Source of the DNA: a virus | IMG/VR virus record: IMGVR_UViG_3300045988_168338 | Reading direction: 5' to 3' (one strand) | DNA: 41,186 nucleotides | In this document: in pieces, positions 1-41,186 of the stretch | How the letters are laid out: every line of letters begins with the position of its first letter | How positions within the stretch are numbered: position 1 is the stretch's first letter | Position numbers and translations under genes: made by a program | The notes under the pieces: model-generated | The model's input: the letters and a program-made list of their open reading frames with translations, nothing else | Databases searched by the model: none | Told to the model about the DNA's origin: nothing

Positions 1-119
1 AGATCGCCGAACAGCAGACGCGCATCGTGGAACTGGAGCCGAAAGCGCGGTTCGCGGACGCCGTGGCCGCGTCCGACGGCACGTGCCTGGTCGGCGAGCT
101 CGCGAAGATGCTCCGGCAA
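1..119. repeat. Terminal direct repeat (identical to 41068-41186), the signature of a circularly closed contig
   Basis: The first 119 nt (agatcgccgaacagcag...ctccggcaa) reappear exactly as the last 119 nt of the window. Confidence 0.95.
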
Positions 120-380
120 AACGGGATGGACATCGGCCAGAACAGACTGTTCCGCCTCCTGCAGGCTGACGGGTATCTCGGCAAGTCCGGTTCGAATCGC
201 AACGTGCCGACACAGCGTGCGATGGACCTCGGCCTGTTCCGTATCAAGGAGACCACCGTCACCCATGCGGACGGGCATACCACGGTCAGCCGCACTCCGA
301 AGGTAACCGGCAAGGGGCAGCGCTACTTCATCGACCGGTACTGGGGTCGCACCCAGCCGACGTTGGAAGCGGGTGCGTGA
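1..380 (+). CDS. Phage antirepressor, C-terminal KilAC/ANT-type part (continues 40665..41186 across the junction)
   Basis: The frame of ORF 27..380 is in phase with the ORF starting at 40665 once 1-119 is overlaid on 41068-41186. The tail reads ...NRNVPTQRAMDLGLFRIKE...VTGKGQRYF. Stop TGA 378-380. Confidence 0.85.
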   Translation, partial: IAEQQTRIVELEPKARFADAVAASDGTCLVGELAKMLRQNGMDIGQNRLFRLLQADGYLGKSGSNRNVPTQRAMDLGLFRIKETTVTHADGHTTVSRTPKVTGKGQRYFIDRYWGRTQPTLEAGA

Positions 381-904
381 TGGAAAACCTCAGCATCGAG
401 ATTCCTGACGAGGAATGCGTCAAGTTATTCCGCTACGAGGATGGCGACGGTGTCGCGGCGTATCTTCTGTTGTTCCCGGAACACGACATGAAAGCGGTCA
501 AGCCGCGTATCGATGCGCAGCTTGACCACGAGATGGCGATGTCAGTAAATGCGTCCAACGCTCTGTTTGGGGGCGTCGTCGATCGCCCACCACAGCGCGT
601 TGGACGGGTTGATGTGGATGGTGTCCGAGCTGGTGCCCTTGACGGATCCTTTGACGGTAACGACCGTACCGTTCCTGGCCGCTTCCATCAGATCCTCCTC
701 AAGGCTCGCTCGATCCTGTCCCTCGGCAAGCTTCACATGGACCGGTTCGCCGGTTCCTGTGTCGAGCGTGAGTCTGTCACTCATAATTCTTCTCCTAACT
801 GTTCGGCCCGCACGTCGGAAATGCGGGGTGACGCCGTTTTTAGGAGGGGGCCGGGCGGTTCTCCTAACGCCGCCCGGCATCACACACGCAAAGGAGGCGC
901 GTGA
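380..904 (+). CDS. Hypothetical protein, probably 3'-disrupted (only about 380-541 looks coding)
   Basis: ATG 380 overlaps the upstream stop (TGATG). Third-position GC is high only for the first ~54 codons. The rest is the exact codon-antisense of 542..784 and translates to R/G-rich sequence. Confidence 0.3.
   Translation: MENLSIEIPDEECVKLFRYEDGDGVAAYLLLFPEHDMKAVKPRIDAQLDHEMAMSVNASNALFGGVVDRPPQRVGRVDVDGVRAGALDGSFDGNDRTVPGRFHQILLKARSILSLGKLHMDRFAGSCVERESVTHNSSPNCSARTSEMRGDAVFRRGPGGSPNAARHHTRKGGA
542..784 (-). CDS. Hypothetical 80-aa protein
   Basis: ATG at 784 lies 7 nt after AGGAGA (rc of 791-796). The composition is balanced (MSDRLTLDTGTGEPVHVKLAEGQ...). Third-position GC is higher than in the overlapping + frame. 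Confidence 0.6.
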   Translation of the reverse strand: MSDRLTLDTGTGEPVHVKLAEGQDRASLEEDLMEAARNGTVVTVKGSVKGTSSDTIHINPSNALWWAIDDAPKQSVGRIY

Positions 905-906
905 TG
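789..906. repeat. 118-bp bidirectional control cassette, copy 1
   Basis: 112/118 identical to 1789-1906 with no indels. Carries the SD and start for both flanking genes, two hairpins (807-827, 851-877) and a 27-codon uORF (821-904). Confidence 0.9.
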
Positions 907-1167
907 ATTGTTGCAACCAAGCCAAGCGCTCTTAGCGTGGTGGCGTCCGTCATCTGCGCGATATCCGGAATCTGGATGTTTGCCTGTGGACTCAAATCTC
1001 TGAATCAATTCCAGATTCTTCTTGGCTGCTCCCTTCTGCTCAACGGATTGCAGATTGGCGCTAGATGGGTGATGCTGCGGGAACTGAACAGGAACTACCT
1101 GCTCATGCGCCGATCTGTGCTATGTACGGAACCGCCGCGAGAGCAAGAGCGGGAATCTGAACGATGA
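904..1167 (+). CDS. Small hydrophobic protein (two predicted TM segments)
   Basis: AGGAGG (892-897) then N6 then ATG 904, supplied by the repeat. Hydrophobic stretches ALSVVASVICAISGIWMFACGL and ILLGCSLLLNGL. Lower local GC. The 3' end overlaps convergent gene 1103..1783 by 65 nt. Confidence 0.35.
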   Translation: MIVATKPSALSVVASVICAISGIWMFACGLKSLNQFQILLGCSLLLNGLQIGARWVMLRELNRNYLLMRRSVLCTEPPREQERESER

Positions 1168-1783
1168 AATCAGCGAACATCCCACCCATGTATTTCTCCT
1201 TGATCTTCTGCCAGCGGGATTGGTCCTTGGCGTGCGATTCGGCGATGTACAAGGCTCCAAGCAGACGCTGCATGGCGTCATTGAGCTCGAACGAGCCGCA
1301 GCTCTCCCAATCGTTGACGCATCGGCGAACCTCGGTCGTGAGATTAAGCACATACGACTTCAACGCCGCCGGCATGCTCGCATCCTCTTTCAGGCACTGC
1401 TCGATTTCAGAAAGGAAGCCGGAGATGTTCTCCCTGTTCTTGTCCTCCATCCGCACATCCAGCTCTACCCACCTGTCGGCGATGGTCTGCAAAGCCAGAA
1501 CCGCCGCGGCATCCAACCTATCGGTCGCACCGGCCAACGTGCTGAAGTTCCGACGATGTCCGTCCATGGCATCGTCGGAGAATGATTCCCACAAGGCTTT
1601 CCAAATACCGGGCATCTGTGATTTCGCCATGTCGAGACGTTTCACGCCACGGGCGATCAGCGTATCAAGTGTTCTTTCGGTGCTGCACATGGCCGTGTAT
1701 GCGGGCAGCACGTCCTTCCGGAATCCGTCGGGCTGCTGCTCGACCTCAAAAAACTGCAGTAGGTATTCGGCTGCATTCGACAT
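1103..1783 (-). CDS. Hypothetical 226-aa helical protein with a C-terminal hydrophobic anchor
   Basis: ATG 1783 lies 7 nt after AGGAGA (rc of 1791-1796), the same context as 784. The C-terminus reads FADFIVQIPALALAAVPYIAQIGA. Confidence 0.7.
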   Translation of the reverse strand: MSNAAEYLLQFFEVEQQPDGFRKDVLPAYTAMCSTERTLDTLIARGVKRLDMAKSQMPGIWKALWESFSDDAMDGHRRNFSTLAGATDRLDAAAVLALQTIADRWVELDVRMEDKNRENISGFLSEIEQCLKEDASMPAALKSYVLNLTTEVRRCVNDWESCGSFELNDAMQRLLGALYIAESHAKDQSRWQKIKEKYMGGMFADFIVQIPALALAAVPYIAQIGA

Positions 1784-1788
1784 TGATG

Positions 1789-1906
1789 CTTCTCCTAACT
1801 GTTCGGCCCGCACGTCGCAAATGCGGGATGACACCGATTTTAGGAGAGGACCGGGCGGTTCTCCTAACGCCGCCCGGCATCACACACGCAAAGGAGGCGC
1901 GTGATG
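1789..1906. repeat. 118-bp bidirectional control cassette, copy 2
   Basis: Offset exactly 1000 bp from copy 1. The last 56 bp are identical. All 6 substitutions fall outside the two stems. Confidence 0.9.
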
Positions 1907-2137
1907 GTCCCGCAATACGAGCTCAAGGACGCGAGCCGTATCCCGTTGAAGGACAGGCTCGCATGGACGATCCCGCAGGCCGCGAGCCTGTACGGGATCG
2001 ACTACGACGGTCTGCGACAGGCTGTCAACCAGGGCGACATAGACACGTTTCGTCCGCCAAGCAAACGAGGAACGCCTTCCCGCCGTCACATCAGACGCGA
2101 GGAAATGGACCGATACGTCAAATCGTTGGAGGAGTAA
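1904..2137 (+). CDS. Excisionase/MerR-like helix-turn-helix protein
   Basis: LAWTIPQAASLYGIDYDGLRQAVNQGDIDTF...HIRREEMDRYV matches the Xis-type HTH pattern. SD AGGAGG then N6 then ATG. Confidence 0.7.
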   Translation: MVPQYELKDASRIPLKDRLAWTIPQAASLYGIDYDGLRQAVNQGDIDTFRPPSKRGTPSRRHIRREEMDRYVKSLEE

Positions 2138-2165
2138 GCATGAACGACATTCGCAAGGAGCTGTG

Positions 2166-2381
2166 ATGGCACTCAGGAGAATCGACGCGGAAACGCCGCT
2201 GATGCCACCCGCACCGCCGAGGGACACGGTGATCATGTTCGGCTTGACCGGCTACGCGATTCGCGTCACGGGCAAGGGCGCCAGCCTCATGGAGCTCGAC
2301 GTCGACGGAAGCCACGAGCTGGCGAGCATCGGAAAAGACCAGGCAAGGACATTCATTCAAAGCATAGGAGGCGCAAGATGA
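2166..2381 (+). CDS. Hypothetical protein
   Basis: AAGGAG 6 nt upstream of ATG 2166. The stop overlaps the next start (ATGA). Confidence 0.55.
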   Translation: MALRRIDAETPLMPPAPPRDTVIMFGLTGYAIRVTGKGASLMELDVDGSHELASIGKDQARTFIQSIGGAR

Positions 2382-2617
2382 CCGACAACGACTATCGCAT
2401 CGAGGACGGGTCCGAAAAGGGGAGGCCGAACTACACGCTGCGTCGTGTGAAGTTCGCGGCCGCCGTGGTCGGCCTGGTCGTGAGCGTGACGCTCATGCTC
2501 ACCTGGCATGGCGGCGGTCTGACGGGCGCGCTTGTGGTGGAGGGCGTGTATCTGGCCACGGCCCTGTGGCTGACGGTCAGGTTCGCTCCGCGCGATGACG
2601 TGGATGGCGACGTCTGA
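2378..2617 (+). CDS. Small membrane protein (2 TM)
   Basis: SD TAGGAGG upstream. Hydrophobic stretches FAAAVVGLVVSVTLMLTW and GALVVEGVYLATALWLTV. Confidence 0.6.
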   Translation: MTDNDYRIEDGSEKGRPNYTLRRVKFAAAVVGLVVSVTLMLTWHGGGLTGALVVEGVYLATALWLTVRFAPRDDVDGDV

Positions 2618-2625
2618 CCGTATCC

Positions 2626-2739
2626 GCCGGCGTACAAGGACGCGGACGGATGGCGGAGGCGTGTGTCCTTTCATCTCACATTGCATTTCACTCTCACGTC
2701 TTCCGCCGTCCGCTGCGGGTTCGAATCCCGCCGCCGGCG
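2626..2739 (+). ncRNA. tRNA-like structured element (acceptor stem plus canonical T-arm, no D or anticodon arm)
   Basis: GCCGGCG (2626-2632) pairs perfectly with CGCCGGC (2732-2738). T-arm is GCGGG-TTCGAAT-CCCGC (2715-2731). U8/A9-like TA at 2633-2634. A long bulged helix joins 2642-2663 to 2695-2713. No encoded CCA. Confidence 0.4.
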
Positions 2740-2845
2740 CTTGGCCGGACCGTCAACGCCGCCCGCATCCCCGTTTCGTTCAGCTTTCCTGGGGTGTGGG
2801 AACGATGGGCGCGATTACTTGCTGTCATGGCGCCCAGCGGTCCGG

Positions 2846-2875
2846 CTCATATCAATCAATCTCATATCAATCAAG
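2846..2875. repeat. Tandem 15-bp AT-rich repeat upstream of the SSB operon
   Basis: CTCATATCAATCAAT followed by CTCATATCAATCAAG, just 5' of the SD GGGAGGAG (2881-2888). Confidence 0.85.
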
Positions 2876-2891
2876 GTCAAGGGAGGAGCCG

Positions 2892-3236
2892 ATGAAGGAG
2901 ATTCTGCCGCATTGGCATTTCAGTCCGAACTCTCCGGTCAAGGACGTCGACGAGAAGAGGGTGACGCGTGGCGACCGGGCCGTCGCAGAGGCGTGCCGTC
3001 GTGCGATGGAGAGCGAGACGTGGAAGGAGCTGGTGATCCTCGAATCGTTGGGCGTGCGCTTCACCGAACTGGTGGGCCGGTTCGTGTCCGAGGTCGCGTC
3101 TCCCGTGTTGGAGGCGATGCCTGGCGACGCTTTCCATCAGGGAGTGGCCGCGCAGTTGACGCACATGGTGAAGACCAGGGATGGTGGCGAGACCATCCGC
3201 ATCATCAAGACTCTCGCCGTGAAAGGTAGGTTCTGA
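2892..3236 (+). CDS. Hypothetical protein
   Basis: SD GGGAGGAG then ATG 2892. The stop TGA overlaps the ssb ATG at 3236 (TGATG). Confidence 0.7.
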   Translation: MKEILPHWHFSPNSPVKDVDEKRVTRGDRAVAEACRRAMESETWKELVILESLGVRFTELVGRFVSEVASPVLEAMPGDAFHQGVAAQLTHMVKTRDGGETIRIIKTLAVKGRF

Positions 3237-3766
3237 TGGCTGGTGAGACGATCATCGCGGTGGTGGGCAATCTGACCGCGGATCCTGAGTTGAGGTCGAC
3301 GAAGAACGGCAGGAGCGTGGCTGGTTTCACGATCGCGTCCACTCCGCGCACGTTCGACCGGCAGTCGAATCAGTGGGTCGACGGGGACGCGTTGTTCCTT
3401 CGTTGCACGGTGTGGGGTGATCTGGCGGAGCATTGCGCCAGTAGTCTCGCGAAGGGCATGCGTGTGGTCGCCCAGGGCAGGCTTACGCAGCATTCGTGGG
3501 AGGACGAGCAGCATCAGCAGCGTTCCTCCGTGGAATTGCAGGTGGATGAGATCGGCCCTTCCCTGCGGTATGCGACGGCGCAGGTGGCCAAGGCGCAGCG
3601 GGGTACGGCTGGAGCGTATGGGAATCCGTACTCCGCTCCGGCCGGCTATACGGGCGGGGCGGCCGCTGCGGATTCGTTGCCGACGTCCGACCCGTGGGGC
3701 ACCGACCAGGCCACGTCTTCCTCGTCGTTCGGCTCGTTCGGACAGCCTGCCGAACCGGAATTTTAG
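3236..3766 (+). CDS. ssb: Single-stranded DNA-binding protein
   Basis: OB-fold signature VVGNLTADPELRSTKNGRSVAGFTIAS...LFLRCTVWGDLAE, then a Gly/Ala/Pro-rich linker and an acidic tail ending ...AEPEF. Confidence 0.9.
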   Translation: MAGETIIAVVGNLTADPELRSTKNGRSVAGFTIASTPRTFDRQSNQWVDGDALFLRCTVWGDLAEHCASSLAKGMRVVAQGRLTQHSWEDEQHQQRSSVELQVDEIGPSLRYATAQVAKAQRGTAGAYGNPYSAPAGYTGGAAAADSLPTSDPWGTDQATSSSSFGSFGQPAEPEF

Positions 3767-3784
3767 AAAACCAAAGGATGAATC

Positions 3785-5182
3785 ATGGGCATCACGATAG
3801 AGAATCTGCAGGTCGACGACCTGCACGCCAATCCAAACAATCCGCGCAAGCAGGTCGGCGACATCGACGAACTGGCGTCGAGCATCCGAAGCCAGGGCAT
3901 CAAACAGCCTTTATTGGTCACGCCGAACGGCGAGACGGACATCGACGGACACAAACAGTACCGCGTCGTCATCGGCCATCGCAGGCTCGCCGCGGCCAGA
4001 CAGTCGGGACTCTCGACCGTGCCCGCGATCGTCGAGGAGATGGACGCGCGCCGCGAACGCGAGATCATGCTCGTGGAGAACACGCAACGCTCCGACCTGA
4101 CTCCGATAGAGGAGGCCGACGGCTACCAAGGGCTTCTCGACCTGGGCGTGGGCGTCAAGGAGATGGCCGAGAAGACGGGACGCAGCGACCGTTTCGTCCG
4201 CAGACGGTTGAAGATAGCCAGAATCCCGCAGGAGACGCGCGACATGTCCGCCGATTTCAGCCAACTGTCGCTCGACCAGTTGGACAAGCTCGCCGAATTC
4301 GAATCCGACCCCGACATGCAACGCGAGCTCGCACGGTCCACAGACTTCGAATGGACGTACCGAACGCTCGTCAGCGAACGCGACAAGACGAAATGGCACG
4401 ACAAGGCGCTGAAGGCGCTCGCCAAAGCCGGAATCAAAGTCGAAAGCTTCCCCGACGGGAAAAACTTCTGGAACTGGCATCCGCACGGCTACAAGGCCGC
4501 CCACTCGTTCTCCGACATCAACTCGGACTTCTGGACCTCGTTCACCGGGGAATCCGACTGGCCGGAAGCCAGAGTGTACTCGTATGAATACTGGTTCTGC
4601 ACATACACGCCCATATCGGCCGACGAGCTCGAAAAAGACAAGGCCAAGACCGACAAGGACAATGCCATCAAGGCGCGAGGCAGGGAACTCAACCGACAGG
4701 CCCGCGAATTCGAAGCGATCGCCAAAGCCAACCGCACCGCATGGCTGAAAGGCAACCTCCATACGCTCACTCACGAACACGCGGAAACGGGAATATGCCG
4801 GCTCGCGCTCGCGGACACTGTCGGCTGGAGGAGCGTGTTCCCGTACCAGTCATACAAGGGCGAGGAAGTCATCAGGGAGCTGATCGCGTTCGGCTGGAGC
4901 CTGCCGATCACCGAGCATGACGACGAGCACTGGTCGCTGGAATGCAAGGAGAACCTCGACTCGATCCGCATGGTGCTGAAGGACAGGCCGCTTCGGATTC
5001 TCGATGTCCTGGCCGCCCGATGGGAGTCGAACATCGGCTGGAACTACTGGCGCTCGCGGCATGGCGTGGACGATATGTGTTGCTGGTACGACGTGCTGGA
5101 ACGTATCGGATATCGGGTCAGCGAGGACGAGAGGAAGGCGCTCAAGGGCGCGTACCTCGATGGAGGAGATGACGAATCATGA
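3785..5182 (+). CDS. ParB-like nuclease domain protein
   Basis: The N-terminus carries the ParB/Srx motifs: HANPNNPRK, IKQPLLV, VVIGHRRLAAA, VENTQRSDLTPIEEA. Confidence 0.85.
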   Translation: MGITIENLQVDDLHANPNNPRKQVGDIDELASSIRSQGIKQPLLVTPNGETDIDGHKQYRVVIGHRRLAAARQSGLSTVPAIVEEMDARREREIMLVENTQRSDLTPIEEADGYQGLLDLGVGVKEMAEKTGRSDRFVRRRLKIARIPQETRDMSADFSQLSLDQLDKLAEFESDPDMQRELARSTDFEWTYRTLVSERDKTKWHDKALKALAKAGIKVESFPDGKNFWNWHPHGYKAAHSFSDINSDFWTSFTGESDWPEARVYSYEYWFCTYTPISADELEKDKAKTDKDNAIKARGRELNRQAREFEAIAKANRTAWLKGNLHTLTHEHAETGICRLALADTVGWRSVFPYQSYKGEEVIRELIAFGWSLPITEHDDEHWSLECKENLDSIRMVLKDRPLRILDVLAARWESNIGWNYWRSRHGVDDMCCWYDVLERIGYRVSEDERKALKGAYLDGGDDES

Positions 5183-6093
5183 GCATGAAGGCATTGGAGT
5201 GGGCCATGTACTACGTGCCCGCCGAAATGGTCAAAGGAGCTTTGCTGCGCATCCTGCTCCTGCTTGCCGACCACGCTGACACGCAGGGCAAGGGAGCTTT
5301 CCCGAGCCAGAAGCGCATCGTGGCCTTGACAGGATACAGCCGTCGCACCATCCAGAACGGCCTGCACGATCTGGAGACGGCCGGACTGATTCGCAGGGGA
5401 GACCAGCGGATCACCGAGCATCTCGGGAAATACCGTCCGATCGTCTGGGACCTCACGATGAAGGATTTCAGGGGCGCAAAAACTACGCCTCTGGAACAGC
5501 AGCCGCAAGAGGCGCAGACCACTGCGCCCCTAAACAAGTTGGAGGGGCGCAATCAGGGGCGCAAAAAAACGTCTCTAGGGGCGCAATCAGGGGCGCAACA
5601 TGACTGCGCACAGAACCTATATAAGGAAGAACCATATATAGAACCTAGAGAGAGTAACGCGCGCGCGAGAAAACCAATCCCAATACCAGCCGACTGGAAA
5701 CCCTCTGAAGAACACCGGGCGCTCGCCGACCGGCTCGGCATCGACTGCGACATCGAAGCCGACAAATTCCGCGACCGCGCACTCGACTCGGGAGCCCGCT
5801 CGGCCGACTGGAACGCGAAATACCGCAACTGGCTCGTCAAAGGCAAGGAACGCGGATTCGCCACACCAAAAGATTCCAACGCTCGCCGACGGTATACGTG
5901 GGGCAGCGAAGAGGTCAAACGCGTGCTCGGCCCGATAGCCTGCGAAGGCACGGACACGTACATGGAGCTCGCATGCAAGGTCGCCGACCTGCTCAACCAG
6001 GGCTTGGACCCGGACATGCTGCGCCGTCAGCTCGCAAACGTGCCCGACAACGTATTGGCCGAACAATTGTTCGAACAGGAGGCGGCGGCATGA
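5179..6093 (+). CDS. Replication initiator-like winged-helix protein (origin embedded in its gene)
   Basis: N-terminal wHTH (LLLLADHADTQGKGAFPSQKRIVALTGYSRRTIQNGLHDLETAGLIRR). C-terminal IPADWKPSEEH...DKFRD...DWNAKYRNWL motif typical of phage replication proteins. Iterons lie in the linker region. Confidence 0.7.
   Translation: MSMKALEWAMYYVPAEMVKGALLRILLLLADHADTQGKGAFPSQKRIVALTGYSRRTIQNGLHDLETAGLIRRGDQRITEHLGKYRPIVWDLTMKDFRGAKTTPLEQQPQEAQTTAPLNKLEGRNQGRKKTSLGAQSGAQHDCAQNLYKEEPYIEPRESNARARKPIPIPADWKPSEEHRALADRLGIDCDIEADKFRDRALDSGARSADWNAKYRNWLVKGKERGFATPKDSNARRRYTWGSEEVKRVLGPIACEGTDTYMELACKVADLLNQGLDPDMLRRQLANVPDNVLAEQLFEQEAAA
5471..5650. repeat. Putative origin of replication: five GGGGCGCAA iterons plus an AT-rich block
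   Basis: Iterons at 5471, 5544, 5556, 5578 and 5590, with one inverted TGCGCCCC at 5523. Followed by cagaacctatataaggaagaaccatatatagaacctagagagag (5611-5654). Confidence 0.6.
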
Positions 6094-6281
6094 ACGACAT
6101 GACCATCGCACACATGGCCGCCATCCTCACCTCGGCCATCCAGGCCGCCGACCGATTGGAACTCGACGCGCTCAAAAGCCCGGCGCTCGCCGATATGGGC
6201 CTTGACCGCATCCGCGATATCAAACTCGACTGCTCGACCTGCATCAACCTGCTCGACCAGCTTGGAAGGGAGCGACGATGA
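6090..6281 (+). CDS. Hypothetical 63-aa protein
   Basis: ATGA overlap with the upstream stop. SD AGGAGG upstream. Confidence 0.6.
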   Translation: MNDMTIAHMAAILTSAIQAADRLELDALKSPALADMGLDRIRDIKLDCSTCINLLDQLGRERR

Positions 6282-6682
6282 GCGACCGGCAATTCCAGGA
6301 ATCGAAACGCATCGCCTTGCAACGTCAGGGCTGGCATTGCCTGCGCTGCGGGACGAACATCCACGACCCGTCACTATGGCCTGGACGCAGTGGCCATCAC
6401 CGGCAGTTGCGCCGTCGTGCCGATCCCGCCGTGCGTGACCTGCCGTGCAACATCGTCGAACTGTGCGGTTCCGGCACGACCGGCTGTCATGGTTGGGCGC
6501 ACGCGCATCCGGCCGAAGCGGAACGGTTCGGCTACATCATCCCGAGCTGGCGGGATCCGCTCAGCGTGCCGATACGCGACTGGAACGGCGACTGGTGGTG
6601 GCTGCTGTCTGACGGCACGGCACAACGGCTCACACAAATCGAAATCATCGAATGGCAAAGCGATTGGAAGGAACAATCATGA
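6278..6682 (+). CDS. HNH-type endonuclease-like protein
   Basis: Cys/His pattern: CLRCG...HHRQLRRR...NIVELCGSGTTGCHGWAH. Confidence 0.65.
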   Translation: MSDRQFQESKRIALQRQGWHCLRCGTNIHDPSLWPGRSGHHRQLRRRADPAVRDLPCNIVELCGSGTTGCHGWAHAHPAEAERFGYIIPSWRDPLSVPIRDWNGDWWWLLSDGTAQRLTQIEIIEWQSDWKEQS

Positions 6683-7257
6683 GGAAACAAGACAAAGACC
6701 TGAACGTGAAGCCGGAGGCGCTGCTCTGGCTCGATTTCGAAACGACCGGTACGGACAGGGACGGCAGTCTGCCGTTGGAGGTCGGCATGGAATGCACCGA
6801 CGTGCTGGGCGAACATTCGTATGGATCCCTGCATCGCATCATCAGACCGGACTGTCTCGACCTGTTGGACATGAGCCCGATAGTGTTCTCCATGCACACG
6901 GACAACGGCCTCCTGTTCGAACTGTCGAACGGTTCCGCCGGGAACGACTGCGTGGGAGCGGTCGCGAACGCCGTGGAGGAGTATCTCGAATCCCTGTCGC
7001 AACGCTTCACCTTGGTTCCGGCCGGAACGAACGTGGACTTCGACATCGACTTCCTGAAACGTCTCGACCTGAACCCGGACAGGTGGCTGTCCTACCGCAA
7101 GTTCGACCTGACCACGCTCCGCCGGTATTTGAGGTTCATCGACTGTCCCGAAGACCCGTACAAGACGCATGCCGGCACGCACAGGGTGCGCGACTGTATC
7201 CGACGCGACATCAACGACTACATCCGATACCGCAAACTCCTGAAGGGAGCACGGTGA
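6679..7257 (+). CDS. Oligoribonuclease-like DEDDh 3'-5' exonuclease
   Basis: Collinear with E. coli Orn motifs: LLWLDFETTG (Exo I), GTNVDFDIDFL (Exo II), GTHRVRDCIRRDINDYIRYR (Exo III, H-x4-D). Confidence 0.8.
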   Translation: MRKQDKDLNVKPEALLWLDFETTGTDRDGSLPLEVGMECTDVLGEHSYGSLHRIIRPDCLDLLDMSPIVFSMHTDNGLLFELSNGSAGNDCVGAVANAVEEYLESLSQRFTLVPAGTNVDFDIDFLKRLDLNPDRWLSYRKFDLTTLRRYLRFIDCPEDPYKTHAGTHRVRDCIRRDINDYIRYRKLLKGAR

Positions 7258-7535
7258 TGACAACGAAGGGAAAAACCACGAAGACCGTATCCAAGGAGAC
7301 ACGGCCGCGCAAATGGCGCAAACCAGTGCCATGCCCGACCTGCGGCAGCCGAAACATCAGATTCGACCCGTTTGCCCGGGCCGTCAACCGGAAAACATCC
7401 GCCATACGACAGTTCTGGGTATGCTCCTGCGAACGCCACGGCATCCTCATCCTCACCCGCCACGACGACCTCAAGGAAGCCATCCGCGCATGGAACAAGG
7501 AAGCCACCAGACAAGGAAGGAAACACTCGAAATGA
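7257..7535 (+). CDS. Lar-family (restriction alleviation-like) zinc-ribbon protein
   Basis: CPTCGS...CSC zinc ribbon and a C-terminal EAIRAWNK motif characteristic of the Lar family. Confidence 0.55.
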   Translation: MTTKGKTTKTVSKETRPRKWRKPVPCPTCGSRNIRFDPFARAVNRKTSAIRQFWVCSCERHGILILTRHDDLKEAIRAWNKEATRQGRKHSK

Positions 7536-7837
7536 GAAAACGCAAACCACTCGCACTCGCCGGCATCGGCCTGACCGCCATCACCATGTTCCTGCTCACA
7601 CCGGTATTCCTCCTCGCGCTCGCGGGATGCGGGAGCACGCCTCACGAGCCGGAGGATTCGACCACGGAATCCGCCACCCGGTCGCAGTGCAGCTCGGACT
7701 CCAGCAAATTCCAGACGTGCACGGTCACGATGCCGGACACGAGGCGCGTCACCTGCGTCTTCTACAACGGCTATACCGAAGCGTCCATGTCCTGCGACTG
7801 GGCGCACGCTGACGGCGCGGACAAGGTGGAGGACTGA
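7532..7837 (+). CDS. Lipoprotein
   Basis: Signal peptide with lipobox: MRKRKPLALAGIGLTAITMFLLTPVFLLALAGC. Confidence 0.7.
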   Translation: MRKRKPLALAGIGLTAITMFLLTPVFLLALAGCGSTPHEPEDSTTESATRSQCSSDSSKFQTCTVTMPDTRRVTCVFYNGYTEASMSCDWAHADGADKVED

Positions 7838-7839
7838 TC

Positions 7840-8037
7840 ATGGCCGTCACGAAACGCAAGGCGGAGATGGTCGTCACGTGGCACGAGCGCGGCGTCGACA
7901 TCGAGACAACATGCAGGATGCTCGGCGTCACCCCGCAGGAGGCGAGCGCGATCATCCGTCAGCACGCCGCGGAGCGGGAGCGTCGGGAGCGGGCGGAGCG
8001 CATGCGCCCGGAATTCATCGAACCGCCCATGTTCTAG
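7840..8037 (+). CDS. Small HTH-like protein
   Basis: IETTCRMLGVTPQEASAIIRQ looks like a helix-turn-helix, followed by a basic/acidic tail. Confidence 0.5.
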   Translation: MAVTKRKAEMVVTWHERGVDIETTCRMLGVTPQEASAIIRQHAAERERRERAERMRPEFIEPPMF

Positions 8038-8080
8038 GCGCCTTTATACGCCAGTATACGTCTGCAGAAGGAGCGTAAAA

Positions 8081-8830
8081 ATGGATCGGAACTGCCAGAA
8101 CTGCGATAAGCGGGTCGAGGAGTCATGGACGTTGTGCAAGACGTGCCGGCGCGGGTACGCGCGGCTCCTGCACCGGCTGCGCGTCAACCTGTACCGGCTC
8201 CAGTCGGTCGCGCGCCGAGAATACCGTCTCACGGAGCCCGGCAACGGAGGCAGGCCGCAGGGAGGCGACGCGCCCGCACCCGTCGACCTGCACGCCGTCG
8301 ACCTGCTCGACCAGACCGAGCAGGCCATCGAACAGGCATGCGCGGACGCGGGAACATGGCTCGGCAGGTGGCAATGGCTCGCAAAACGAGCGCCAGTCAT
8401 CCTGCCCCTCCTGTGCAGGGCGTCGAACGCCGGATGGCACATGCGGCGCCTCACCCGGGCATGCGAGCGAATCGAGCGGATCGTCGACCGCGTGCCACGC
8501 TCGCGTAGGATCATCGGCGTATGCCCCGAATGCGGACGCGAAGTCCTCGCCGCGAAAGGCGAGACGCTGAGGCTCTGCAAATGCGGCAACCCCGTCAACG
8601 TGACCGAGCTGCGGGAGCAAAGCCGAGCCAAGGCCGAGGCAATGCACATCACCAAAACCCCGGCAGGCATGAGTCAATGGCTCAGGGAAAACTACGGGTA
8701 CGAGGTCAGCCGCAAGACGATAACCGATGCTTTGCGACGCGGGAAGCTGCCCGGCAGCAAGCCGGTCGAAGGCGGCTATTGGGAGTTCAGCATCCGCGAG
8801 ATAGTGGCTTTCGCCATGTCCAAGGCTTGA
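8081..8830 (+). CDS. Zinc-ribbon / C-terminal HTH DNA-binding protein (possible late regulator)
   Basis: Two CxxC pairs (CQNCD...CKTC; CPECG...CKCG) and a C-terminal Xis-like segment (MSQWLRENYGYEVSRKTITDALRRGKLPG...WEFSIREIVAF). Confidence 0.6.
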   Translation: MDRNCQNCDKRVEESWTLCKTCRRGYARLLHRLRVNLYRLQSVARREYRLTEPGNGGRPQGGDAPAPVDLHAVDLLDQTEQAIEQACADAGTWLGRWQWLAKRAPVILPLLCRASNAGWHMRRLTRACERIERIVDRVPRSRRIIGVCPECGREVLAAKGETLRLCKCGNPVNVTELREQSRAKAEAMHITKTPAGMSQWLRENYGYEVSRKTITDALRRGKLPGSKPVEGGYWEFSIREIVAFAMSKA

Positions 8831-8850
8831 CGGTAATACGCATAATGTGT

Positions 8851-9060
8851 ATGATAAGGGGTGTGAGGTTCAAGGAAATCGAGAAGATACTCCGCAAGGA
8901 CGGATGGCGACTCTACTCGCAGAGCGGAAGCCACTGCCAGTACACGCACCCCGACAAGCCCGGAAGGGTCACCGTCCCCAAACACAGCGGAGACCTCGCG
9001 CCCTTCACCGTCAGATCGATATGGAAACAAGCCGGAATCAACGAAAGAAGAATCAAATGA
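8851..9060 (+). CDS. hicA: HicA mRNA interferase toxin
   Basis: FKEIEKILRKDGWRLYSQSGSHCQYTHPDKPGRVTVPKHSGDLAPFTVRSIWKQAGI is a typical HicA. Alternative starts at 8845 and GTG 8863. Confidence 0.8.
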   Translation: MIRGVRFKEIEKILRKDGWRLYSQSGSHCQYTHPDKPGRVTVPKHSGDLAPFTVRSIWKQAGINERRIK

Positions 9061-9467
9061 AACTCGTCTACCCGGTCGTCCTCTACCCATCCGGCGTCCC
9101 CGGCGGGTACACCGTGCTCTGCCCCGACATGCCCGGCCTCGTCACCGAAGGCCGGAACCTGCCCGAAGCGCTCGACATGGCCGTGGACGCCGCCAGCGGT
9201 TGGGTGCTCGGCGAACTCGAGGAAGGACGCCACGAGCCGCGCGCCACCAACATCGCCGACGTGAAACCCGACGAACCGGGCGGCATCGTCACCCTCATCA
9301 GCCTCGACATGGACTCCTACGCCGAAAAATACGGCAGAAAATCAGTGCGCAAGAACGTCACTATCCCCGCATGGCTCGACACGTTCGGCGAACAGGCCGG
9401 AATCAACTACAGCCAAGTCCTGCGCGAAGGACTCGAACGCCGATACAACGACCTCCAAAACGCCTGA
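9057..9467 (+). CDS. hicB: HicB antitoxin
   Basis: ATGA overlap with hicA. N-terminal HicB fold motif (YPVVLYPSGVPGGYTVLCPDMPGLVTEGRNLPEAL) and a C-terminal RHH-like segment. Confidence 0.8.
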   Translation: MKLVYPVVLYPSGVPGGYTVLCPDMPGLVTEGRNLPEALDMAVDAASGWVLGELEEGRHEPRATNIADVKPDEPGGIVTLISLDMDSYAEKYGRKSVRKNVTIPAWLDTFGEQAGINYSQVLREGLERRYNDLQNA

Positions 9468-9468
9468 C

Positions 9469-9636
9469 ATGCCCACCCCGCAATTCACCGAATGGCACAC
9501 CGCCGAACATCTCGAAAACGAAGAAGACATCAGACTGTATCTGGACGCCTGCAAGGCATACGACGACCCGCGTCTGATGAGCTTCGCGCAGCGGGAAGCG
9601 GCCAAAGCGCGAGAAAACTTTTCCAGGCGGGAGTAG
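9469..9636 (+). CDS. Truncated addiction-module antidote (HigA-family N-terminal segment, no HTH)
   Basis: The 55-aa ORF TEWHTAEHLENEEDIRLYLDACKAYDDPRLMSFAQREAAKAR matches the conserved N-terminus of antidote proteins but ends before the HTH. Confidence 0.45.
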   Translation: MPTPQFTEWHTAEHLENEEDIRLYLDACKAYDDPRLMSFAQREAAKARENFSRRE

Positions 9637-9678
9637 GCTGCCGCCACCCCGTGGTATACTCCGTATCAGGATTAGTGT

Positions 9679-9713
9679 GAAAGCCCTAGGAGATGCGCTC
9701 TTCTAGGGCTTTC
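9679..9713. terminator. Bidirectional hairpin terminator
   Basis: Perfect 11-bp stem GAAAGCCCTAG / CTAGGGCTTTC between convergent genes. Confidence 0.6.
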
Positions 9714-9788
9714 GCATATCCAGCCACAAGGGTTCGGGGCGCTGCTGCTCAAGGCCTGCGAGCGCTTCGCGCGGACATTCGACGCGGG

Positions 9789-9992
9789 CTAGTCCGCGTG
9801 CTTGCGTGGCCTGCCTCCGCCGACGCCCCGACCGGGACGCTTCGCGTTCCATCCGTCTATCGTCTCCGGGAGCCAGCCGCGCGTGCGGCCTATCATGGCG
9901 TCGGGTTCGGGGAGCTTGAGGTTGAGCAGGCCGCCACTGGTTATGCCGAGGCGTTCGGCGACCTGCTTGACGCCGAGGTATTCAGTCGCCAT
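9789..9992 (-). CDS. HTH DNA-binding protein (Xis/AlpA-like), gene 3 of small-protein module 1
   Basis: SD GGAGGA then N6 then ATG 9992. YLGVKQVAERLGITSGGL...WLPETIDGW. Confidence 0.65.
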   Translation of the reverse strand: MATEYLGVKQVAERLGITSGGLLNLKLPEPDAMIGRTRGWLPETIDGWNAKRPGRGVGGGRPRKHAD

Positions 9993-10140
9993 CGTCGCTC
10001 CTCCAGCCCGCGAACAGACCGGCAAGCCCGGCGGCCACGGCGAATCCCGCAGCCCCGTAGGGTTGTCCCGCCGCCGCGAACATGGCGGATATGACGGCGA
10101 ACAGCATGCTCATGACGCCCAGTGTTCTTGATTTGCTCAT
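9982..10140 (-). CDS. 52-aa two-TM glycine-zipper-like membrane protein, gene 2 of module 1
   Basis: Below the cutoff of the ORF track. MSKSRTLGVMSMLFAVISAMFAAAGQPYGAAGFAVAAGLAGLFAGWRSDDGD. Its stop overlaps the start of 9789..9992. A paralog lies at 33589..33732. Confidence 0.5.
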   Translation of the reverse strand: MSKSRTLGVMSMLFAVISAMFAAAGQPYGAAGFAVAAGLAGLFAGWRSDDGD

Positions 10141-10170
10141 GATGTTCCATGGAATATAGGATTGGCGGAG

Positions 10171-10201
10171 GGGTTCCGGCTAATAGGTCTAGCCGGAACC
10201 C
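10171..10201 (-). terminator. Intercistronic hairpin (attenuator or terminator) in module 1
   Basis: Perfect 12-bp stem GGGTTCCGGCTA / TAGCCGGAACCC immediately after the stop of 10205..10333. Confidence 0.5.
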
Positions 10202-10204
10202 GTT

Positions 10205-10333
10205 TTACTTCTTCCTGCGTTTCCGCTTGGACCGGCCCTTCTTGTCGGGCTTGTCCCTGCGGACCTCGACCCAGATGGTCACCGCTATGGCGGCCCAGCT
10301 GGTGATGAGTTGCATCCAATCCTTGAGTTCCAT
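10205..10333 (-). CDS. 42-aa single-TM protein with a polybasic tail, gene 1 of module 1
   Basis: Strong SD GGAAAGGAGGTGAAC then ATG 10333. MELKDWMQLITSWAAIAVTIWVEVRRDKPDKKGRSKRKRRKK. A paralog lies at 33800..33946. Confidence 0.55.
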   Translation of the reverse strand: MELKDWMQLITSWAAIAVTIWVEVRRDKPDKKGRSKRKRRKK

Positions 10334-10348
10334 GTTCACCTCCTTTCC

Positions 10349-10388
10349 TTGGTCGATATATCTATAGTGATATAATTACTATAGATAT
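10349..10388 (+). promoter_or_regulatory. Candidate promoter with extended -10 and an overlapping 11-bp inverted repeat (divergent control region)
   Basis: TTGGTC (10349-54), 16-nt spacer, then TGaTATAAT (10368-76). The inverted repeat ATATCTATAGT (10358-68) / ACTATAGATAT (10378-88) brackets the -10. Confidence 0.5.
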
Positions 10389-10443
10389 GCAAGGCGGGAG
10401 CACAACGACACGCCGACCACGACGGTGGAGAGAGGTGGATGCC

Positions 10444-10812
10444 ATGCCCTCCGTGAGCCGACGCGAGCGCTGGTACACCAGCGACAGGCGGTACCGGCTG
10501 CCCTCCGACTGGGGGCGGCGCAAGGCCGCCGTCCGAGCACGCGCACACGGCAGATGCCAGGCCGCCAGCCACGCCCCCGGATGCAACGGGGTGGGTACGG
10601 AGTGCGACCACATCGTCGCCGGCGACGACCACGACCTCGACAACCTTCAATGGCTGTCGCACGAATGCCACAAAGCCAAGACCGAGCGGGAGAACGCCGA
10701 ACGCAACCGGCGGCGCAAGCTCATGAGACTGCATCCGAGCGAAAGACAACCCGGACTGCTAGACTGGACGCCACGCCGGGTGGGAGGGGACTCCCCGGCG
10801 ACACCGGTATAA
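10444..10812 (+). CDS. HNH endonuclease (packaging-associated)
   Basis: ...RCQAASHAPGCNGVGTECDHIVAGDDHDLDNLQWLSHECHKAKT. SD GGAGAGAGGTGG upstream. Sits upstream of the terminase genes, as in HK97-like cos phages. Confidence 0.85.
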   Translation: MPSVSRRERWYTSDRRYRLPSDWGRRKAAVRARAHGRCQAASHAPGCNGVGTECDHIVAGDDHDLDNLQWLSHECHKAKTERENAERNRRRKLMRLHPSERQPGLLDWTPRRVGGDSPATPV

Positions 10813-10849
10813 CCGCCGGATAGCACCTCCGGTTGTGCATGCGCCTGGA

Positions 10850-11050
10850 ATCCCCGTTTTTCCTCCTGCGTCGTTTTCCGCCGGTCTTGTCCCGTTCGCC
10901 CCTCCCGTGGCCGTTTCCTCGGCTCGCTGGGGCCTTCCACGTTCGCGCGACGCTTTCCTCGCCGTCCGTCTTTCACCTCTTCAAGCCATGTCACGTTATG
11001 AATAAAACGTTGGAATATGGCCGTTATATTGTTTTTTAAGCGATGTCACG
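10850..11050. other. Pyrimidine-strand-biased repeat region, candidate cos/terminase recognition region
   Basis: Five CG(T/C)TTTCC-like motifs and two ATGTCACG repeats (10988, 11043) in an AT-rich patch between the HNH gene and the terminase genes. Confidence 0.35.
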
Positions 11051-11064
11051 ATATAGTGGATTGT

Positions 11065-11685
11065 GTGAACGGGACATGCGAATACTGTGGAAGCGCGATG
11101 GATGCGGCAGGACGCGGCAGGCCGCGCCGCTACTGCTCCGACCGCTGCCGCACCGCCGCCATGCGCGAGCGGCGGGCCGGGCGCAACGCGATACCGTACG
11201 AGATGACGCACGCCGACCGGTGGCTGCGCTGGAAGCGCGTCACACGCGGCGACGGCACCACCAAGCGGCCCATCACCATCGCGGGCCGTCCCGCGTCCAG
11301 CACCGACCCGGCCACATGGTGCGCATGGTGGGACGCGCTCGGCTCCACAGCGGGCGACGGACTCGGATTCGCACTCGGCGGCGGGTTCGCGTGCATCGAC
11401 CTCGACCACTGCTACGACAGGCGCAACCACCTGACGGACTGGGCCAAAATGCTCCTCGCCCCCGTGGAAGGCAGAACCTACATCGAGACCAGCCCCTCCG
11501 GCGACGGGCTGCACATCTGGGGACGCTGCGCGCCCCGCGCCGGCGTCAGGGCGCGCGGGCTCGTCACCGCAGAGGCGTACAGCCGCGACCGCTACATGAC
11601 CGTCACCGGCCGCCCATGGCACCACGCGCCGGCCACGCTCGCCGACCTCACGTTCCTGTTCGACGTGATCGAAAGACTCCGATAG
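11065..11685 (+). CDS. Zinc-ribbon plus AEP primase-polymerase-like domain protein
   Basis: CEYCGS...YCSDRCR zinc motif. ACIDLDHC (DxD), ETSPSGDGLHIWG (sGxGxH) and EAYSRDRYMTVTG motifs. The start is uncertain (11017, 11056 or 11065). Confidence 0.6.
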   Translation: MNGTCEYCGSAMDAAGRGRPRRYCSDRCRTAAMRERRAGRNAIPYEMTHADRWLRWKRVTRGDGTTKRPITIAGRPASSTDPATWCAWWDALGSTAGDGLGFALGGGFACIDLDHCYDRRNHLTDWAKMLLAPVEGRTYIETSPSGDGLHIWGRCAPRAGVRARGLVTAEAYSRDRYMTVTGRPWHHAPATLADLTFLFDVIERLR

Positions 11686-11704
11686 ACGGGAAGGAGACAA
11701 TGGC

Positions 11705-12094
11705 ATGCCCACGCCGAAACCCACCAAGCACCGCATGCCCACGGGCCTGACCCGCGACGGGCGCGGACAACGCCTATGGCACGACCTGACCGACAGATGG
11801 GAATTCACCGAAGCCGAATACCGCGACCTCGAAAACGCCTGCCACACCGCCGACCGCATCGTCAAGGAACGCCGCGCCATCGGCGACGACTACACCGTCG
11901 AAGGCAGCCAGGGCCAGATCGTCGCCCACCCGCTCCTCGCCCAGCTGCGCGCCGACGAAAACCACCTCTCCAACCTCCTCAACCGGCTCGACATGCCCGA
12001 ACCCGAAGAACAGGCCGCCGCCGACACACCCGGAACGAGAAGCGCCCGGATGCGCGCCGTCGCCGACTCCCGCTGGAGCAAGGCGTTCGGCTGA
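11705..12094 (+). CDS. Terminase small subunit (P27 family)
   Basis: ...LWHDLTDRWEFTEAEYRDLENACHTADRIVKERRAI...GQIVAHPLLAQLRADENHLSNLLNRL is typical of P27-type TerS. Confidence 0.8.
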   Translation: MPTPKPTKHRMPTGLTRDGRGQRLWHDLTDRWEFTEAEYRDLENACHTADRIVKERRAIGDDYTVEGSQGQIVAHPLLAQLRADENHLSNLLNRLDMPEPEEQAAADTPGTRSARMRAVADSRWSKAFG

Positions 12095-13896
12095 TGGCAC
12101 GGCTGCGCAACGACAACGCGGCCGCACTGATCCCCGACAGGACACGCGAACTCGCCGAGATCGCCGACTGGTACCGCCGCGCGCTCGCCGACGAGCCGGC
12201 GCGCCGATGGAACACGGGCCCGACGCTCATCGGCCCCACGTGGAAGCGCGGGGCGGACGGCGGCTGGCTGCTGCCCGAGCACACGCTCGGATGGGATTTC
12301 CTCGCGTGGTGCGGCTACTGGCTGCGCGACTCCAAGGCGCGCACCCCATGGAAATGGACGCTCGAGCAGGCGCGCTTCTGGCTGTGGTTCTACGCGCTCG
12401 ACGACGAGGGCCGACCGTTGCACGACAACGCGGTGCTCCAACGGCTCAAGGGGTGGGGCAAGGACCCGATGGCCGCCGGCGGCGCGGTCGCCAGCTGCTT
12501 CGCGCCGCTCACCTTCGACCACTGGGATCCGCGCACCGGCGAGCCGGTGGGGCGTGAGGAGCCGAACGCGTGGGTGCAGGTGTGCGCCGTCAGCCAGGAG
12601 CAGACCAAGAACACCATGAAGCTGCTGCCGGGCCTGATCCCCATGGAGACCAGACGCCACTACGGCATCCAGCTCGGCAAGCTCAACATGTACGCCCTGG
12701 GCGACAGCCGCCAGATCGAGGCCGTCACCAGCTCGCCGCTCGCCCTGGAGGGCGGACGGCCCACGTTCCTGATCCGCAACGAGACCCAGAACTGGAACTC
12801 GTCGAACGGCGGACACGACATGGACGGCGTGCTCTCCGGCAACGCGGCGAAAAGCGCCGACGGCGTGAACGCGAAGATGCTCGACATCTGCAACGCCTAC
12901 CGGGACGGCGAGGACAGCGTCGCGCAGAGGGTGCGCGAGGCGTGGGAGGGCACGCAGGGCGACCCCGACAGCCCCGACAAGGGGCTCAGGCCGAAATACA
13001 TGGACTTCGGGCTGCTCTACGATTCCATCGAAGCCGCCCCGGACATCCCCATGACCGAGGAATCGATCCCCAAGGTCATCGCCGACGTGCGCGGCGACAG
13101 CGACTGGCTGTCCACGCGACGCATCCTCAAGGAGATCATCAACCCGAAGAACCCCGTCAGCGAATCCCGGCGCAAATGGTTCAACCAATGCCAGGCCCCC
13201 GAGGACGCGTACGTGACCAGCCAGGAATGGGACGCCAACGAACACCCCGAACTCGAACTCGGGGACGGCGAGGCCATCGTCATGTTCCTCGACTGCTCCC
13301 TGACCGACGACGCCACCGCGCTCGTCGCATGCCGCGTCGCCGACGGATTCGTCAAACCCCTGGGCCTGTGGCAACGCCCGCCCGGCAAACGCGGCGACAC
13401 GTGGAAGGTGCCGCGCGAAGGCGTGGACGACACCGTACGCGAGGCCATGCGACGCTACCACGTCGTCGCCTTCTGGGGAGACCCCAGCCACGTGCTCGAC
13501 GACGAAACCGGACTGCACTACTGGGACCCGCTTTTCGACGCATGGCACCGCGACTACGGGCGCAGGCTCAGACTCTGGGCGCGCCCCGAAGGCCGGGACC
13601 GGCACGCCGTCATGTTCGACATGGCCCGCCTCGACGTGCAGAAACGCTTCGTCGCCTACGTCGACCAGGCCTACACCGCCATAGCCGACAAGGACTTCCC
13701 CCACGACGGCGACGCGCGCCTGCGCCGGCACATGCTCAACGCGCGCCGCCAACCCACCCGCGCCGGCATGAGCATCGCCAAGGAAGGCCGCGAATCCAAA
13801 CGCAAGATCGACCTCGCGTTCTGCGCCATCGCCGCCCGCGGCATGCGCCGCGAATACCTCAACGCCAGAAAACAAGGAGGCGGACAGATATGGTGA
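12094..13896 (+). CDS. Terminase large subunit
   Basis: A 600-aa ORF overlapping the TerS stop (TGATG), sitting before the portal. Nuclease-half motifs (IVMFLDCSLTDDATALV...VVAFWGDPSH). Confidence 0.9.
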   Translation: MARLRNDNAAALIPDRTRELAEIADWYRRALADEPARRWNTGPTLIGPTWKRGADGGWLLPEHTLGWDFLAWCGYWLRDSKARTPWKWTLEQARFWLWFYALDDEGRPLHDNAVLQRLKGWGKDPMAAGGAVASCFAPLTFDHWDPRTGEPVGREEPNAWVQVCAVSQEQTKNTMKLLPGLIPMETRRHYGIQLGKLNMYALGDSRQIEAVTSSPLALEGGRPTFLIRNETQNWNSSNGGHDMDGVLSGNAAKSADGVNAKMLDICNAYRDGEDSVAQRVREAWEGTQGDPDSPDKGLRPKYMDFGLLYDSIEAAPDIPMTEESIPKVIADVRGDSDWLSTRRILKEIINPKNPVSESRRKWFNQCQAPEDAYVTSQEWDANEHPELELGDGEAIVMFLDCSLTDDATALVACRVADGFVKPLGLWQRPPGKRGDTWKVPREGVDDTVREAMRRYHVVAFWGDPSHVLDDETGLHYWDPLFDAWHRDYGRRLRLWARPEGRDRHAVMFDMARLDVQKRFVAYVDQAYTAIADKDFPHDGDARLRRHMLNARRQPTRAGMSIAKEGRESKRKIDLAFCAIAARGMRREYLNARKQGGGQIW

Positions 13897-15296
13897 ACGC
13901 ATACGAAAACGAAACCCAAGCGCTCGCCGCCCTGACCGGCCAAGCGCTGCCGGCATGGAACGCGGAACTGCCCCGGCTGGACCGCATCGACCGCTGGTGG
14001 CGGTGGAACCCCAAGCCCATCCGGCTCAAGAAGGCCACGGCCGAACACCGCATGCTGCGCGACATGGGCCACACGCCATGGCTGCGCCTCGTGGTCACCA
14101 CGCTCGCCCAGACCCTCTACCTGGAGGGCGTGGACGTGCCCGGCGACGACGACAACCACACCCGCGCGCGCGAATTCTGGCAACCATGGGACCGCTCGCG
14201 CATGACCGCCCGGCAGATACCCCTGCACCAGGCCGCCATCGCCTACGGCACCGCCTACGAGACCGTGCGCGCCGCCGACGGGCCCGACGGGATCCGCGCG
14301 CGCATCGAATGCTGGAGCCCGCGCGAGGCCATCGCCCTGTACGACGACCCCGCCCGCGACACATACCCCCAGCTGTTCATGCGACGCCGACGCCTCAACG
14401 AAACACGCGAAAGCCTCGAACTGTGGGACGCATACAACATCTGGACATGGATCCACGCCGACGGCGCGTGGACATTCTCCGACGCCACCCCGCACAACGC
14501 GACCGACCCGAACGGACAACCCGTCTGCCCAGCTATCCGCTTCACCAACCAGATCGACCTCGAAGGACGCACCCCCGGCGAGGTCGAACCCTACATCGCG
14601 CTCGCCAACCGCTTGAACAAGGACAACTACGACCGCATGCTCGCCCAGCACTACAACAGCTGGCGCGTGCGCACCGCCACCGGACTGGACATGACCGAAC
14701 TGTCCGACGCGCAACGCGAGGACAGGAAGGCCAAACTCGCGCAGGAGGACATCCTCGCCGGCGGGCCGGACGTGAAGTTCGGCACCCTGCCGGAGACCTC
14801 GTTGGACAACCTCGTCAACGCGCGCCAGGCCGACGTGGAGGAACTCGCCGCCGTCAGCCAGACCCCCACCACCGCGTTCGGCAAGATGGTCAACGTCGGC
14901 GACGCGGGCATCGAGGAATCCCGCGCCGGCTTCTACGCGAAACGCAACGAGCGCCGCAAGTCGTTCGGCGTCGGCCACCTCGACGCGCTGCGCCTCGCCG
15001 CCGGCATCGAAGGCCGCACCGAAGACGCGGCCAACTTCGACCTGACCCCCTTGTGGGAGGACACCGACACGCGCACCGTCAGCCAGGCCGTCGACGCGCT
15101 CGGCAAGGCCAGCAAGATGCTCGGCGTGCCGCAGGAGGAGCTCTGGGACATGATCCCAGGCGTCACCAAGACACGAGCCGACTCATGGCGCGCATGGAAG
15201 GAGAACCATCCCGACGCGGACGCCCTGGCCGTTCAGGCGTACGCCAGCCAGCTCGCGCCGGCCACGACCGGAGGCGACGATGGCCTCGACCGGTAA
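13890..15296 (+). CDS. Portal protein (SPP1 gp6-like)
   Basis: 468 aa, overlapping the TerL stop. Size, position and acidic C-terminus fit a portal. Confidence 0.9.
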   Translation: MVNAYENETQALAALTGQALPAWNAELPRLDRIDRWWRWNPKPIRLKKATAEHRMLRDMGHTPWLRLVVTTLAQTLYLEGVDVPGDDDNHTRAREFWQPWDRSRMTARQIPLHQAAIAYGTAYETVRAADGPDGIRARIECWSPREAIALYDDPARDTYPQLFMRRRRLNETRESLELWDAYNIWTWIHADGAWTFSDATPHNATDPNGQPVCPAIRFTNQIDLEGRTPGEVEPYIALANRLNKDNYDRMLAQHYNSWRVRTATGLDMTELSDAQREDRKAKLAQEDILAGGPDVKFGTLPETSLDNLVNARQADVEELAAVSQTPTTAFGKMVNVGDAGIEESRAGFYAKRNERRKSFGVGHLDALRLAAGIEGRTEDAANFDLTPLWEDTDTRTVSQAVDALGKASKMLGVPQEELWDMIPGVTKTRADSWRAWKENHPDADALAVQAYASQLAPATTGGDDGLDR

Positions 15297-16494
15297 AGGC
15301 GCGCTCCTGACCGACCAACACCGCCGACGCCAAGTCAGCCTCGCCATCACCGCCGACAGCCAGGCGCGACGCGCCTGGGACGCCACCCTCGACCTCAACG
15401 ACCTCACCGGCACGCAGCCGATCTGGAAACGCACCATGCTCAACCTCATACAGACATGGTGGCGCATCAGCGAACAGGCCGCGCTCGCATACCTGCCGCA
15501 ATACCGCGAGGCGGAAACCGGCGAAGGCCCGGGCATCGAGATCGGCGTGCAGCAGTTCGACCGCCGGCGTGCCGGCGAAAAACTCGACTGGCTCGGATCC
15601 ACGAACGTGAAATGGCACCTCGCCTCCGGAGACACCCCCGAGGACGCCTACCGCAAGGCACGCGAACTGTTCCTCGGCGTCTTCCACGAGGCCGTGCTCA
15701 CCGGAGGCCGCTCCGCCATCGAACACTGGGCGCAACAGGACACGCGCGCCATCGGATGGCGGCGCGTGTCCGACGGCGACCCCTGCGCGTTCTGCGCAAT
15801 GCTCGTCACGCGCGGCCCCGTCTACACCAACGCGAAGAAAGCCGGCCTGCGCGCCAGCGACGGCAAGAAATACCACCCCCACTGCGGGTGCACCGTCGAG
15901 GTCGTCTACGGCGACTGGGAACCCACCCAGCAGGAACAGCAGTGGATCGACGAATACTACAAGGCCGCCGAAAGCCTGCCCGAACGAACCCCGCGCACCG
16001 CACAGGACATCCTGCCGATCATGCGCCGCAACGGCGCGTTCAGGGACTCCCGATCGATACGCGGAACCAAAACGGCGCTCGCCGCCCGTCGGGCCGAACG
16101 GTACGACAGGAAGATCGCCTGGCTCCGAGACAAGACGCTGAACCACATCCTGCGAGGCGAAGGCGACGGCAGACGCGGCGGCCACCTGTACGGCACCGGA
16201 GTCGCCGGGAAAACCGAATTCCCGCGGCAATGGGACGAACGGCGAATCGCCACGGCCATCAACCGGACCATCGAAACACCCGACTGGCATATCGACGCTC
16301 CCGATTCTAGGGCGTTGCATCGATTCGGGAAAACCATAGATGGGGTCCAGATCGAAGTCAAGGCGTACCTGCAGGACGGCGAATACGTCATCGACCGCGC
16401 ATATCCGGTCGGAGGCGAAGGCGTGACCAGAAACACCGAAAACGGTAGAATCGATGTGAAGGCAAGCCGGTCGAAGAAGTGGAGGCAACCATGA
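15280..16494 (+). CDS. MuF/SPP1 gp7-type head morphogenesis protein fused to a C-terminal EndoU-like toxin domain
   Basis: MuF motif: IGWRRVSDGDPCAFCAMLVTRGPVY...KYHPHCGCTV. C-terminal segment: HILRGEGDGRRGGHLYGTGVAGKTEFPRQWDERRIATAINRTIETPD...VIDRAYP, resembling the bacterial EndoU nuclease. Confidence 0.8.
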   Translation: MASTGKGALLTDQHRRRQVSLAITADSQARRAWDATLDLNDLTGTQPIWKRTMLNLIQTWWRISEQAALAYLPQYREAETGEGPGIEIGVQQFDRRRAGEKLDWLGSTNVKWHLASGDTPEDAYRKARELFLGVFHEAVLTGGRSAIEHWAQQDTRAIGWRRVSDGDPCAFCAMLVTRGPVYTNAKKAGLRASDGKKYHPHCGCTVEVVYGDWEPTQQEQQWIDEYYKAAESLPERTPRTAQDILPIMRRNGAFRDSRSIRGTKTALAARRAERYDRKIAWLRDKTLNHILRGEGDGRRGGHLYGTGVAGKTEFPRQWDERRIATAINRTIETPDWHIDAPDSRALHRFGKTIDGVQIEVKAYLQDGEYVIDRAYPVGGEGVTRNTENGRIDVKASRSKKWRQP

Positions 16495-16751
16495 GCGCCG
16501 CATCGGAGCGCATGACGCGACTCTCCCTCGAATCACTGAAGGTCGTCGAAGGACTCAACCCGGACATCGAGGAAGACGCCATGGAGGAGATCGACTGCGG
16601 CGAATGGGACGGGGCAATCATGGATGCACTCGATTTGGCACACGACCGCAAGGACCTGTGGCCGAAGTTCCCCGAAGAGGTCAAAGCCATGACCAGAGAC
16701 CCCGAATGGCCAGACCTCCACCGCTTCGCATACATGTTCGACCGGACGTAA
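16491..16751 (+). CDS. Acidic 86-aa protein, candidate immunity protein for the MuF toxin
   Basis: ATGA overlap with the MuF stop. Very acidic (EEDAMEEIDCGEWDGAIMDALD). Followed by a terminator. Confidence 0.5.
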   Translation: MSAASERMTRLSLESLKVVEGLNPDIEEDAMEEIDCGEWDGAIMDALDLAHDRKDLWPKFPEEVKAMTRDPEWPDLHRFAYMFDRT

Positions 16752-16774
16752 CGCGACACCGGTCAACCAAACCC

Positions 16775-16803
16775 AAGCCATCCGCACCACGGGTGGCTTT
16801 TTT
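16775..16803 (+). terminator. Intrinsic terminator T1
   Basis: Stem AAGCCATCC / GGGTGGCTT followed by a T6 run. Confidence 0.65.
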
Positions 16804-16926
16804 CATGCCCAAACACCATTCGAGCAGATCGTGTCCGACTGCGAAAGCAAGCTCCAAAGGCCGAACAGTCGAATCAGGGAGATCATCCTGCACAAAGACG
16901 GGACTATAGAACGGCGTCTCAAAGGG

Positions 16927-17052
16927 TATAATAAGAGTTAGAAGGCCGGTGCCTTCCACCCTTTAAACCTTTTGGTCTGGTGGAAGGTTCCCGGCCTTTC
17001 GCCTTTCCGAATCATAATTCCCAAGCCACTGTGAAGTTCATGGTGGCTTTTT
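16927..17052 (+). ncRNA. Candidate short structured transcript (-10 box, 60-nt rod hairpin, terminator T2)
   Basis: TATAAT at 16927-32. GAAGGCCGGTGCCTTCCACC (16941-60) pairs with GGTGGAAGGTTCCCGGCCTTTC (16979-17000). T2 stem AAGCCACTGTG / CATGGTGGCTT plus T5 (17023-17052). Confidence 0.3.
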
Positions 17053-17087
17053 CTTATGCCCGCAGGCCGGGCGGAAAGGAAACCATC

Positions 17088-17642
17088 ATGGCAGACGACA
17101 CCGAAGACCAGGGCAAGGAGCCCGATACCGACGCTGCCGGCAACGAGCCGAACCAGCCTACAGGCGATTCGGGCCAAAAGCCGCCATGGGAGCGCGACGG
17201 TGAGGAGTTCAGCCCGGAGAAGGCGTGGAATCTCATCCGCAACCTCAGGGCCGACAACGCCAAGCTCAAGGAAAGCGACGACGCGAAGGCCGTGAAGCTG
17301 CGCGAGATCGAGGACGCGAACCTCAGCGAGAAGGAGAAGGCGGACCGCGACCTCAAGGAGGCGCGGGAGCAGCTCGACGCGATCCGCACGCAGAAGGCAT
17401 GGGCCGAGGCGATGGCAGAACACCAGTGCCTGACCAAGGAGGACTTCGACCTCATCGGCGCAGGCTCGCCGCAGGAGGTCAGGGAAAAGGCCGCGAAGCT
17501 CGCGGCGCGTCTCGACGCGCAGGCCGTGTCGAAGACGGACTCCAACCACATCAACCCGCTGCTGCGGGCCGACCCGACCGGGGGCACGGATCCGACTTCG
17601 AAGAAGACGGACGACTGGATGCGCTCGGCGCTGGCCAGATAG
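17088..17642 (+). CDS. Capsid scaffolding protein
   Basis: Acidic coiled-coil protein immediately upstream of the major capsid gene. SD GGAAAGGAAACC. Confidence 0.8.
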   Translation: MADDTEDQGKEPDTDAAGNEPNQPTGDSGQKPPWERDGEEFSPEKAWNLIRNLRADNAKLKESDDAKAVKLREIEDANLSEKEKADRDLKEAREQLDAIRTQKAWAEAMAEHQCLTKEDFDLIGAGSPQEVREKAAKLAARLDAQAVSKTDSNHINPLLRADPTGGTDPTSKKTDDWMRSALAR

Positions 17643-17671
17643 CGGCATCAACACATCAAAGGAGACATGAT

Positions 17672-18628
17672 ATGGCAGACAATTTCAGCTCGCAGATCCT
17701 GCGCGGCGACTTGGGCGGCGCGCTCATCCCCGACGAGATCAGCCAGGAGATCATCCAGACGCTTCCGCAGTCCAGCGTGCTGCTTACCCGCGCGCGCCGG
17801 GTGCCGATGAGCAGCAAGAAGAAGACGCAGCCGGTGCTCGCCTCGCTTCCCGAAGCGTACTGGGTGTCCGAAGGCGGACTCAAGCAGACGTCAAAGACCG
17901 GATGGGAGGACGTGCAGATCACGGCCGAGGAGCTCGCGGTGATCGTCCCGATCCCCGATTCGGTCGTGGACGACGCGAAGATCAACCTGTGGGATACGGT
18001 CAAGCCGCTCATCGCCGAGGCCATGGGCAAGAAGATCGACCAGGCGGGCATCTTCGGCGTGGACAAGCCGTCCACATGGGGCAACGACATCCTCGCCGGC
18101 GCCACCGCCGCCGGCACGAACGTCGCGTCCGGCACCGGAGTCGACCTCGCCGACGACATCGCCATGATCGGCCAGAAGCTCAGCGAGAAGGGCTTCGCGG
18201 TCAACGGCTTCGCCTCCCAGCCCGGCCTGAACTGGCAGCTTGCCCGCCTGCGCGACGCGAACGGCCAGCCGATCTACACGCCGTCCGTCGCGGCCGGCAA
18301 CCCCGCCAGCCTGTACGGCTACCCGCTCAACGAGGTCGCCAACGGCGCGTGGGACACCACCAAGGCCATGCTGCTCGCGGCCGACTGGACGAAGTTCGTG
18401 GTCGGCGTGCGTCAGGACATCACCTACAAGGTCTTCGACCAGGGCGTCATCTCCGACACCGCGGGCAACGTGGTGTACAACCTCATGCAGCAGGACGCGC
18501 AGGCCATGCGCGTGGTCATGCGCGTCGGCTTCGCCGTCGCCAACCCGCTCACCCGCATCGCGGCCAAGGGAAGCCAGTATCCGGCCGGCTTCCTCACCCC
18601 CGCCGCCTCCAGGAAGGCGGGCAAGTGA
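17672..18628 (+). CDS. Major capsid protein (HK97 fold family)
   Basis: 318 aa. ...AEELAVIVPIPDSVVDDAKINLWDTVKPLIAEAMGKKIDQAGIFG... is typical of HK97-like MCPs. Confidence 0.9.
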   Translation: MADNFSSQILRGDLGGALIPDEISQEIIQTLPQSSVLLTRARRVPMSSKKKTQPVLASLPEAYWVSEGGLKQTSKTGWEDVQITAEELAVIVPIPDSVVDDAKINLWDTVKPLIAEAMGKKIDQAGIFGVDKPSTWGNDILAGATAAGTNVASGTGVDLADDIAMIGQKLSEKGFAVNGFASQPGLNWQLARLRDANGQPIYTPSVAAGNPASLYGYPLNEVANGAWDTTKAMLLAADWTKFVVGVRQDITYKVFDQGVISDTAGNVVYNLMQQDAQAMRVVMRVGFAVANPLTRIAAKGSQYPAGFLTPAASRKAGK

Positions 18629-19062
18629 TGACCGCCAAACAGGTCAGGTTCGTCACCAACGACGAACCGTTTGACAACCAGAACGTCGCCGAACTGGCCG
18701 CGTTCGACGCGGCCGGCAAACCCGTGACCATCACCGGCGGATCCGCGCCGACCGTGGACACCCTCCACGGCGCGACCGACACCGGCCGGGCCGTGATGAA
18801 GGCCACGAACGCCGCCGCGGCACGCTCGGCTATCGGGGCCGGAACGCCGTACGCGCTGCCCGCCGCCGGCACCGCCATCGGCGGAGTCAAGAAGGCCACG
18901 GCCGTCGCCGACCTCGCATCCGCCGCGGACACCGCCGCCATCATCGCCACGGTCAACGCCGTGCTCGCCGCATTCCGCGCGTCCGGCGCGATGGCCGCGC
19001 CCACGTCCGCCGACCAGCCGTCCGAAGTCCAGTCCGCGGCGATCGTGACGCCCCAACAGTAG
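18628..19062 (+). CDS. Hypothetical head-associated protein
   Basis: Overlaps the MCP stop (TGATG). Ala-rich, with a GGVKKA motif shared with the tail fibre. Confidence 0.55.
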   Translation: MTAKQVRFVTNDEPFDNQNVAELAAFDAAGKPVTITGGSAPTVDTLHGATDTGRAVMKATNAAAARSAIGAGTPYALPAAGTAIGGVKKATAVADLASAADTAAIIATVNAVLAAFRASGAMAAPTSADQPSEVQSAAIVTPQQ

Positions 19063-19075
19063 AGGGGACGCTCCC

Positions 19076-19573
19076 ATGGCCGAAAAACCACCGTTCGCCG
19101 AACCGGACGCGCTCGCCGAATGGATCGGCGAGGGCATCGACGCGACCTCGGCGGACTGGAAACGCGCCCGCCGCGTGCTGCGCGCCGCCTCCAACCTCGT
19201 ACGCACCCAGACCGGCCGCGACTGGCTCAACGACGACGGGACGCTGGACAACCCGCTGCCCGAACAGCTGGTGGACGTGACCGTCGCGTGCGCCGCACGG
19301 TTCTACCTCAACCCGAACGCGGAGACGCAGTGGTCGAGGCAGATCGACGACGCGATGGACGGCGGCAGCCGCAAGGTCGACGAGCCGGGCATGAGCCTGA
19401 CCGCCAGCGAAAAAGCCACATTGGCCAAGCTCCTGGCCGACGCCAGTCCGCTCATCGCGGGCGTCGGCGTCATCTCCACCACGCGCGGGGAACATGCCAG
19501 CCAGGACATGTCCCCGTACTGGTCGGAGGACGACGGCCGGCCCGGATTCCTGCACGCGAGGCTGACCGGATGA
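19076..19573 (+). CDS. Head-tail connector (gp6-like adaptor)
   Basis: Position after the capsid gene, size, and the N-terminal ...AEWIGEGIDATSADWKRARRVLRAASNLVRTQTGRDW pattern. Confidence 0.65.
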   Translation: MAEKPPFAEPDALAEWIGEGIDATSADWKRARRVLRAASNLVRTQTGRDWLNDDGTLDNPLPEQLVDVTVACAARFYLNPNAETQWSRQIDDAMDGGSRKVDEPGMSLTASEKATLAKLLADASPLIAGVGVISTTRGEHASQDMSPYWSEDDGRPGFLHARLTG

Positions 19574-20004
19574 GCGCGGGATTCAGCCCGGCCAGCCTCA
19601 GACGGCTGCGCTCCTGGGCGACCGGTCTCATGACCGACGAATGCCGGATCGTCAGTCACGGCAGGCCCGTCACGGACCCCCACACCGGGAAGGCGACCAG
19701 TCCCGAAACGGTCCGGTACGAGGGCCGGTGCAAAGTGCAGACCAGCGGCGGCCTCGCCGCAGAGAACACGGAGGGCGGCATCGTCCAGGCCTTGGGCGCG
19801 GTCACCCCCGTGTGGTCGCTCTACCTGCATCTGCCCTACGGGACCACGGGCCTGTCTCCCGGCGACGTGGCCGAGATCACCGCGGCCACGGACCCGAACC
19901 TCAAGGGCAGGAAGTTCCGGCTGCTGAACATGCAGTCCGAGAAAACGCACGCCACCGCATGCCGGTGGAACGTCAAGGAAGTAGGCAACAGCAATGAGCA
20001 GTGA
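19570..20004 (+). CDS. Head closure / head-tail joining protein
   Basis: ATGA overlap. Synteny in an HK97/SPP1-like neck module. Confidence 0.6.
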   Translation: MSAGFSPASLRRLRSWATGLMTDECRIVSHGRPVTDPHTGKATSPETVRYEGRCKVQTSGGLAAENTEGGIVQALGAVTPVWSLYLHLPYGTTGLSPGDVAEITAATDPNLKGRKFRLLNMQSEKTHATACRWNVKEVGNSNEQ

Positions 20005-20422
20005 CGTCACGATCGACGCCGGCGAGCTGACCGCGTTCGGCCGCCGGGTCGCCGCCGCTCACGCGATGGCCGGGGTCAGTATCGCCAAGGCCGTGAAGAA
20101 GGGGGCTCAGGTCGTCAAGGAGAAAACCCAAAGCGACCTGAATTCCAGCAGCAACGGCGGATTGCACGTTGTTCGTGTGAGATACGAGTTGGGGACCACC
20201 GGCTCGCAGATATACGCGGACATAGGCCCCGAAGATTCCGGCAAAACCCGCGAACACGGGCACACGGGCCCCACCGTCGCCGCGATCGCCTTCTACGGCA
20301 CCGCGCGAGGCGGCGGAACGCACAAGCCCCCCGAGCATTACGCCGAAGAAGAGTTGCCCACGCTCGCCGAATACGTGGGCGACGCCGCCGACGACATGTT
20401 GATAGGAGCCATCGGATTATGA
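19994..20422 (+). CDS. HK97 gp10-like neck/tail component
   Basis: Synteny and size (142 aa). Confidence 0.6.
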   Translation: MSSDVTIDAGELTAFGRRVAAAHAMAGVSIAKAVKKGAQVVKEKTQSDLNSSSNGGLHVVRVRYELGTTGSQIYADIGPEDSGKTREHGHTGPTVAAIAFYGTARGGGTHKPPEHYAEEELPTLAEYVGDAADDMLIGAIGL

Positions 20423-20829
20423 GCGTCATGGACATGACCTCCGCCGTGCTCGGCATGATCCCCGGACTCGACCAACCCGTGTACCTCAACCAGGAGCCGG
20501 ACGAATCCGAGATGCCGCCGTGGGTCATCGCCACCTGCACCACGGACGGCCACCGGTCGACCGAGGCGGCACGGTACACGGCCCACGTGGGACGGCTGGA
20601 GATCCGGGTCGTGGACCTGACGGCCGACGCGGTCAACGTCATCTGCGATGACCGGATCATCCCCGCGATGAAATACCGGGTGCCCGCGAAAACCTCCGGG
20701 TTCACGGTCGGGCAGCTGATCCTCGACGCGGATTCCGGCGCGTACGCGGCCGGCCTGACCGCCGACGACACGTCGCGCCGCTATCAGGTGCGCGTCCTGC
20801 GGTTCCGCTTCACGTGGACCCGACCATAG
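20419..20829 (+). CDS. Tail terminator-like protein
   Basis: ATGA overlap. Sits immediately upstream of the major tail gene. Confidence 0.6.
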   Translation: MSVMDMTSAVLGMIPGLDQPVYLNQEPDESEMPPWVIATCTTDGHRSTEAARYTAHVGRLEIRVVDLTADAVNVICDDRIIPAMKYRVPAKTSGFTVGQLILDADSGAYAAGLTADDTSRRYQVRVLRFRFTWTRP

Positions 20830-20856
20830 TCAACCAATCATTTACCAGAAGTCTTC

Positions 20857-20882
20857 AAGGCCATCCCATACGAGGTGGCCTT
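20857..20882 (+). terminator. Hairpin (possible attenuator) before the major tail gene
   Basis: Stem AAGGCCA / TGGCCTT, followed by T-rich sequence. Confidence 0.35.
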
Positions 20883-20902
20883 TCCCATCGAAGGAGAACA
20901 TC

Positions 20903-21445
20903 ATGACCCTGAAACTGGGCACCGAGATCCCCGGCACGAGCGCCGAGGGCAACATCACCACACTGTGGGTGCCGACCATCGCCGACATCAAGCGCCCGAC
21001 CATGGCCGAGCTGGAAGCAGGCACCGACATCTCGAACTACGTGATGCTCGGCGGCTGGACCTTCGAGCCCTCCCAGGACACCGTGAGCGACCAGCGCGAG
21101 AACAGCACGCAGGACTTCGGAGCACCCGGGCGCAAGAGCGCCGGCGACATCTCGATCGAGGTGATCGATAATACGAACACGGAGCACGCGGAACAGAACA
21201 AGGCCGTCACGCTCATGGCCGAAGGCAGCTCCGGATTCATCGTGCGCCGTCGCGGCATGGCCACGGACGCGGCCCTCGCCGCAGGGCAGAAGCTCACCGT
21301 CGTGAGCGTCAAGTGCGGCGAGAAGAAGGTCCTCAACCCGGACGCGAACACCATGATCCGAAGCACCATCCCCCTGTTCGCGCAAGCGCCAGGCTGGGAG
21401 TCCGAAACCGCCGAGATCGTGGCGGCCGCGGCCTCACACGCCTGA
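20903..21445 (+). CDS. Major tail protein
   Basis: 180 aa, SD GAAGGAGAAC, positioned before the chaperone pair and tape measure. Confidence 0.8.
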   Translation: MTLKLGTEIPGTSAEGNITTLWVPTIADIKRPTMAELEAGTDISNYVMLGGWTFEPSQDTVSDQRENSTQDFGAPGRKSAGDISIEVIDNTNTEHAEQNKAVTLMAEGSSGFIVRRRGMATDAALAAGQKLTVVSVKCGEKKVLNPDANTMIRSTIPLFAQAPGWESETAEIVAAAASHA

Positions 21446-21456
21446 CCATCATTCTT

Positions 21457-21491
21457 CCGTGCGGGCTTTCCGCATTCCTTTCCCCGCACGG
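21457..21491 (+). terminator. Hairpin (partial terminator) after the major tail gene
   Basis: 9-bp stem CCGTGCGGG / CCCGCACGG. Confidence 0.4.
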
Positions 21492-21539
21492 AACCCCCTC
21501 ATCACCAAAGGGACGCGAAACCGAGACAAGGAACGCACC

Positions 21540-22046
21540 ATGGCATTGGAAGTCAAGCGCAAGCGCGTCGAGGTCGACCTGATCCTCGACCAGGAGAAGG
21601 CAGAACGGATCTCGCAGCTGGGCGAGCAGCTCGCCCGGGCGGCGGCATCGCACGTCACCGAGGGCGCGAACGCCGCGGCCAAACGCATCGCCAAACAGAT
21701 CGACGAGCTGCGCGAGGAGGTCTCCGGGCAGATCGTGCACCTCACGTTGGAGGCCCTGCCATTGTCGCAGTGGAGGCAGGTGCTCGAGGCGAACACGACC
21801 ACCACGAAGGACGGGCGCGCCGCGCAGCGCCTCGAGGACATCACCGCCGACGCGCTCAGGCTGATGATCCGCAAGAGCGTGCCGGAAACGCCCGTCGAGG
21901 ATATAGCCGCCATCATCCCCGAACTGTCCGACGGGCAGCTGTCGCCCGTCTGGTACGCCATCCAGAACCTCAACGCGAGGATGATCGACCCAAAAGACTA
22001 CCTCGGCCAAGCCTCCAGGATAATCCGGGGCTCGTCCGGGAACTGA
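21540..22046 (+). CDS. Tail assembly chaperone (G-like)
   Basis: Position between the major tail and tape measure genes. Acidic 168-aa product. Confidence 0.8.
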   Translation: MALEVKRKRVEVDLILDQEKAERISQLGEQLARAAASHVTEGANAAAKRIAKQIDELREEVSGQIVHLTLEALPLSQWRQVLEANTTTTKDGRAAQRLEDITADALRLMIRKSVPETPVEDIAAIIPELSDGQLSPVWYAIQNLNARMIDPKDYLGQASRIIRGSSGN

Positions 22047-22405
22047 GGATCTGCGCCAAGCTCGGCATCAGCTACAAGCGCTGGCTCGGGTGGGAGCCCT
22101 CCTATCGCGTGGAGCGAGATGGCCACCGGCGCATCACCGGGTACACGCCGGAAAGCGAATGGGACCAGACCGAACGCGACTGGATGCTCGCCCTCGACGA
22201 CTACGAGCACAGCCTGTGCCCGCGCTGCGGCATGCCCGTGAGCGTATGCCACGACGAGCTGACGCCCACCCGGTACACGGCCGAGGCGGGCGTGTGCCAG
22301 ATCAGCCTCATGCGAGACATCGCCGCCGAGGACTGGCGCAAACAGCACGACGGCGAGGCGGGCATCAAGACCATGTCACTGACCACCGCCATCAAGGCAA
22401 GATAA
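21540..22405 (+). CDS. Tail assembly chaperone, -1 frameshift product (GT-like)
   Basis: Slippery heptamer C_CCA_AAA at 21989-21995. The -1 frame stays open to 22405 and has no start codon of its own. Confidence 0.7.
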
Positions 22406-22415
22406 GGAGACCACC

Positions 22416-25400
22416 ATGGCAGGCGGACTGAACCGCAACATCACCGTCCGCCTGCTCGCGGACACGTCGAAATTCACCGCCGGCATGGCCAAGGTGTCCG
22501 CCGAGGCCGAGAAGACCTCCACCACCATGGAGGCGTCGGGCGGCAAGACGAAGCTCCTGACCGCCGGCATCGCCGCCGCCGGCATCGCCGCCACCGCATT
22601 GGGCGTCGCCGCCGTACGCATGGCCGCCGACTTCGACGCCGGCATGTCGACCGTCCAGGCCAACACCGGAGCCAGCGCCGACGAGATGTCCCTGCTACGC
22701 CAGGCCGCCATCGACGCCGGCGCCGACACCGTGTACTCCGCCACGGACGCGGCCGACGCGATCAACGAACTCGGCAAGGCCGGCATGAGCACGTCGGACA
22801 TCCTCTCCGGCGGCCTGAACGGCGCACTCGACCTCGCCGCGTCCGACGGCATGGAAGTCGCCGAAGCCGCCGAACTCATGAGCTCCGCCATGGCCCAGTT
22901 CAACCTCACCGGAGCCGACGCCACCCGCATCGCCGACGCCCTCGCCGCCGGCGCCGGCAAGGCGCAAGGCTCCGCCCGAGACCTCGGCTACGCCCTCCAG
23001 CAATCCGGCATGGTCGCCAACAGCTTCGGCATCGGCATGGAAGAGACCGTCGGCACCCTCACCAGCTTCGCCAACGCCGGCATGACCGGATCCGACGCCG
23101 GCACCAGCCTCAAAAGCATGCTCATCGCGCTCGCCAACCCCACCAAAAAAGCGCAGAACCTCATGGACGAGCTCGGCATCAGCGCCTACGACGCCCAAGG
23201 CAACTTCATCGGCCTCAAAGCCCTGGCCGGCCAGCTCCAGACCCAGATGAGCGGACTCACACAGGCACAACGCAACCAGGCGCTCGCCACCATCTTCGGC
23301 TCCGACGCGATCCGCGCCGCCAACGTGCTCTACAACGAGGGCGCCGACGGCATCGCCGACTGGACCAAGAAGGTCTCCGATTCCGGGTACGCCGCCCAGC
23401 AGGCCGCCGCCAAGAACGACAACCTGCGCGGAGACCTGGAAAACCTCAGCGGCAGCTTCGAGAGCATGATGATCAAGCTCGGCGAAGGCGGGCAGGGGCC
23501 CCTGCGCAAGCTCGTCCAGACCATCGACATGCTCGTGGACGGATTCGGGCAATTGCCCGCCCCCGTCCAACAGACCATCGTCCTCTCCACGGCGCTCGCC
23601 GGAGGCATCGTCGCGCTTCACCGCGCGATGGCACCGTTGAATTCAAGCAGCAGCCAGCTGTCAAAGAATCTCGGCATGGTTCTCGACCCCGGCCAGCGGC
23701 TTATCTCCATGAGCTCGCAACTGTATACGGGCGCCACGCAAATCGGGGCGGCGTTCTCAACCCAGAGCCGTCAGCTGGAGGTTTTCGGCAGCACCGTCAG
23801 TCGCACCTCAGGCGTCATGACCGGATTGAAAACCATGGGCAGCGGCGTCATCGACCTGCTCGGAGGCCCATGGGGCATTGCCATAACGGCAGCCGGTCTC
23901 GCATTGTTCGATTTCGCGCAGGATCAGCAGGCCGCCGCACAACGAGTGGACGAACTCACCCAAGTGCTGCAGAGCGGACAGACCGCGGCCGAATACTTCG
24001 GCAAGGCACTCTCCGACAGCTCATCCAGCCGATACACCGACGACTTCCTCAGCCGATGGGCCAGCGGATACGACGACATCGCCGAAGCCATCGACCGCAT
24101 GGGCATCAGCCACCAGACCTACATCAAAGCCATCCAAGGCGACAAGGACGCCATCGAACAGGTCCACGCCCAGGCCGACGAATACGCGGCCAGCCTCAAC
24201 CTCATCGACCAATGGTGGAACAACCCGTCAAGCGCCGCCTACGAGGCGCTCGCCGAACAGCAGAACGTCTTCAAGCAGGCGACCAAGGACGCGGCCGAGG
24301 CGGAGAAGGCCGCGACCGAGGCCAGCATGGGCAGGACCGCGGCCCTCATAACCGGCAACGACGCGCTGGCCGGGACCGCCGACGCATCCGCCAAGGCCGC
24401 GGACTCCGACACGATCCTGCAGGAGAGCTTCGGCGCGACCAAGGACGCGGTCAACGAGACGAGCGCCGCGCTGGGCGAGGTCATCGACGCGCTCAACACC
24501 TACTACGGTTTCGCTCTGGACGCGTCCAACGCGTCTATCGCGCTGGAATCCAGCTTCGACAAGGCATCCGAAGCGGTCGGGAAGAACGGCAGGACGCTCG
24601 ACATCAACACCGAAAAGGGCCGCGACAACACGAGCGCCCTGAACGACGTGGCCGAGGCCGCGCAGAAGGCCATGCTCGCCCACGCGAAGAACGGCGAGGG
24701 ACTGGAACAGGTCACGCCCATCGTCCAGAGGGCCCGCGACCAGTACATCCAGCTCGCCCAGCAGATGGGCATGAGCAAGGAGGAGGCCGAGGCCTCGGCC
24801 GACGCGTACGGGTTGAACACCGACAAGCTCAGGGACCTCATCGTCCAATCGGGCATCGCAAGCGGACAGACCGGTGACCTGCAAGCCGCCTTCGACCGGC
24901 TCGGATTGAGCACCAGCGACGTCAAGCTCAAGGTCGACAACATGGTCGGCAGCATGCGCCTCATACCAGCGGAGAAAACCACGACCGTGAGGGTCAACGA
25001 CCTCGCATCGAACGCGATCCACACCATCCGGGAAGGCATCGAGCTGCTGCAGTCCAAGACCGTCACCATCCGCACCAACGTGATCACGAACGAGACGACG
25101 ATCCGCAGCACGAAGGGCTCGATGATCGGCCGTCCCATCTCCTACACGGGCGGCTACTACGCCGGCAACGGCTTCGCGATGCGCGGCTACGCGTCGGGCG
25201 GCATCGTGGAGGGGCTGCTGCCCGGCACTCCGCCCCTGTCAGCGCAGGCGGACAACATCACGCTCGCCAACGCGAGGCTGCGCAGCGGCGAGTTCGTCAG
25301 CAACGACAAAAGCGTCCGATATTACGGTGCCGACACGTATGCGGCCATGAACCGCCGCCAGCTTCCGAGGGAGATGTTCACGGGCGGCGCGGAACAGCCG

Positions 25401-25550
25401 GGGCCCTCGGTGGCGGACATCTCCCAGGGCGTGATGGACGCGCTGGAACGCACCTCGGTCACCCTCGTGTTCGACGACCGCACCGTCGCGGCGCGGCTCG
25501 CCCCCGCGATGGACAGGGAACTGGGACGAAGGAAAGGAATGGGACTGTGA
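22416..25550 (+). CDS. Tape measure protein
   Basis: 1044 aa, Ala/Gly-rich and helical, with the conserved N-terminal TMP core (...YSATDAADAINELGKAGMSTSDIL...). Confidence 0.95.
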   Translation: MAGGLNRNITVRLLADTSKFTAGMAKVSAEAEKTSTTMEASGGKTKLLTAGIAAAGIAATALGVAAVRMAADFDAGMSTVQANTGASADEMSLLRQAAIDAGADTVYSATDAADAINELGKAGMSTSDILSGGLNGALDLAASDGMEVAEAAELMSSAMAQFNLTGADATRIADALAAGAGKAQGSARDLGYALQQSGMVANSFGIGMEETVGTLTSFANAGMTGSDAGTSLKSMLIALANPTKKAQNLMDELGISAYDAQGNFIGLKALAGQLQTQMSGLTQAQRNQALATIFGSDAIRAANVLYNEGADGIADWTKKVSDSGYAAQQAAAKNDNLRGDLENLSGSFESMMIKLGEGGQGPLRKLVQTIDMLVDGFGQLPAPVQQTIVLSTALAGGIVALHRAMAPLNSSSSQLSKNLGMVLDPGQRLISMSSQLYTGATQIGAAFSTQSRQLEVFGSTVSRTSGVMTGLKTMGSGVIDLLGGPWGIAITAAGLALFDFAQDQQAAAQRVDELTQVLQSGQTAAEYFGKALSDSSSSRYTDDFLSRWASGYDDIAEAIDRMGISHQTYIKAIQGDKDAIEQVHAQADEYAASLNLIDQWWNNPSSAAYEALAEQQNVFKQATKDAAEAEKAATEASMGRTAALITGNDALAGTADASAKAADSDTILQESFGATKDAVNETSAALGEVIDALNTYYGFALDASNASIALESSFDKASEAVGKNGRTLDINTEKGRDNTSALNDVAEAAQKAMLAHAKNGEGLEQVTPIVQRARDQYIQLAQQMGMSKEEAEASADAYGLNTDKLRDLIVQSGIASGQTGDLQAAFDRLGLSTSDVKLKVDNMVGSMRLIPAEKTTTVRVNDLASNAIHTIREGIELLQSKTVTIRTNVITNETTIRSTKGSMIGRPISYTGGYYAGNGFAMRGYASGGIVEGLLPGTPPLSAQADNITLANARLRSGEFVSNDKSVRYYGADTYAAMNRRQLPREMFTGGAEQPGPSVADISQGVMDALERTSVTLVFDDRTVAARLAPAMDRELGRRKGMGL

Positions 25551-26326
25551 GCGTCTTCCAACGCATGCCGGCCGACCCGCTCATGCACATCCTCCTCGAC
25601 GGCAGGCCGCTCGACTGGTACGGGCTGTCCGCCACGGACGGCGTCCTCGCCATCGAGGCCCCCGACCTGGCCGTCGCATACCAGAACGCGCCCGGCATGG
25701 CCGGAAGCCACGACGTGACCCTCGACGACCCGCTCGGCTGCGCGTACCCCGGGCTGCGCAGGATCGCGCTCGGCGTGGTGACCGTCGGCGAGGACGACGA
25801 GATGATGGACGCGCGCCGCCGCCTCGGCGCGCTCGTCGGCCGCAGCTCGACGCTATCCTACCGGGAGCTGCCCGGTCAGTGGCGCGGCCGCGTCACGATC
25901 AAGGACTGGGACGAACGCATGCTCGGACCATGCCGCGTGGACTGCGCCACCACGATCGTGATGGACGCATACCCGCACATCATGGGCCGCGCCCAGCGTC
26001 ACGCGCTCAGGGAAGGCGCCAACCTCCTGCACGTCACCGGCAACCGGCCGGCATGGCCCGTCCTGACACTCACGACCTCCCGCGCCGTCTCGGCCCTGTC
26101 GATCAGGGACGGGCGCGGCCACACCATCGGCATCAGGCCGGCCGCCACGCTGCCGGCCGGAACGAGCGTGCTGGTCGACTGCAAGGCGCAGACGACGCGC
26201 GCCAACGGCACCCTCGCCCCGGTCAGCCTCGACACCGACTACTTCGCCCTGCTGCCGGGCATGAACACGCTCACCCTGTCCGGCGCCGCCGGCAGCTGCG
26301 AGCACGAACCCGAATGGATGATCTGA
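25547..26326 (+). CDS. Distal tail protein (Dit-like)
   Basis: Immediately after the TMP. 259 aa. GTG start overlapping the TMP stop. Confidence 0.75.
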   Translation: MSVFQRMPADPLMHILLDGRPLDWYGLSATDGVLAIEAPDLAVAYQNAPGMAGSHDVTLDDPLGCAYPGLRRIALGVVTVGEDDEMMDARRRLGALVGRSSTLSYRELPGQWRGRVTIKDWDERMLGPCRVDCATTIVMDAYPHIMGRAQRHALREGANLLHVTGNRPAWPVLTLTTSRAVSALSIRDGRGHTIGIRPAATLPAGTSVLVDCKAQTTRANGTLAPVSLDTDYFALLPGMNTLTLSGAAGSCEHEPEWMI

Positions 26327-26327
26327 C

Positions 26328-28190
26328 ATGTTCCACGTCTTCGACCGGTGGGGCAACCCGAAACCCGCCCCCATGACCGTCCTCGCCGCCCGGCGCACGC
26401 AGAACGTGGACGGCACCGACAACCTCGACCTGCTCAGCGACCTCGACCTCGAAAAAGGCGACCGAGTGGCATGGCGCGACCACATGGGCCTGTGGCGAGA
26501 ATGGCTGGTCAACAGCATCGATACGTCACGCTCCGACCGGCTCCCCCTGTCCACCGCGCACTGCGTCGACGCCATCCAGGAACTCGCCTCCACATACATC
26601 GAGGACAAACGCAACCGGACGGCCACCGCCTCCGCATGCGCGAAAAAAGCGCTCGCCGGCACACGATGGATTCTCGGCACCGTGCACGACGGCACCAAAA
26701 CCACCGAGGCCGACCTCGCGTTCTACCACACCAACGCGCTCTCCGCAATCCAGGACATCTGCGCCACGTTCGGACTCGAGGCCGTCACCACCTACCAGCC
26801 CGACGCGACGGGCACGCGCATCGCGACCCGCACCCTCAGCCTCGTCAGCCGGCGCGGCGCGACCACCCCCACCAAACGCTTCACCTACGGCAAGGACCTC
26901 GCCTCGATCCGCCGCACCATCGACGCCACCCAGGTCGCCACACGCCTCTACGGATGGGGCAAAGGCGTCGCCACGACCGACGACGATGGGGAAGAGACCG
27001 GCGGGTACAGCCGCAAGATCAGCTTCGCCGACATCAACGACGGCAAGGCCTACGTCGAAGACGCCACGGCACTCGCCATATGGGGCATCCCCGGCCCCAA
27101 CGGAACCCGCATCCACAGCGAGGCAGACGCGGAATTCCCCGACTGCGAAGACCCCAAACAACTCCTGACGCTCACCAAGGAAGCGCTCAAGACACGCAGC
27201 CAGCCGGTCGTCTCATACGAATGCGACGTCACCAGCCTCGCCGCCGCCGGCGTCAACGCCGAAGGCACCGACATCGGCGACACCGTCCACATCATCGACA
27301 CCAGCTTCCCCACGCCCCTGCGCCTCGAAGGACGCATCCTGCAGATCGAACAGGACCTCACCGGCGACCAGACCGCCACCACCATCACCCTCGGCAACAT
27401 CACCACAGGCATCACCCACCAGGACGACGCATGGCGCCGACAACTCGACCAGCTCATCTCCAACTCCGGCGCATGGAACGACGCCGCCACCGGCACCAAA
27501 CCATACATCACCGACCTCATCAACCGCATCAACCAGATCATGAACACGACCGGCGGCTACACATACCTCAAACCCGGCCAAGGCATCTACGTGTACGACA
27601 AGCCCGAAGACCAGAACCCCACCCAATGCATCCACATCGGAGGCGGATACTGGCGCATCGCCAACAGCAAGAAGGCAAACGGAGACTGGGACTTCCGCGC
27701 GCTCGCCGACGGCAACGGCATCTACGCCAACACCATATACACAGGCAAGCTCTCCGATGCCGCCGGCCACAACCAATGGAACCTCGACACCGGAGAACTC
27801 GCCACCCGGGGCATGACCGCCACCAGCATCACCGCCGAAGGAACCTTCGCGTGCGGCAGCAAGGACTGGTACGGCATCGAGCTCAACAGCATCGGACAGC
27901 TCGCCGGCTACCGCAAGGGCAAGAAGGTCGGCTACATCGACTACTCGGGCGGCATGTACGAGGTATCCAACCCGTCGAAGGTCTACTACGGGCTCCAACT
28001 GCAAGGCGGATGCCTGCGCATCAGCACGCCCATCCTGTCCGTCGCCAAGACCACCGACACCCACGTCACCACCACACACGCCTACAACGGCAAACACCAC
28101 TACATCTCCAAAATCACATCCTCCTCGGACGGCACCATCACCTGGTTCCAATCAACGACCGAGTACATCAACGGATTCTGCATCAACTGA
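26328..28190 (+). CDS. Tail-associated protein (Tal / minor structural protein)
   Basis: 620 aa, following Dit. The N-terminal region is typical of prophage tail endopeptidase-type Tal scaffolds. Confidence 0.75.
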   Translation: MFHVFDRWGNPKPAPMTVLAARRTQNVDGTDNLDLLSDLDLEKGDRVAWRDHMGLWREWLVNSIDTSRSDRLPLSTAHCVDAIQELASTYIEDKRNRTATASACAKKALAGTRWILGTVHDGTKTTEADLAFYHTNALSAIQDICATFGLEAVTTYQPDATGTRIATRTLSLVSRRGATTPTKRFTYGKDLASIRRTIDATQVATRLYGWGKGVATTDDDGEETGGYSRKISFADINDGKAYVEDATALAIWGIPGPNGTRIHSEADAEFPDCEDPKQLLTLTKEALKTRSQPVVSYECDVTSLAAAGVNAEGTDIGDTVHIIDTSFPTPLRLEGRILQIEQDLTGDQTATTITLGNITTGITHQDDAWRRQLDQLISNSGAWNDAATGTKPYITDLINRINQIMNTTGGYTYLKPGQGIYVYDKPEDQNPTQCIHIGGGYWRIANSKKANGDWDFRALADGNGIYANTIYTGKLSDAAGHNQWNLDTGELATRGMTATSITAEGTFACGSKDWYGIELNSIGQLAGYRKGKKVGYIDYSGGMYEVSNPSKVYYGLQLQGGCLRISTPILSVAKTTDTHVTTTHAYNGKHHYISKITSSSDGTITWFQSTTEYINGFCIN

Positions 28191-28200
28191 AAGGACACCC

Positions 28201-28596
28201 ATGCCAAGGATCACCAGATACTGGGCGCACGACCCCATCGGCAACAGCGAGGGCATCCTCGCCGGATACGAGCCCGCCGCGCTCAAGGCCGCGCAGGACC
28301 GGGGCATCATCTTCATCGCCGAACTCGACGACGGCACCCGACTGCGCGTCGACGCCAGCGACGTCACCGAACCCGAACCAGCCTCGTACACCATCGCCAC
28401 ACCCGACTACGTGGCCAGCCGCGTCACGCTCATCACGGACGCGCTCGACGCCGTCGCCGCCATCCTCGACCCCCAGCCGACGGCGCTCGCCACGGCCAAT
28501 GACGCCGCCGCGGACACCTCCGGAGACGACGCACGCCGACGCCTGCGCGACGCCATCGCCCACCTCAACGACCTCACGAAAGGAACAGGGAAATGA
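28201..28596 (+). CDS. Hypothetical tail-module protein
   Basis: 131-aa ORF with an SD, overlapping the next start. Confidence 0.6.
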   Translation: MPRITRYWAHDPIGNSEGILAGYEPAALKAAQDRGIIFIAELDDGTRLRVDASDVTEPEPASYTIATPDYVASRVTLITDALDAVAAILDPQPTALATANDAAADTSGDDARRRLRDAIAHLNDLTKGTGK

Positions 28597-30425
28597 CCCT
28601 CGACGGATTCCGCGACGTCACCGAGACGCCCATCAGCCTCGACTTCTCCAACAGCTGGATCGCCGACATCCGACTCAACGCCGGCGACAAGGACGGACGC
28701 ACCATCACCGTCGCCATCACCGACAACGGCCAGCCAATCACCTCCACGACCGGCATCAAGAGCGTGGCGCTCGCCTACAACACCGCGCCGGGCGTCGAGG
28801 TCGGCGACCGCGTGCCCATGACCCCCGTGAGCGGGCAGGAGACCGCCACATACCGGGCGACGCTGCCCAGGCGGGCGATCGCCAAGCCCGGCGTCATCGC
28901 CCTGGGCGTGGAGGTCACCACCGCGGACGGCGCCAAGGTCTGCTCCCGCAACTTCAAGGGCGTGATCGAACGCGCCGTATGGGACGCCGAAAGCACCCAG
29001 GGGCAGGACAGCCTCACCCGCCTCGAACAGCTCATCGCGGACGGCGACGCCGCCATCATCCGCGTCAACAACGCCATCACCGACGCGAACAACGCGGTCG
29101 CGGCCGCCAACCAGGTCATCGCGGACGCGCGCATCACCGGCGGCAACACCACCACCCTCGACCCGAACCAGCCGGCCACGTCCTCGCTGCGCGGCAGCGG
29201 CCTGCAGCGCATCCTTGACTTGGGCATCCCGCGCGGCGCGGGCGTCACCAGCGCCGGCGCCACCACCCTGGACCCCAACAAGCCCGCCACCGCGAGCATG
29301 CTGCAGGCCGGAAGCAAGGGCGACTACACGCTCCTGGTCGGCGTGCCCCGAGGCAGCAGGATCATCGGCGTGGGCGCGAACACCGTCAACCCCTCACGGG
29401 AGGCGGGCGCCAGCATGTCCACCGACGGCGCGGGCGACATGAGCCTCATCCTCGACATCCCGCGCGGCGAGCGGATCGCCGGCGTGACCGCCCGCACCCT
29501 CGACGCCGGCATGGACGCCACCGTCACCGCCACCCGGGACGCGGCCGGCGACACCACGCTCGCGTTCGGCCTGCCGCGGGGAGCAAAGGGCGACAAGGGC
29601 GATCCCGGGGATGCCGGGCAGGTCGCCACCGCCACCGTCGCCGGCGTCGTCAAGCCCGGCGACAACCTGAGCGTGCGCGCCGACGGCACGCTCGACGCCG
29701 CCGCGGCCCAGTACGAGCTGCCCGTCGCGAGCGACACGACCCTCGGCGGCGTCAAGGTCAGCAAGGTCGACTACACGGACGCCCGCACGTTCCCCGTCGT
29801 CGTGTGCGACGGCGAGAAACTCGGCCTGTCGTTCAAACTCGGAGACAACGCCATGCCCGACGGCATCGAGTTCTACGGCACCGAGAACACGCTCATCGGC
29901 CTGAAGAAGGCCACGCAGGACGCGCTCGGCATCGTCAGGGGAGGGGGCAAAGGCATCCAGGTCGCCGTGGACGGCACCCTCAACCTTGACCTGCCCGCGG
30001 CGACGGCGGGCGCGATCGGCGGCGTCAAGCCCGACGGCAAGACCATCACCGCCGCCGCGGACGGCACCATCACCGCCGTCGCGCAGACAGGCCCGGTGGA
30101 GTACAGGGAGCTCGTCGGATACGAGAACGCGGCGCAGGGATACGCGGTCCGCGTCTCCGACAGGACATGGCTGTGCTGCTTCAACTCGTTCGCCATGCAG
30201 ACGGACGGCACGACACGACCGCCATACTTCTATGCCTTTCTCCGGCAGGCCGGCTCCTCGAGCCTGACCGCGCTGGTGGCCAACCCGTTCGACACGAACG
30301 GCATCACCCTCCTCTCCACCGACGGCGAACAGATGCGGTTCTCGTACGGAGGGGGCGGGCGCTGGGCCGGCGTGCGCGCGGTATCCGGCTTGGACGCCGC
30401 CACCCTCATCCTCACCGAGGCCTGA
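28593..30425 (+). CDS. Tail fibre / receptor-binding protein (BppU-like N-terminus, internal repeats, short collagen-like stretch)
   Basis: The N-terminus LDFSNSWIADIRLNAGDKDGRTITVAITDNGQPI looks like BppU. Four ~35-aa T.LDP...A...G....L..G.PRG repeats. GAKGDKGDPGDAG. Confidence 0.8.
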   Translation: MTLDGFRDVTETPISLDFSNSWIADIRLNAGDKDGRTITVAITDNGQPITSTTGIKSVALAYNTAPGVEVGDRVPMTPVSGQETATYRATLPRRAIAKPGVIALGVEVTTADGAKVCSRNFKGVIERAVWDAESTQGQDSLTRLEQLIADGDAAIIRVNNAITDANNAVAAANQVIADARITGGNTTTLDPNQPATSSLRGSGLQRILDLGIPRGAGVTSAGATTLDPNKPATASMLQAGSKGDYTLLVGVPRGSRIIGVGANTVNPSREAGASMSTDGAGDMSLILDIPRGERIAGVTARTLDAGMDATVTATRDAAGDTTLAFGLPRGAKGDKGDPGDAGQVATATVAGVVKPGDNLSVRADGTLDAAAAQYELPVASDTTLGGVKVSKVDYTDARTFPVVVCDGEKLGLSFKLGDNAMPDGIEFYGTENTLIGLKKATQDALGIVRGGGKGIQVAVDGTLNLDLPAATAGAIGGVKPDGKTITAAADGTITAVAQTGPVEYRELVGYENAAQGYAVRVSDRTWLCCFNSFAMQTDGTTRPPYFYAFLRQAGSSSLTALVANPFDTNGITLLSTDGEQMRFSYGGGGRWAGVRAVSGLDAATLILTEA

Positions 30426-30480
30426 GCATGGACGCCATCATCATCAGCGTCACCGGGAGCCTTACAAGGAAGGAGCACTC

Positions 30481-31310
30481 ATGACATTGGTGCATTTCCA
30501 CCTGACCGACGCCGAGGGGCGCGGTCTGGATGGCAGCGTGAGCCTCGTGCCCACGAGGCGCGTCACGGTCGCCGATGCTATCCGTCTGCCGGTCGCGCAG
30601 ACCGTCAGGCTTACGGCGGGCGAGGCCACGGCGGAGGTGATGCCCTCGACGACCCAGTGGGCGTGGAGGGCGTCTGAGCTCGTGGCGGGCGGAATCGTGC
30701 GATACGTCGAGGTGCCCGACAAGGAGTCGGCGGAATACTCAGGGCTGGCGGACGTGGATCCCAAGACCCTGGACCAATCCTCGGAGACCGTGGCCGCGTG
30801 GGAGCTCGTCACGCGTGCCGCGCAGGGCGTGCTCGACCGGATCGGCACGATCGACGACAAGGTGCAGTCCGCCGCGGCTTCGGCCGCTGCGGCGAAGGCG
30901 TCGGAAACGGTGGCCAGCCAGGAAAGCGCGAAGGCCGCCGCTGCGGCAGGCAAGGCGCAATCCTCCCAGTCCGAGGCGGCCAAAAGCGCACAGGCGGCGC
31001 ACGAGTCGGAGATCACGGCCAATGGTCTGATCGGCGAGGCGAAGACCATCGCCGGTCAGCTCACCGAAACCGCCGGACAGGTCAAGCAGGATGCGGCCAC
31101 GGCATCCCGGGCGGCGCAGACCGCCACCGTCAAGGCCGATGCCGCCGCTACCGCCCGGGATAGAGCGGAAACGGCGGGGCAGGCGGCAACGCCAGGACCA
31201 AGACCTACAACTACGACGCCATCACGGGCAAGTGGGTGTGCACCACCACCAACACGGCCGACACCGCCCAACCCGACCCATGCACCCTGCTGCTCAGGGC
31301 AAAGCACTGA
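30481..31310 (+). CDS. Ala-rich coiled-coil minor tail protein whose coding frame switches by -1 near 31164-31190
   Basis: Strong coding bias in frame 1 up to about 31180. It then moves to frame 0 (31164-31310, GC3 about 90 percent, ...NARTKTYNYDAITGKWVCTTTNTADTAQPDPCTLLLRAKH, stop 31308-10). Frame 1 downstream has low GC3. Confidence 0.5.
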
Positions 31311-31476
31311 TGGACGCGCCCGCATGGCTGACCGTCCTCGTCGCGCTCGTCTCCTCCGGCGGGGCGCGGCCGTCGGATGGCCCCCAAACGTCTCGACCGG
31401 CTCGACCGCACCGTGGGATCCCACCATCACACACAGAGAGGATCGCCAATGCGACATCCCATCAGAGAGGAGCCAC

Positions 31477-31884
31477 ATGGCTGACGACATCATCACCAGC
31501 GTCGTCGCCGGCCTCCTCATCGCCGCCATCAGCGCCATAGCCGCCGGCCTCTGGCACCAACTCAAAAACCTGCGCTCGCAGATCGCCGACGAGGAGACCC
31601 GAAGGTCGGAGCATGAGCAGCTGATGGCCGACATGAGGCGCGGCTGCGAACACGAAAAACTCGTAGACGAGGCGCTGCGCACGCTTCTGCTGTGCAAGCT
31701 CGAACAGCAGCAGGACACGATGGTGCACGACCACCACGGCGTCGCCGACAATGATTTCAAACTCCGCGCCCAACGTGTCTACGACGCCTATCACGGATTA
31801 GGCGGCAACGGCCACGGCACCCAGGTCAACAACGATATCCAGAATGCGCCCATTGCGCCCCGGCTGGGAGGAAAGCCATCATGA
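31477..31884 (+). CDS. Membrane-anchored coiled-coil protein (lysis-region accessory)
   Basis: SD GAGAGGAG then ATG 31477. N-terminal TM IITSVVAGLLIAAISAIAAGLW followed by a charged helix. Confidence 0.7.
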   Translation: MADDIITSVVAGLLIAAISAIAAGLWHQLKNLRSQIADEETRRSEHEQLMADMRRGCEHEKLVDEALRTLLLCKLEQQQDTMVHDHHGVADNDFKLRAQRVYDAYHGLGGNGHGTQVNNDIQNAPIAPRLGGKPS

Positions 31885-31985
31885 GCATCACCATCAACGG
31901 CGTCAAGCCCGGCACGGCCACATTGACCATCCGGGCTGGCCCCCAGTCGGTTGATGCGCCCGTTACCGTGCGGGAGCACCTGTGA
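31881..31985 (+). CDS. 34-aa Ig-like (Big_2-like) fragment ORF, with coding signal continuing past its TGA to 32069
   Basis: ATGA overlap. ITINGVKPGTATLTIRAGPQSVDAPVTV. The same frame after TGA 31983-85 keeps about 85 percent GC3 until TGA 32067-69. Confidence 0.35.
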   Translation: MSITINGVKPGTATLTIRAGPQSVDAPVTVREHL

Positions 31986-32073
31986 CGGTGGCTTCCGATG
32001 CCGGCCACGATGTTCGGCGTCACCTACGCGGACGCCCATCTGAGCGTCCGCCTCTATAAAACCGACTGACCTA

Positions 32074-32099
32074 AGTCCCACACCCGTGGGGCTTCTTTT
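32074..32099 (+). terminator. Intrinsic terminator before the holin gene
   Basis: Stem AGTCCCAC / GTGGGGCT followed by TCTTTT. Confidence 0.55.
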
Positions 32100-32114
32100 G
32101 TAAGGAGAACCATT

Positions 32115-32540
32115 ATGGCAAACATCAGCGGCGTGGCCGACCACAAGGCCACCGGCCCGGCGATTCCCGGCCTGACCGTGGAACGCACCAAGGCGATCAT
32201 CCTGCTCATCGTCCAATTATTCAGCGTCGCGCAGACCGGCCTGAGCATCGCCGGCATCAGCCAGCTCCCGTTCACCACCGATCAGGTGAGCACGGCGATC
32301 ACCGGCGTCATCGCCGTCATCGCATCCGTGTACGCGTGGTGGCGCAACAACAACCTGACCGGTGCCGCCGTGCAGGGACAGCAGCTCACCAACGCGATCA
32401 AAGCCAATATCATCGCCACCGCCACCGACGCCACGACCGGGACAGCTCAGGCGGCCTACGCGGTGTCCGACTCCAGGGGAGCCGACGCGACCGCTGACGT
32501 GGCACCCATCGAGGAGGTGTCCTATGGCGACGGCGAGTGA
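32115..32540 (+). CDS. Holin
   Basis: SD TAAGGAGAAC. TM segments AIILLIVQLFSVAQTGLSIAGI and AITGVIAVIASVYAWW, then the RNNNLTGAA motif. Immediately upstream of the endolysin. Confidence 0.8.
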   Translation: MANISGVADHKATGPAIPGLTVERTKAIILLIVQLFSVAQTGLSIAGISQLPFTTDQVSTAITGVIAVIASVYAWWRNNNLTGAAVQGQQLTNAIKANIIATATDATTGTAQAAYAVSDSRGADATADVAPIEEVSYGDGE

Positions 32541-33339
32541 AGTCCTGCGCATCGCGGCGGGCGAAATCGGCTATTCCCGTTGGACCGACCCGCAGCCGGG
32601 CACGAAGTACGGGCGCTGGTACGCCCAATCCCACGGCTCCTACTATGGCGCGTCGGGCGTCCCGTTCTGCGCGATGTTCGTCAGCTGGGTCATGAGCCGT
32701 GCCGGTCAGGCGTTCCCGGGACTGCCCGCCGCCTACGTGCCATACGTGCTCAGCGCGGGACGCTCCCGCGCGGTCAGCACGCGCAGCGCCCGCCCCGGCG
32801 ACATCGTGATATTCAACTGGGACGGCGGCGTGGTGGACCACATCGGCTTCGTGGAAGCCAACCACGGCTCGTACATCCAGACCATCGAGGGCAACACCAA
32901 CAACGGGCGCGTAGCACGCCGCACCCGCGCATGGAACACCATCGCCGCCATCCTGCGCCCCGCCTACAGTGGCAGCGCCACGTCGTCCGGCGGCGGCACG
33001 GGCCGGCTCACGGTAGACGGCTCCTGCGGGCCGGCCACCATCCGCCGCTGGCAGCAGGTCATGGGCACCAGCGTGGACGGCATCATCAGCGGCCAGTACA
33101 GGCCGGACGGCCGGACATGGGGCCGACCCGCGCTCGTGGACTCGTGCGTGCGCTACGGTGGCGGCGGATCCAACCTCATCCGCGCCGTCCAACGCAAGCT
33201 CAGCCTCACCGCGGACGGGCTCCTCGGCCCCGCCACCATCCGTGCCCTGCAGAAACACCTCGGCGTCGCGCAGGACTCGTGGTTCGGACCCGGCACCGCA
33301 CGCGCACTCCAAAGCCGCCTCAACACCGGCAGATTCTAA
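32524..33339 (+). CDS. Endolysin: CHAP amidase/peptidase plus two peptidoglycan-binding repeats
   Basis: CHAP triad context (VPFCAMFVSW, VVDHIGFV, IEGNTN). C-terminal LTVDGSCGPATIRRWQ and LTADGLLGPATIRALQ repeats. Confidence 0.85.
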   Translation: MATASEVLRIAAGEIGYSRWTDPQPGTKYGRWYAQSHGSYYGASGVPFCAMFVSWVMSRAGQAFPGLPAAYVPYVLSAGRSRAVSTRSARPGDIVIFNWDGGVVDHIGFVEANHGSYIQTIEGNTNNGRVARRTRAWNTIAAILRPAYSGSATSSGGGTGRLTVDGSCGPATIRRWQQVMGTSVDGIISGQYRPDGRTWGRPALVDSCVRYGGGGSNLIRAVQRKLSLTADGLLGPATIRALQKHLGVAQDSWFGPGTARALQSRLNTGRF

Positions 33340-33343
33340 ACAC

Positions 33344-33384
33344 AAGCGCCCCTCGGCTCCATGCATAGGAGTCGAGGGGCGCTT
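33344..33384. terminator. Bidirectional terminator
   Basis: 12-bp stem AAGCGCCCCTCG / CGAGGGGCGCTT between convergent genes. Confidence 0.65.
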
Positions 33385-33397
33385 CTGCATATCTGCG

Positions 33398-33592
33398 TCA
33401 GAGGCGGGACTCGAACTCGTCGATCGTCATCTCGAGCGCGTCCGCCACTCTTCTGGCCGTGCCGAGCGCCATGAGCCTCGGGTCGCGCACGCCCCTGACC
33501 CACTCGTTGACCCGCTGTCTGGTAAGTCCGGCGGCGCGCGCGATCTGCGACTGCCGTATCCCCCGTTCATCCAGCATATCCGCGAACGTCAT
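33398..33592 (-). CDS. XRE-family HTH protein, gene 3 of small-protein module 2
   Basis: SD GGAGG upstream of ATG 33592. MLDERGIRQSQIARAAGLTRQRVNEWVRG. Confidence 0.75.
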   Translation of the reverse strand: MTFADMLDERGIRQSQIARAAGLTRQRVNEWVRGVRDPRLMALGTARRVADALEMTIDEFESRL

Positions 33593-33732
33593 CCGTTCCG
33601 CCTCCCCGCCAGGTATCCGAGCGTCCCGGCGCACAGCGCCAGCACGCCTGCCGGTATCGAGTGTCCGGACAGCCCGGCGGCGAACGCGCCGAGCGCCATG
33701 ACCAGCGAGCATAATCCCAGTCTGTCGTTCAT
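33589..33732 (-). CDS. 47-aa two-TM glycine-zipper-like membrane protein, gene 2 of module 2
   Basis: MNDRLGLCSLVMALGAFAAGLSGHSIPAGVLALCAGTLGYLAGRRNG. ATGA overlap with the HTH gene. Paralog of 9982..10140. Confidence 0.5.
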   Translation of the reverse strand: MNDRLGLCSLVMALGAFAAGLSGHSIPAGVLALCAGTLGYLAGRRNG

Positions 33733-33759
33733 GATGTCCCATGCGATAGGATGGGAGCC

Positions 33760-33794
33760 GGGCCTTCCGGATAGTTGGGATATTCGGAAGGCCC
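33760..33794 (-). terminator. Intercistronic hairpin in module 2
   Basis: 10-bp stem GGGCCTTCCG / CGGAAGGCCC, in the same position as the 10171-10201 hairpin of module 1. Confidence 0.5.
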
Positions 33795-33799
33795 TTTCC

Positions 33800-33946
33800 T
33801 CACCGCCTGCGCCGCCTCCGTGGCGGCCTGCGCGGTTCGGGCTTCCGGTGGAGGGCAATCACCACCGTGGCTATGGGTGCTATGACCGCCCCGAGCCCGG
33901 CGAGAAATTCGCCCGCCGCCTTCAGCAGCTCCGTGACCTGTTGCAT
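33800..33946 (-). CDS. 48-aa single-TM protein with a poly-Arg tail, gene 1 of module 2
   Basis: Shares the identical 21-nt start context with module 1 (CATGTTCACCTCCTTTCCTTG on the + strand). MQQVTELLKAAGEFLAGLGAVIAPIATVVIALHRKPEPRRPPRRRRRR. Confidence 0.55.
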   Translation of the reverse strand: MQQVTELLKAAGEFLAGLGAVIAPIATVVIALHRKPEPRRPPRRRRRR

Positions 33947-33975
33947 GTTCACCTCCTTTCCTTGCCGACTCCTCC

Positions 33976-34004
33976 ATTGTAACCCAAACGGGTTACAATG
34001 TCAA
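33976..34004 (-). promoter_or_regulatory. Canonical sigma70-type promoter of module 2 with an overlapping palindromic operator
   Basis: Minus strand reads TTGACA (33999-34004), 17-nt spacer, TACAAT (33976-81). An 11-bp inverted repeat CATTGTAACCC/GGGTTACAATG (33975-34000) spans the spacer and -10. Confidence 0.6.
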
Positions 34005-34009
34005 GCCGG

Positions 34010-34533
34010 AGGAACCCCGACACACCGTATCCACACCATTCTCGGCACCCTATTTTTGCCCACATTTTGCCCACATTCTCACGGAAAAACAGGGTGAACA
34101 GGGAAAAACGGATAAACAAAAAAGCCCCTCAGCCTGAACCGCACCCCGATTGTTGGACTGAAGAAATTCAGATTCGATGATCGGAGGTGCGGTTCACAAT
34201 GCTGGGGGAGGGGCCTTTTCTTGTTTCGGGTGATATCATACGGAGCAAACAGCAGATTGGAGTCGGTTCTGAGTGGCATTTGAGTGACATTGAAACGCGG
34301 AGCCAACCACGAGAACGCATTGTTGCGCGTCAGGCTATAACCACCGTTGATACGCGCCACCTTGCGCAGGGGTGGCGCTGAACCGTTGGAATACTGCGGA
34401 AACGTAGACGGCAGTAAGGCTTGTATGACGTCGTGCGCGCGTGACGCTGATACGAGTTTTCCCGCCGAAAACGGCGTTTTACGCCCACTTAGAGTGTGAT
34501 TTAGAGTGGACTCCCTGACACGGGAGGACAGTC
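34010..34533. other. attP-containing region (core not identified) with arm-type repeats and a compound hairpin
   Basis: Low-GC non-coding stretch upstream of int. Tandem TTTGCCCACAT x2 (34055-76), AACAGGG x2, TTAGAGTG x2 (34489-34508), and a rod hairpin at 34118-34219. Confidence 0.4.
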
Positions 34534-35754
34534 ATGGCGGGCAAGACGAAAAACAGGAGGACCGGGGGATCCGGAAGCGTGTTCCAGGACTCCAAAGGAC
34601 GATGGCACTTCCGCAAGGACATGGGAACCGACCCGGCGACCGGACGCAGACGCCCGCCGATCGAAGCCACCGGCATGGTGAAAAGCGAGGCGCGCGCCCG
34701 CTTCCAGGCGAAGATAGCGGAATGGGAACGGGACGGAAGACTCCCCAGCAAGGACGGCCCCAAGACCGCTGACTACTTCGAACGGTGGATGGGGGAGCAC
34801 CGGGCGGCCATCAATCCCACCACATGGCGCAACGAATCCAGCTGGATGCGCACCATGAACGCGATCATCGGCGACATACGCCTCAACCGGCTCACCGCCA
34901 ACGACATCAACGGAATGTGCAGGAGACTGCGCCGCACACGCAAAAGCAAGACCGTCAACACCTATCTCGCAGTCCTCGGCGCCATGCTCCGAACCGCGAA
35001 ACGGGACGGACTCATCGCCGACGACCCGATGGAAAACGTCGGACGAATGCCGGAGGACCGGTACGAACGCCCCATCCTCGACGTCGCCGACCCAGCGAAG
35101 GTCATCGAGGCCGCGCTCGCCGAGCCCGATCCGGCGGTCGCCGTGTTCGACAGCCCGGACGAGCGTGAGAAGTGGGCACTCATGTTCGAACTCGCCTTCA
35201 CCACGGGCATGCGGCCGGGGGAGAGGTATGGCCTGATGCCCTACCAGCTGGAACTGCATCATGGGATTCCCGTCATCAACGTGTGCCAGCAGGCCAAGCC
35301 GATACCAGCCGGCGCCACGATCCCGGATTGGATGGAAGCCGAGCATCTGGATGGGGCGATCTGGCTGACCAAACCGAAGACCGCCAAAGGCGTGCGGACG
35401 GTTCCCATTCCGCAGGGGCTTTGGGACCGGCTTTGGGCGCATATCGTCAAATGGGGCGTGCCATCGCATGGACTGGTGTTCACCAATCTTTACGGCCATC
35501 CCATCAGACGGGACAACGAGGAGAAGCGTTGGCGCCGCGCCCTGAAGATGGCGGGACTGCCGTACGTCGACATCTACAGCGCGCGGCACTGGCTCGCCAC
35601 CGAACTCGCCGCCGCCGGCGCGAGCGACGAGGAGCGCACCGCCATCATGGGCCACACCGACATCCACACCACCAGCGTCTACACGCATTGGAGGGAACGG
35701 CGACTCGCCGAAACGCTCGACGCCGCCCTGCCAGACCTCCGCGACGGCCAGTGA
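34534..35754 (+). CDS. int: Tyrosine integrase
   Basis: Catalytic motifs: TGMRPGE, ...ARHWLATEL..., MGHTDIHTTSVYTHW (R-H-R-Y). Confidence 0.95.
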   Translation: MAGKTKNRRTGGSGSVFQDSKGRWHFRKDMGTDPATGRRRPPIEATGMVKSEARARFQAKIAEWERDGRLPSKDGPKTADYFERWMGEHRAAINPTTWRNESSWMRTMNAIIGDIRLNRLTANDINGMCRRLRRTRKSKTVNTYLAVLGAMLRTAKRDGLIADDPMENVGRMPEDRYERPILDVADPAKVIEAALAEPDPAVAVFDSPDEREKWALMFELAFTTGMRPGERYGLMPYQLELHHGIPVINVCQQAKPIPAGATIPDWMEAEHLDGAIWLTKPKTAKGVRTVPIPQGLWDRLWAHIVKWGVPSHGLVFTNLYGHPIRRDNEEKRWRRALKMAGLPYVDIYSARHWLATELAAAGASDEERTAIMGHTDIHTTSVYTHWRERRLAETLDAALPDLRDGQ

Positions 35755-35790
35755 CGGACGGCGACGGCTTTTCCGCAACACGAAAGAGTA

Positions 35791-35819
35791 TTGACACACC
35801 CCGCGCTCATCGGTAAATT
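35791..35819 (+). promoter_or_regulatory. Sigma70-type promoter
   Basis: TTGACA (35791-96), 17-nt spacer, TAAATT (35814-19), 25 nt upstream of ATG 35844. Confidence 0.6.
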
Positions 35820-35843
35820 GAAGACGAAAGCAAGGAGGTGCCG

Positions 35844-36371
35844 ATGTCGAAGATTACCATCGATAATCTGTCCACGCCGGCTGCAGCGGCGACGGAGACG
35901 CTACTGAAGACAGTCGCGCCTAACGGTTACCTCAACCTTCCCGTGGATCCGTCACGCGTGGCAGAGCTACTGGGCATCCAGCCGCAGAAGCTCATGCTGG
36001 ATCCAAACGTTGACGGCCTGCTCGTCAAAGACAAGTCCGGCGAGCCGTTCAAGGCGGTCTCCGATGCGTATGCTTCGCCGCAGCGTCAGCGGTTCACCAC
36101 AGCCCATGAGATAGGTCACTGGGTCCATAAATACCAGAACACGCCGGACGATGCCGTGCTCGGAAGGGTGGAGAGCCGCGACGACACTTCGTCCAAGGGA
36201 ATCGATCCCGAGGAGATCTGGGCGAATCGTTTTGCCGCCGCGCTCCTGATGCCTGCCGCGATAGTCAGACGCCATTGGGGTGAAGGGCGCACCCGCGACG
36301 AGCTGGCCGAGATGTTCGGTGTCTCCCGACGATCCATGGACGTGAGAATAGCCACCCTGGGGTTGCAATGA
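35844..36371 (+). CDS. ImmA/IrrE-family (COG2856) zinc metallopeptidase
   Basis: HExxH: TTAHEIGHWV, with a downstream ...EIWANRFAAALLMPA motif. Confidence 0.8.
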   Translation: MSKITIDNLSTPAAAATETLLKTVAPNGYLNLPVDPSRVAELLGIQPQKLMLDPNVDGLLVKDKSGEPFKAVSDAYASPQRQRFTTAHEIGHWVHKYQNTPDDAVLGRVESRDDTSSKGIDPEEIWANRFAAALLMPAAIVRRHWGEGRTRDELAEMFGVSRRSMDVRIATLGLQ

Positions 36372-36859
36372 GCCAAACCGAACAGGCATCCAGCGAAACC
36401 GATGAGGCGCTGGCCATGTTCAACAGGGCGTCGGCCGCCACCTCGCATGTGCCGGTCGCGCACGGTTCCGCACCCGACGGCGGGGAAGGAGTCGATGGTT
36501 CCGCAGATGAGGCCACAGGTACAGCCTCATCATTCAACGCCCGACGGAGAGAGAACGCCGCTCTCCGCAAACTCGATGCGAAAAACACGAGACGCGAACA
36601 AGAGAACCAGCTGCGCAAGGAAGTGGCGACCTGGTCACTATGGTTCGTGCTGACACAGCTCGTGATAACGAATACGACCATCGTCGCGTACATTGTCACC
36701 ATGCTTGTGCTGAAACAGTACGTGCCGACCGAAGTGCTGATTACATGGCTGTCATCGACGATCGTGGAGATCATCGGCATCCTCTGGGTCATCGCACGCA
36801 GCCTCTTCCCGTTCCACGACAGACACCGCGACACTAAAGGCGAAAAACACAAGTCGTAA
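36368..36859 (+). CDS. Membrane protein (acidic/disordered N-terminus, three C-terminal TM helices)
   Basis: ATGA overlap with 35844..36371. TM segments WSLWFVLTQLVITNTTIVAYIVTMLVL and VLITWLSSTIVEIIGILWVIA. Confidence 0.7.
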   Translation: MSQTEQASSETDEALAMFNRASAATSHVPVAHGSAPDGGEGVDGSADEATGTASSFNARRRENAALRKLDAKNTRREQENQLRKEVATWSLWFVLTQLVITNTTIVAYIVTMLVLKQYVPTEVLITWLSSTIVEIIGILWVIARSLFPFHDRHRDTKGEKHKS

Positions 36860-36883
36860 ACACTTCAGGCCAAATAAACCAAA

Positions 36884-36915
36884 CCCCGGCGCTCGCGGCC
36901 ATGCGGACGCCGGGG
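36884..36915. terminator. Bidirectional terminator
   Basis: 8-bp stem CCCCGGCG / CGCCGGGG between convergent genes. Confidence 0.55.
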
Positions 36916-36922
36916 CCTTTCT

Positions 36923-37429
36923 CTACTGCGCGCACACGCCGGAATCGTACAATAACTGCCGGTAGTCCTCCAACACCTGGATGGTGACACCCAATTCCAC
37001 GGCCATCATCCACGCATTGCCCTCGTACACCGTCTCGGCCATGCCGTAATCCACCGGACTGATCAACGCCAGCGCCGTCTCCCTACGGCAACGGCGCTCG
37101 CATTTGATTCCGTATTGGCTGCCGCATCCGGGGTCGTGGTGTCTGGCGTGTATGAGTTCGTGGCACAATGTGCAGCGGCGCTGGCGTTGGTTGAGTCTGT
37201 CATGGAGGAATATAGTGCGGCTCGCCTCATACCATGCGCCGCACAGTCCGTCCGGCAACGGTTGCTCGACGATGCGGATGTGTTCCTTCCCGGCGTGGTC
37301 GAGGAAGGAGCCGAGGTCGTATCCGCCGGGGATATGAAACAACCCAGCCTGGTTCGCCGCGCCGAAGACGCTCGCGTGCTGGGTACTGTCGATGCTCAGA
37401 CTACCCGTTTGCCGTGACCTCCTTTGCAT
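36923..37429 (-). CDS. ImmA/IrrE-family zinc metallopeptidase (second copy)
   Basis: HExxH: CTLCHELIHARHHD. The start is uncertain (ATG 37429 chosen; the ORF is open to 37642). Confidence 0.7.
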   Translation of the reverse strand: MQRRSRQTGSLSIDSTQHASVFGAANQAGLFHIPGGYDLGSFLDHAGKEHIRIVEQPLPDGLCGAWYEASRTIFLHDRLNQRQRRCTLCHELIHARHHDPGCGSQYGIKCERRCRRETALALISPVDYGMAETVYEGNAWMMAVELGVTIQVLEDYRQLLYDSGVCAQ

Positions 37430-37553
37430 GGTGTCGGCTGGTGTGCGCAAGCCCGTCCTATGTGGATGGCGGCTGGGTTCCCGAATGGGAGTAAGACTTC
37501 GGGTCGAGAATTCCTTTGCCCCTGGGGCCGGACTTGCCTCCTCGCCGGCTGTC

Positions 37554-38582
37554 TCATCTGCCGATTCCGTCGTGGCGGCCTCCGTCGATGCCCTTGGCGA
37601 ATTCCTCGAAGTCGTATGGTTGCGCCGCGTTGAACTTCGCATATTCCTCGGCGGCCTTCCTGTCCGCCTGCTTGCGGGTCACGGTGCCTTTGCCGGTGAG
37701 CGTCGCGCCTCCCGAAAGCTGGATGTATTGGCTTACGAGTTGGATGAATTCCGGCATGGTGGTGGTCAGTCGCGCCGCGACCCTGTTCTCGATCATGTCG
37801 AGGAAGCCGCTGGTGAGACGGTTGAGCCGCGTCAGCTCGTTCTCGTCCAGGTAGTTCTTGGCGACGGTCACATCGGATTTGTGGATTCGCCCGTTGGGGG
37901 AGCCATGCCATGTGGTCAGTCCCATGTGCGGTTTCGTGGCGTCGACGCGTTGGGTGATGATCTCCGGCGCGGTGTGCCCGTGGGCGGCGTAGTGGAACCT
38001 GTTCTGCATGTTCTGGTAGAACTCGCGCGCGATGCCGCTGTCCTTGTCGTAGTCGGTGCAGATCTCCTGGAATATGGCGAGCACCTGCTGGTAGAGGCGT
38101 TTCTCGCTGGTGCGGATCTCCCGTACTCGGGCGAGGAGCTCCTTGAAGTAGTCCTCGCCGAACGTGTTGCCGTTCTTGAGCATGTCGTCGTTGAGAGCGA
38201 AGCCCTTGATCATGTATTCGTGCAGCACGCTGGTCGCCCATTGGCGGAAGGCCGTGGCCTGCGGGCTGCTGACCCTGTATCCGACGGCGATGATCGCGTC
38301 CAGGCTGTAGAAGCGGATGGTGCGGCGAACCGTTCTGCCGCCTTCGTTTCGAACTATTTCCATTTCCGACATAGTTGCCGATTCGGCCAACTCGCCTTCA
38401 GCGTAGATGTTCGCCAGATGTTTGGATACCGCGGGCACGTTCACGCCGAATAGTCGCGCGATGTTCTTCTGCGGCATCCAGAACGTCCGCCGCCAGTACG
38501 TGACCTCGACCGGCACGTTCACCCCATTGGCGCGGTAGAGGATCACCTGCCCTCTGTTATCAGGGTCGAATTCCTCGCTCAT
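37554..38582 (-). CDS. RhuM-family (Fic/DOC-related) protein
   Basis: ...FWMPQKNIARLFGVNVPAVSKHLANIY...IRFYSLDAIIAVGYRVSSPQATAFRQWATSVLHEYMIKGF... is typical of the RhuM virulence-protein family. Confidence 0.85.
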   Translation of the reverse strand: MSEEFDPDNRGQVILYRANGVNVPVEVTYWRRTFWMPQKNIARLFGVNVPAVSKHLANIYAEGELAESATMSEMEIVRNEGGRTVRRTIRFYSLDAIIAVGYRVSSPQATAFRQWATSVLHEYMIKGFALNDDMLKNGNTFGEDYFKELLARVREIRTSEKRLYQQVLAIFQEICTDYDKDSGIAREFYQNMQNRFHYAAHGHTAPEIITQRVDATKPHMGLTTWHGSPNGRIHKSDVTVAKNYLDENELTRLNRLTSGFLDMIENRVAARLTTTMPEFIQLVSQYIQLSGGATLTGKGTVTRKQADRKAAEEYAKFNAAQPYDFEEFAKGIDGGRHDGIGR

Positions 38583-38626
38583 GACTTTGATTCCTTTCCT
38601 TTCGGTTCACCCAACTCTATAGACCG

Positions 38627-38872
38627 TCACTCGTCCGGGGTCTCGGACTCCATGTCACGGTTCCTGTCAGTGCTGGCAGCAAGCTCCTGAGGTGGCAGGT
38701 CCTCGAATCTCGGTTCGACCAGATCGTCGGTGATCTGGTTTTGGCGCTCGCGGGCTTCGTAGGCGCGGGCGGCGACGATGATCTCATGCAGTGTGGTGAC
38801 TGGGTCCACCTCGCAGGCCTGGCAGAGCAGTAAAAATTCTGAGAGCTTGATTGGTGCCTTTCTGCCCTTCAT
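38627..38872 (-). CDS. Truncated paralog of the CI-like repressor (C-terminal region only)
   Basis: AARAYEARERQNQITDDLVE...ESETPDE aligns with DAARAYAARERESQLTDDLID...EAETPDE of 38915..39307. Most of the HTH is missing. SD AAGGAG before ATG 38872. Confidence 0.5.
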   Translation of the reverse strand: MKGRKAPIKLSEFLLLCQACEVDPVTTLHEIIVAARAYEARERQNQITDDLVEPRFEDLPPQELAASTDRNRDMESETPDE

Positions 38873-38914
38873 ATTGATTCGCTCCTTTTTCCGCAAGACT
38901 TCGGCGAGTCTTCG

Positions 38915-39307
38915 TCATTCGTCCGGCGTCTCGGCTTCGAGGCGTGCGTTCGGATCCCTGTTGGCGGCCACGTCATAGTCTTCGGGGTGCGCGGCGATAC
39001 GGTCGATGAGATCATCCGTGAGCTGAGACTCGCGCTCGCGGGCGGCGTAGGCGCGGGCGGCATCGCTGCCCAGGGCGCGGGTGAATAGCTCTTTCAGCGT
39101 CATCCCGCATACATTGGCAATGCGCTCGCAGTCCGAAATTGTTAGCGGTGCGTCAAAACGAGCTCGAACAAACCAATAATTGCGGCTGAACCCGCATTCC
39201 GCTGCGAATTCAGTTGCAGTCATGCCGCTCTTGGCTTGTAGTGATTTGCAATACTGCATGATGCTCCGCGCACCAGCGGTCACATCGTTATTGGCTCTTG
39301 TTCCCAT
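38915..39307 (-). CDS. CI-like XRE-family repressor
   Basis: HTH SGMTATEFAAECGFSRNYWFVRAR, divergent from the cro-like gene across palindromic operators. An alternative SD-preceded start lies at 39259. Confidence 0.8.
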   Translation of the reverse strand: MGTRANNDVTAGARSIMQYCKSLQAKSGMTATEFAAECGFSRNYWFVRARFDAPLTISDCERIANVCGMTLKELFTRALGSDAARAYAARERESQLTDDLIDRIAAHPEDYDVAANRDPNARLEAETPDE

Positions 39308-39342
39308 AGTCCAAAGATACCCAATTGTGTACTTTCTGTAAA

Positions 39343-39384
39343 GTATTCAAATGAATACCCATCTGGTAGTATTCATTTGAATAC
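39343..39384. promoter_or_regulatory. Two 16-bp palindromic operators in the genetic switch region
   Basis: GTATTCAAATGAATAC (39343-58) and GTATTCATTTGAATAC (39369-84), centres 26 bp apart, in an AT-rich divergent intergenic region. Confidence 0.75.
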
Positions 39385-39426
39385 AGTTTGTAACTGTCAG
39401 CAAAGAGCAGCAAGAAAGGAGGTCTG

Positions 39427-39675
39427 GTGGCAAGCGAAGCGGAACTTATGAGAGACAACCTTCGCGGAGAGATGGCTCGCAGGCACAAAACACAAGAAGA
39501 TATCGCGAAAACGATTGGATGTGGACGGCCGCTTGTGAACCGAAAACTCAATGGAGAAAAAGACTTCACGCTGGGCGATATGGAAAACATCGCTGCAATG
39601 TTCGACATGACTTTTCTGCAGCTGCTAACGCTGCTCCTCCAGCCAATCGACAACATCAAGCAGATCAGACCATGA
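39427..39675 (+). CDS. Cro-like XRE-family HTH protein
   Basis: SD AAGGAGG then GTG 39427. KTQEDIAKTIGCGRPLVNRKLNGEKDFT. Confidence 0.75.
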   Translation: MASEAELMRDNLRGEMARRHKTQEDIAKTIGCGRPLVNRKLNGEKDFTLGDMENIAAMFDMTFLQLLTLLLQPIDNIKQIRP

Positions 39676-40337
39676 GCGTCAGGCGCTCGCCGACGAATGA
39701 ATCGAAAGGAGAACGCGAAATGAGGAAGATGAAGAGATCCGATGTCCGCGAATGGATTCCAGGTGAACCGCTTGAACGGGTCGACTTCGGCAACGGTTGC
39801 ACGGGGATGGATAAGAGCATTCCTAAGGAACCCGGTCAGGTGGGCGATTTCAAGCGTCTCATTTGGAAATGCCGTGCCATTGAAGCGGACGGAGGGCCAT
39901 GTCTTGATGTGCTTCCATCCGAATATTGGATTGACGACGTTAAGCAGGGCGACTACTTCGATGTGGTCACCGACGGATCAAGTTACGGCCCATGCAGCTT
40001 CGGTGGTGCGTGGACTTATCTCGCTGGCGTTGATACGGGATGGTATCTCGCGCGAAGGAAACGACATTCCGGCTTATACGCCACTTTGCGCACCTTGTGC
40101 AACGGCATATTAGGCTCGTCGGCCCATCGCCGCGAGAACGCGACCGATGCAGAACCGTTGGTTACGGCCTCGAAGCCTTCTCGCGAATCTGCTGAACACT
40201 CTTCGAGCTGCGGTTCCACGCCTCCTTCTTTATCTCGGTCAGAGATACACGAATCTTATGACTGCGCGACATGCGGGACGACCGCCACTCAATCTCGAAA
40301 TCATCGGGAAGCAGCAGCACCGCATTCTTGCCGGTGA
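39672..40337 (+). CDS. Hypothetical protein (3' extent doubtful)
   Basis: ATGA overlap with cro. Coding bias is moderate up to about 40100. The last ~175 nt overlap a better-supported minus-strand frame. Confidence 0.4.
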   Translation: MSVRRSPTNESKGEREMRKMKRSDVREWIPGEPLERVDFGNGCTGMDKSIPKEPGQVGDFKRLIWKCRAIEADGGPCLDVLPSEYWIDDVKQGDYFDVVTDGSSYGPCSFGGAWTYLAGVDTGWYLARRKRHSGLYATLRTLCNGILGSSAHRRENATDAEPLVTASKPSRESAEHSSSCGSTPPSLSRSEIHESYDCATCGTTATQSRNHREAAAPHSCR

Positions 40338-40640
40338 ATCCGGTATGGCAGATCTGATTCGGTCTCAACTGCTTGGCCAACAGCGGCGTATAGGGGCTTG
40401 TTCCGAACGTTGCCTGAGGGGGGGGATTCGGACGTCATACATCGTCAGAGGCCCAACAAGCCGGAAATACACGATGCTGTTCGACGTGGAATCAAGAAAA
40501 GGCTCCAGATCGGTTTTGGCCAAATCGTCCCTACGGCGAATGGAGTGGATTTGAAACTGCTGCAGAACGTTCCACGCCAAAGACGCCCCAGCAATGATGG
40601 TCGAAGCCCAGCCTGCCGGATCCTCAAGAAAACTACTCAC
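40162..40640 (-). pseudogene. Membrane-anchored hypothetical gene interrupted by a G8 (C8 on the coding strand) homopolymer
   Basis: Minus ORFs 40365..40682 and 40162..40380 are joined into one ~160-codon frame by adding one C at 40418-40425. The downstream frame has about 72 percent GC3. N-terminal TM WASTIIAGASLAWNVL. Confidence 0.5.
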
Positions 40641-40664
40641 AAACTCGATTCTAAGGAGAATCCA

Positions 40665-41186
40665 ATGAACAATGAAATCCAACGATTCGATTTCAGGGGC
40701 GCATTATTGCGCACCTTGACCGATGAGGCGGGGGAGCCTTGGTTCGTCGCCAAGGACGTGTGCGACATCCTCGGCCACTCAAACGTGAGCATGGCGCTTG
40801 ATCGTCTCGATGATGACGAACGGTCTAAGTTCAACTTAGGGCGTCAGGGTGAGACAAACATCGTCAACGAAGCCGGCCTCTACGTGCTCGTGCTTGGCTC
40901 CCGCAAGCCGGAAGCTCACGAGTTCAAACGTTGGGTGACGCACGAGGTGCTGCCGTCCATCCGCAAAACCGGCGGCTACATCCCGACGTCCGAGTCGGAT
41001 TCGGATGAGGACATCATGGCCAGGGCCGTGCTCGTCGCGCAGAAGACCATCAAACAAAAGAACCAGCAGATCGCCGAACAGCAGACGCGCATCGTGGAAC
41101 TGGAGCCGAAAGCGCGGTTCGCGGACGCCGTGGCCGCGTCCGACGGCACGTGCCTGGTCGGCGAGCTCGCGAAGATGCTCCGGCAA
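40665..41186 (+). CDS. Phage antirepressor, N-terminal BRO-N domain part (continues at 120..380 after circularisation)
   Basis: SD TAAGGAGAA then ATG 40665. FDFRGALLRTLTDEAGEPWFVAKDVCDILGH...NEAGLYVLVLGSRKPEAHEFKRWVTHEVLPSIRKTGGY. Open at the window end. Confidence 0.85.
   Translation, partial: MNNEIQRFDFRGALLRTLTDEAGEPWFVAKDVCDILGHSNVSMALDRLDDDERSKFNLGRQGETNIVNEAGLYVLVLGSRKPEAHEFKRWVTHEVLPSIRKTGGYIPTSESDSDEDIMARAVLVAQKTIKQKNQQIAEQQTRIVELEPKARFADAVAASDGTCLVGELAKMLRQ
41068..41186. repeat. Terminal direct repeat (identical to 1-119)
   Basis: Exact 119-nt match to the window start. Confidence 0.95.

Follow-up and report, generated by a model that had tools for sequence, protein, structure and literature searches.

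Organization of the locus

The analyzed stretch (the window) comprises 41,186 nucleotides (IMG/VR record IMGVR_UViG_3300045988_168338) and represents a circular temperate Bifidobacterium phage with 97% identity to Bbif-1. Between its antirepressor gene and a small HTH_17 gene lie two leftward genes, each accompanied by one copy of a structured intergenic block of 118 to 121 bp, here called the cassette. The genes and signals of the region are the following.

27 to 380, plus strand: 3' part of the antirepressor gene (repeat D16, Bbif-1 annotation); the left module boundary is its end, GCGGGTGCGTGATG, which is similar to GGAGGCGCGTGATG at the end of the cassette
380 to 904, plus strand: ORF running antisense through the 80-aa gene and cassette copy A; its TGA overlaps the ATG at 904
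494 to 529, minus strand: terminator-like hairpin just 3' of the 80-aa gene, with a 14-bp stem followed by TTTCATGT, from a consensus scan alone
542 to 784, minus strand: 80-aa orphan gene, cargo of module 1, with a GC3 pattern that fits minus-strand coding
782 to 798, minus strand: ribosome-binding site (RBS) region of the 80-aa gene, GUUAGGAGAAGAAUUAUG, with GGAG at 795-792 and ATG at 784-782
786 to 906, plus strand: cassette copy A, from the base after the complement of the leftward ATG to the rightward ATG; covariance model score 144.9 bits
837 to 842, minus strand: candidate -10 hexamer of a leftward promoter, in copy A TAAAAA, the T at -7 being lost
901/904 to 1167, plus strand: 88-aa hydrophobic ORF, always found with the 226-aa module and always starting at a GTGATG junction
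1103 to 1783, minus strand: 226-aa orphan gene with a hydrophobic C-terminus, cargo of module 2; its minus frame is the better conserved one (147 vs 79 bits)
1164 to 1904, plus strand: ORF antisense to the 226-aa gene, linked to the 88-aa ORF by an ATGA overlap and running through cassette copy B; its TGA overlaps the ATG at 1904
1781 to 1798, minus strand: copy B equivalent of the leftward RBS region
1786 to 1906, plus strand: cassette copy B; covariance model score 150.5 bits
1837 to 1842, minus strand: candidate -10 hexamer TAAAAT for the 226-aa gene, on the same basis as in copy A
1901/1904 to 2137, plus strand: HTH_17 early gene (excisionase/MerR-like, 77/78 aa, below the Pfam cut-off), before which the modules are inserted

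A repeat finder returned the cassette as a direct repeat of 121 nt (786-906 and 1786-1906) with 94% identity and a start-to-start distance of 1000. In a pairwise alignment of 789-906 with 1789-1906, 112 of 118 positions were identical without any indel, and the final 56 nt were the same in both copies. The six mismatches (818, 828, 833, 837, 847 and 850) all avoid the stems of hairpins H1 (807-812/822-827) and H2 (851-858/870-877). A preliminary description of this DNA had reported a duplicated 118-bp cassette with two hairpins and substitutions outside both stems, which alignment and sequence bear out; the flanking ORFs (leftward 80 and 226 aa, rightward 88 and 77/78 aa) were likewise as described. 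The block TTCTCCTAAC is found four times in the window, exclusively within the two cassettes, and is invariant in cassette alignment A2. In shuffled sequence it was matched 0.56 times on average, and none of 100 shuffles contained five matches. Five of the six differences between the copies are an A in copy B. A DGR template/variable repeat pair was considered and rejected, as these G/A variants are also found segregating in loci with a single copy and the repeats lie between genes. The spacing of exactly 1000 bp, noted in the preliminary description, carries no special meaning and is simply the length of one module. Other two-copy loci show spacings of 523/524 bp (25 cases), 1113 bp or 2223 bp, and one metagenome contig carries three copies spaced by 524 and 1000.

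The leftward proteins, which the preliminary description did not recognize, matched nothing in Pfam, PHROG or PADLOC. The 80-aa family is present in 58 loci; its AF2 model (pLDDT 74) had no PDB fold match. Homologues of the 226-aa protein were found in gut metagenomes only, none with a Pfam domain, and its AF2 model is all-helical with a pLDDT of 57, too low for a fold search. The 88-aa ORF overlaps the 226-aa gene and has weak coding statistics (GC3 just 0.59); it may be a bridging ORF only.

The cassette accompanies leftward genes and bounds their modules

With an identity of about 95% and one to three copies each, the cassette is present in hundreds of Bifidobacterium phage and gut-metagenome contigs. 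The cassette core was detected in no fewer than 119 contigs from IMG/VR and no fewer than 119 from gut metagenomes, and mean identity to copy A was 95.6% over 199 full copies. Bbif-1 carries two copies. PMBT6 also carries the cassette, at 94.7% identity, whereas the adjacent HTH proteins are just 54% identical. Further, a 15-mer scan of genome contigs gave four genuine loci among the 120 listed, the remainder being chance matches; the four were the B. moukalabense and B. pongonis genomes, a 'Collinsella' MAG and one other. A covariance-model search covering the window and ca. 1.5 Mb of loci yielded no additional diverged copy, and the degenerate pattern TTAGGAG-N-TCTCCTAAC matched mostly unrelated hairpins. 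Instead of a local duplication organizing four genes, as the preliminary description had it, we are thus dealing with a population-wide Bifidobacterium prophage junction that travels with each leftward gene.

The left edge of the cassette adjoins the start of a leftward ORF in nine unrelated families and 17 sublineages, and the cassette is invariably located at the 5' end of a leftward orphan gene. In L352 and L357, the same HTH gene is found with neither leftward gene nor cassette, and its ATG overlaps the stop of the preceding gene. In L352 that gene is the antirepressor, whose stop directly overlaps the HTH start; the window carries two inserts at this point. The HTH_17 gene lies downstream of 116 of the 137 cassette copies, and copy A precedes a non-HTH ORF. 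The 226-aa module was seen behind four different upstream genes, with GTGATG at every joint. Further, the window and Bbif-1 differ by entire modules with end points at cassettes, and the end points of indels and replacements between related phages fall in near-identical short cassettes flanking variable ORFs. These comparisons support the earlier view of a reusable structured unit, placed divergently between a leftward and a rightward start and supplying both ribosome-binding contexts, which recurs next to accessory genes of unassigned function beside the antirepressor. The idea of a single accessory 'system' is not supported. Nothing shows joint action of the leftward genes, which are independent, interchangeable modules, and the HTH gene assigned to that system is one of the usual conserved early genes and follows the antirepressor in direct coupling where no insert is present (L352).

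In the arrangement suggested by these data, insertion would take place between the antirepressor gene and the small HTH_17 gene in the rightward early operon of temperate Bifidobacterium phages. A module consists of a GTGATG stop/start junction, an optional short plus-strand ORF, one leftward orphan gene and a cassette ending in GTGATG. Because it is ca. 95% identical among otherwise different phages, the cassette would double as a homologous-recombination joint for the gain, loss and swap of modules, and recombination at this joint would account for the two copies in the window.

The only TAnnnT -10 motif of the cassette is located on the minus strand. Its consensus is TAAAAT, and the variants TAGAAT, TAAACT, TAGACT, TAAGAT, TAAAGT and TAACAT keep T-A-x-x-x-T; seven sequence variants retain TAnnnT while the middle bases vary. 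The motif is homologous to that of three diverged mini-junctions with a leaderless layout (TAGAAT-N7-ATG). No -35 element was found at normal spacing (TTAGGA would be 19 nt away), and a generic promoter scan returned no site in the cassette on either strand. Measured against a sigma-70 divergent layout (-10 and -35 at 16-18 nt on both strands), the minus strand has the -10 alone and the plus strand lacks a TAnnnT. Since P0/P0b pairing and the conserved TTAGGAG constrain the same T, A and T, conservation of the -10 is not independent proof of a promoter. We infer that the cassette carries a leftward promoter active in the prophage, from which the leftward genes would be expressed. Transcription of the 226-aa gene would start near 1829 with a leader of ca. 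47 nt, and the candidate -10 of copy A is probably weakened by its TAAAAA sequence. The minus strand would thus supply the leftward gene with a promoter (-10 TAAAAT), a leader of this length and a strong RBS, GUUAGGAGAA-N5-AUG. Bidirectional control, as proposed initially, is probably not a property of the cassette, which has one TAnnnT, on the minus strand, and no detectable plus-strand promoter.

RNA pairing is conserved on the plus strand

The plus-strand RNA of the cassette is predicted to fold into three consecutive parts, for which coordinates of copy A are given.

789 to 849 (copy B: plus 1000), plus strand: domain 1, with helices P0 (789-798/840-849), P0b (803-806/834-837) and H1 (807-812/822-827), in the MFE fold
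851 to 877 (copy B 1851-1877), plus strand: hairpin H2, formed by CCGGGCGG, the loop UUCUCCUAACG and CCGCCCGG
878 to 906 (copy B 1878-1906), plus strand: RBS hairpin H3, with CAUCAC 878-883/GUGAUG 901-906 and CGC 887-889/GCG 897-899, as a variant of the MFE fold

The minimum free energy of the plus-strand cassette was -59.4 kcal/mol (z = -3.3) and that of the minus strand -53.8 kcal/mol (z = -3.2). A covariation analysis across related phages, as suggested at the outset, was run on 94 distinct cassettes and showed conserved plus-strand pairing. In the fold alignment 98% of cells are paired, seven pairs change on both sides and none of 500 shuffles reaches the observed values; the covariation rests on few diverged lineages. 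The set is shallow, with a model effective sequence number of 1.03 and mostly single substitutions. The two strands differ clearly in their substitutions. G·U-compatible pair types numbered 27 on the plus strand vs 8 on the minus strand (p=0.0009), and for H1 and H2 together 10 vs 0 (p=0.001). Single substitutions in these two stems read C-to-T on the plus strand at 10 pair types and never G-to-A. Mutation bias does not account for the stem asymmetry, since G/A polymorphisms are common wherever columns do not pair. Because substitutions keep G·U pairing on the plus strand, the rightward RNA is indicated as the selected fold. Judged by this substitution pattern, the hairpins are selected as plus-strand RNA, neither as DNA palindromes nor as elements of a leftward leader. 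With pairing kept on one strand through wobble and compensatory changes, the cassette also bears the general mark of a structured cis-regulatory RNA.

Conservation extends over all three parts of the fold. In domain 1, P0 is 99% and H1 100% paired, with compensatory changes from A-U to G-C, and H1 has five plus-only and no minus-only G·U pair types. H2, one nucleotide downstream of domain 1, is 99.6% paired with one double change from G-C to A-U, and again shows five plus-only vs no minus-only types. Its loop is complementary to UUAGGAG at 840-846 and also, over 5-6 bp, to the Shine-Dalgarno sequence (SD) at 893-898. The loop of H3 holds this SD, AAGGAGG (892-898), and the start codons GUG901 and AUG904 lie in its stem. 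Helices 5 and 6, which form H3, are 93-95% paired with four pairs altered on both sides, and diverged right ends rebuild an H3-like hairpin, e.g. CCACC/GGUGG in L366. The H1 3' flank is not conserved among diverged lineages. The basic layout does not require the fold, since the mini-junction phages have neither H1 nor H2. A terminator scan found no intrinsic terminator (GC-rich hairpin plus U-tract) in either window copy; some variants have a U-tract after H2 (CAUUUUUG in L027/L369, UUUU in PMBT6), and L111 has a clear terminator.

On the plus strand, the 27-codon uORF described earlier (821-904) does exist, although as the tail of the longer ORFs 380-904 and 1164-1904 and not as a stand-alone frame. 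Two of the five substitutions inside it are synonymous, as had been noted. A conserved uORF peptide was rejected: read in this frame, the stem substitutions change the amino acid, and indels of 1 nt are also seen. The overlap of stop and start is retained in five independently diverged right ends. The first ca. 55 codons of ORF 380-904 (MENLSIEIP...) look like a genuine small gene, and the openness of ORF 1164-1904 has P=0.023 under synonymous-codon shuffling. The window and most families show a chain of antisense ORFs, which is missing from the 151-aa and 216-aa families. Its p values are ca. 0.05 at family level and ca. 0.02 for the combined shuffle. Antisense chains accompany 28-41% of control genes with lengths of 161-240 aa, and since ordinary genes show spanning or chained antisense ORFs in 28-84%, depending on length, we regard the chain as suggestive only, weakly above background. 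The reverse assignment, with the plus ORFs as real genes and the leftward ones as shadows, was discarded given the 147 vs 79 bits in favor of the minus frame and the Ser/Arg/Cys-rich plus translations.

Proposed role and relation to known systems

Taken together, we consider it probable, with some reservation, that the 118-121-bp block is a portable divergent junction of backward-facing 'moron' modules in the early operon as well as their recombination joint. The fold would act in translation. With no plus-strand promoter of its own, the cassette would be transcribed within the early operon. Its RNA would fold P0/P0b/H1, then H2 with its anti-SD-like loop, then H3, with the SD in the H3 loop and GUG/AUG buried in the stem. 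Two routes would allow the next rightward gene to restart behind the insert: ribosomes could initiate directly at the cassette SD, or those that had translated across the antisense of the insert could terminate at the UGA and initiate anew at the AUG it overlaps. Such read-through translation of the plus ORFs would fit the observed geometry of an upstream ORF stop adjoining a start, as in tap/repA and repY/repZ.

A more specific and tentative proposal, which we put forward as a possibility more likely to fail than to hold, is that the cassette and GTGATG modules form an adaptor with which an operon under translational coupling can take up a gene that faces backward and is expressed from the prophage, while polarity is avoided. 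Here ribosomes on the early transcript would translate without a break along ORFs maintained as open frames opposite the insert and would melt the cassette RNA on the way, to terminate at the UGA and initiate again at the overlapping AUG. Free ribosomes would find the downstream RBS closed by H3 and by the H2 anti-SD loop, and the products of downstream early genes would then come solely from genuine early transcripts that are being translated. During lytic growth, antisense RNA and convergent transcription would silence the leftward gene.

An RNA element unrelated to the local RBS is in our view unlikely, though plus-strand selection would be shared by it. It could be a processing or stability element, a terminator/attenuator, a put-like antiterminator (the resemblance of the fold to put RNA is our presumption) or a decoy RNA. 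The single-nucleotide gap between domain 1 and H2, the U-tracts after H2 in L027/L369 and PMBT6 and the clear terminator in L111 would suit such an element, and RNA anti-CRISPRs exist in Bifidobacterium prophages (PMC10651486). Against this, the window copies have neither a U-tract nor a terminator call, Rfam covariance models gave no match within 786-906 or 1786-1906 even at E<=10, and there is no BLAST similarity to the tested I-C/I-E repeats, with the H1 3' flank unconserved in diverged lineages. Processing or stability variants would include an RNase III site or a 5' hairpin guarding the downstream mRNA after cleavage of a sense/antisense duplex.

Rather improbable is a bidirectional DNA control region in which the H1/H2 palindromes and three CTCCTAA/TTAGGAG motifs serve as operators, e.g. 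for the HTH_17 protein, with promoters both ways. In its favor are the divergent layout, the very high conservation of an element with differing flanks, the HTH_17 gene following 116 of 137 copies, and the position that H2 would have in the inferred leftward promoter, between its -35 and its -10. Against it, C-to-T-only substitutions at 10 stem pair types are not expected of a DNA palindrome, the plus strand has no TAnnnT, copy A is followed by a non-HTH ORF, and there is no cassette before the HTH gene where the leftward gene is absent. A neutral recombination scar or selfish repeat, conserved through frequent gene conversion between phages, seems very improbable to us. It would explain module ends at cassettes and GTGATG junctions and the high identity across host species (94.7% in PMBT6 vs 54% for HTH proteins), but strand-specific pairing, compensatory changes and the kept SD, start and TAnnnT argue for purifying selection. 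We can hardly credit a translational switch in the leftward leader, in which the anti-SD CUCCUAA would pair by turns with the true SD and with a decoy in the H2' loop: mirror-image pairings and a stable minus fold (see above) exist, but only 8 minus-only vs 27 plus-only pair types are seen, none of the 8 in H1/H2, and with the inferred start ca. 7 nt past the -10, H2' and the anti-SD would lie upstream of the leftward transcript.

The portable junction favored here has several partial counterparts. Classical morons, as conceived by Hendrix and Juhala, are extra genes with their own promoter and terminator, inserted between conserved genes of lambdoid and other temperate phages and expressed from the prophage. 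Our inserts are similarly present or absent between conserved neighbors (window vs L352), and carry orphan, often membrane-anchored cargo beside immunity and antirepressor genes. As to their own promoter and terminator, the minus-strand TAnnnT is conserved and would provide the former, with no -35 found; a terminator-like hairpin was found for one of the two leftward genes of the window, behind the 80-aa gene alone. To our knowledge, classical morons have no shared conserved junction sequence, whereas here one junction is reused by nine cargo families and rebuilds the translation start of the downstream gene. Coupled leader/RBS-hairpin control is known from R1 tap/repA, the IncI-alpha repY/repZ pseudoknot and MS2-type operator hairpins. 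Like the tap/repA-type leaders, the cassette has an upstream ORF stop overlapping a start, a start buried in a hairpin and a neighboring loop complementary near the SD. In contrast to them, its upstream ORF is mostly antisense to another gene and there is no sequence homology.

The PeSL 'mobile regulatory cassettes' of T4-type phages (Arbiol et al. 2010, PMC2839356; Comeau et al. 2014, PMC4122927) combine an early promoter with a terminator stem-loop in virulent T4-like myoviruses, where the flanked genes share one orientation. Both kinds of element are short, near-identical composite regulatory repeats that flank variable unassigned genes and act as homologous exchange points, and in both cases related phages differ by entire gene modules ending in repeats. 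Our cassette differs in its Bifidobacterium host, temperate phage, counter-oriented cargo and an inferred promoter facing away from the operon. Its stem-loops have no U-tract and are selected as operon-strand RNA, and there is no sequence relationship. Neither a promoter nor a terminator was found on its plus strand; a PeSL-type element would have both, in the direction of the flanked genes. Racr, or solitary repeat units (SRU), are defined by CRISPR-repeat similarity (Camara-Wilpert et al. 2023, PMC10651486) and resemble the cassette as structured, conserved, non-coding hairpin RNAs that are intergenic in prophages, including a Bifidobacterium prophage, and adjoin small orphan genes. H1 is superficially type I-E repeat-like (CCCGCA...GCGGG(G/A)TGA.CC), and the 5' side is I-C repeat-like. 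No BLAST-short match was obtained between the cassette and the few repeats compared (RacrIC1, one I-C and two I-E repeats), and the portion of the SRU tables examined contains no cassette sequence. CRISPR-repeat mimicry as the main reading was rejected on the missing match and the H1 3' flank, unconserved in diverged lineages.

Prophages of Bifidobacterium are abundant in the gut of infants and adults alike, and hardly any of their accessory genes has been characterized. One conserved 120-bp junction marks the entry of at least nine orphan families, many of them membrane-anchored, and is therefore a handle for cataloguing candidates for lysogenic conversion, exclusion or defence across metagenomes. 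As a defined crossover site, it would also account for the mosaic structure of these phages. Should operon expression across a counter-oriented insert indeed be preserved by the plus-strand fold and the antisense ORFs, the cassette would represent an undescribed answer to the polarity and lost translational coupling that come with moron acquisition.

The duplicated cassette and its surroundings

Repeat finding and pairwise alignment agree that the duplicated structured block is real. A direct repeat of 121 nt (786-906 and 1786-1906, 94% identical, 1000 bp apart) was returned by the repeat finder, and alignment of 789-906 with copy B showed 6 substitutions (818, 828, 833, 837, 847 and 850), 0 indels and an identical 3' half. 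Checking of the sequence positions bore out the preliminary description in that all 6 substitutions lie outside the stems of hairpins H1 and H2. Four copies of the 10-mer TTCTCCTAAC are present, all of them inside cassettes (0.56 expected in the window). All four flanking ORFs exist as described, but the leftward ones end at 784 and 1783, the position 785 being wrong. The proposed 27-codon upstream ORF is likewise present but is actually the 3' end of long plus-strand ORFs (380-904 and 1164-1904).

The cassettes come after the antirepressor gene and before a small HTH_17 gene, the first of an SSB/ParB block, and this region is 97% identical to Bifidobacterium phage Bbif-1. Positions 1-119 of the window recur unchanged as its terminal 119 nt (41068-41186). 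The window is thus a temperate phage contig with 41,067 unique bases, closed into a circle (or terminally redundant), and its closing junction falls within the antirepressor gene. Upstream of the cassettes lie:

34534-35754, integrase ORF
38915-39307 (minus), small ORF of a divergent pair
39427-39675 (plus), second small ORF of this pair

From its translations, the divergent pair is read as repressor-like and cro-like, and if these roles are right, the rightward early operon would begin about 2-3 kb before the cassettes. Two other stretches contain repeats. At 2618-2890, about 270 bp of the early operon are non-coding, which is unusually long; this gap holds a tandem 15-mer (CTCATATCAATCAAT / CTCATATCAATCAAG, 2846-2875) and gave a sub-threshold tRNA-Sec-like Rfam match of only 16.7 bits and no tRNA by ARAGORN. 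Clustered short direct repeats at 5468-5601 (TCAGGGGCGCAA three times; a 22-mer twice, 34 bp apart), together with an inverted repeat (5523-5540/5568-5585), lie inside or adjoining an ORF 3' of the ParB-like gene and could be iterons, an origin or parS-like sites.

Strand-specific folding of the cassette RNA

For the plus-strand RNA, the predicted fold (-59.4 kcal/mol, z = -3.3) has three domains:

Domain 1 (plus): helices P0 (789-798/840-849) and P0b (803-806/834-837), and H1 (CCCGCA/TGCGGG, 807-812/822-827)
H2 (plus): one nucleotide beyond domain 1, stem CCGGGCGG/CCGCCCGG (851-858/870-877)
H3 (plus): CAUCAC/GUGAUG and CGC/GCG, with the Shine-Dalgarno (SD) sequence AAGGAGG in the loop and start codons in the stem

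Across 66 distinct sequences, 98% of cells were paired and both-side changes occurred at 7 pairs; the observed pairing values were reached by 0 of 500 shuffles. Compensatory forms in diverged lineages were:

H1: CCCGCG/CGCGGG
P0b: UUGG/CCAA and CUGG/CCAG
H2: A-U replacing G-C
H3: CCACC/GGUGG

Among 94 distinct cassettes, 27 pair types are standard (G·U) on the plus strand alone versus 8 on the minus strand alone (binomial p = 0.0009), and within H1 and H2 these numbers are 10 versus 0 (p = 0.001). Since unpaired columns often show G/A polymorphism, mutation bias is excluded and the asymmetry reflects selection. This is the decisive point: the fold is selected in the rightward transcript. A strand-specific RNA fold, as predicted from these comparisons, is well supported. 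Candidate roles are ribosome-binding-site gating, upstream-ORF coupling, RNA stability or processing, and attenuation.

An RNA element with a function different from the junction role proposed below is unlikely, the cassette having no Rfam family and resembling none of the tested CRISPR repeats. That it is a DNA operator region is rather improbable; going by the asymmetry, the fold is not selected as a DNA palindrome. A neutral recombination scar, set beside the pairing values, is very improbable, and a leftward-leader switch is hardly credible, since by the same asymmetry the fold is not selected as a leftward leader either.

The H2 loop of 11 nt is nearly invariant (few variants, e.g. UCCUCCUAACG) and is complementary over 7 bp to UUAGGAG and over 5-6 bp to the SD. 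A different Bifidobacterium phage (L111, ~8680-8760, minus strand, reverse-complement coordinates) has, between two genes of its late region, a 12-bp GC hairpin with the exact H2 loop (TTCTCCTAACG), followed by TTTTTCTCTC (U-tract), then the SD hairpin GCGC-UUAGGAG-GCGC and an ATG. Here the H2 loop motif is reused in a true terminator-plus-RBS setting. Complementarity and the L111 hairpin hint that the H2 loop may pair with the SD.

Modules, cargo and distribution

The cassette is a population-wide element, real and widespread. Its 17-nt core was found in at least 119 contigs of IMG/VR, and a 34-base cassette pattern matched at least 119 contigs from human-gut metagenomes. Bbif-1 carries 2 cassettes and B. 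thermophilum phage PMBT6 carries 1, and it also occurs in B. moukalabense and B. pongonis genomes. Full copies are on average 95.6% identical to copy A; the PMBT6 cassette is 94.7% identical, in contrast to 54% for the neighbouring HTH proteins. No earlier description was found in Bifidobacterium prophage papers within reach of our literature search.

Phages carry 1-3 cassettes at spacings of 523/524, 1000, 1113 and 2223 bp, so the exact 1000-bp spacing emphasized earlier is a coincidence of module length. One metagenome contig (L395) has 3 consecutive cassettes spaced 524 and 1000 bp. Spacings in two other contigs (L404, L453) are an unusual 362 and 578 bp and therefore imply further, shorter modules.

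The leftward ORF start always adjoins the left edge of the cassette, as CAT-N4/5-CTTCTCCTAAC. These ORFs form 9 unrelated families of 60 to ~232 aa (17 sublineages at 70% identity), several with an N- or C-terminal hydrophobic segment. Searches of Pfam, PHROGs and PADLOC gave no match besides marginal coiled-coil-type ones for the 193-aa family. Homologues of the 226-aa protein came from gut metagenomes only and had no Pfam domain, and its AF2 model was of low confidence; the model of the 80-aa protein (pLDDT 74) had no PDB neighbour. On the right, the neighbour is one of two HTH_17 families in 116/137 copies. The same HTH gene occurs at L352 and L357/358 with neither leftward gene nor cassette, the preceding gene's stop overlapping the HTH ATG (...GCGGGTGCGTGATG). 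The cassette as part of the HTH gene was rejected, being absent from such relatives.

The module comprising 907-1102, the 226-aa gene and its cassette is found behind 4 different upstream genes and also behind another cassette, joined exactly at GTGATG in every case. Comparison of the window with Bbif-1 shows gene orders that differ by entire modules:

Bbif-1: antirepressor, 151-aa gene, cassette, small ORF, 80-aa gene, cassette, HTH
Window: antirepressor, small ORF, 80-aa gene, cassette, 88-aa ORF, 226-aa gene, cassette, HTH

Because of these whole-module differences and GTGATG joints, the exchange unit opens with GTGATG, may include a plus-strand ORF, and continues with a leftward gene and a cassette whose end is again GTGATG. 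Judging from the sequences, the 120-bp cassettes apparently provide the homology for module gain, loss and replacement. A recombinant at L025 (~6283-6416) has an upstream plus-strand gene fused into mid-cassette, with CACGTCG of the H1 loop as the microhomology; the left half of the cassette is missing together with any leftward gene, but H2, H3 and the start remain.

Expression of the modules

Neither promoters nor terminators were called in the cassette by a generic scan. On its minus strand, the consensus ...CCGATTTTAGG... gives TAAAAT (1842-1837 in copy B), with the leftward ATG ~47 nt downstream, and T-A-x-x-x-T is kept in seven variants (TAAAAT, TAGAAT, TAAACT, TAGACT, TAAGAT, TAAAGT, TAACAT). 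Three diverged relatives of ~35 nt, the mini-junctions, have a leftward membrane-protein gene on one side, an HTH gene on the other, and neither H1 nor H2:

L330, 1802-1835
L359, 2449-2501
L360, 2472-2501

By sequence, they look like stripped-down cassettes. Their homologous block is TAGAAT, exactly 7 nt ahead of the leftward ATG (minus strand), which is leaderless Actinobacterial promoter geometry. From this geometry and the kept T-A-x-x-x-T, we infer a leftward promoter with TAnnnT as its -10. However, no -35 was found at normal spacing from it, and the T-A...T bases are also constrained by pairing. Moreover, copy A is atypical: it has TAAAAA at 842-837, in place of the TAnnnT seen in almost every other copy, and by eye no TAnnnT on either strand. 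If TAnnnT is the -10, the 80-aa gene of the window may depend on read-through from the copy B promoter. The plus strand of the cassette has no comparable element, so that expression of the rightward genes most likely relies on upstream read-through.

The plus strand of the window carries an unbroken ORF chain with overlapping stops and starts:

to 380 (plus), antirepressor
380-904 (plus), ORF
904-1167 (plus), ORF
1164-1904 (plus), ORF
1904-2137 (plus), HTH_17 gene

Similar chains run over most leftward genes at other loci, and five independently diverged right ends retain a stop that overlaps the rightward ATG. The conserved coding frame is the minus one (147 versus 79 bits). In ordinary genes of these GC-rich phages, taken as controls, chained antisense ORFs occurred at 28-41% (161-240 aa) and 74-84% (60-100 aa). 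In synonymous-codon shuffles, the 225/226- and 232-aa lineages had P of 0.02-0.05 and the other lineages 0.16-0.67; the 151-aa and 216-aa families have no chain, and combined significance was ~0.02 (family level ~0.05). Read-through translation of the chain is thus put forward as a hypothesis.

In its way of working, the cassette resembles classical morons and PeSL cassettes. Its junction sequence is common to several cargo families, unlike classical morons, which are not known to share one. PeSL are mobile regulatory cassettes of T4-type phages (PMC2839356, PMC4122927); compared with these, the Bifidobacterium cassette lacks the T4 promoter-terminator composite, belongs to a different phage type and has counter-oriented cargo. 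Composite, phage type, orientation and shared junction rule out membership in either class.

In conclusion, the cassette is a mobile regulatory junction of accessory-gene modules. It probably joins counter-oriented moron modules, serving cargo expression on the minus strand, the next start on the plus strand and a DNA joint. On the minus strand, it would act as promoter, leader and ribosome-binding site of the cargo gene; on the plus strand, as a structured intercistronic leader that would restore translation initiation at the next early gene; and at the DNA level, as a recombination joint.

What the first reader, a model, noticed from the sequence alone, without database searches (positions are those of the whole stretch)
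2626..2739. tRNA-like RNA element: perfect acceptor stem and canonical T-arm, with D and anticodon arms replaced by one long bulged helix
GCCGGCG (2626-32) pairs perfectly with CGCCGGC (2732-38). GCGGG-TTCGAAT-CCCGC (2715-31) is a textbook T-arm carrying the GGTTCGAATCC signature. TA follows the 5' acceptor strand, as U8/A9 would. The 82 nt in between form no cloverleaf. Instead GCGGACGG..CGGAGGCGTG (2642-2663) pairs with CACG.CTTCCGCCGTCCGC (2695-2713) around a 31-nt loop that contains a TTTCA(T)CTCAC direct repeat. A competing AAGGAC/GTCCTT pairing (2636-41/2665-70) is also possible. This topology of acceptor, T-arm and a single long helix recalls the tRNA-like domain of tmRNA and other tRNA mimics. 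It sits in a 274-bp non-coding gap of the early operon and no CCA is encoded. Possible roles include a decoy for tRNA-targeting host defences, a substrate for CCA-adding or aminoacylation enzymes, or a processing signal.
Basis: partly seen in the sequence, partly recalled or inferred. Interest (0 to 1): 0.65.

Follow-up and report, generated by a model that had tools for sequence, protein, structure and literature searches.

The report
tRNA-like RNA module in Bifidobacterium phage
A conserved RNA in the early operon of a Bifidobacterium prophage keeps the acceptor stem and T-arm of a tRNA but has one long hairpin in place of the other two arms; it is half of an optional, unannotated 274-bp RNA cassette that most likely works as a cutting signal for tRNA-processing enzymes.

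Summary
The window is a Bbif-1-like Bifidobacterium prophage. Positions 2626-2739 fold into a 7-bp acceptor stem, a 9-nt linker, a long bulged helix with a G-poor, pyrimidine-rich loop, and a canonical T-arm. ARAGORN and Rfam call nothing there.

More than 60 sequence variants in five types keep this architecture. About 99% of pair cells are paired, 7-10 pairs show compensatory changes, and the G.U wobbles fit only the + strand. The acceptor and linker are more conserved than the flanking genes.

- A second covarying three-way-junction domain follows at 2743-2847.
- The whole 274-bp gap is an optional cassette. Of 80 close relatives, 11 lack both halves and none has only one.

It is not a tRNA, a tmRNA (no G3:U70, no tag ORF), an attP remnant or coding sequence.

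Best reading (inferred, about 0.45): a t-element/mascRNA-like module. RNase P and a 3' tRNA endonuclease would cut it out of the early transcript, releasing a stable tRNA-like RNA and a replication-gene mRNA whose new 5' end is capped by the second domain. A decoy role or another trans-acting role is not excluded.

Novelty: new variant of a known kind. Function is untested.

The parts
2378..2617 (+). Upstream early gene (79 aa, hypothetical; no Pfam or PHROG hit). Its stop codon lies 8 nt before the element.
   Evidence: ORF list. Corresponds to Bbif-1 BBP_0962. No family hit.
2626..2632 (+). 5' strand of the acceptor stem (GCCGGCG).
   Evidence: Invariant in 63 distinct sequences.
2633..2641 (+). 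9-nt single-stranded linker UACAAGGAC, an analogue of U8/A9 plus the D-loop. The family consensus is U-R-C-A-W-G-G-N-C, and the GG is invariant.
   Evidence: Unpaired in every fold. Type D has UGCAUGGUC.
2642..2713 (+). Long bulged helix (about 20 bp; 2642-2663 with 2695-2713) capped by a 31-nt loop (2664-2694). The loop is G-poor (6% G) and pyrimidine-rich (77% C+U).
   Evidence: Six pairs of this helix show compensatory changes. Only 65.5% identical to type B, yet still a helix. Loop composition.
2715..2731 (+). T-arm: 5-bp stem GCGGG/CCCGC and 7-nt loop UUCGAAU.
   Evidence: Stem pair 2 is C-G in 36, U-G in 20 and G-C in 7 sequences.
2732..2739 (+). 3' strand of the acceptor stem (CGCCGGC) plus discriminator G2739 (U in type D). 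No CCA is encoded.
2743..2847 (+). Second structured domain, a three-way junction. P1 is 2743-2753 with 2837-2847. P2 is 2762-2771 with 2791-2800. P3 is 2806-2812 with 2830-2836. P1 starts 3 nt after the predicted 3' cleavage site of the tRNA-like element.
   Evidence: RNAalifold. Single-sequence fold z = -3.95. 99-100% paired, with one compensatory pair in each helix and many G.U wobbles. Always present or absent together with the tRNA-like element.
2847..2874 (+). C/A-rich unstructured leader with two direct copies of TCATATCAATCAA (2847-2859 and 2862-2874). Copy number varies among relatives.
2879..2894 (+). Strong Shine-Dalgarno sequence AAGGGAGGAG and the ATG (2892) of the downstream gene.
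   Evidence: The start matches Bbif-1 BBP_0961.
2892..3236 (+). Downstream gene (114 aa), the first gene of the replication module (followed by SSB, a ParB-like protein and a replication initiator). Five-helix bundle of unknown function.
   Evidence: AF2 pLDDT 83.9. No PDB fold match.

Best explanation
The element is the 5' half of an optional 274-bp RNA cassette, transcribed as part of the early polycistronic mRNA of a Bbif-1-like Bifidobacterium prophage.

Shown:
- It is a selected, + strand RNA structure with a tRNA acceptor/T-arm core.
- An invariant GG in a 9-nt linker is well placed to dock on the T-loop, as G18/G19 do in a tRNA.
- A long helix needs only to stay a helix; its sequence is free to change.
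- It is always coupled to a second, three-way-junction domain.

Inferred mechanism:
1. The acceptor/T-arm stack and its elbow make the element a substrate for host RNase P, cutting before G2626.
2. A tRNA 3'-endonuclease of the RNase Z type then cuts after the discriminator 2739, as it does for other CCA-less pre-tRNAs.
3. These cuts separate the upstream switch-proximal genes from the replication module. The model is plant mitochondrial t-elements and MALAT1/mascRNA.
4. The upstream mRNA is left with an unprotected 3' end, 8 nt past its stop codon.
5. The downstream mRNA begins 3 nt before the 11-bp P1 stem of domain 2. That would shield its new 5' end. It then runs into a C/A-rich leader and a strong Shine-Dalgarno sequence.
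6. A stable 114-137-nt tRNA-like RNA is released as a by-product or as a product in its own right.
For: - Sense strand, 8 nt after the upstream stop codon, with no promoter-like or terminator-like site in the gap.
- All five sequence types fold on their own into the same acceptor / 9-nt linker / long helix / 1-nt / T-arm architecture.
- Covariation: 28 pairs, 98.6% paired, 7 compensatory pairs against 2.1 in shuffles and 0-3 in slid controls. For the whole gap: 51 pairs, 99.0% paired, 10 compensatory pairs against 1.5.
- The U.G wobbles (T-stem pair 2 in 20 of 63; P3 pair in 27 of 54) would be A.C mismatches on the other strand.
- Against the type-B relative, acceptor plus linker is 100% identical and the T-arm 88.5%. 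The flanking CDSs are 77-79% identical and the long helix 65.5%.
- The two halves are always present or absent together. Of 80 protein-retrieved relatives, 67 have both halves, 2 are cut by a contig end and 11 have neither.
- P1 of domain 2 starts 3 nt after the discriminator.
- Precedents: t-elements carrying the GGTTCRANYCC motif are cut by RNase P and RNase Z to make mRNA ends (PMC1920247). mascRNA, the phage P1/P7 C4 RNA precursor, tmRNA and polycistronic mRNAs are all non-tRNA RNase P substrates (PMC4919922).
Against: - There is no transcript or cleavage data of any kind.
- The cassette is dispensable. In 11 of 80 relatives the two genes sit 13 nt apart, so processing cannot be essential.
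- Presence/absence polymorphism in an early region is also what one expects of an accessory, for example anti-defence, gene.
- RNase P does not need a fixed acceptor sequence, yet the acceptor is invariant. The long helix is kept although a minimal t-element would not need it.
- Domain 2 is more elaborate (invariant junction nucleotides) than a simple 5' stabiliser requires.
- The compensatory changes come from only three minority lineages (types B, C and D), so there are few independent events.
Confidence: 0.45

Rival explanations
1. The released tRNA-like RNA is the real product. It would act in trans as a decoy or sponge for a host factor that recognises the acceptor/T-arm end of tRNAs. Candidates are tRNA-targeting defence toxins that modify or cut the acceptor end, the CCA-adding enzyme and T-loop modification enzymes. 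Alternatively it is a natural 'tRNA scaffold' that displays the pyrimidine-rich, anti-Shine-Dalgarno-like loop.
For: - It is an optional cassette in the early region, the typical place and pattern for accessory or counter-defence functions.
- The acceptor stem is invariant while the T-stem and long helix drift, which suggests sequence-specific recognition.
- The long helix and its G-poor (6-18% G), 71-78% pyrimidine loop are kept in all types.
- A second, different tRNA-like RNA (TLS-2) with the same T-arm and a CU-rich enlarged loop occurs in 12 of 17 relatives.
- Phage tRNAs are known to counter tRNA-cleaving defences (PMC11555353).
Against: - Known phage tRNA counter-defence works by replacing tRNAs cut in the anticodon loop, and this element has no anticodon loop.
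- No partner toxin or target has been identified.
- The loop sequence is the least conserved part.
- Pairing of the loop with the downstream translation start region is unremarkable: -16.8 kcal/mol against a genome-wide -10.9 +/- 3.9.
- This reading does not explain why domain 2 always accompanies the element.
Confidence: 0.25
2. The whole gap (tRNA-like element plus domain 2) is one cis-acting leader that regulates the downstream replication genes without being cut. It could be a processive-antitermination, attenuation or protein-binding riboregulator.
For: - The two halves are strictly coupled and lie directly upstream of the 114-aa/SSB/ParB/initiator genes.
- Domain 2 has invariant junction nucleotides and an alternative pairing (ACGCC with GGCGU) that competes with P3 in some variants.
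- The gap holds no promoter-like or terminator-like site.
Against: - A perfect T-loop and acceptor stem are not needed for a generic leader and are hard to explain without tRNA-recognising factors.
- No terminator that could be regulated was found.
- There is no match to any Rfam cis-regulatory family.
Confidence: 0.15
3. It is an aminoacylatable tRNA or tmRNA-like molecule that takes part in translation, ribosome rescue or another aminoacyl-tRNA-dependent reaction after CCA addition.
For: - The topology matches the tRNA-like domain of tmRNA: acceptor, stem-less D-loop analogue with GG, long helix, T-arm.
- The long helix adjoins the T-arm through one nucleotide, as a class II variable arm does.
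- The only tRNA-clan Rfam match listed (sub-threshold, E = 1) is tRNA-Sec, at 16.7 bits.
Against: - C3-G70 stands where the alanine determinant G3:U70 would be.
- The loop has no stop codon in any frame and no pseudoknots. ARAGORN and the Rfam tmRNA and tRNA models do not detect it.
- The discriminator varies (G or U), which is unusual for a fixed amino-acid identity.
- There is no anticodon.
Confidence: 0.05
4. It is a decaying relic with no function of its own: a pseudo-tRNA, or a captured host tRNA fragment carried along with neighbouring sequence. A DNA-level site (att or ori) is a related possibility.
For: - Cellular tRNAs (Thr, Leu, Met) with the same acceptor stem, and in 5 of 120 cases the identical T-arm plus acceptor 24-mer, exist in other bacteria. 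A tRNA origin is therefore plausible.
- The cassette is dispensable.
- A few copies look damaged (L419, L429, L263).
Against: - The core is more conserved than the adjacent coding sequence.
- Compensatory and wobble changes preserve all helices in five diverged types.
- The wobbles fit only the + strand.
- The integrase of Bbif-1 lies about 9 kb away.
- Indels of 1, 2 and 8 nt rule out coding.
Confidence: 0.07

Closest known systems
Plant mitochondrial t-elements, and the mammalian MALAT1/mascRNA and MEN-beta tRNA-like modules
   Same: All are non-canonical tRNA-like folds that keep the acceptor stem and a T-arm with the GGTTCRANYCC signature. They are embedded in a longer transcript on the sense strand next to coding or functional RNA. 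There, RNase P and RNase Z cut at the two ends, create the ends of the neighbouring RNAs and release a small tRNA-like RNA (PMC1920247, PMC4919922).
   Different: This one is in a DNA phage of an actinobacterium. It lacks both the D-arm and an anticodon arm, having a 9-nt linker and a helix of about 20 bp instead. It is coupled to a conserved three-way-junction domain downstream. Its cleavage has not been shown.
tRNA-like domain of tmRNA (SsrA), including the reduced jakobid mitochondrial form
   Same: The order of parts is the same: 7-bp acceptor, a stem-less D-loop analogue containing GG, a long irregular helix in place of the anticodon arm, a short connector, and a 5-bp T-arm with a 7-nt T-loop. 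The comparison with tmRNA anatomy rests on my own knowledge.
   Different: - No G3:U70 (it has C3-G70).
- Discriminator G or U, not A.
- No resume codon, tag ORF or stop codon, and no pseudoknots.
- 114-137 nt long.
- Not detected by ARAGORN or the Rfam tmRNA models.
Precursor of the C4 antisense RNA of phages P1/P7 (an RNase P substrate within the immI operon)
   Same: Both are phage-encoded small RNAs embedded in a polycistronic early or immunity transcript. The C4 RNA is released by RNase P through a tRNA-like acceptor mimic (cited in PMC4919922). An antirepressor gene lies upstream here too.
   Different: C4 acts by antisense pairing to sites in its own operon. Here the loop is the least conserved part and shows no outstanding complementarity to the downstream start region or elsewhere in the window.
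Canonical phage-encoded tRNAs, including those that counter tRNA-cleaving defences
   Same: Acceptor stem, U8/A9, T-arm and discriminator are as in a tRNA, and no CCA is encoded.
   Different: There is no D-arm, no anticodon arm and no anticodon. ARAGORN finds no tRNA, and the Rfam tRNA model is not the listed clan match even at E <= 10. It cannot decode.
Bacterial Y RNA-like RNAs (YrlA) with a tRNA-like module
   Same: Both are non-coding RNAs that mimic the tRNA elbow (T-arm and D-loop contacts). YrlA-type RNAs have been reported in some phages (PMC4201824, abstract and title only).
   Different: In YrlA the 5' and 3' ends form the Ro60-binding stem and the tRNA-like part is internal. Here the ends form the acceptor stem. 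None of the eight flanking genes that were scanned gave any Ro60-type match.

Membership tests
Canonical tRNA (Rfam RF00005) | 7-bp acceptor stem with an unpaired discriminator | tested here: met
   2626-2632 pairs with 2732-2738; G2739 is the discriminator.
Canonical tRNA (Rfam RF00005) | T-arm with a 5-bp stem, a 7-nt loop and the GGTTCGAATCC signature | tested here: met
   2715-2731. The stem covaries.
Canonical tRNA (Rfam RF00005) | D-arm (3-4 bp stem plus loop) | tested here: not met
   A 9-nt unpaired linker stands in its place in all five types.
Canonical tRNA (Rfam RF00005) | Anticodon arm with a 5-bp stem and a 7-nt loop | tested here: not met
   A helix of about 20 bp with a 25-46-nt loop.
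Canonical tRNA (Rfam RF00005) | Detected by ARAGORN or by the Rfam model at its gathering score | tested here: not met
   ARAGORN finds 0 genes. Rfam gathering search gives 0 matches. At E <= 10 the only listed tRNA-clan match is tRNA-Sec at 16.7 bits against a gathering score of 47.
tmRNA | tRNA-like domain: acceptor, stem-less D-loop analogue, T-arm, and a long helix leaving the core | tested here: met
   The fold topology matches. This is a resemblance only.
tmRNA | G3:U70 alanine identity pair (and A73) | tested here: not met
   C2628-G2736 is a C3-G70 pair. The discriminator is G, or U in type D.
tmRNA | mRNA-like domain with a resume codon, a tag ORF and a stop codon, plus pseudoknots | tested here: not met
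   The 31-nt loop has no TAA, TAG or TGA in any frame (read). No pseudoknot domain is present. ARAGORN's tmRNA search is negative and the Rfam tmRNA models are negative.
t-element / mascRNA-type processing module | Non-canonical tRNA-like fold that keeps the acceptor stem and a GGTTCRANYCC T-arm | tested here: met
   The motif definition is taken from PMC1920247.
t-element / mascRNA-type processing module | Embedded in a longer sense transcript, abutting functional RNA on both sides | tested here: inconclusive
   The position fits: 8 nt after a stop codon, on the same strand, with no promoter-like or terminator-like site. Transcription itself was not observed.
t-element / mascRNA-type processing module | Cleavage by RNase P at the 5' end and by RNase Z at the 3' end; transcript ends coincide with the element's ends | not testable with these tools
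   Needs end-mapping or in vitro cleavage.
attP core / captured 3' fragment of a host tRNA gene | Only the 3' part of a tRNA, identical to the host tRNA, next to the integrase | tested here: not met
   A complete, covarying acceptor stem is present. The Bbif-1 integrase lies about 9 kb away at the other end of the early region.
Protein-coding sequence (ORF 2595-3236 is open through the element) | Indels in multiples of three and a codon-like substitution pattern | tested here: not met
   Variants differ by 1-, 2- and 8-nt indels. Cassette-less relatives use the same ATG.

The most novel reading that the evidence does not exclude
The phage uses a tRNA chassis as a natural 'tRNA scaffold'. Host tRNA-processing enzymes would excise and stabilise a small RNA whose business end is either the acceptor/T-arm core or the long helix with its pyrimidine-rich, anti-Shine-Dalgarno-like loop.

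In the first case the RNA would be a decoy for host factors or defence toxins that act on tRNA acceptor ends. In the second it would titrate purine-rich sites or a pyrimidine-tract-binding factor.

Together with the second tRNA-like RNA (TLS-2) found in relatives, this would define a family of phage-encoded tRNA-mimic RNAs that work as RNA-based accessory or anti-defence factors.
Probability: 0.2. Interest if true: 0.85.

Novelty: new variant of a known kind. Interest (0 to 1): 0.55.

Why it matters
tRNA-like modules that recruit RNase P and RNase Z to punctuate transcripts are established in organelles and mammalian nuclei. Nothing equivalent turned up for DNA phages in the searches made here. 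This element is invisible to ARAGORN and the Rfam models used here, and it is unannotated in the GenBank Bbif-1 record.

It is abundant among prophages of Bifidobacterium, a key infant-gut genus. It also comes with natural controls: close relatives that lack the cassette cleanly. That makes the question of what a tRNA mimic does for a temperate phage directly testable.

If the released RNA acts in trans, it would add an RNA-only class to phage accessory and counter-defence factors. If it only punctuates the operon, it would show that bacterial viruses use the organelle-style 'tRNA punctuation' strategy.

The coupled three-way-junction domain and TLS-2 are further uncatalogued RNA structures.

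Tried and rejected
- **Competing AAGGAC/GTCCTT helix:** 87.9% paired, no compensatory change, and one pair broken in 25 of 54 sequences. Rejected.
- **Antisense (C4-like) action of the loop on its own downstream start region:** duplex energy is -16.8 kcal/mol against a window-wide -10.9 +/- 3.9. The best hits elsewhere are GC-rich coding stretches. No support.
- **Downstream 114-aa protein as an L30e/SpoU_sub_bind-type RNA binder:** the Pfam hit (E = 0.009) is below the cut-off. The AF2 model (pLDDT 83.9) is an all-helical bundle, which I judge (own knowledge of the fold) inconsistent with the alpha/beta L30e/SpoU_sub_bind domain, and it has no PDB match (E >= 1.4). Rejected.
- **Coding reading of ORF 2595-3236:** rejected by non-triplet indels.
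- **tRNA, tmRNA, tRNA-Sec and any Rfam family:** negative.
- **Own promoter or terminator in the gap:** none found.
- **Host tRNA origin:** It only showed that Thr, Leu and Met tRNAs of other phyla share the acceptor. Undecided.
- **Wider family:**
  - One viral scan was wasted on a wrong gap length.
  - The linker plus T-loop pattern gave mostly chance hits, plus one unrelated tRNA-like locus, L300.
  - A metagenome scan that excluded type A gave 3 true hits out of 122.
  - The only GenBank phage with the element is Bbif-1.
- **Literature:** no paper was found that mentions this element.
Full report
**1. The observation**

- GCCGGCG (2626-2632) and its perfect complement CGCCGGC (2732-2738).
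- TA at 2633-2634.
- The T-arm GCGGG-TTCGAAT-CCCGC (2715-2731).
- G2739 in the discriminator position, with no encoded CCA.
- A non-coding gap of 274 nt (2618-2891).

RNAfold returns the described topology. The MFE is -54.9 kcal/mol, z = -3.9, and none of 200 dinucleotide shuffles folds as well. ARAGORN finds no tRNA or tmRNA in the whole window. No Rfam family reaches its gathering score. A permissive scan of 2550-2900 gives only noise, and the one listed tRNA-clan match is tRNA-Sec at 16.7 bits against a gathering score of 47.

**2. Context**

The first 8 kb of the window are 97.5% identical to Bifidobacterium phage Bbif-1 (GQ141189, host B. bifidum). The gap lies between two unnamed genes of the rightward early operon:
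- Upstream is a 79-aa protein (2378-2617).
- Downstream is a 114-aa protein (2892-3236).
- After that come SSB, a ParB-like protein and a replication initiator.

An antirepressor gene and an Xis/HTH-like gene lie upstream. The Bbif-1 integrase is about 9 kb away. Nothing is annotated in the gap of the GenBank record. No sigma-70-like promoter or intrinsic terminator was found in or next to the gap. The element starts 8 nt after the upstream stop codon, on the sense strand.

**3. Relatives and an unbiased census**

- Exact-pattern scans of IMG/VR found the element in well over 100 Bifidobacterium-phage contigs, in 61 distinct sequence variants.
- Contigs reached through distant homologues of the 114-aa protein (64-65% identity) still carry it.
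- I also retrieved 80 loci through the protein alone (at least 86% identity). This retrieval is blind to the RNA.
  - 67 carry the complete gap.
  - 2 are cut off by a contig end inside it.
  - 11 lack the whole gap. In those the upstream stop codon is followed by GGGGAGTGACCG and the ATG of the 114-aa gene.
  - No locus has only one half.

The 274-bp gap is therefore a discrete, dispensable cassette.

**4. Structure and covariation of the tRNA-like element**

Five sequence types exist:

| Type | Length | Example loci |
|---|---|---|
| A-short | 114 nt | the window |
| A-long | 130 nt | L031, L059 |
| B | 129-130 nt | L053-L056, L432, L546 |
| C | 136-137 nt | L245, L328, L516, L545 |
| D | 110 nt | L412, L419 |

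The common A-long form has 8 extra nt in the loop and 8 extra nt in the 3' strand of the helix.

Each type, folded alone, gives the same architecture (z from -2.3 to -5.2):
- a 7-bp acceptor stem,
- a 9-nt unpaired linker,
- a long bulged helix with a large loop,
- one connecting nucleotide,
- a 5-bp T-stem with the loop UUCGAAU,
- the 3' acceptor strand and the discriminator.

On a covariance-model alignment of 63 distinct sequences, 98.6% of pair cells are standard pairs. Seven of 28 pairs show changes on both sides. Column shuffles give 2.1 and slid controls give 0-3. T-stem pair 2 is C-G in 36 sequences, U-G in 20 and G-C in 7.

The frequent G.U pairs would be A.C mismatches on the complementary strand, so selection acts on the + strand RNA.

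Between the window and type B, identity varies by segment:

| Segment | Identity |
|---|---|
| Acceptor plus linker | 100% |
| T-arm (differences compensated) | 88.5% |
| Long helix | 65.5% |
| Flanking CDSs | 77-79% |

The linker consensus across types is U-R-C-A-W-G-G-N-C. Its GG is invariant, which is what one expects if it docks on the T-loop as G18/G19 do in a tRNA; that step is inference. The discriminator is G in types A-C and U in type D.

The loop is the least conserved part, but it is always G-poor (6-18% G) and 71-78% pyrimidine.

One caveat applies. The compensatory changes come from three minority lineages, so the number of independent events is small.

**5. The second half of the cassette**

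RNAalifold on 54 complete gaps predicts a three-way junction directly after the element:
- P1: 2743-2753 with 2837-2847.
- P2: 2762-2771 with 2791-2800.
- P3: 2806-2812 with 2830-2836.

Its helices are 99-100% paired. Each has one compensatory pair, and there are many wobbles; one P3 pair is C-G in 27 sequences and U-G in 27. The window sequence alone folds this way with z = -3.95. The junction strands CAACGCCG and AACGA, and the loop segment GUCAUG, are nearly invariant. In types B and D an alternative ACGCC/GGCGU pairing competes with P3.

After the junction come a C/A-rich unstructured leader with a variable number of TCATATCAATCAA repeats (2847-2874) and a strong Shine-Dalgarno sequence. 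No Rfam family matches any of this.

**6. What it is not**

- **Not a tRNA.** It has no D-arm, no anticodon arm and no anticodon.
- **Not a tmRNA.** C3-G70 replaces G3:U70. The loop has no stop codon in any frame. There are no pseudoknots, and the detectors are negative.
- **Not coding.** ORF 2595-3236 is open through the element, but variants differ by 1-, 2- and 8-nt indels, and cassette-less relatives use the same ATG.
- **Not an attP core.** It has a complete, covarying acceptor stem and lies far from the integrase.
- **The competing AAGGAC/GTCCTT helix is not conserved**.
- **The loop shows no special complementarity** to the downstream start region or anywhere else in the window.
- **The downstream protein gives no hint of RNA binding.** It is a five-helix bundle with no structural match.

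A tRNA ancestry is plausible. Thr, Leu and Met tRNAs of other bacteria share the acceptor stem, and 5 of 120 share the identical 24-mer of T-arm plus acceptor. Identity to a Bifidobacterium tRNA could not be tested.

**7. Most likely mechanism (inferred)**

The coaxial acceptor/T-arm stack with an intact elbow is the part of a tRNA that RNase P, RNase Z and the CCA-adding enzyme recognise. That is established knowledge. Non-tRNA examples are plant mitochondrial t-elements, mascRNA and the P1/P7 C4 precursor (PMC1920247, PMC4919922).

I propose that host enzymes cut the element out of the early transcript:
- The upstream mRNA would end 8 nt past its stop codon with no protecting structure.
- The downstream replication-module mRNA would start 3 nt before the 11-bp P1 stem. 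That would shield the new 5' end. It would then be translated from a C/A-rich leader and a strong Shine-Dalgarno sequence.

This model accounts for the sense-strand intercistronic position, the absence of promoter and terminator, and the strict coupling of the two halves. It also accounts for the contrast with cassette-less relatives, whose two genes lie 13 nt apart.

It does not account for three things: the invariant acceptor sequence, the maintained long helix with its pyrimidine-rich loop, and the elaborate junction of domain 2. Those features, together with the accessory presence/absence pattern, keep a trans-acting role alive. That role could be a decoy or sponge for a tRNA-end-recognising factor, or a scaffold that displays the loop.

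**8. A related element in relatives**

The covariance model also detects a second tRNA-like RNA (TLS-2, 100-103 nt, 25-31 bits). It lies 5-7.6 kb downstream on the same strand in 12 of 17 relatives that have enough sequence. It has:
- the acceptor GCCUUCG/CGAAGGC,
- a D-arm-like AGUGGUA hairpin,
- a stem of about 10 bp with a 17-19-nt CU-rich loop,
- the same T-arm as the window element.

Neither ARAGORN nor Rfam calls it in the loci checked first. When ARAGORN was run over 204 family loci, it labelled a TLS-2 variant in two of them as tRNA-Ile(tat) with shifted ends, which looks spurious. The window lacks TLS-2. In L002 it sits after a terminator-like hairpin, so it may be transcribed on its own. 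tRNA mimicry therefore appears to be a recurrent device in this phage group.

**9. Novelty and limits**

No paper or database entry describing the element was found. It is best filed as a new variant of a known kind: a tRNA-like processing or mimic element. It is not a member of the tRNA or tmRNA families.

All functional statements are inference; there are no transcript data. As far as the capped scans could tell, the family is confined to one Bifidobacterium prophage lineage.

Noticed in passing
window 2743-2847: A second conserved, covarying RNA domain lies directly after the tRNA-like element. It is a three-way junction (P1 2743-2753/2837-2847, P2 2762-2771/2791-2800, P3 2806-2812/2830-2836) with nearly invariant junction strands. 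In some variants an alternative pairing competes with P3. No Rfam match.
   Followed up: partly
L363, L369, L370, L372, L379, L380, L384, L387, L389, L393, L399 (about 1490-1503 in each): Close relatives (114-aa protein 86-88% identical) lack the whole 274-bp gap. The upstream stop codon and the ATG are 13 nt apart (TGAGGGGAGTGACCGATG). The cassette is therefore an optional insertion or deletion unit.
   Followed up: yes
L002 7477-7579 (+), L239 12448-12550 (+), L033 9931-10030 (+), L034 6103-6202 (-), and others: A second, different tRNA-like RNA (TLS-2) lies 5-7.6 kb downstream in 12 of 17 relatives. It has the acceptor GCCTTCG/CGAAGGC, a D-arm-like hairpin, a stem of about 10 bp with a 17-19-nt CU-rich loop, and the identical T-arm GCGGGTTCGAATCCCGC. 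ARAGORN and Rfam do not call it in the loci checked, apart from a spurious-looking tRNA-Ile(tat) call on a variant in two loci. It is absent from the window. In L002 it follows a terminator-like hairpin (7271-7307).
   Followed up: partly
window 2847-2874: Two direct copies of TCATATCAATCAA lie just upstream of the Shine-Dalgarno sequence. Their number and spacing vary among relatives (4-nt and 15-nt indels). Other lineages have different C/A-rich leaders at the same place.
   Followed up: partly
window 2595-3236: An ORF of 213 codons stays open through the whole structured gap, in frame with the 114-aa gene. Non-triplet indels among relatives show that it is not coding.
   Followed up: yes
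L300 11616-11742 (-) (IMGVR_UViG_3300017658_000002): An unrelated phage contig carries GCGGTTG-TACAAGG...GTGGGTTCGAATCCTGC-CAGCCGC-G-CCA. This is a 7-bp acceptor with the same UACAAGG linker start, an anticodon-arm-like hairpin, a T-arm and an encoded CCA, about 127 nt long. ARAGORN does not call it. The R1 model scores it at 30.6 bits.
   Followed up: partly
L050 904-982 (-) (IMGVR_UViG_3300033463_000423): The exact 25-mer of T-arm plus 3' acceptor, followed by CCA, lies about 350 nt downstream of a tRNA-Thr in an unrelated viral contig. No matching 5' acceptor strand is nearby. It could be an intron-containing or split tRNA-like gene.
   Followed up: no
L002 7417-7471 (+): A hairpin just upstream of TLS-2 gives a weak, sub-threshold Rfam match to abiF RNA (17.3 bits against a gathering score of 37; E = 1.6). 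It is probably chance.
   Followed up: no
window 2892-3236: The 114-aa protein family is confined to Bifidobacterium phages. It has an invariant LPHW..SPN N-terminal motif and a nearly invariant C-terminus HMVKTRDGGETIRIIKTLAVKGRF. The model is a confident five-helix bundle with a disordered N-terminus and no PDB fold match.
   Followed up: partly
L034 834-915 (-) and other family loci: Some relatives also carry canonical tRNA genes: Tyr-GUA, Ser-GCU and Pro-UGG. The tRNA-Tyr T-arm (GCGGGTGCGAATCCCGC) is one base away from the T-arm of the tRNA-like elements.
   Followed up: no

Follow-up and report, generated by a model that had tools for sequence, protein, structure and literature searches.

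Two copies of a three-gene cassette for small membrane proteins and a regulator in a Bifidobacterium bifidum prophage, members of a recurrent family with a predicted long-range RNA helix

Why would one phage carry twice, against the direction of the flanking genes, a unit composed of a tiny basic membrane peptide, a hairpin, a second tiny membrane protein, and a helix-turn-helix (HTH) regulator? We addressed this question in a stretch of 41,186 nucleotides (IMG/VR record IMGVR_UViG_3300045988_168338; here named the window), which is ~99% identical to phage Bbif-1 and constitutes a Bifidobacterium bifidum prophage. A first-pass annotation of this DNA had described both copies, and upon re-reading, all of its coordinates and sequences for them were correct. 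The recurrence of the cassette design in the window is far above chance, and a search of the window with profiles of genes 1, 2, and 3 matched only copies 1 and 2. We consider it about an even bet (probability of roughly 0.5) that each copy is an autonomous prophage accessory operon controlled at several levels, which encodes a potentially toxic membrane effector together with a partner and acts in exclusion, abortive infection, or addiction.

Copy 1 is located on the minus strand. Its gene 1 (positions 10205 to 10333; family E) encodes a protein of 42 amino acids with an acidic N terminus, one hydrophobic transmembrane (TM) helix, a polybasic tail, RRDKPDKKGRSKRKRRKK, and a net charge of +9. 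A hairpin with a perfect 12-bp stem and a 7-nt loop (10171 to 10201) begins 3 nt past the gene 1 stop codon. It is followed by gene 2 (9982 to 10140), which lacks a Shine-Dalgarno (SD) sequence of its own and encodes a two-TM Gly/Ala-zipper hairpin of 52 amino acids (38% Gly plus Ala) with an acidic C terminus. Gene 3 (9789 to 9992) overlaps gene 2 by 11 nt and encodes a stand-alone MerR/excisionase-like winged HTH protein of 67 amino acids. The leader (10334 to 10351) harbors an extended SD sequence, GAAAGGAGGTGA, which we take to be a 12-nt complement of the 16S rRNA 3' tail. The predicted promoter/operator region (10360 to 10392) combines a −35 element (TTGCAT, 10387 to 10392), a 17-nt spacer, and a −10 element (CACTAT, 10364 to 10369) with a perfect palindrome, ATCTATAGT-N9-ACTATAGAT (10360 to 10386), that spans the spacer and the −10 element and occurs once in the window (0 expected). 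This promoter was absent from the consensus-scan list because of its weaker −10 element.

Copy 2 has the same architecture, also on the minus strand. Gene 1 (33800 to 33946; 48 amino acids; family A') again encodes a TM helix and a tail, RKPEPRRPPRRRRRR, and is followed by a hairpin (33760 to 33794; GGGCCTTCCGaATA...TATCCGGAAGGCCC) whose stem is compensated relative to copy 1. Gene 2 (33589 to 33732) encodes a two-TM Gly/Ala protein of 47 amino acids that is homologous to its copy 1 counterpart, and gene 3 (33398 to 33592), joined to it by an ATGA overlap, encodes an HTH protein of the XRE/Cro-C1 type with 64 amino acids. The predicted promoter/operator (33976 to 34004; TTGACA, 17-nt spacer, TACAAT) agrees with the consensus at 11 of 12 positions and contains the palindrome TTGTAACCC-N4-GGGTTACAA at positions 33977 to 33998.

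The two regulators belong to different HTH families, as had been proposed from the sequence. That of copy 2 is a Pfam HTH_3 protein (35.4 bits with a cutoff of 23; E = 1.1e-8), whereas that of copy 1 is a MerR/excisionase-like winged HTH that matches phrog_597 (E = 3e-25) and is unmatched by Pfam HTH_17/MerR. Its AlphaFold2 model (pLDDT 81) has the layout H-H-beta-beta-H, followed by a low-confidence Gly/Arg tail at residues 52 to 67 with an invariant C-terminal, AT-hook-like RPGRGVGGGRPRK. The top Foldseek matches were RacA, BmrR, NmlR, BldC, RdfS, and Pukovnik Xis, all of them weak (E = 0.09 to 1.4, with RdfS and Pukovnik Xis at 0.7 to 1.4). Like BldC, the N-terminal domain of RacA, Pukovnik Xis, and RdfS, the protein is predicted to combine an HTH, a beta-hairpin wing, and a helix without an effector domain, and the C-terminal coiled-coil dimerization/effector domain of MerR proteins is missing from its 67 residues. 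It differs from BldC, RacA, and the excisionases in its AT-hook-like tail, in Foldseek E values of no less than 0.09, and in the lack of a Pfam HTH_17/MerR match; unlike these proteins, it appears to target the palindrome of its own promoter rather than attP or a regulon.

The apparent target was deduced by comparing cassettes. In all ~140 cassettes scored, the operator class corresponds one to one to the recognition-helix motif of gene 3, with at least six classes, two of which (P1, the class of the copy 1 palindrome, and P3) are represented by the palindromes in the window. Gene 1 family D alone was found with four operator/recognition-helix classes. Operator class thus tracks the recognition helix whichever gene 1/gene 2 family is present, a point in favor of autoregulation. 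This tracking, as read from sequence comparison, is a new result. A window-wide operator search located the motifs only at the cassettes' own promoters and none near attP; in Bbif-1, nothing elsewhere resembles the P2 spacer except a palindrome with 3 mismatches, which is uninformative. Since promoter class also correlates with the position in the prophage, the linkage between promoter and HTH could partly reflect lineage instead of function.

The first-pass annotation had pointed to a common 21-nt start context and a related junction in front of gene 2. Both are present: the 21-mer CAAGGAAAGGAGGTGAACATG occurs at exactly two sites (10331 to 10351 and 33944 to 33964; 0 expected from shuffles), and the junction CATGGRACATCATGA is found at 10137 to 10151 and 33729 to 33743. 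The view of them as a mere likeness of start contexts does not hold, however, as the two blocks are predicted to be complementary strands of a long-range RNA helix, in which the SD/AUG region of gene 1 pairs with the 25 to 35 nt preceding the gene 2 AUG and encloses gene 1 and the hairpin. In copy 1, the 5' strand (10315 to 10340; GGUG, CAUGGAA, GGAUUGG) covers the 3' part of the SD sequence, the AUG, and codons 2 to 6 of gene 1, while the 3' strand (10141 to 10165; CCAAUCC, UUCCAUG, CAUC) includes the junction motif and abuts the gene 2 AUG. The corresponding strands of copy 2 are located at 33930 to 33953 (GGUG..CAUGC..) and 33733 to 33757 (..GCAUG..CAUC). For both copies, the helix was present in the minimum free energy (MFE) as well as the centroid structure (z = −5.9 for copy 1 and −4.1 for copy 2), and the fold-back was found in the MFE structures of nine family representatives, both window copies, and family G, which has an independent leader. 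Among more distant relatives, it was absent from the L127 type, the only variant whose gene 2 has its own SD sequence, and not predicted for a relative from Gardnerella (L139).

Sequence variation among the families also supports the pairing. The mean duplex energy was −26.6 kcal/mol for cognate and −20.4 kcal/mol for non-cognate strands. In the covariation analysis, 87% of the cells were paired compared to 26 to 46% with the partners slid, and five pairs had changed on both sides; the score was reached in 0 of 500 shuffles, a control that overstates significance because the fold-back was derived from the same related sequences. At position −1 of gene 1, the pair is C-G in 22 and G-C in 5 sequences (paired in 27 of 27), and position +4 forms G-C, A-U, or C-G (G-C in copy 1 versus C-G in copy 2). 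Conserved G.U pairs occur in the helices, with GGUG/CAUC in 19 of 20 sequences and, as a further case, the GUG variant of family E', where a U.G pair of the RNA helix accounts for the ATG-to-GTG change. Since A.C mismatches are about as common as G.U pairs, the strand assignment hangs mainly on the invariant G.U in GGUG/CAUC. The complementary nature of the two conserved blocks, with compensatory changes across ten families, is a new result that these comparisons support.

The hairpin enclosed by the helix is conserved as well, with compensatory changes in 6 of 11 stem pairs across families. A canonical intrinsic terminator on the sense strand was rejected, as the U-run is absent; a terminator-like context, i.e., a T-rich run after the hairpin, is confined to copy 1, where it lies on the antisense strand, and is not conserved. 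We also considered, by eye, the conserved 'ATCCTA'/junction motif as an antisense promoter, but there was no consistent −35 element and promoter scans were unsupportive; its role as the 3' strand of the long-range helix accounts for the motif. Scans of the whole window returned 0 Rfam matches at gathering scores and no tRNA.

The first-pass annotation had made its case dependent on translation of the small open reading frames (ORFs) and their conservation in relatives. Both genes are under purifying selection in the proposed frames, a new result: pN/pS was 0.26 to 0.33 in the annotated frames and ~1 or more in other frames, and the 10 gene 1 substitutions of family E' all affect third codon positions. 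For the gene 1 frame of copy 1, purifying selection was measured in sister families. The small ORFs of the cassettes have a GC3 of 0.76 to 0.86 (gene 1: 0.86 in copy 1 and 0.80 in copy 2), and across families gene 1 encodes 30 to 48 amino acids with one TM helix and a charged tail. An alternative frame starting from the first ATG of the junction ('M(E/G)HHE...'; in copy 2, a fusion with the HTH) was rejected given its pN/pS of ~1 or higher and its inconsistent phase relative to genes 2 and 3, with which it keeps frame in families C, E', and F and part of D but not in E, A, A', or B.

Searches of genes 1 and 2 against Pfam, PHROGs, NCBIfam, PADLOC, and PDB sequences gave nothing significant, and profile and sequence searches revealed no homology to known exclusion, toxin, or defense proteins. 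With PADLOC, genes 1 and 2 and the copy 1 HTH remained unmatched, and the copy 2 HTH gave only weak XRE-type matches. In agreement with the initial impression that the layout is undescribed, a literature search returned no account of it. The expectation that routine annotation overlooks the small ORFs was borne out in part: gene callers missed gene 1 in several of the assemblies examined, and the family is therefore under-annotated, but the copy 1 ORFs are already listed in GenBank GQ141189 as hypothetical proteins BBP_0945 to 0947.

The proposed search of actinobacterial prophages for the unit uncovered a recurrent family in IMG/VR, each unit consisting of two small membrane proteins and a regulator, antisense to its neighbors and predicted to be independently transcribed. 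The same 20-nt leader is present in cassettes of at least 119 IMG/VR contigs, and a relative of gene 3 is encoded by at least 405. A profile of the gene 2 family retrieved 119 clusters, of which the named ones are all from Bifidobacterium, and an exhaustive gene 2 search only 52 representatives. Among the matches listed, all named carriers are Bifidobacterium or Gardnerella, and the inspected contexts were prophages in every case. Judged by these sequence searches, the family appears confined to prophages of Bifidobacteriaceae and does not reach across Actinobacteria at large. A 20-mer search of genome representatives gave nine matches; those in Nitrospirota and Chloroflexia were unrelated genes, and those assigned to 'Collinsella', 'Senegalimassilia', and 'Anaerovoracaceae' were short, probably mis-binned contigs with typical bifidophage cassettes. 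Most of the cassette-bearing phages are not close kin of the window phage (tblastn of its proteins against the fetched loci).

The cassettes sit at three genome positions, with at most two copies per phage, and the inspected ones occupy accessory spots adjoining HicAB, GmrSD, or ThsB-TIR genes. Copy 1 is located between the end of the early region (HicAB) and HNH/terminase, 24 kb away from the integrase, and copy 2 between the endolysin and the attP/integrase region. Both copies run against the flanking genes as described, but the description of the flanks as late genes is imprecise. Cassettes of type B, the commonest, adjoin the integrase at ~1.3 kb from contig ends, and the type B copy of Bbif-1 lies between the adjoining integrase and the immunity region. 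Copy 2 and this Bbif-1 copy thus occupy lysogenic-conversion positions. Expression in the lysogen, 'moron-style', is something we infer from the gene layout only. In total, the family comprises at least 10 peptide families and at least 6 regulator/operator specificities, a diversification pattern that is typical of conflict systems.

Every gene 1 family is paired with a gene 2 family of its own. Gene 1 was deleted, replaced, or truncated in L125/L126 and L157 with the hairpin, gene 2, and the HTH gene kept, and L133 and L139 are possibly further losses of this kind; these are few events (3 to 5), and no cassette without gene 2 was found among ~160 unique cassettes. The family-by-family pairing and the loss of gene 1 only, both deduced from the cassette sequences, are new results.

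Taken with the comparative evidence, these properties suggest how the accessory operon might work. A near-consensus sigma-70-type promoter is overlapped by an operator, palindromic in the P1 and P3 classes of the window, and since the recognition helix of gene 3 covaries with this operator, the regulator most likely represses its own promoter. The short leader provides gene 1 with a maximal SD sequence. Once the junction is transcribed, the SD sequence, AUG, and first codons of gene 1 could pair upstream of the SD-less gene 2 AUG, closing gene 1 and the conserved hairpin into a single RNA domain. This fold-back may allow gene 1 to be translated only from nascent or opened mRNA and make initiation at gene 2 dependent on the state of the gene 1 start site, either by unmasking or by bringing the sole SD sequence beside the gene 2 AUG. 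Gene 3 overlaps the gene 2 stop codon. Translation of the operon would then be reflected in HTH output and, through it, in promoter activity. The gene 1 product probably spans the membrane once (N-out/C-in) with its polybasic tail in the cytoplasm, and the gene 2 product is probably a two-TM glycine-zipper hairpin that would form a cognate membrane pair with it. Gene 1 may encode the potentially harmful effector and gene 2 its partner or neutralizer, and the benefit would be a membrane function in the lysogen, i.e., superinfection exclusion, abortive infection, or addiction. The original idea of a membrane-acting toxin or exclusion unit remains the leading reading and our best guess.

This accessory operon shares features with several characterized systems. 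Like T4 Imm and Sp, HK97 gp15, lactococcal Sie2009, and Streptococcus thermophilus Ltp, it encodes small membrane proteins that are independently transcribed (here a prediction), and like prophage exclusion genes it occupies classic conversion sites (lysin-att for copy 2, the integrase-immunity region for type B of Bbif-1). It differs in that its proteins are far smaller (30 to 55 amino acids), form a two-protein cognate pair without homology to exclusion proteins, and are accompanied by a dedicated autoregulator and RNA fold-back control (both predicted); moreover, the cassette is not known to confer exclusion. With type II toxin-antitoxin systems it shares a compact operon, a predicted HTH autorepressor, a palindromic operator over the promoter, overlapping stop and start codons, paralogous copies that differ in specificity, and an accessory location on mobile elements. 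Unlike in these systems, there are three genes instead of two, the HTH gene comes last and is not obviously an antidote, and the candidate toxin is a membrane peptide and not a soluble enzyme; no toxin-antitoxin family in Pfam or NCBIfam matched the cassette.

A version that we regard as tentative, and on balance unlikely, assigns the helix a more active role in a three-part membrane toxin/partner/regulator system of a new kind that would serve exclusion, abortive infection, or addiction and in which one maximal SD sequence would serve two cistrons via an RNA switch. In the open nascent mRNA, the SD sequence would drive synthesis of the toxic polybasic peptide; in the folded mRNA, the gene 1 AUG would be buried and the SD sequence placed beside the AUG of the partner gene, which lacks an SD sequence. 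Translation of the partner gene would in turn yield the autorepressor. Precedents are the MS2 coat-replicase coupling and the split ribosome-binding site of T4 gene 38, where a downstream start region is likewise base-paired with a distant upstream sequence and downstream translation depends on the upstream cistron; in the cassette, the closed helix would put the sole SD sequence beside the second AUG. The differences are that the upstream strand is here the initiation region of gene 1 and that the mechanism is derived from structure prediction and covariation. If this version is true, the gene 1/gene 2 pairs would be specificity variants arising from phage-phage conflict in Bifidobacteriaceae.

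We deem it slightly less probable still that the cassette is a type I-like toxin-antitoxin or addiction module, in which gene 1 encodes a toxin in the style of Hok, Fst, or Ldr, the mRNA is kept inert by the 5'-3' fold-back and released by processing or controlled by an unseen antisense RNA, and gene 2 and the HTH gene are accessory. The peptide fits such toxins in size and design (<50 amino acids, one TM helix, charged C terminus), its SD sequence and AUG would be sequestered by a long-range interaction, and on the antisense strand a T-rich run follows the copy 1 hairpin. In hok and aapA1 mRNAs, the SD sequence and AUG are sequestered by such an interaction. As in hok/sok and Helicobacter pylori aapA1, a tiny membrane peptide with a charged end is encoded by an mRNA whose SD/AUG pairs with sequence 3' of the ORF, and as in hok-type mRNAs, translation may be linked between overlapping or adjacent reading frames. 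Loss of gene 1 while gene 2 and the HTH gene persist also agrees with a toxin. However, consensus scans of both copies found no antisense promoter, the antisense T-run merely results from Lys codons and is missing in Arg-tailed families, and the sense-strand helix accounts for the conserved junction. No gene 1 family matched a known type I toxin family in Pfam (Hok, Fst, Ldr, TisB, Ibs, etc.). Type I systems include neither a co-evolving protein partner nor a protein regulator; unlike in hok/sok and aapA1, the helix draws its 3' strand from the start region of another membrane-protein gene, which co-evolves, the operon encodes its own protein autoregulator, the promoter scans gave no sign of an antisense RNA, and sequence homology is absent.

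An excision or regulatory switch, with gene 3 as the recombination directionality factor (Xis) or a Cro-like regulator of the phage and the peptides incidental, is improbable. It would agree with the predicted excisionase/MerR winged-HTH fold of copy 1 gene 3, whose relatives are named 'AlpA family' by the sources, and with the position of type B cassettes beside the integrase. Against it, one phage has two copies with different DNA specificities, one of them encoding an XRE protein instead, copy 1 is remote from the integrase, the operators are confined to the cassettes' own promoters and not near attP, and the peptides are under purifying selection and co-evolve.

We give marginally less credit to a role in lysis timing, with genes 1 and 2 as a holin/antiholin or pinholin-like pair, and the earlier suggestion of a holin-like switch was not sustained. 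Copy 2 adjoins the lysis cassette, and a TM helix with a basic tail together with a two-TM glycine zipper resembles small holins, but the sole match, to the PHROG holin family phrog_1350, was insignificant (E = 0.18). Each cassette has its own, predictedly autoregulated promoter on the opposite strand, the cassettes are spread over three genome positions in up to two copies per phage, and an SPP1-type holin and an endolysin are already encoded separately on the other strand.

Highly improbable is a leaderless cationic bacteriocin-like peptide (gene 1) with a membrane immunity protein (gene 2) and a regulator. Bacteriocin immunity proteins are typically small two-TM proteins, as is the gene 2 product, genes 1 and 2 are paired family by family, and gene 1 encodes a cationic, Trp-containing peptide without a leader; yet no exporter is encoded within the cassette or close to it, the peptide is predicted from its charge distribution to be a membrane anchor whose tail is cytoplasmic rather than an amphipathic secreted peptide, and homology to known families is missing. 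Least probable of all is an invertible or mobile DNA mini-cassette: although imperfect inverted repeats flank gene 1, promoter/HTH frames have swapped gene 1/gene 2 segments, and L125 and L157 have gene 1 replaced at the hairpin, there is no associated recombinase and no inverted orientation among more than 160 cassettes, the arms coincide with the SD/AUG and the start region of gene 2, the conserved G.U pairs would mismatch in DNA, and gene 2 moves with gene 1, not apart from it.

Bifidobacteria hold a key place in the infant gut, and prophages are common among them and frequently induced, but the accessory genes that these prophages express are scarcely known. The cassette is among the most recurrent small units in bifidobacterial prophages and, with ~600 bp, offers a compact test case for how very small membrane proteins are kept under control, how long-range mRNA pairing could couple cistrons when the second has no ribosome-binding site, and how operator/repressor pairs stay matched while the cargo between them swaps.

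Further hairpins are located 3' of both copies. A GC-rich one (9679 to 9713), between gene 3 of copy 1 and a convergent plus-strand gene (9469 to 9636), is a possible bidirectional terminator, without a T-run and absent from the terminator-scan list. At 33346 to 33382, where gene 3 of copy 2 and the endolysin gene converge, the intervening hairpin (GCGCCCCTCG...CGAGGGGCGC, then TTGTGTTT) is terminator-like.

Direct reading of the sequence located every element of the two modules named in the first-pass annotation, on the minus strand at 9789 to 10333 (copy 1) and 33398 to 33946 (copy 2). The 21-mer start block shared by their first genes occurs exactly twice in the window (0 expected by chance), the junction motif before gene 2 is also present twice, and the copy 1 hairpin has a perfect 12-bp stem. 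At least 119 IMG/VR contigs contain the 20-mer form of the start block, AAGGAAAGGAGGTGAACATG, without a mismatch, and nearly all of the matches listed head the same cassette: a gene 1 ORF of 34 to 48 aa whose product has an acidic N terminus, a single hydrophobic helix, and an R/K-x-P tail with additional basic residues; a GC-rich hairpin 3 to 5 nt past the gene 1 stop codon; a conserved junction between hairpin and gene 2; a Gly/Ala-rich, two-transmembrane (TM) gene 2 ORF of 46 to 55 aa; and gene 3, a helix-turn-helix (HTH) gene overlapping gene 2. Gene 1 falls into at least 10 sequence families (A, A', B, C, C2, D, E, E', F, and G), with copy 1 in E and copy 2 in A'.

The proposed reading frames are kept in relatives, with within-family pN/pS values of 0.19 to 0.33 (0.26 for B gene 1, 0.33 for B gene 2, 0.28 for A gene 1, and 0.19 to 0.27 for E and E' gene 2) versus about 1 or more in the other two frames. 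All 10 substitutions in E' gene 1 lie at third codon positions, and GC3 of the small ORFs (0.76 to 0.86) is similar to that of the long genes of the phage (0.82 to 0.90). Judged by these substitution patterns, the small ORFs are genes. An alternative frame from the first ATG of the junction was rejected, as its register is not conserved across families.

A gene 2 profile recovered 119 protein clusters, of which every named one is from Bifidobacterium and none contains a Pfam domain; an exhaustive search of 1.84 billion representatives yielded only 52 matches, including Gardnerella and one "small integral membrane protein [Caudoviricetes]." Relatives of the copy 1 HTH number 309, the named ones all from Bifidobacterium and labeled "Gp28 phagic protein," "helix-turn-helix transcriptional regulator," or "AlpA family," and at least 405 IMG/VR loci encode such a relative. 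A search of actinobacterial prophages had been suggested; the unit is a recurrent family, and among species-representative genomes the 20-mer cassette is confined to Bifidobacteriaceae plus three short contigs. The latter (L134, L133, and L136) carry typical bifidophage cassettes in Collinsella, Senegalimassilia, and Anaerovoracaceae MAGs and are probably binning errors rather than an extension of host range. Every context inspected was a prophage. The cassette was not found in the literature, in line with the initial impression that no described system matches, and it is real, widespread, and undescribed.

The main new result concerns the relation between the two conserved blocks. When the transcript was folded from its approximate start site to just beyond the gene 2 AUG, GGUG-AA-CAUGGAA at the gene 1 start was predicted in nine family representatives to pair with UUCCAUG-GAA-CAUC directly 5' of the gene 2 AUG. 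Both window copies gave this fold-back as minimum free energy (MFE) and centroid structures, with z scores of -5.9 (copy 1) and -4.1 (copy 2) against dinucleotide shuffles. In copy 1, predicted pairing reaches the first codons (GGAUUGG/CCAAUCC, the "ATCCTA" motif), as it does in family B (AUCGGAGAUAA/AUAUCUCCGAU). Cognate 5' and 3' segments formed stronger duplexes than non-cognate ones (means of -26.6 versus -20.4 kcal/mol). Across 20 variants in register, 87% of the cells were paired, compared with 26 to 46% when partners were slid by 1 to 3 columns, and five helix pairs had changed on both sides; none of 500 shuffles reached the observed covariation score, the structure having been derived from these same, mutually related sequences. 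The pair at gene 1 nucleotide +4 is G-C in E, A, C, and F, A-U in D, and C-G in A' (copy 2), and the change of the junction ATG to GTG in E' retains a U.G pair. Family G, an independent leader class (leader GGAGGUAUCCGAUG, junction UCAUCGGAG), keeps the helix and gave the same MFE fold-back; it does so by a double change at position -1, a position that is paired in 27 of 27 sequences (C-G in 22, G-C in 5). The fold-back is absent from L127, the sole variant with a Shine-Dalgarno sequence belonging to gene 2 itself, and one with a different leader, and it was not predicted for a Gardnerella relative. The central hairpin is conserved separately, with compensatory changes at 6 of 11 pairs. On this folding and comparative evidence, the two blocks are the predicted strands of one RNA helix, an unusual and well-supported architecture. 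A DNA inverted-repeat element would share the paired blocks; it is mainly the conserved G.U pairs that assign the helix to the sense RNA and not to DNA or the antisense strand.

Both promoters are near consensus (copy 2, TTGACA-17-TACAAT; copy 1, read directly, TTGCAT-17-CACTAT), each overlapped by a perfect palindrome that occurs nowhere else in the window. In about 140 cassettes, operator class and gene 3 recognition helix correspond one to one: P1 with TSGGLLNLK, P1' with TPGGLLNLK, P2 with STAAVSAYK, P2b with ANAASYD, P2c with KTGALATYK, P2d with TKGALARYK, and P3 with an XRE protein. The gene 1/gene 2 family enclosed by promoter and HTH is free to differ (D is combined with P1, P1', P2, and P2b; P1 with E, A, D, and G). 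Variation in the HTH is found in the N-terminal half, next to gene 2, with almost none in the C-terminal half, to which RPGRGVGGGRPRK belongs, so simple homologous exchange would not keep the match; selection for matched operator/HTH pairs is the simpler explanation, with the caveat that promoter class also correlates with prophage position. Gene 3 most likely autoregulates its own promoter. The AF2 model of the copy 1 HTH (pLDDT 81) comprises a helix-turn-helix, a beta-hairpin, and a helix, and Foldseek returned, with weak scores, only MerR-superfamily winged HTH proteins (RacA, BmrR, NmlR, BldC, RdfS, and Pukovnik Xis); as modeled, the protein consists of a MerR/excisionase-like DNA-binding domain on its own. 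These hits would suit an Xis or regulatory switch; gene 3 of copy 2 is a standard XRE HTH.

Gene 1 families are strictly paired with gene 2 families, which suggests a specific physical partnership of the putative peptides. From charge distribution, the predicted topology of gene 1 is N-out/C-in, its tail of +8 to +9 facing the cytoplasm, and gene 2 is predicted to be a helical hairpin with both ends cytoplasmic. In a few events, gene 1 was lost or damaged with hairpin, gene 2, and HTH retained: it is truncated in L157, and possible further cases are L133, where it is fused, and L139, a Gardnerella-type metagenome contig, where an in-frame TAA interrupts it. At L125 (5671 to 7343) and L126 (Bifidobacterium chromosome CP018044), promoter and gene 1 have given way to a type IV restriction-like GmrSD_N gene (412 aa) preceded by an AT-rich region of its own, and hairpin, gene 2, and HTH follow directly downstream, adjoining the integrase. 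Of about 160 unique cassettes, none was without gene 2. This asymmetric loss, together with the layered control on gene 1, fits a gene 1 product that is costly or harmful and has the gene 2 product as its partner. The variant L127 (6760 to 7974) has a 30-aa gene 1 (MDNIWTAISSIASAVSAIAAVIAIIQNRKR), and the next gene on its strand encodes a ThsB-like TIR-domain protein (7513 to 7974); L128 carries an unrelated 280-aa gene at that spot. Just upstream of the L139 cassette relative (4665 to 4753), a 28-nt CRISPR-like repeat, GGATCACCCCCGCGTATGCGGGAAAGAC, occurs twice around a 33-nt spacer, perhaps a mini CRISPR array carried by a mobile element.

Several features are of the conflict or accessory type: sites at the lysin-att region, near integrases, and at the early/late junction (positions include the boundary of early genes and HNH/terminase); orientation opposite to the neighbors, as first described, with terminator-like hairpins and a separate promoter; as many as two copies of differing specificity in one phage; many diversified families; and HicAB, GmrSD, or ThsB-TIR genes as neighbors. 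We infer, with a probability of about 0.5 for the class, a tightly autoregulated membrane effector/partner pair for exclusion, abortive infection, or addiction, in which folding back of the RNA would restrain translation of gene 1 and would tie gene 2, and via gene 2 the HTH, to gene 1. A type I-like toxin-antitoxin unit would likewise have a harmful gene 1 under RNA-level control, but a strictly paired partner protein and a protein regulator are foreign to such systems. A lysis timer would suit copy 2, which lies beside the endolysin, and less so the three different genome positions at which cassettes occur. A bacteriocin with its immunity protein is a further, unlikely reading; database searches linked neither peptide to any known family.

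By BLAST against phage records, window positions 9300 to 11000 are 98.8% identical, in reverse orientation, to Bifidobacterium phage Bbif-1 (GQ141189). The concern that annotation might overlook the small ORFs did not hold for this record, which covers copy 1 as BBP_0945 (5.3 kDa), BBP_0946 (5.2 kDa), and BBP_0947 ("g28 phagic protein"). Copy 1 is flanked by HNH/terminase genes on one side and on the other by plus-strand genes for a HicA toxin (8848 to 9060; Pfam E = 4e-23) and a HicB-like antitoxin (9057 to 9467) plus a 55-aa ORF (9469 to 9636) without a Pfam match; the HicA/HicB-like pair is a second accessory toxin-antitoxin unit at the early/late boundary. Copy 2 lies between endolysin (32362 to 33339) and integrase (34534 to 35754), and because all three are contiguous across 33339 to 34534, the window is a circularly joined (excised or virion-derived) phage genome, unlike the Bbif-1 record, whose ends lie at the endolysin and integrase genes. 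T-rich tracts and a tandem direct repeat, ATGTGGGCAAA twice (about 34054 to 34076 as read on the minus strand), lie in the presumed attP region. Next to the Bbif-1 integrase is a cassette of a third type (family B, P2 promoter; L002, 37824 to 38361, in a region spanning 37780 to 38361). It is absent from the window, the whole of which gave HMM profile matches to the two copies only; the counterpart site holds an ImmA/IrrE-type peptidase (35838 to 36371) and a 163-aa ORF whose C-terminal part is hydrophobic (36368 to 36859). In the lysogeny-control region, a second IrrE/M78-like peptidase ORF (36923 to 37642, minus strand) and a RhuM-family gene (37554 to 38582, minus strand; Pfam E = 2e-97) overlap by about 90 nt as listed, so one of the two probably starts further downstream. 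In the divergent intergenic stretch of the Bbif-1 immunity region (L002, 34463 to 34500), the inverted pair TACTTAATTGAGTA/TACTCAATTAAGTA resembles the P2 promoter spacer with 3 mismatches and is probably the operator of the Bbif-1 phage repressor.
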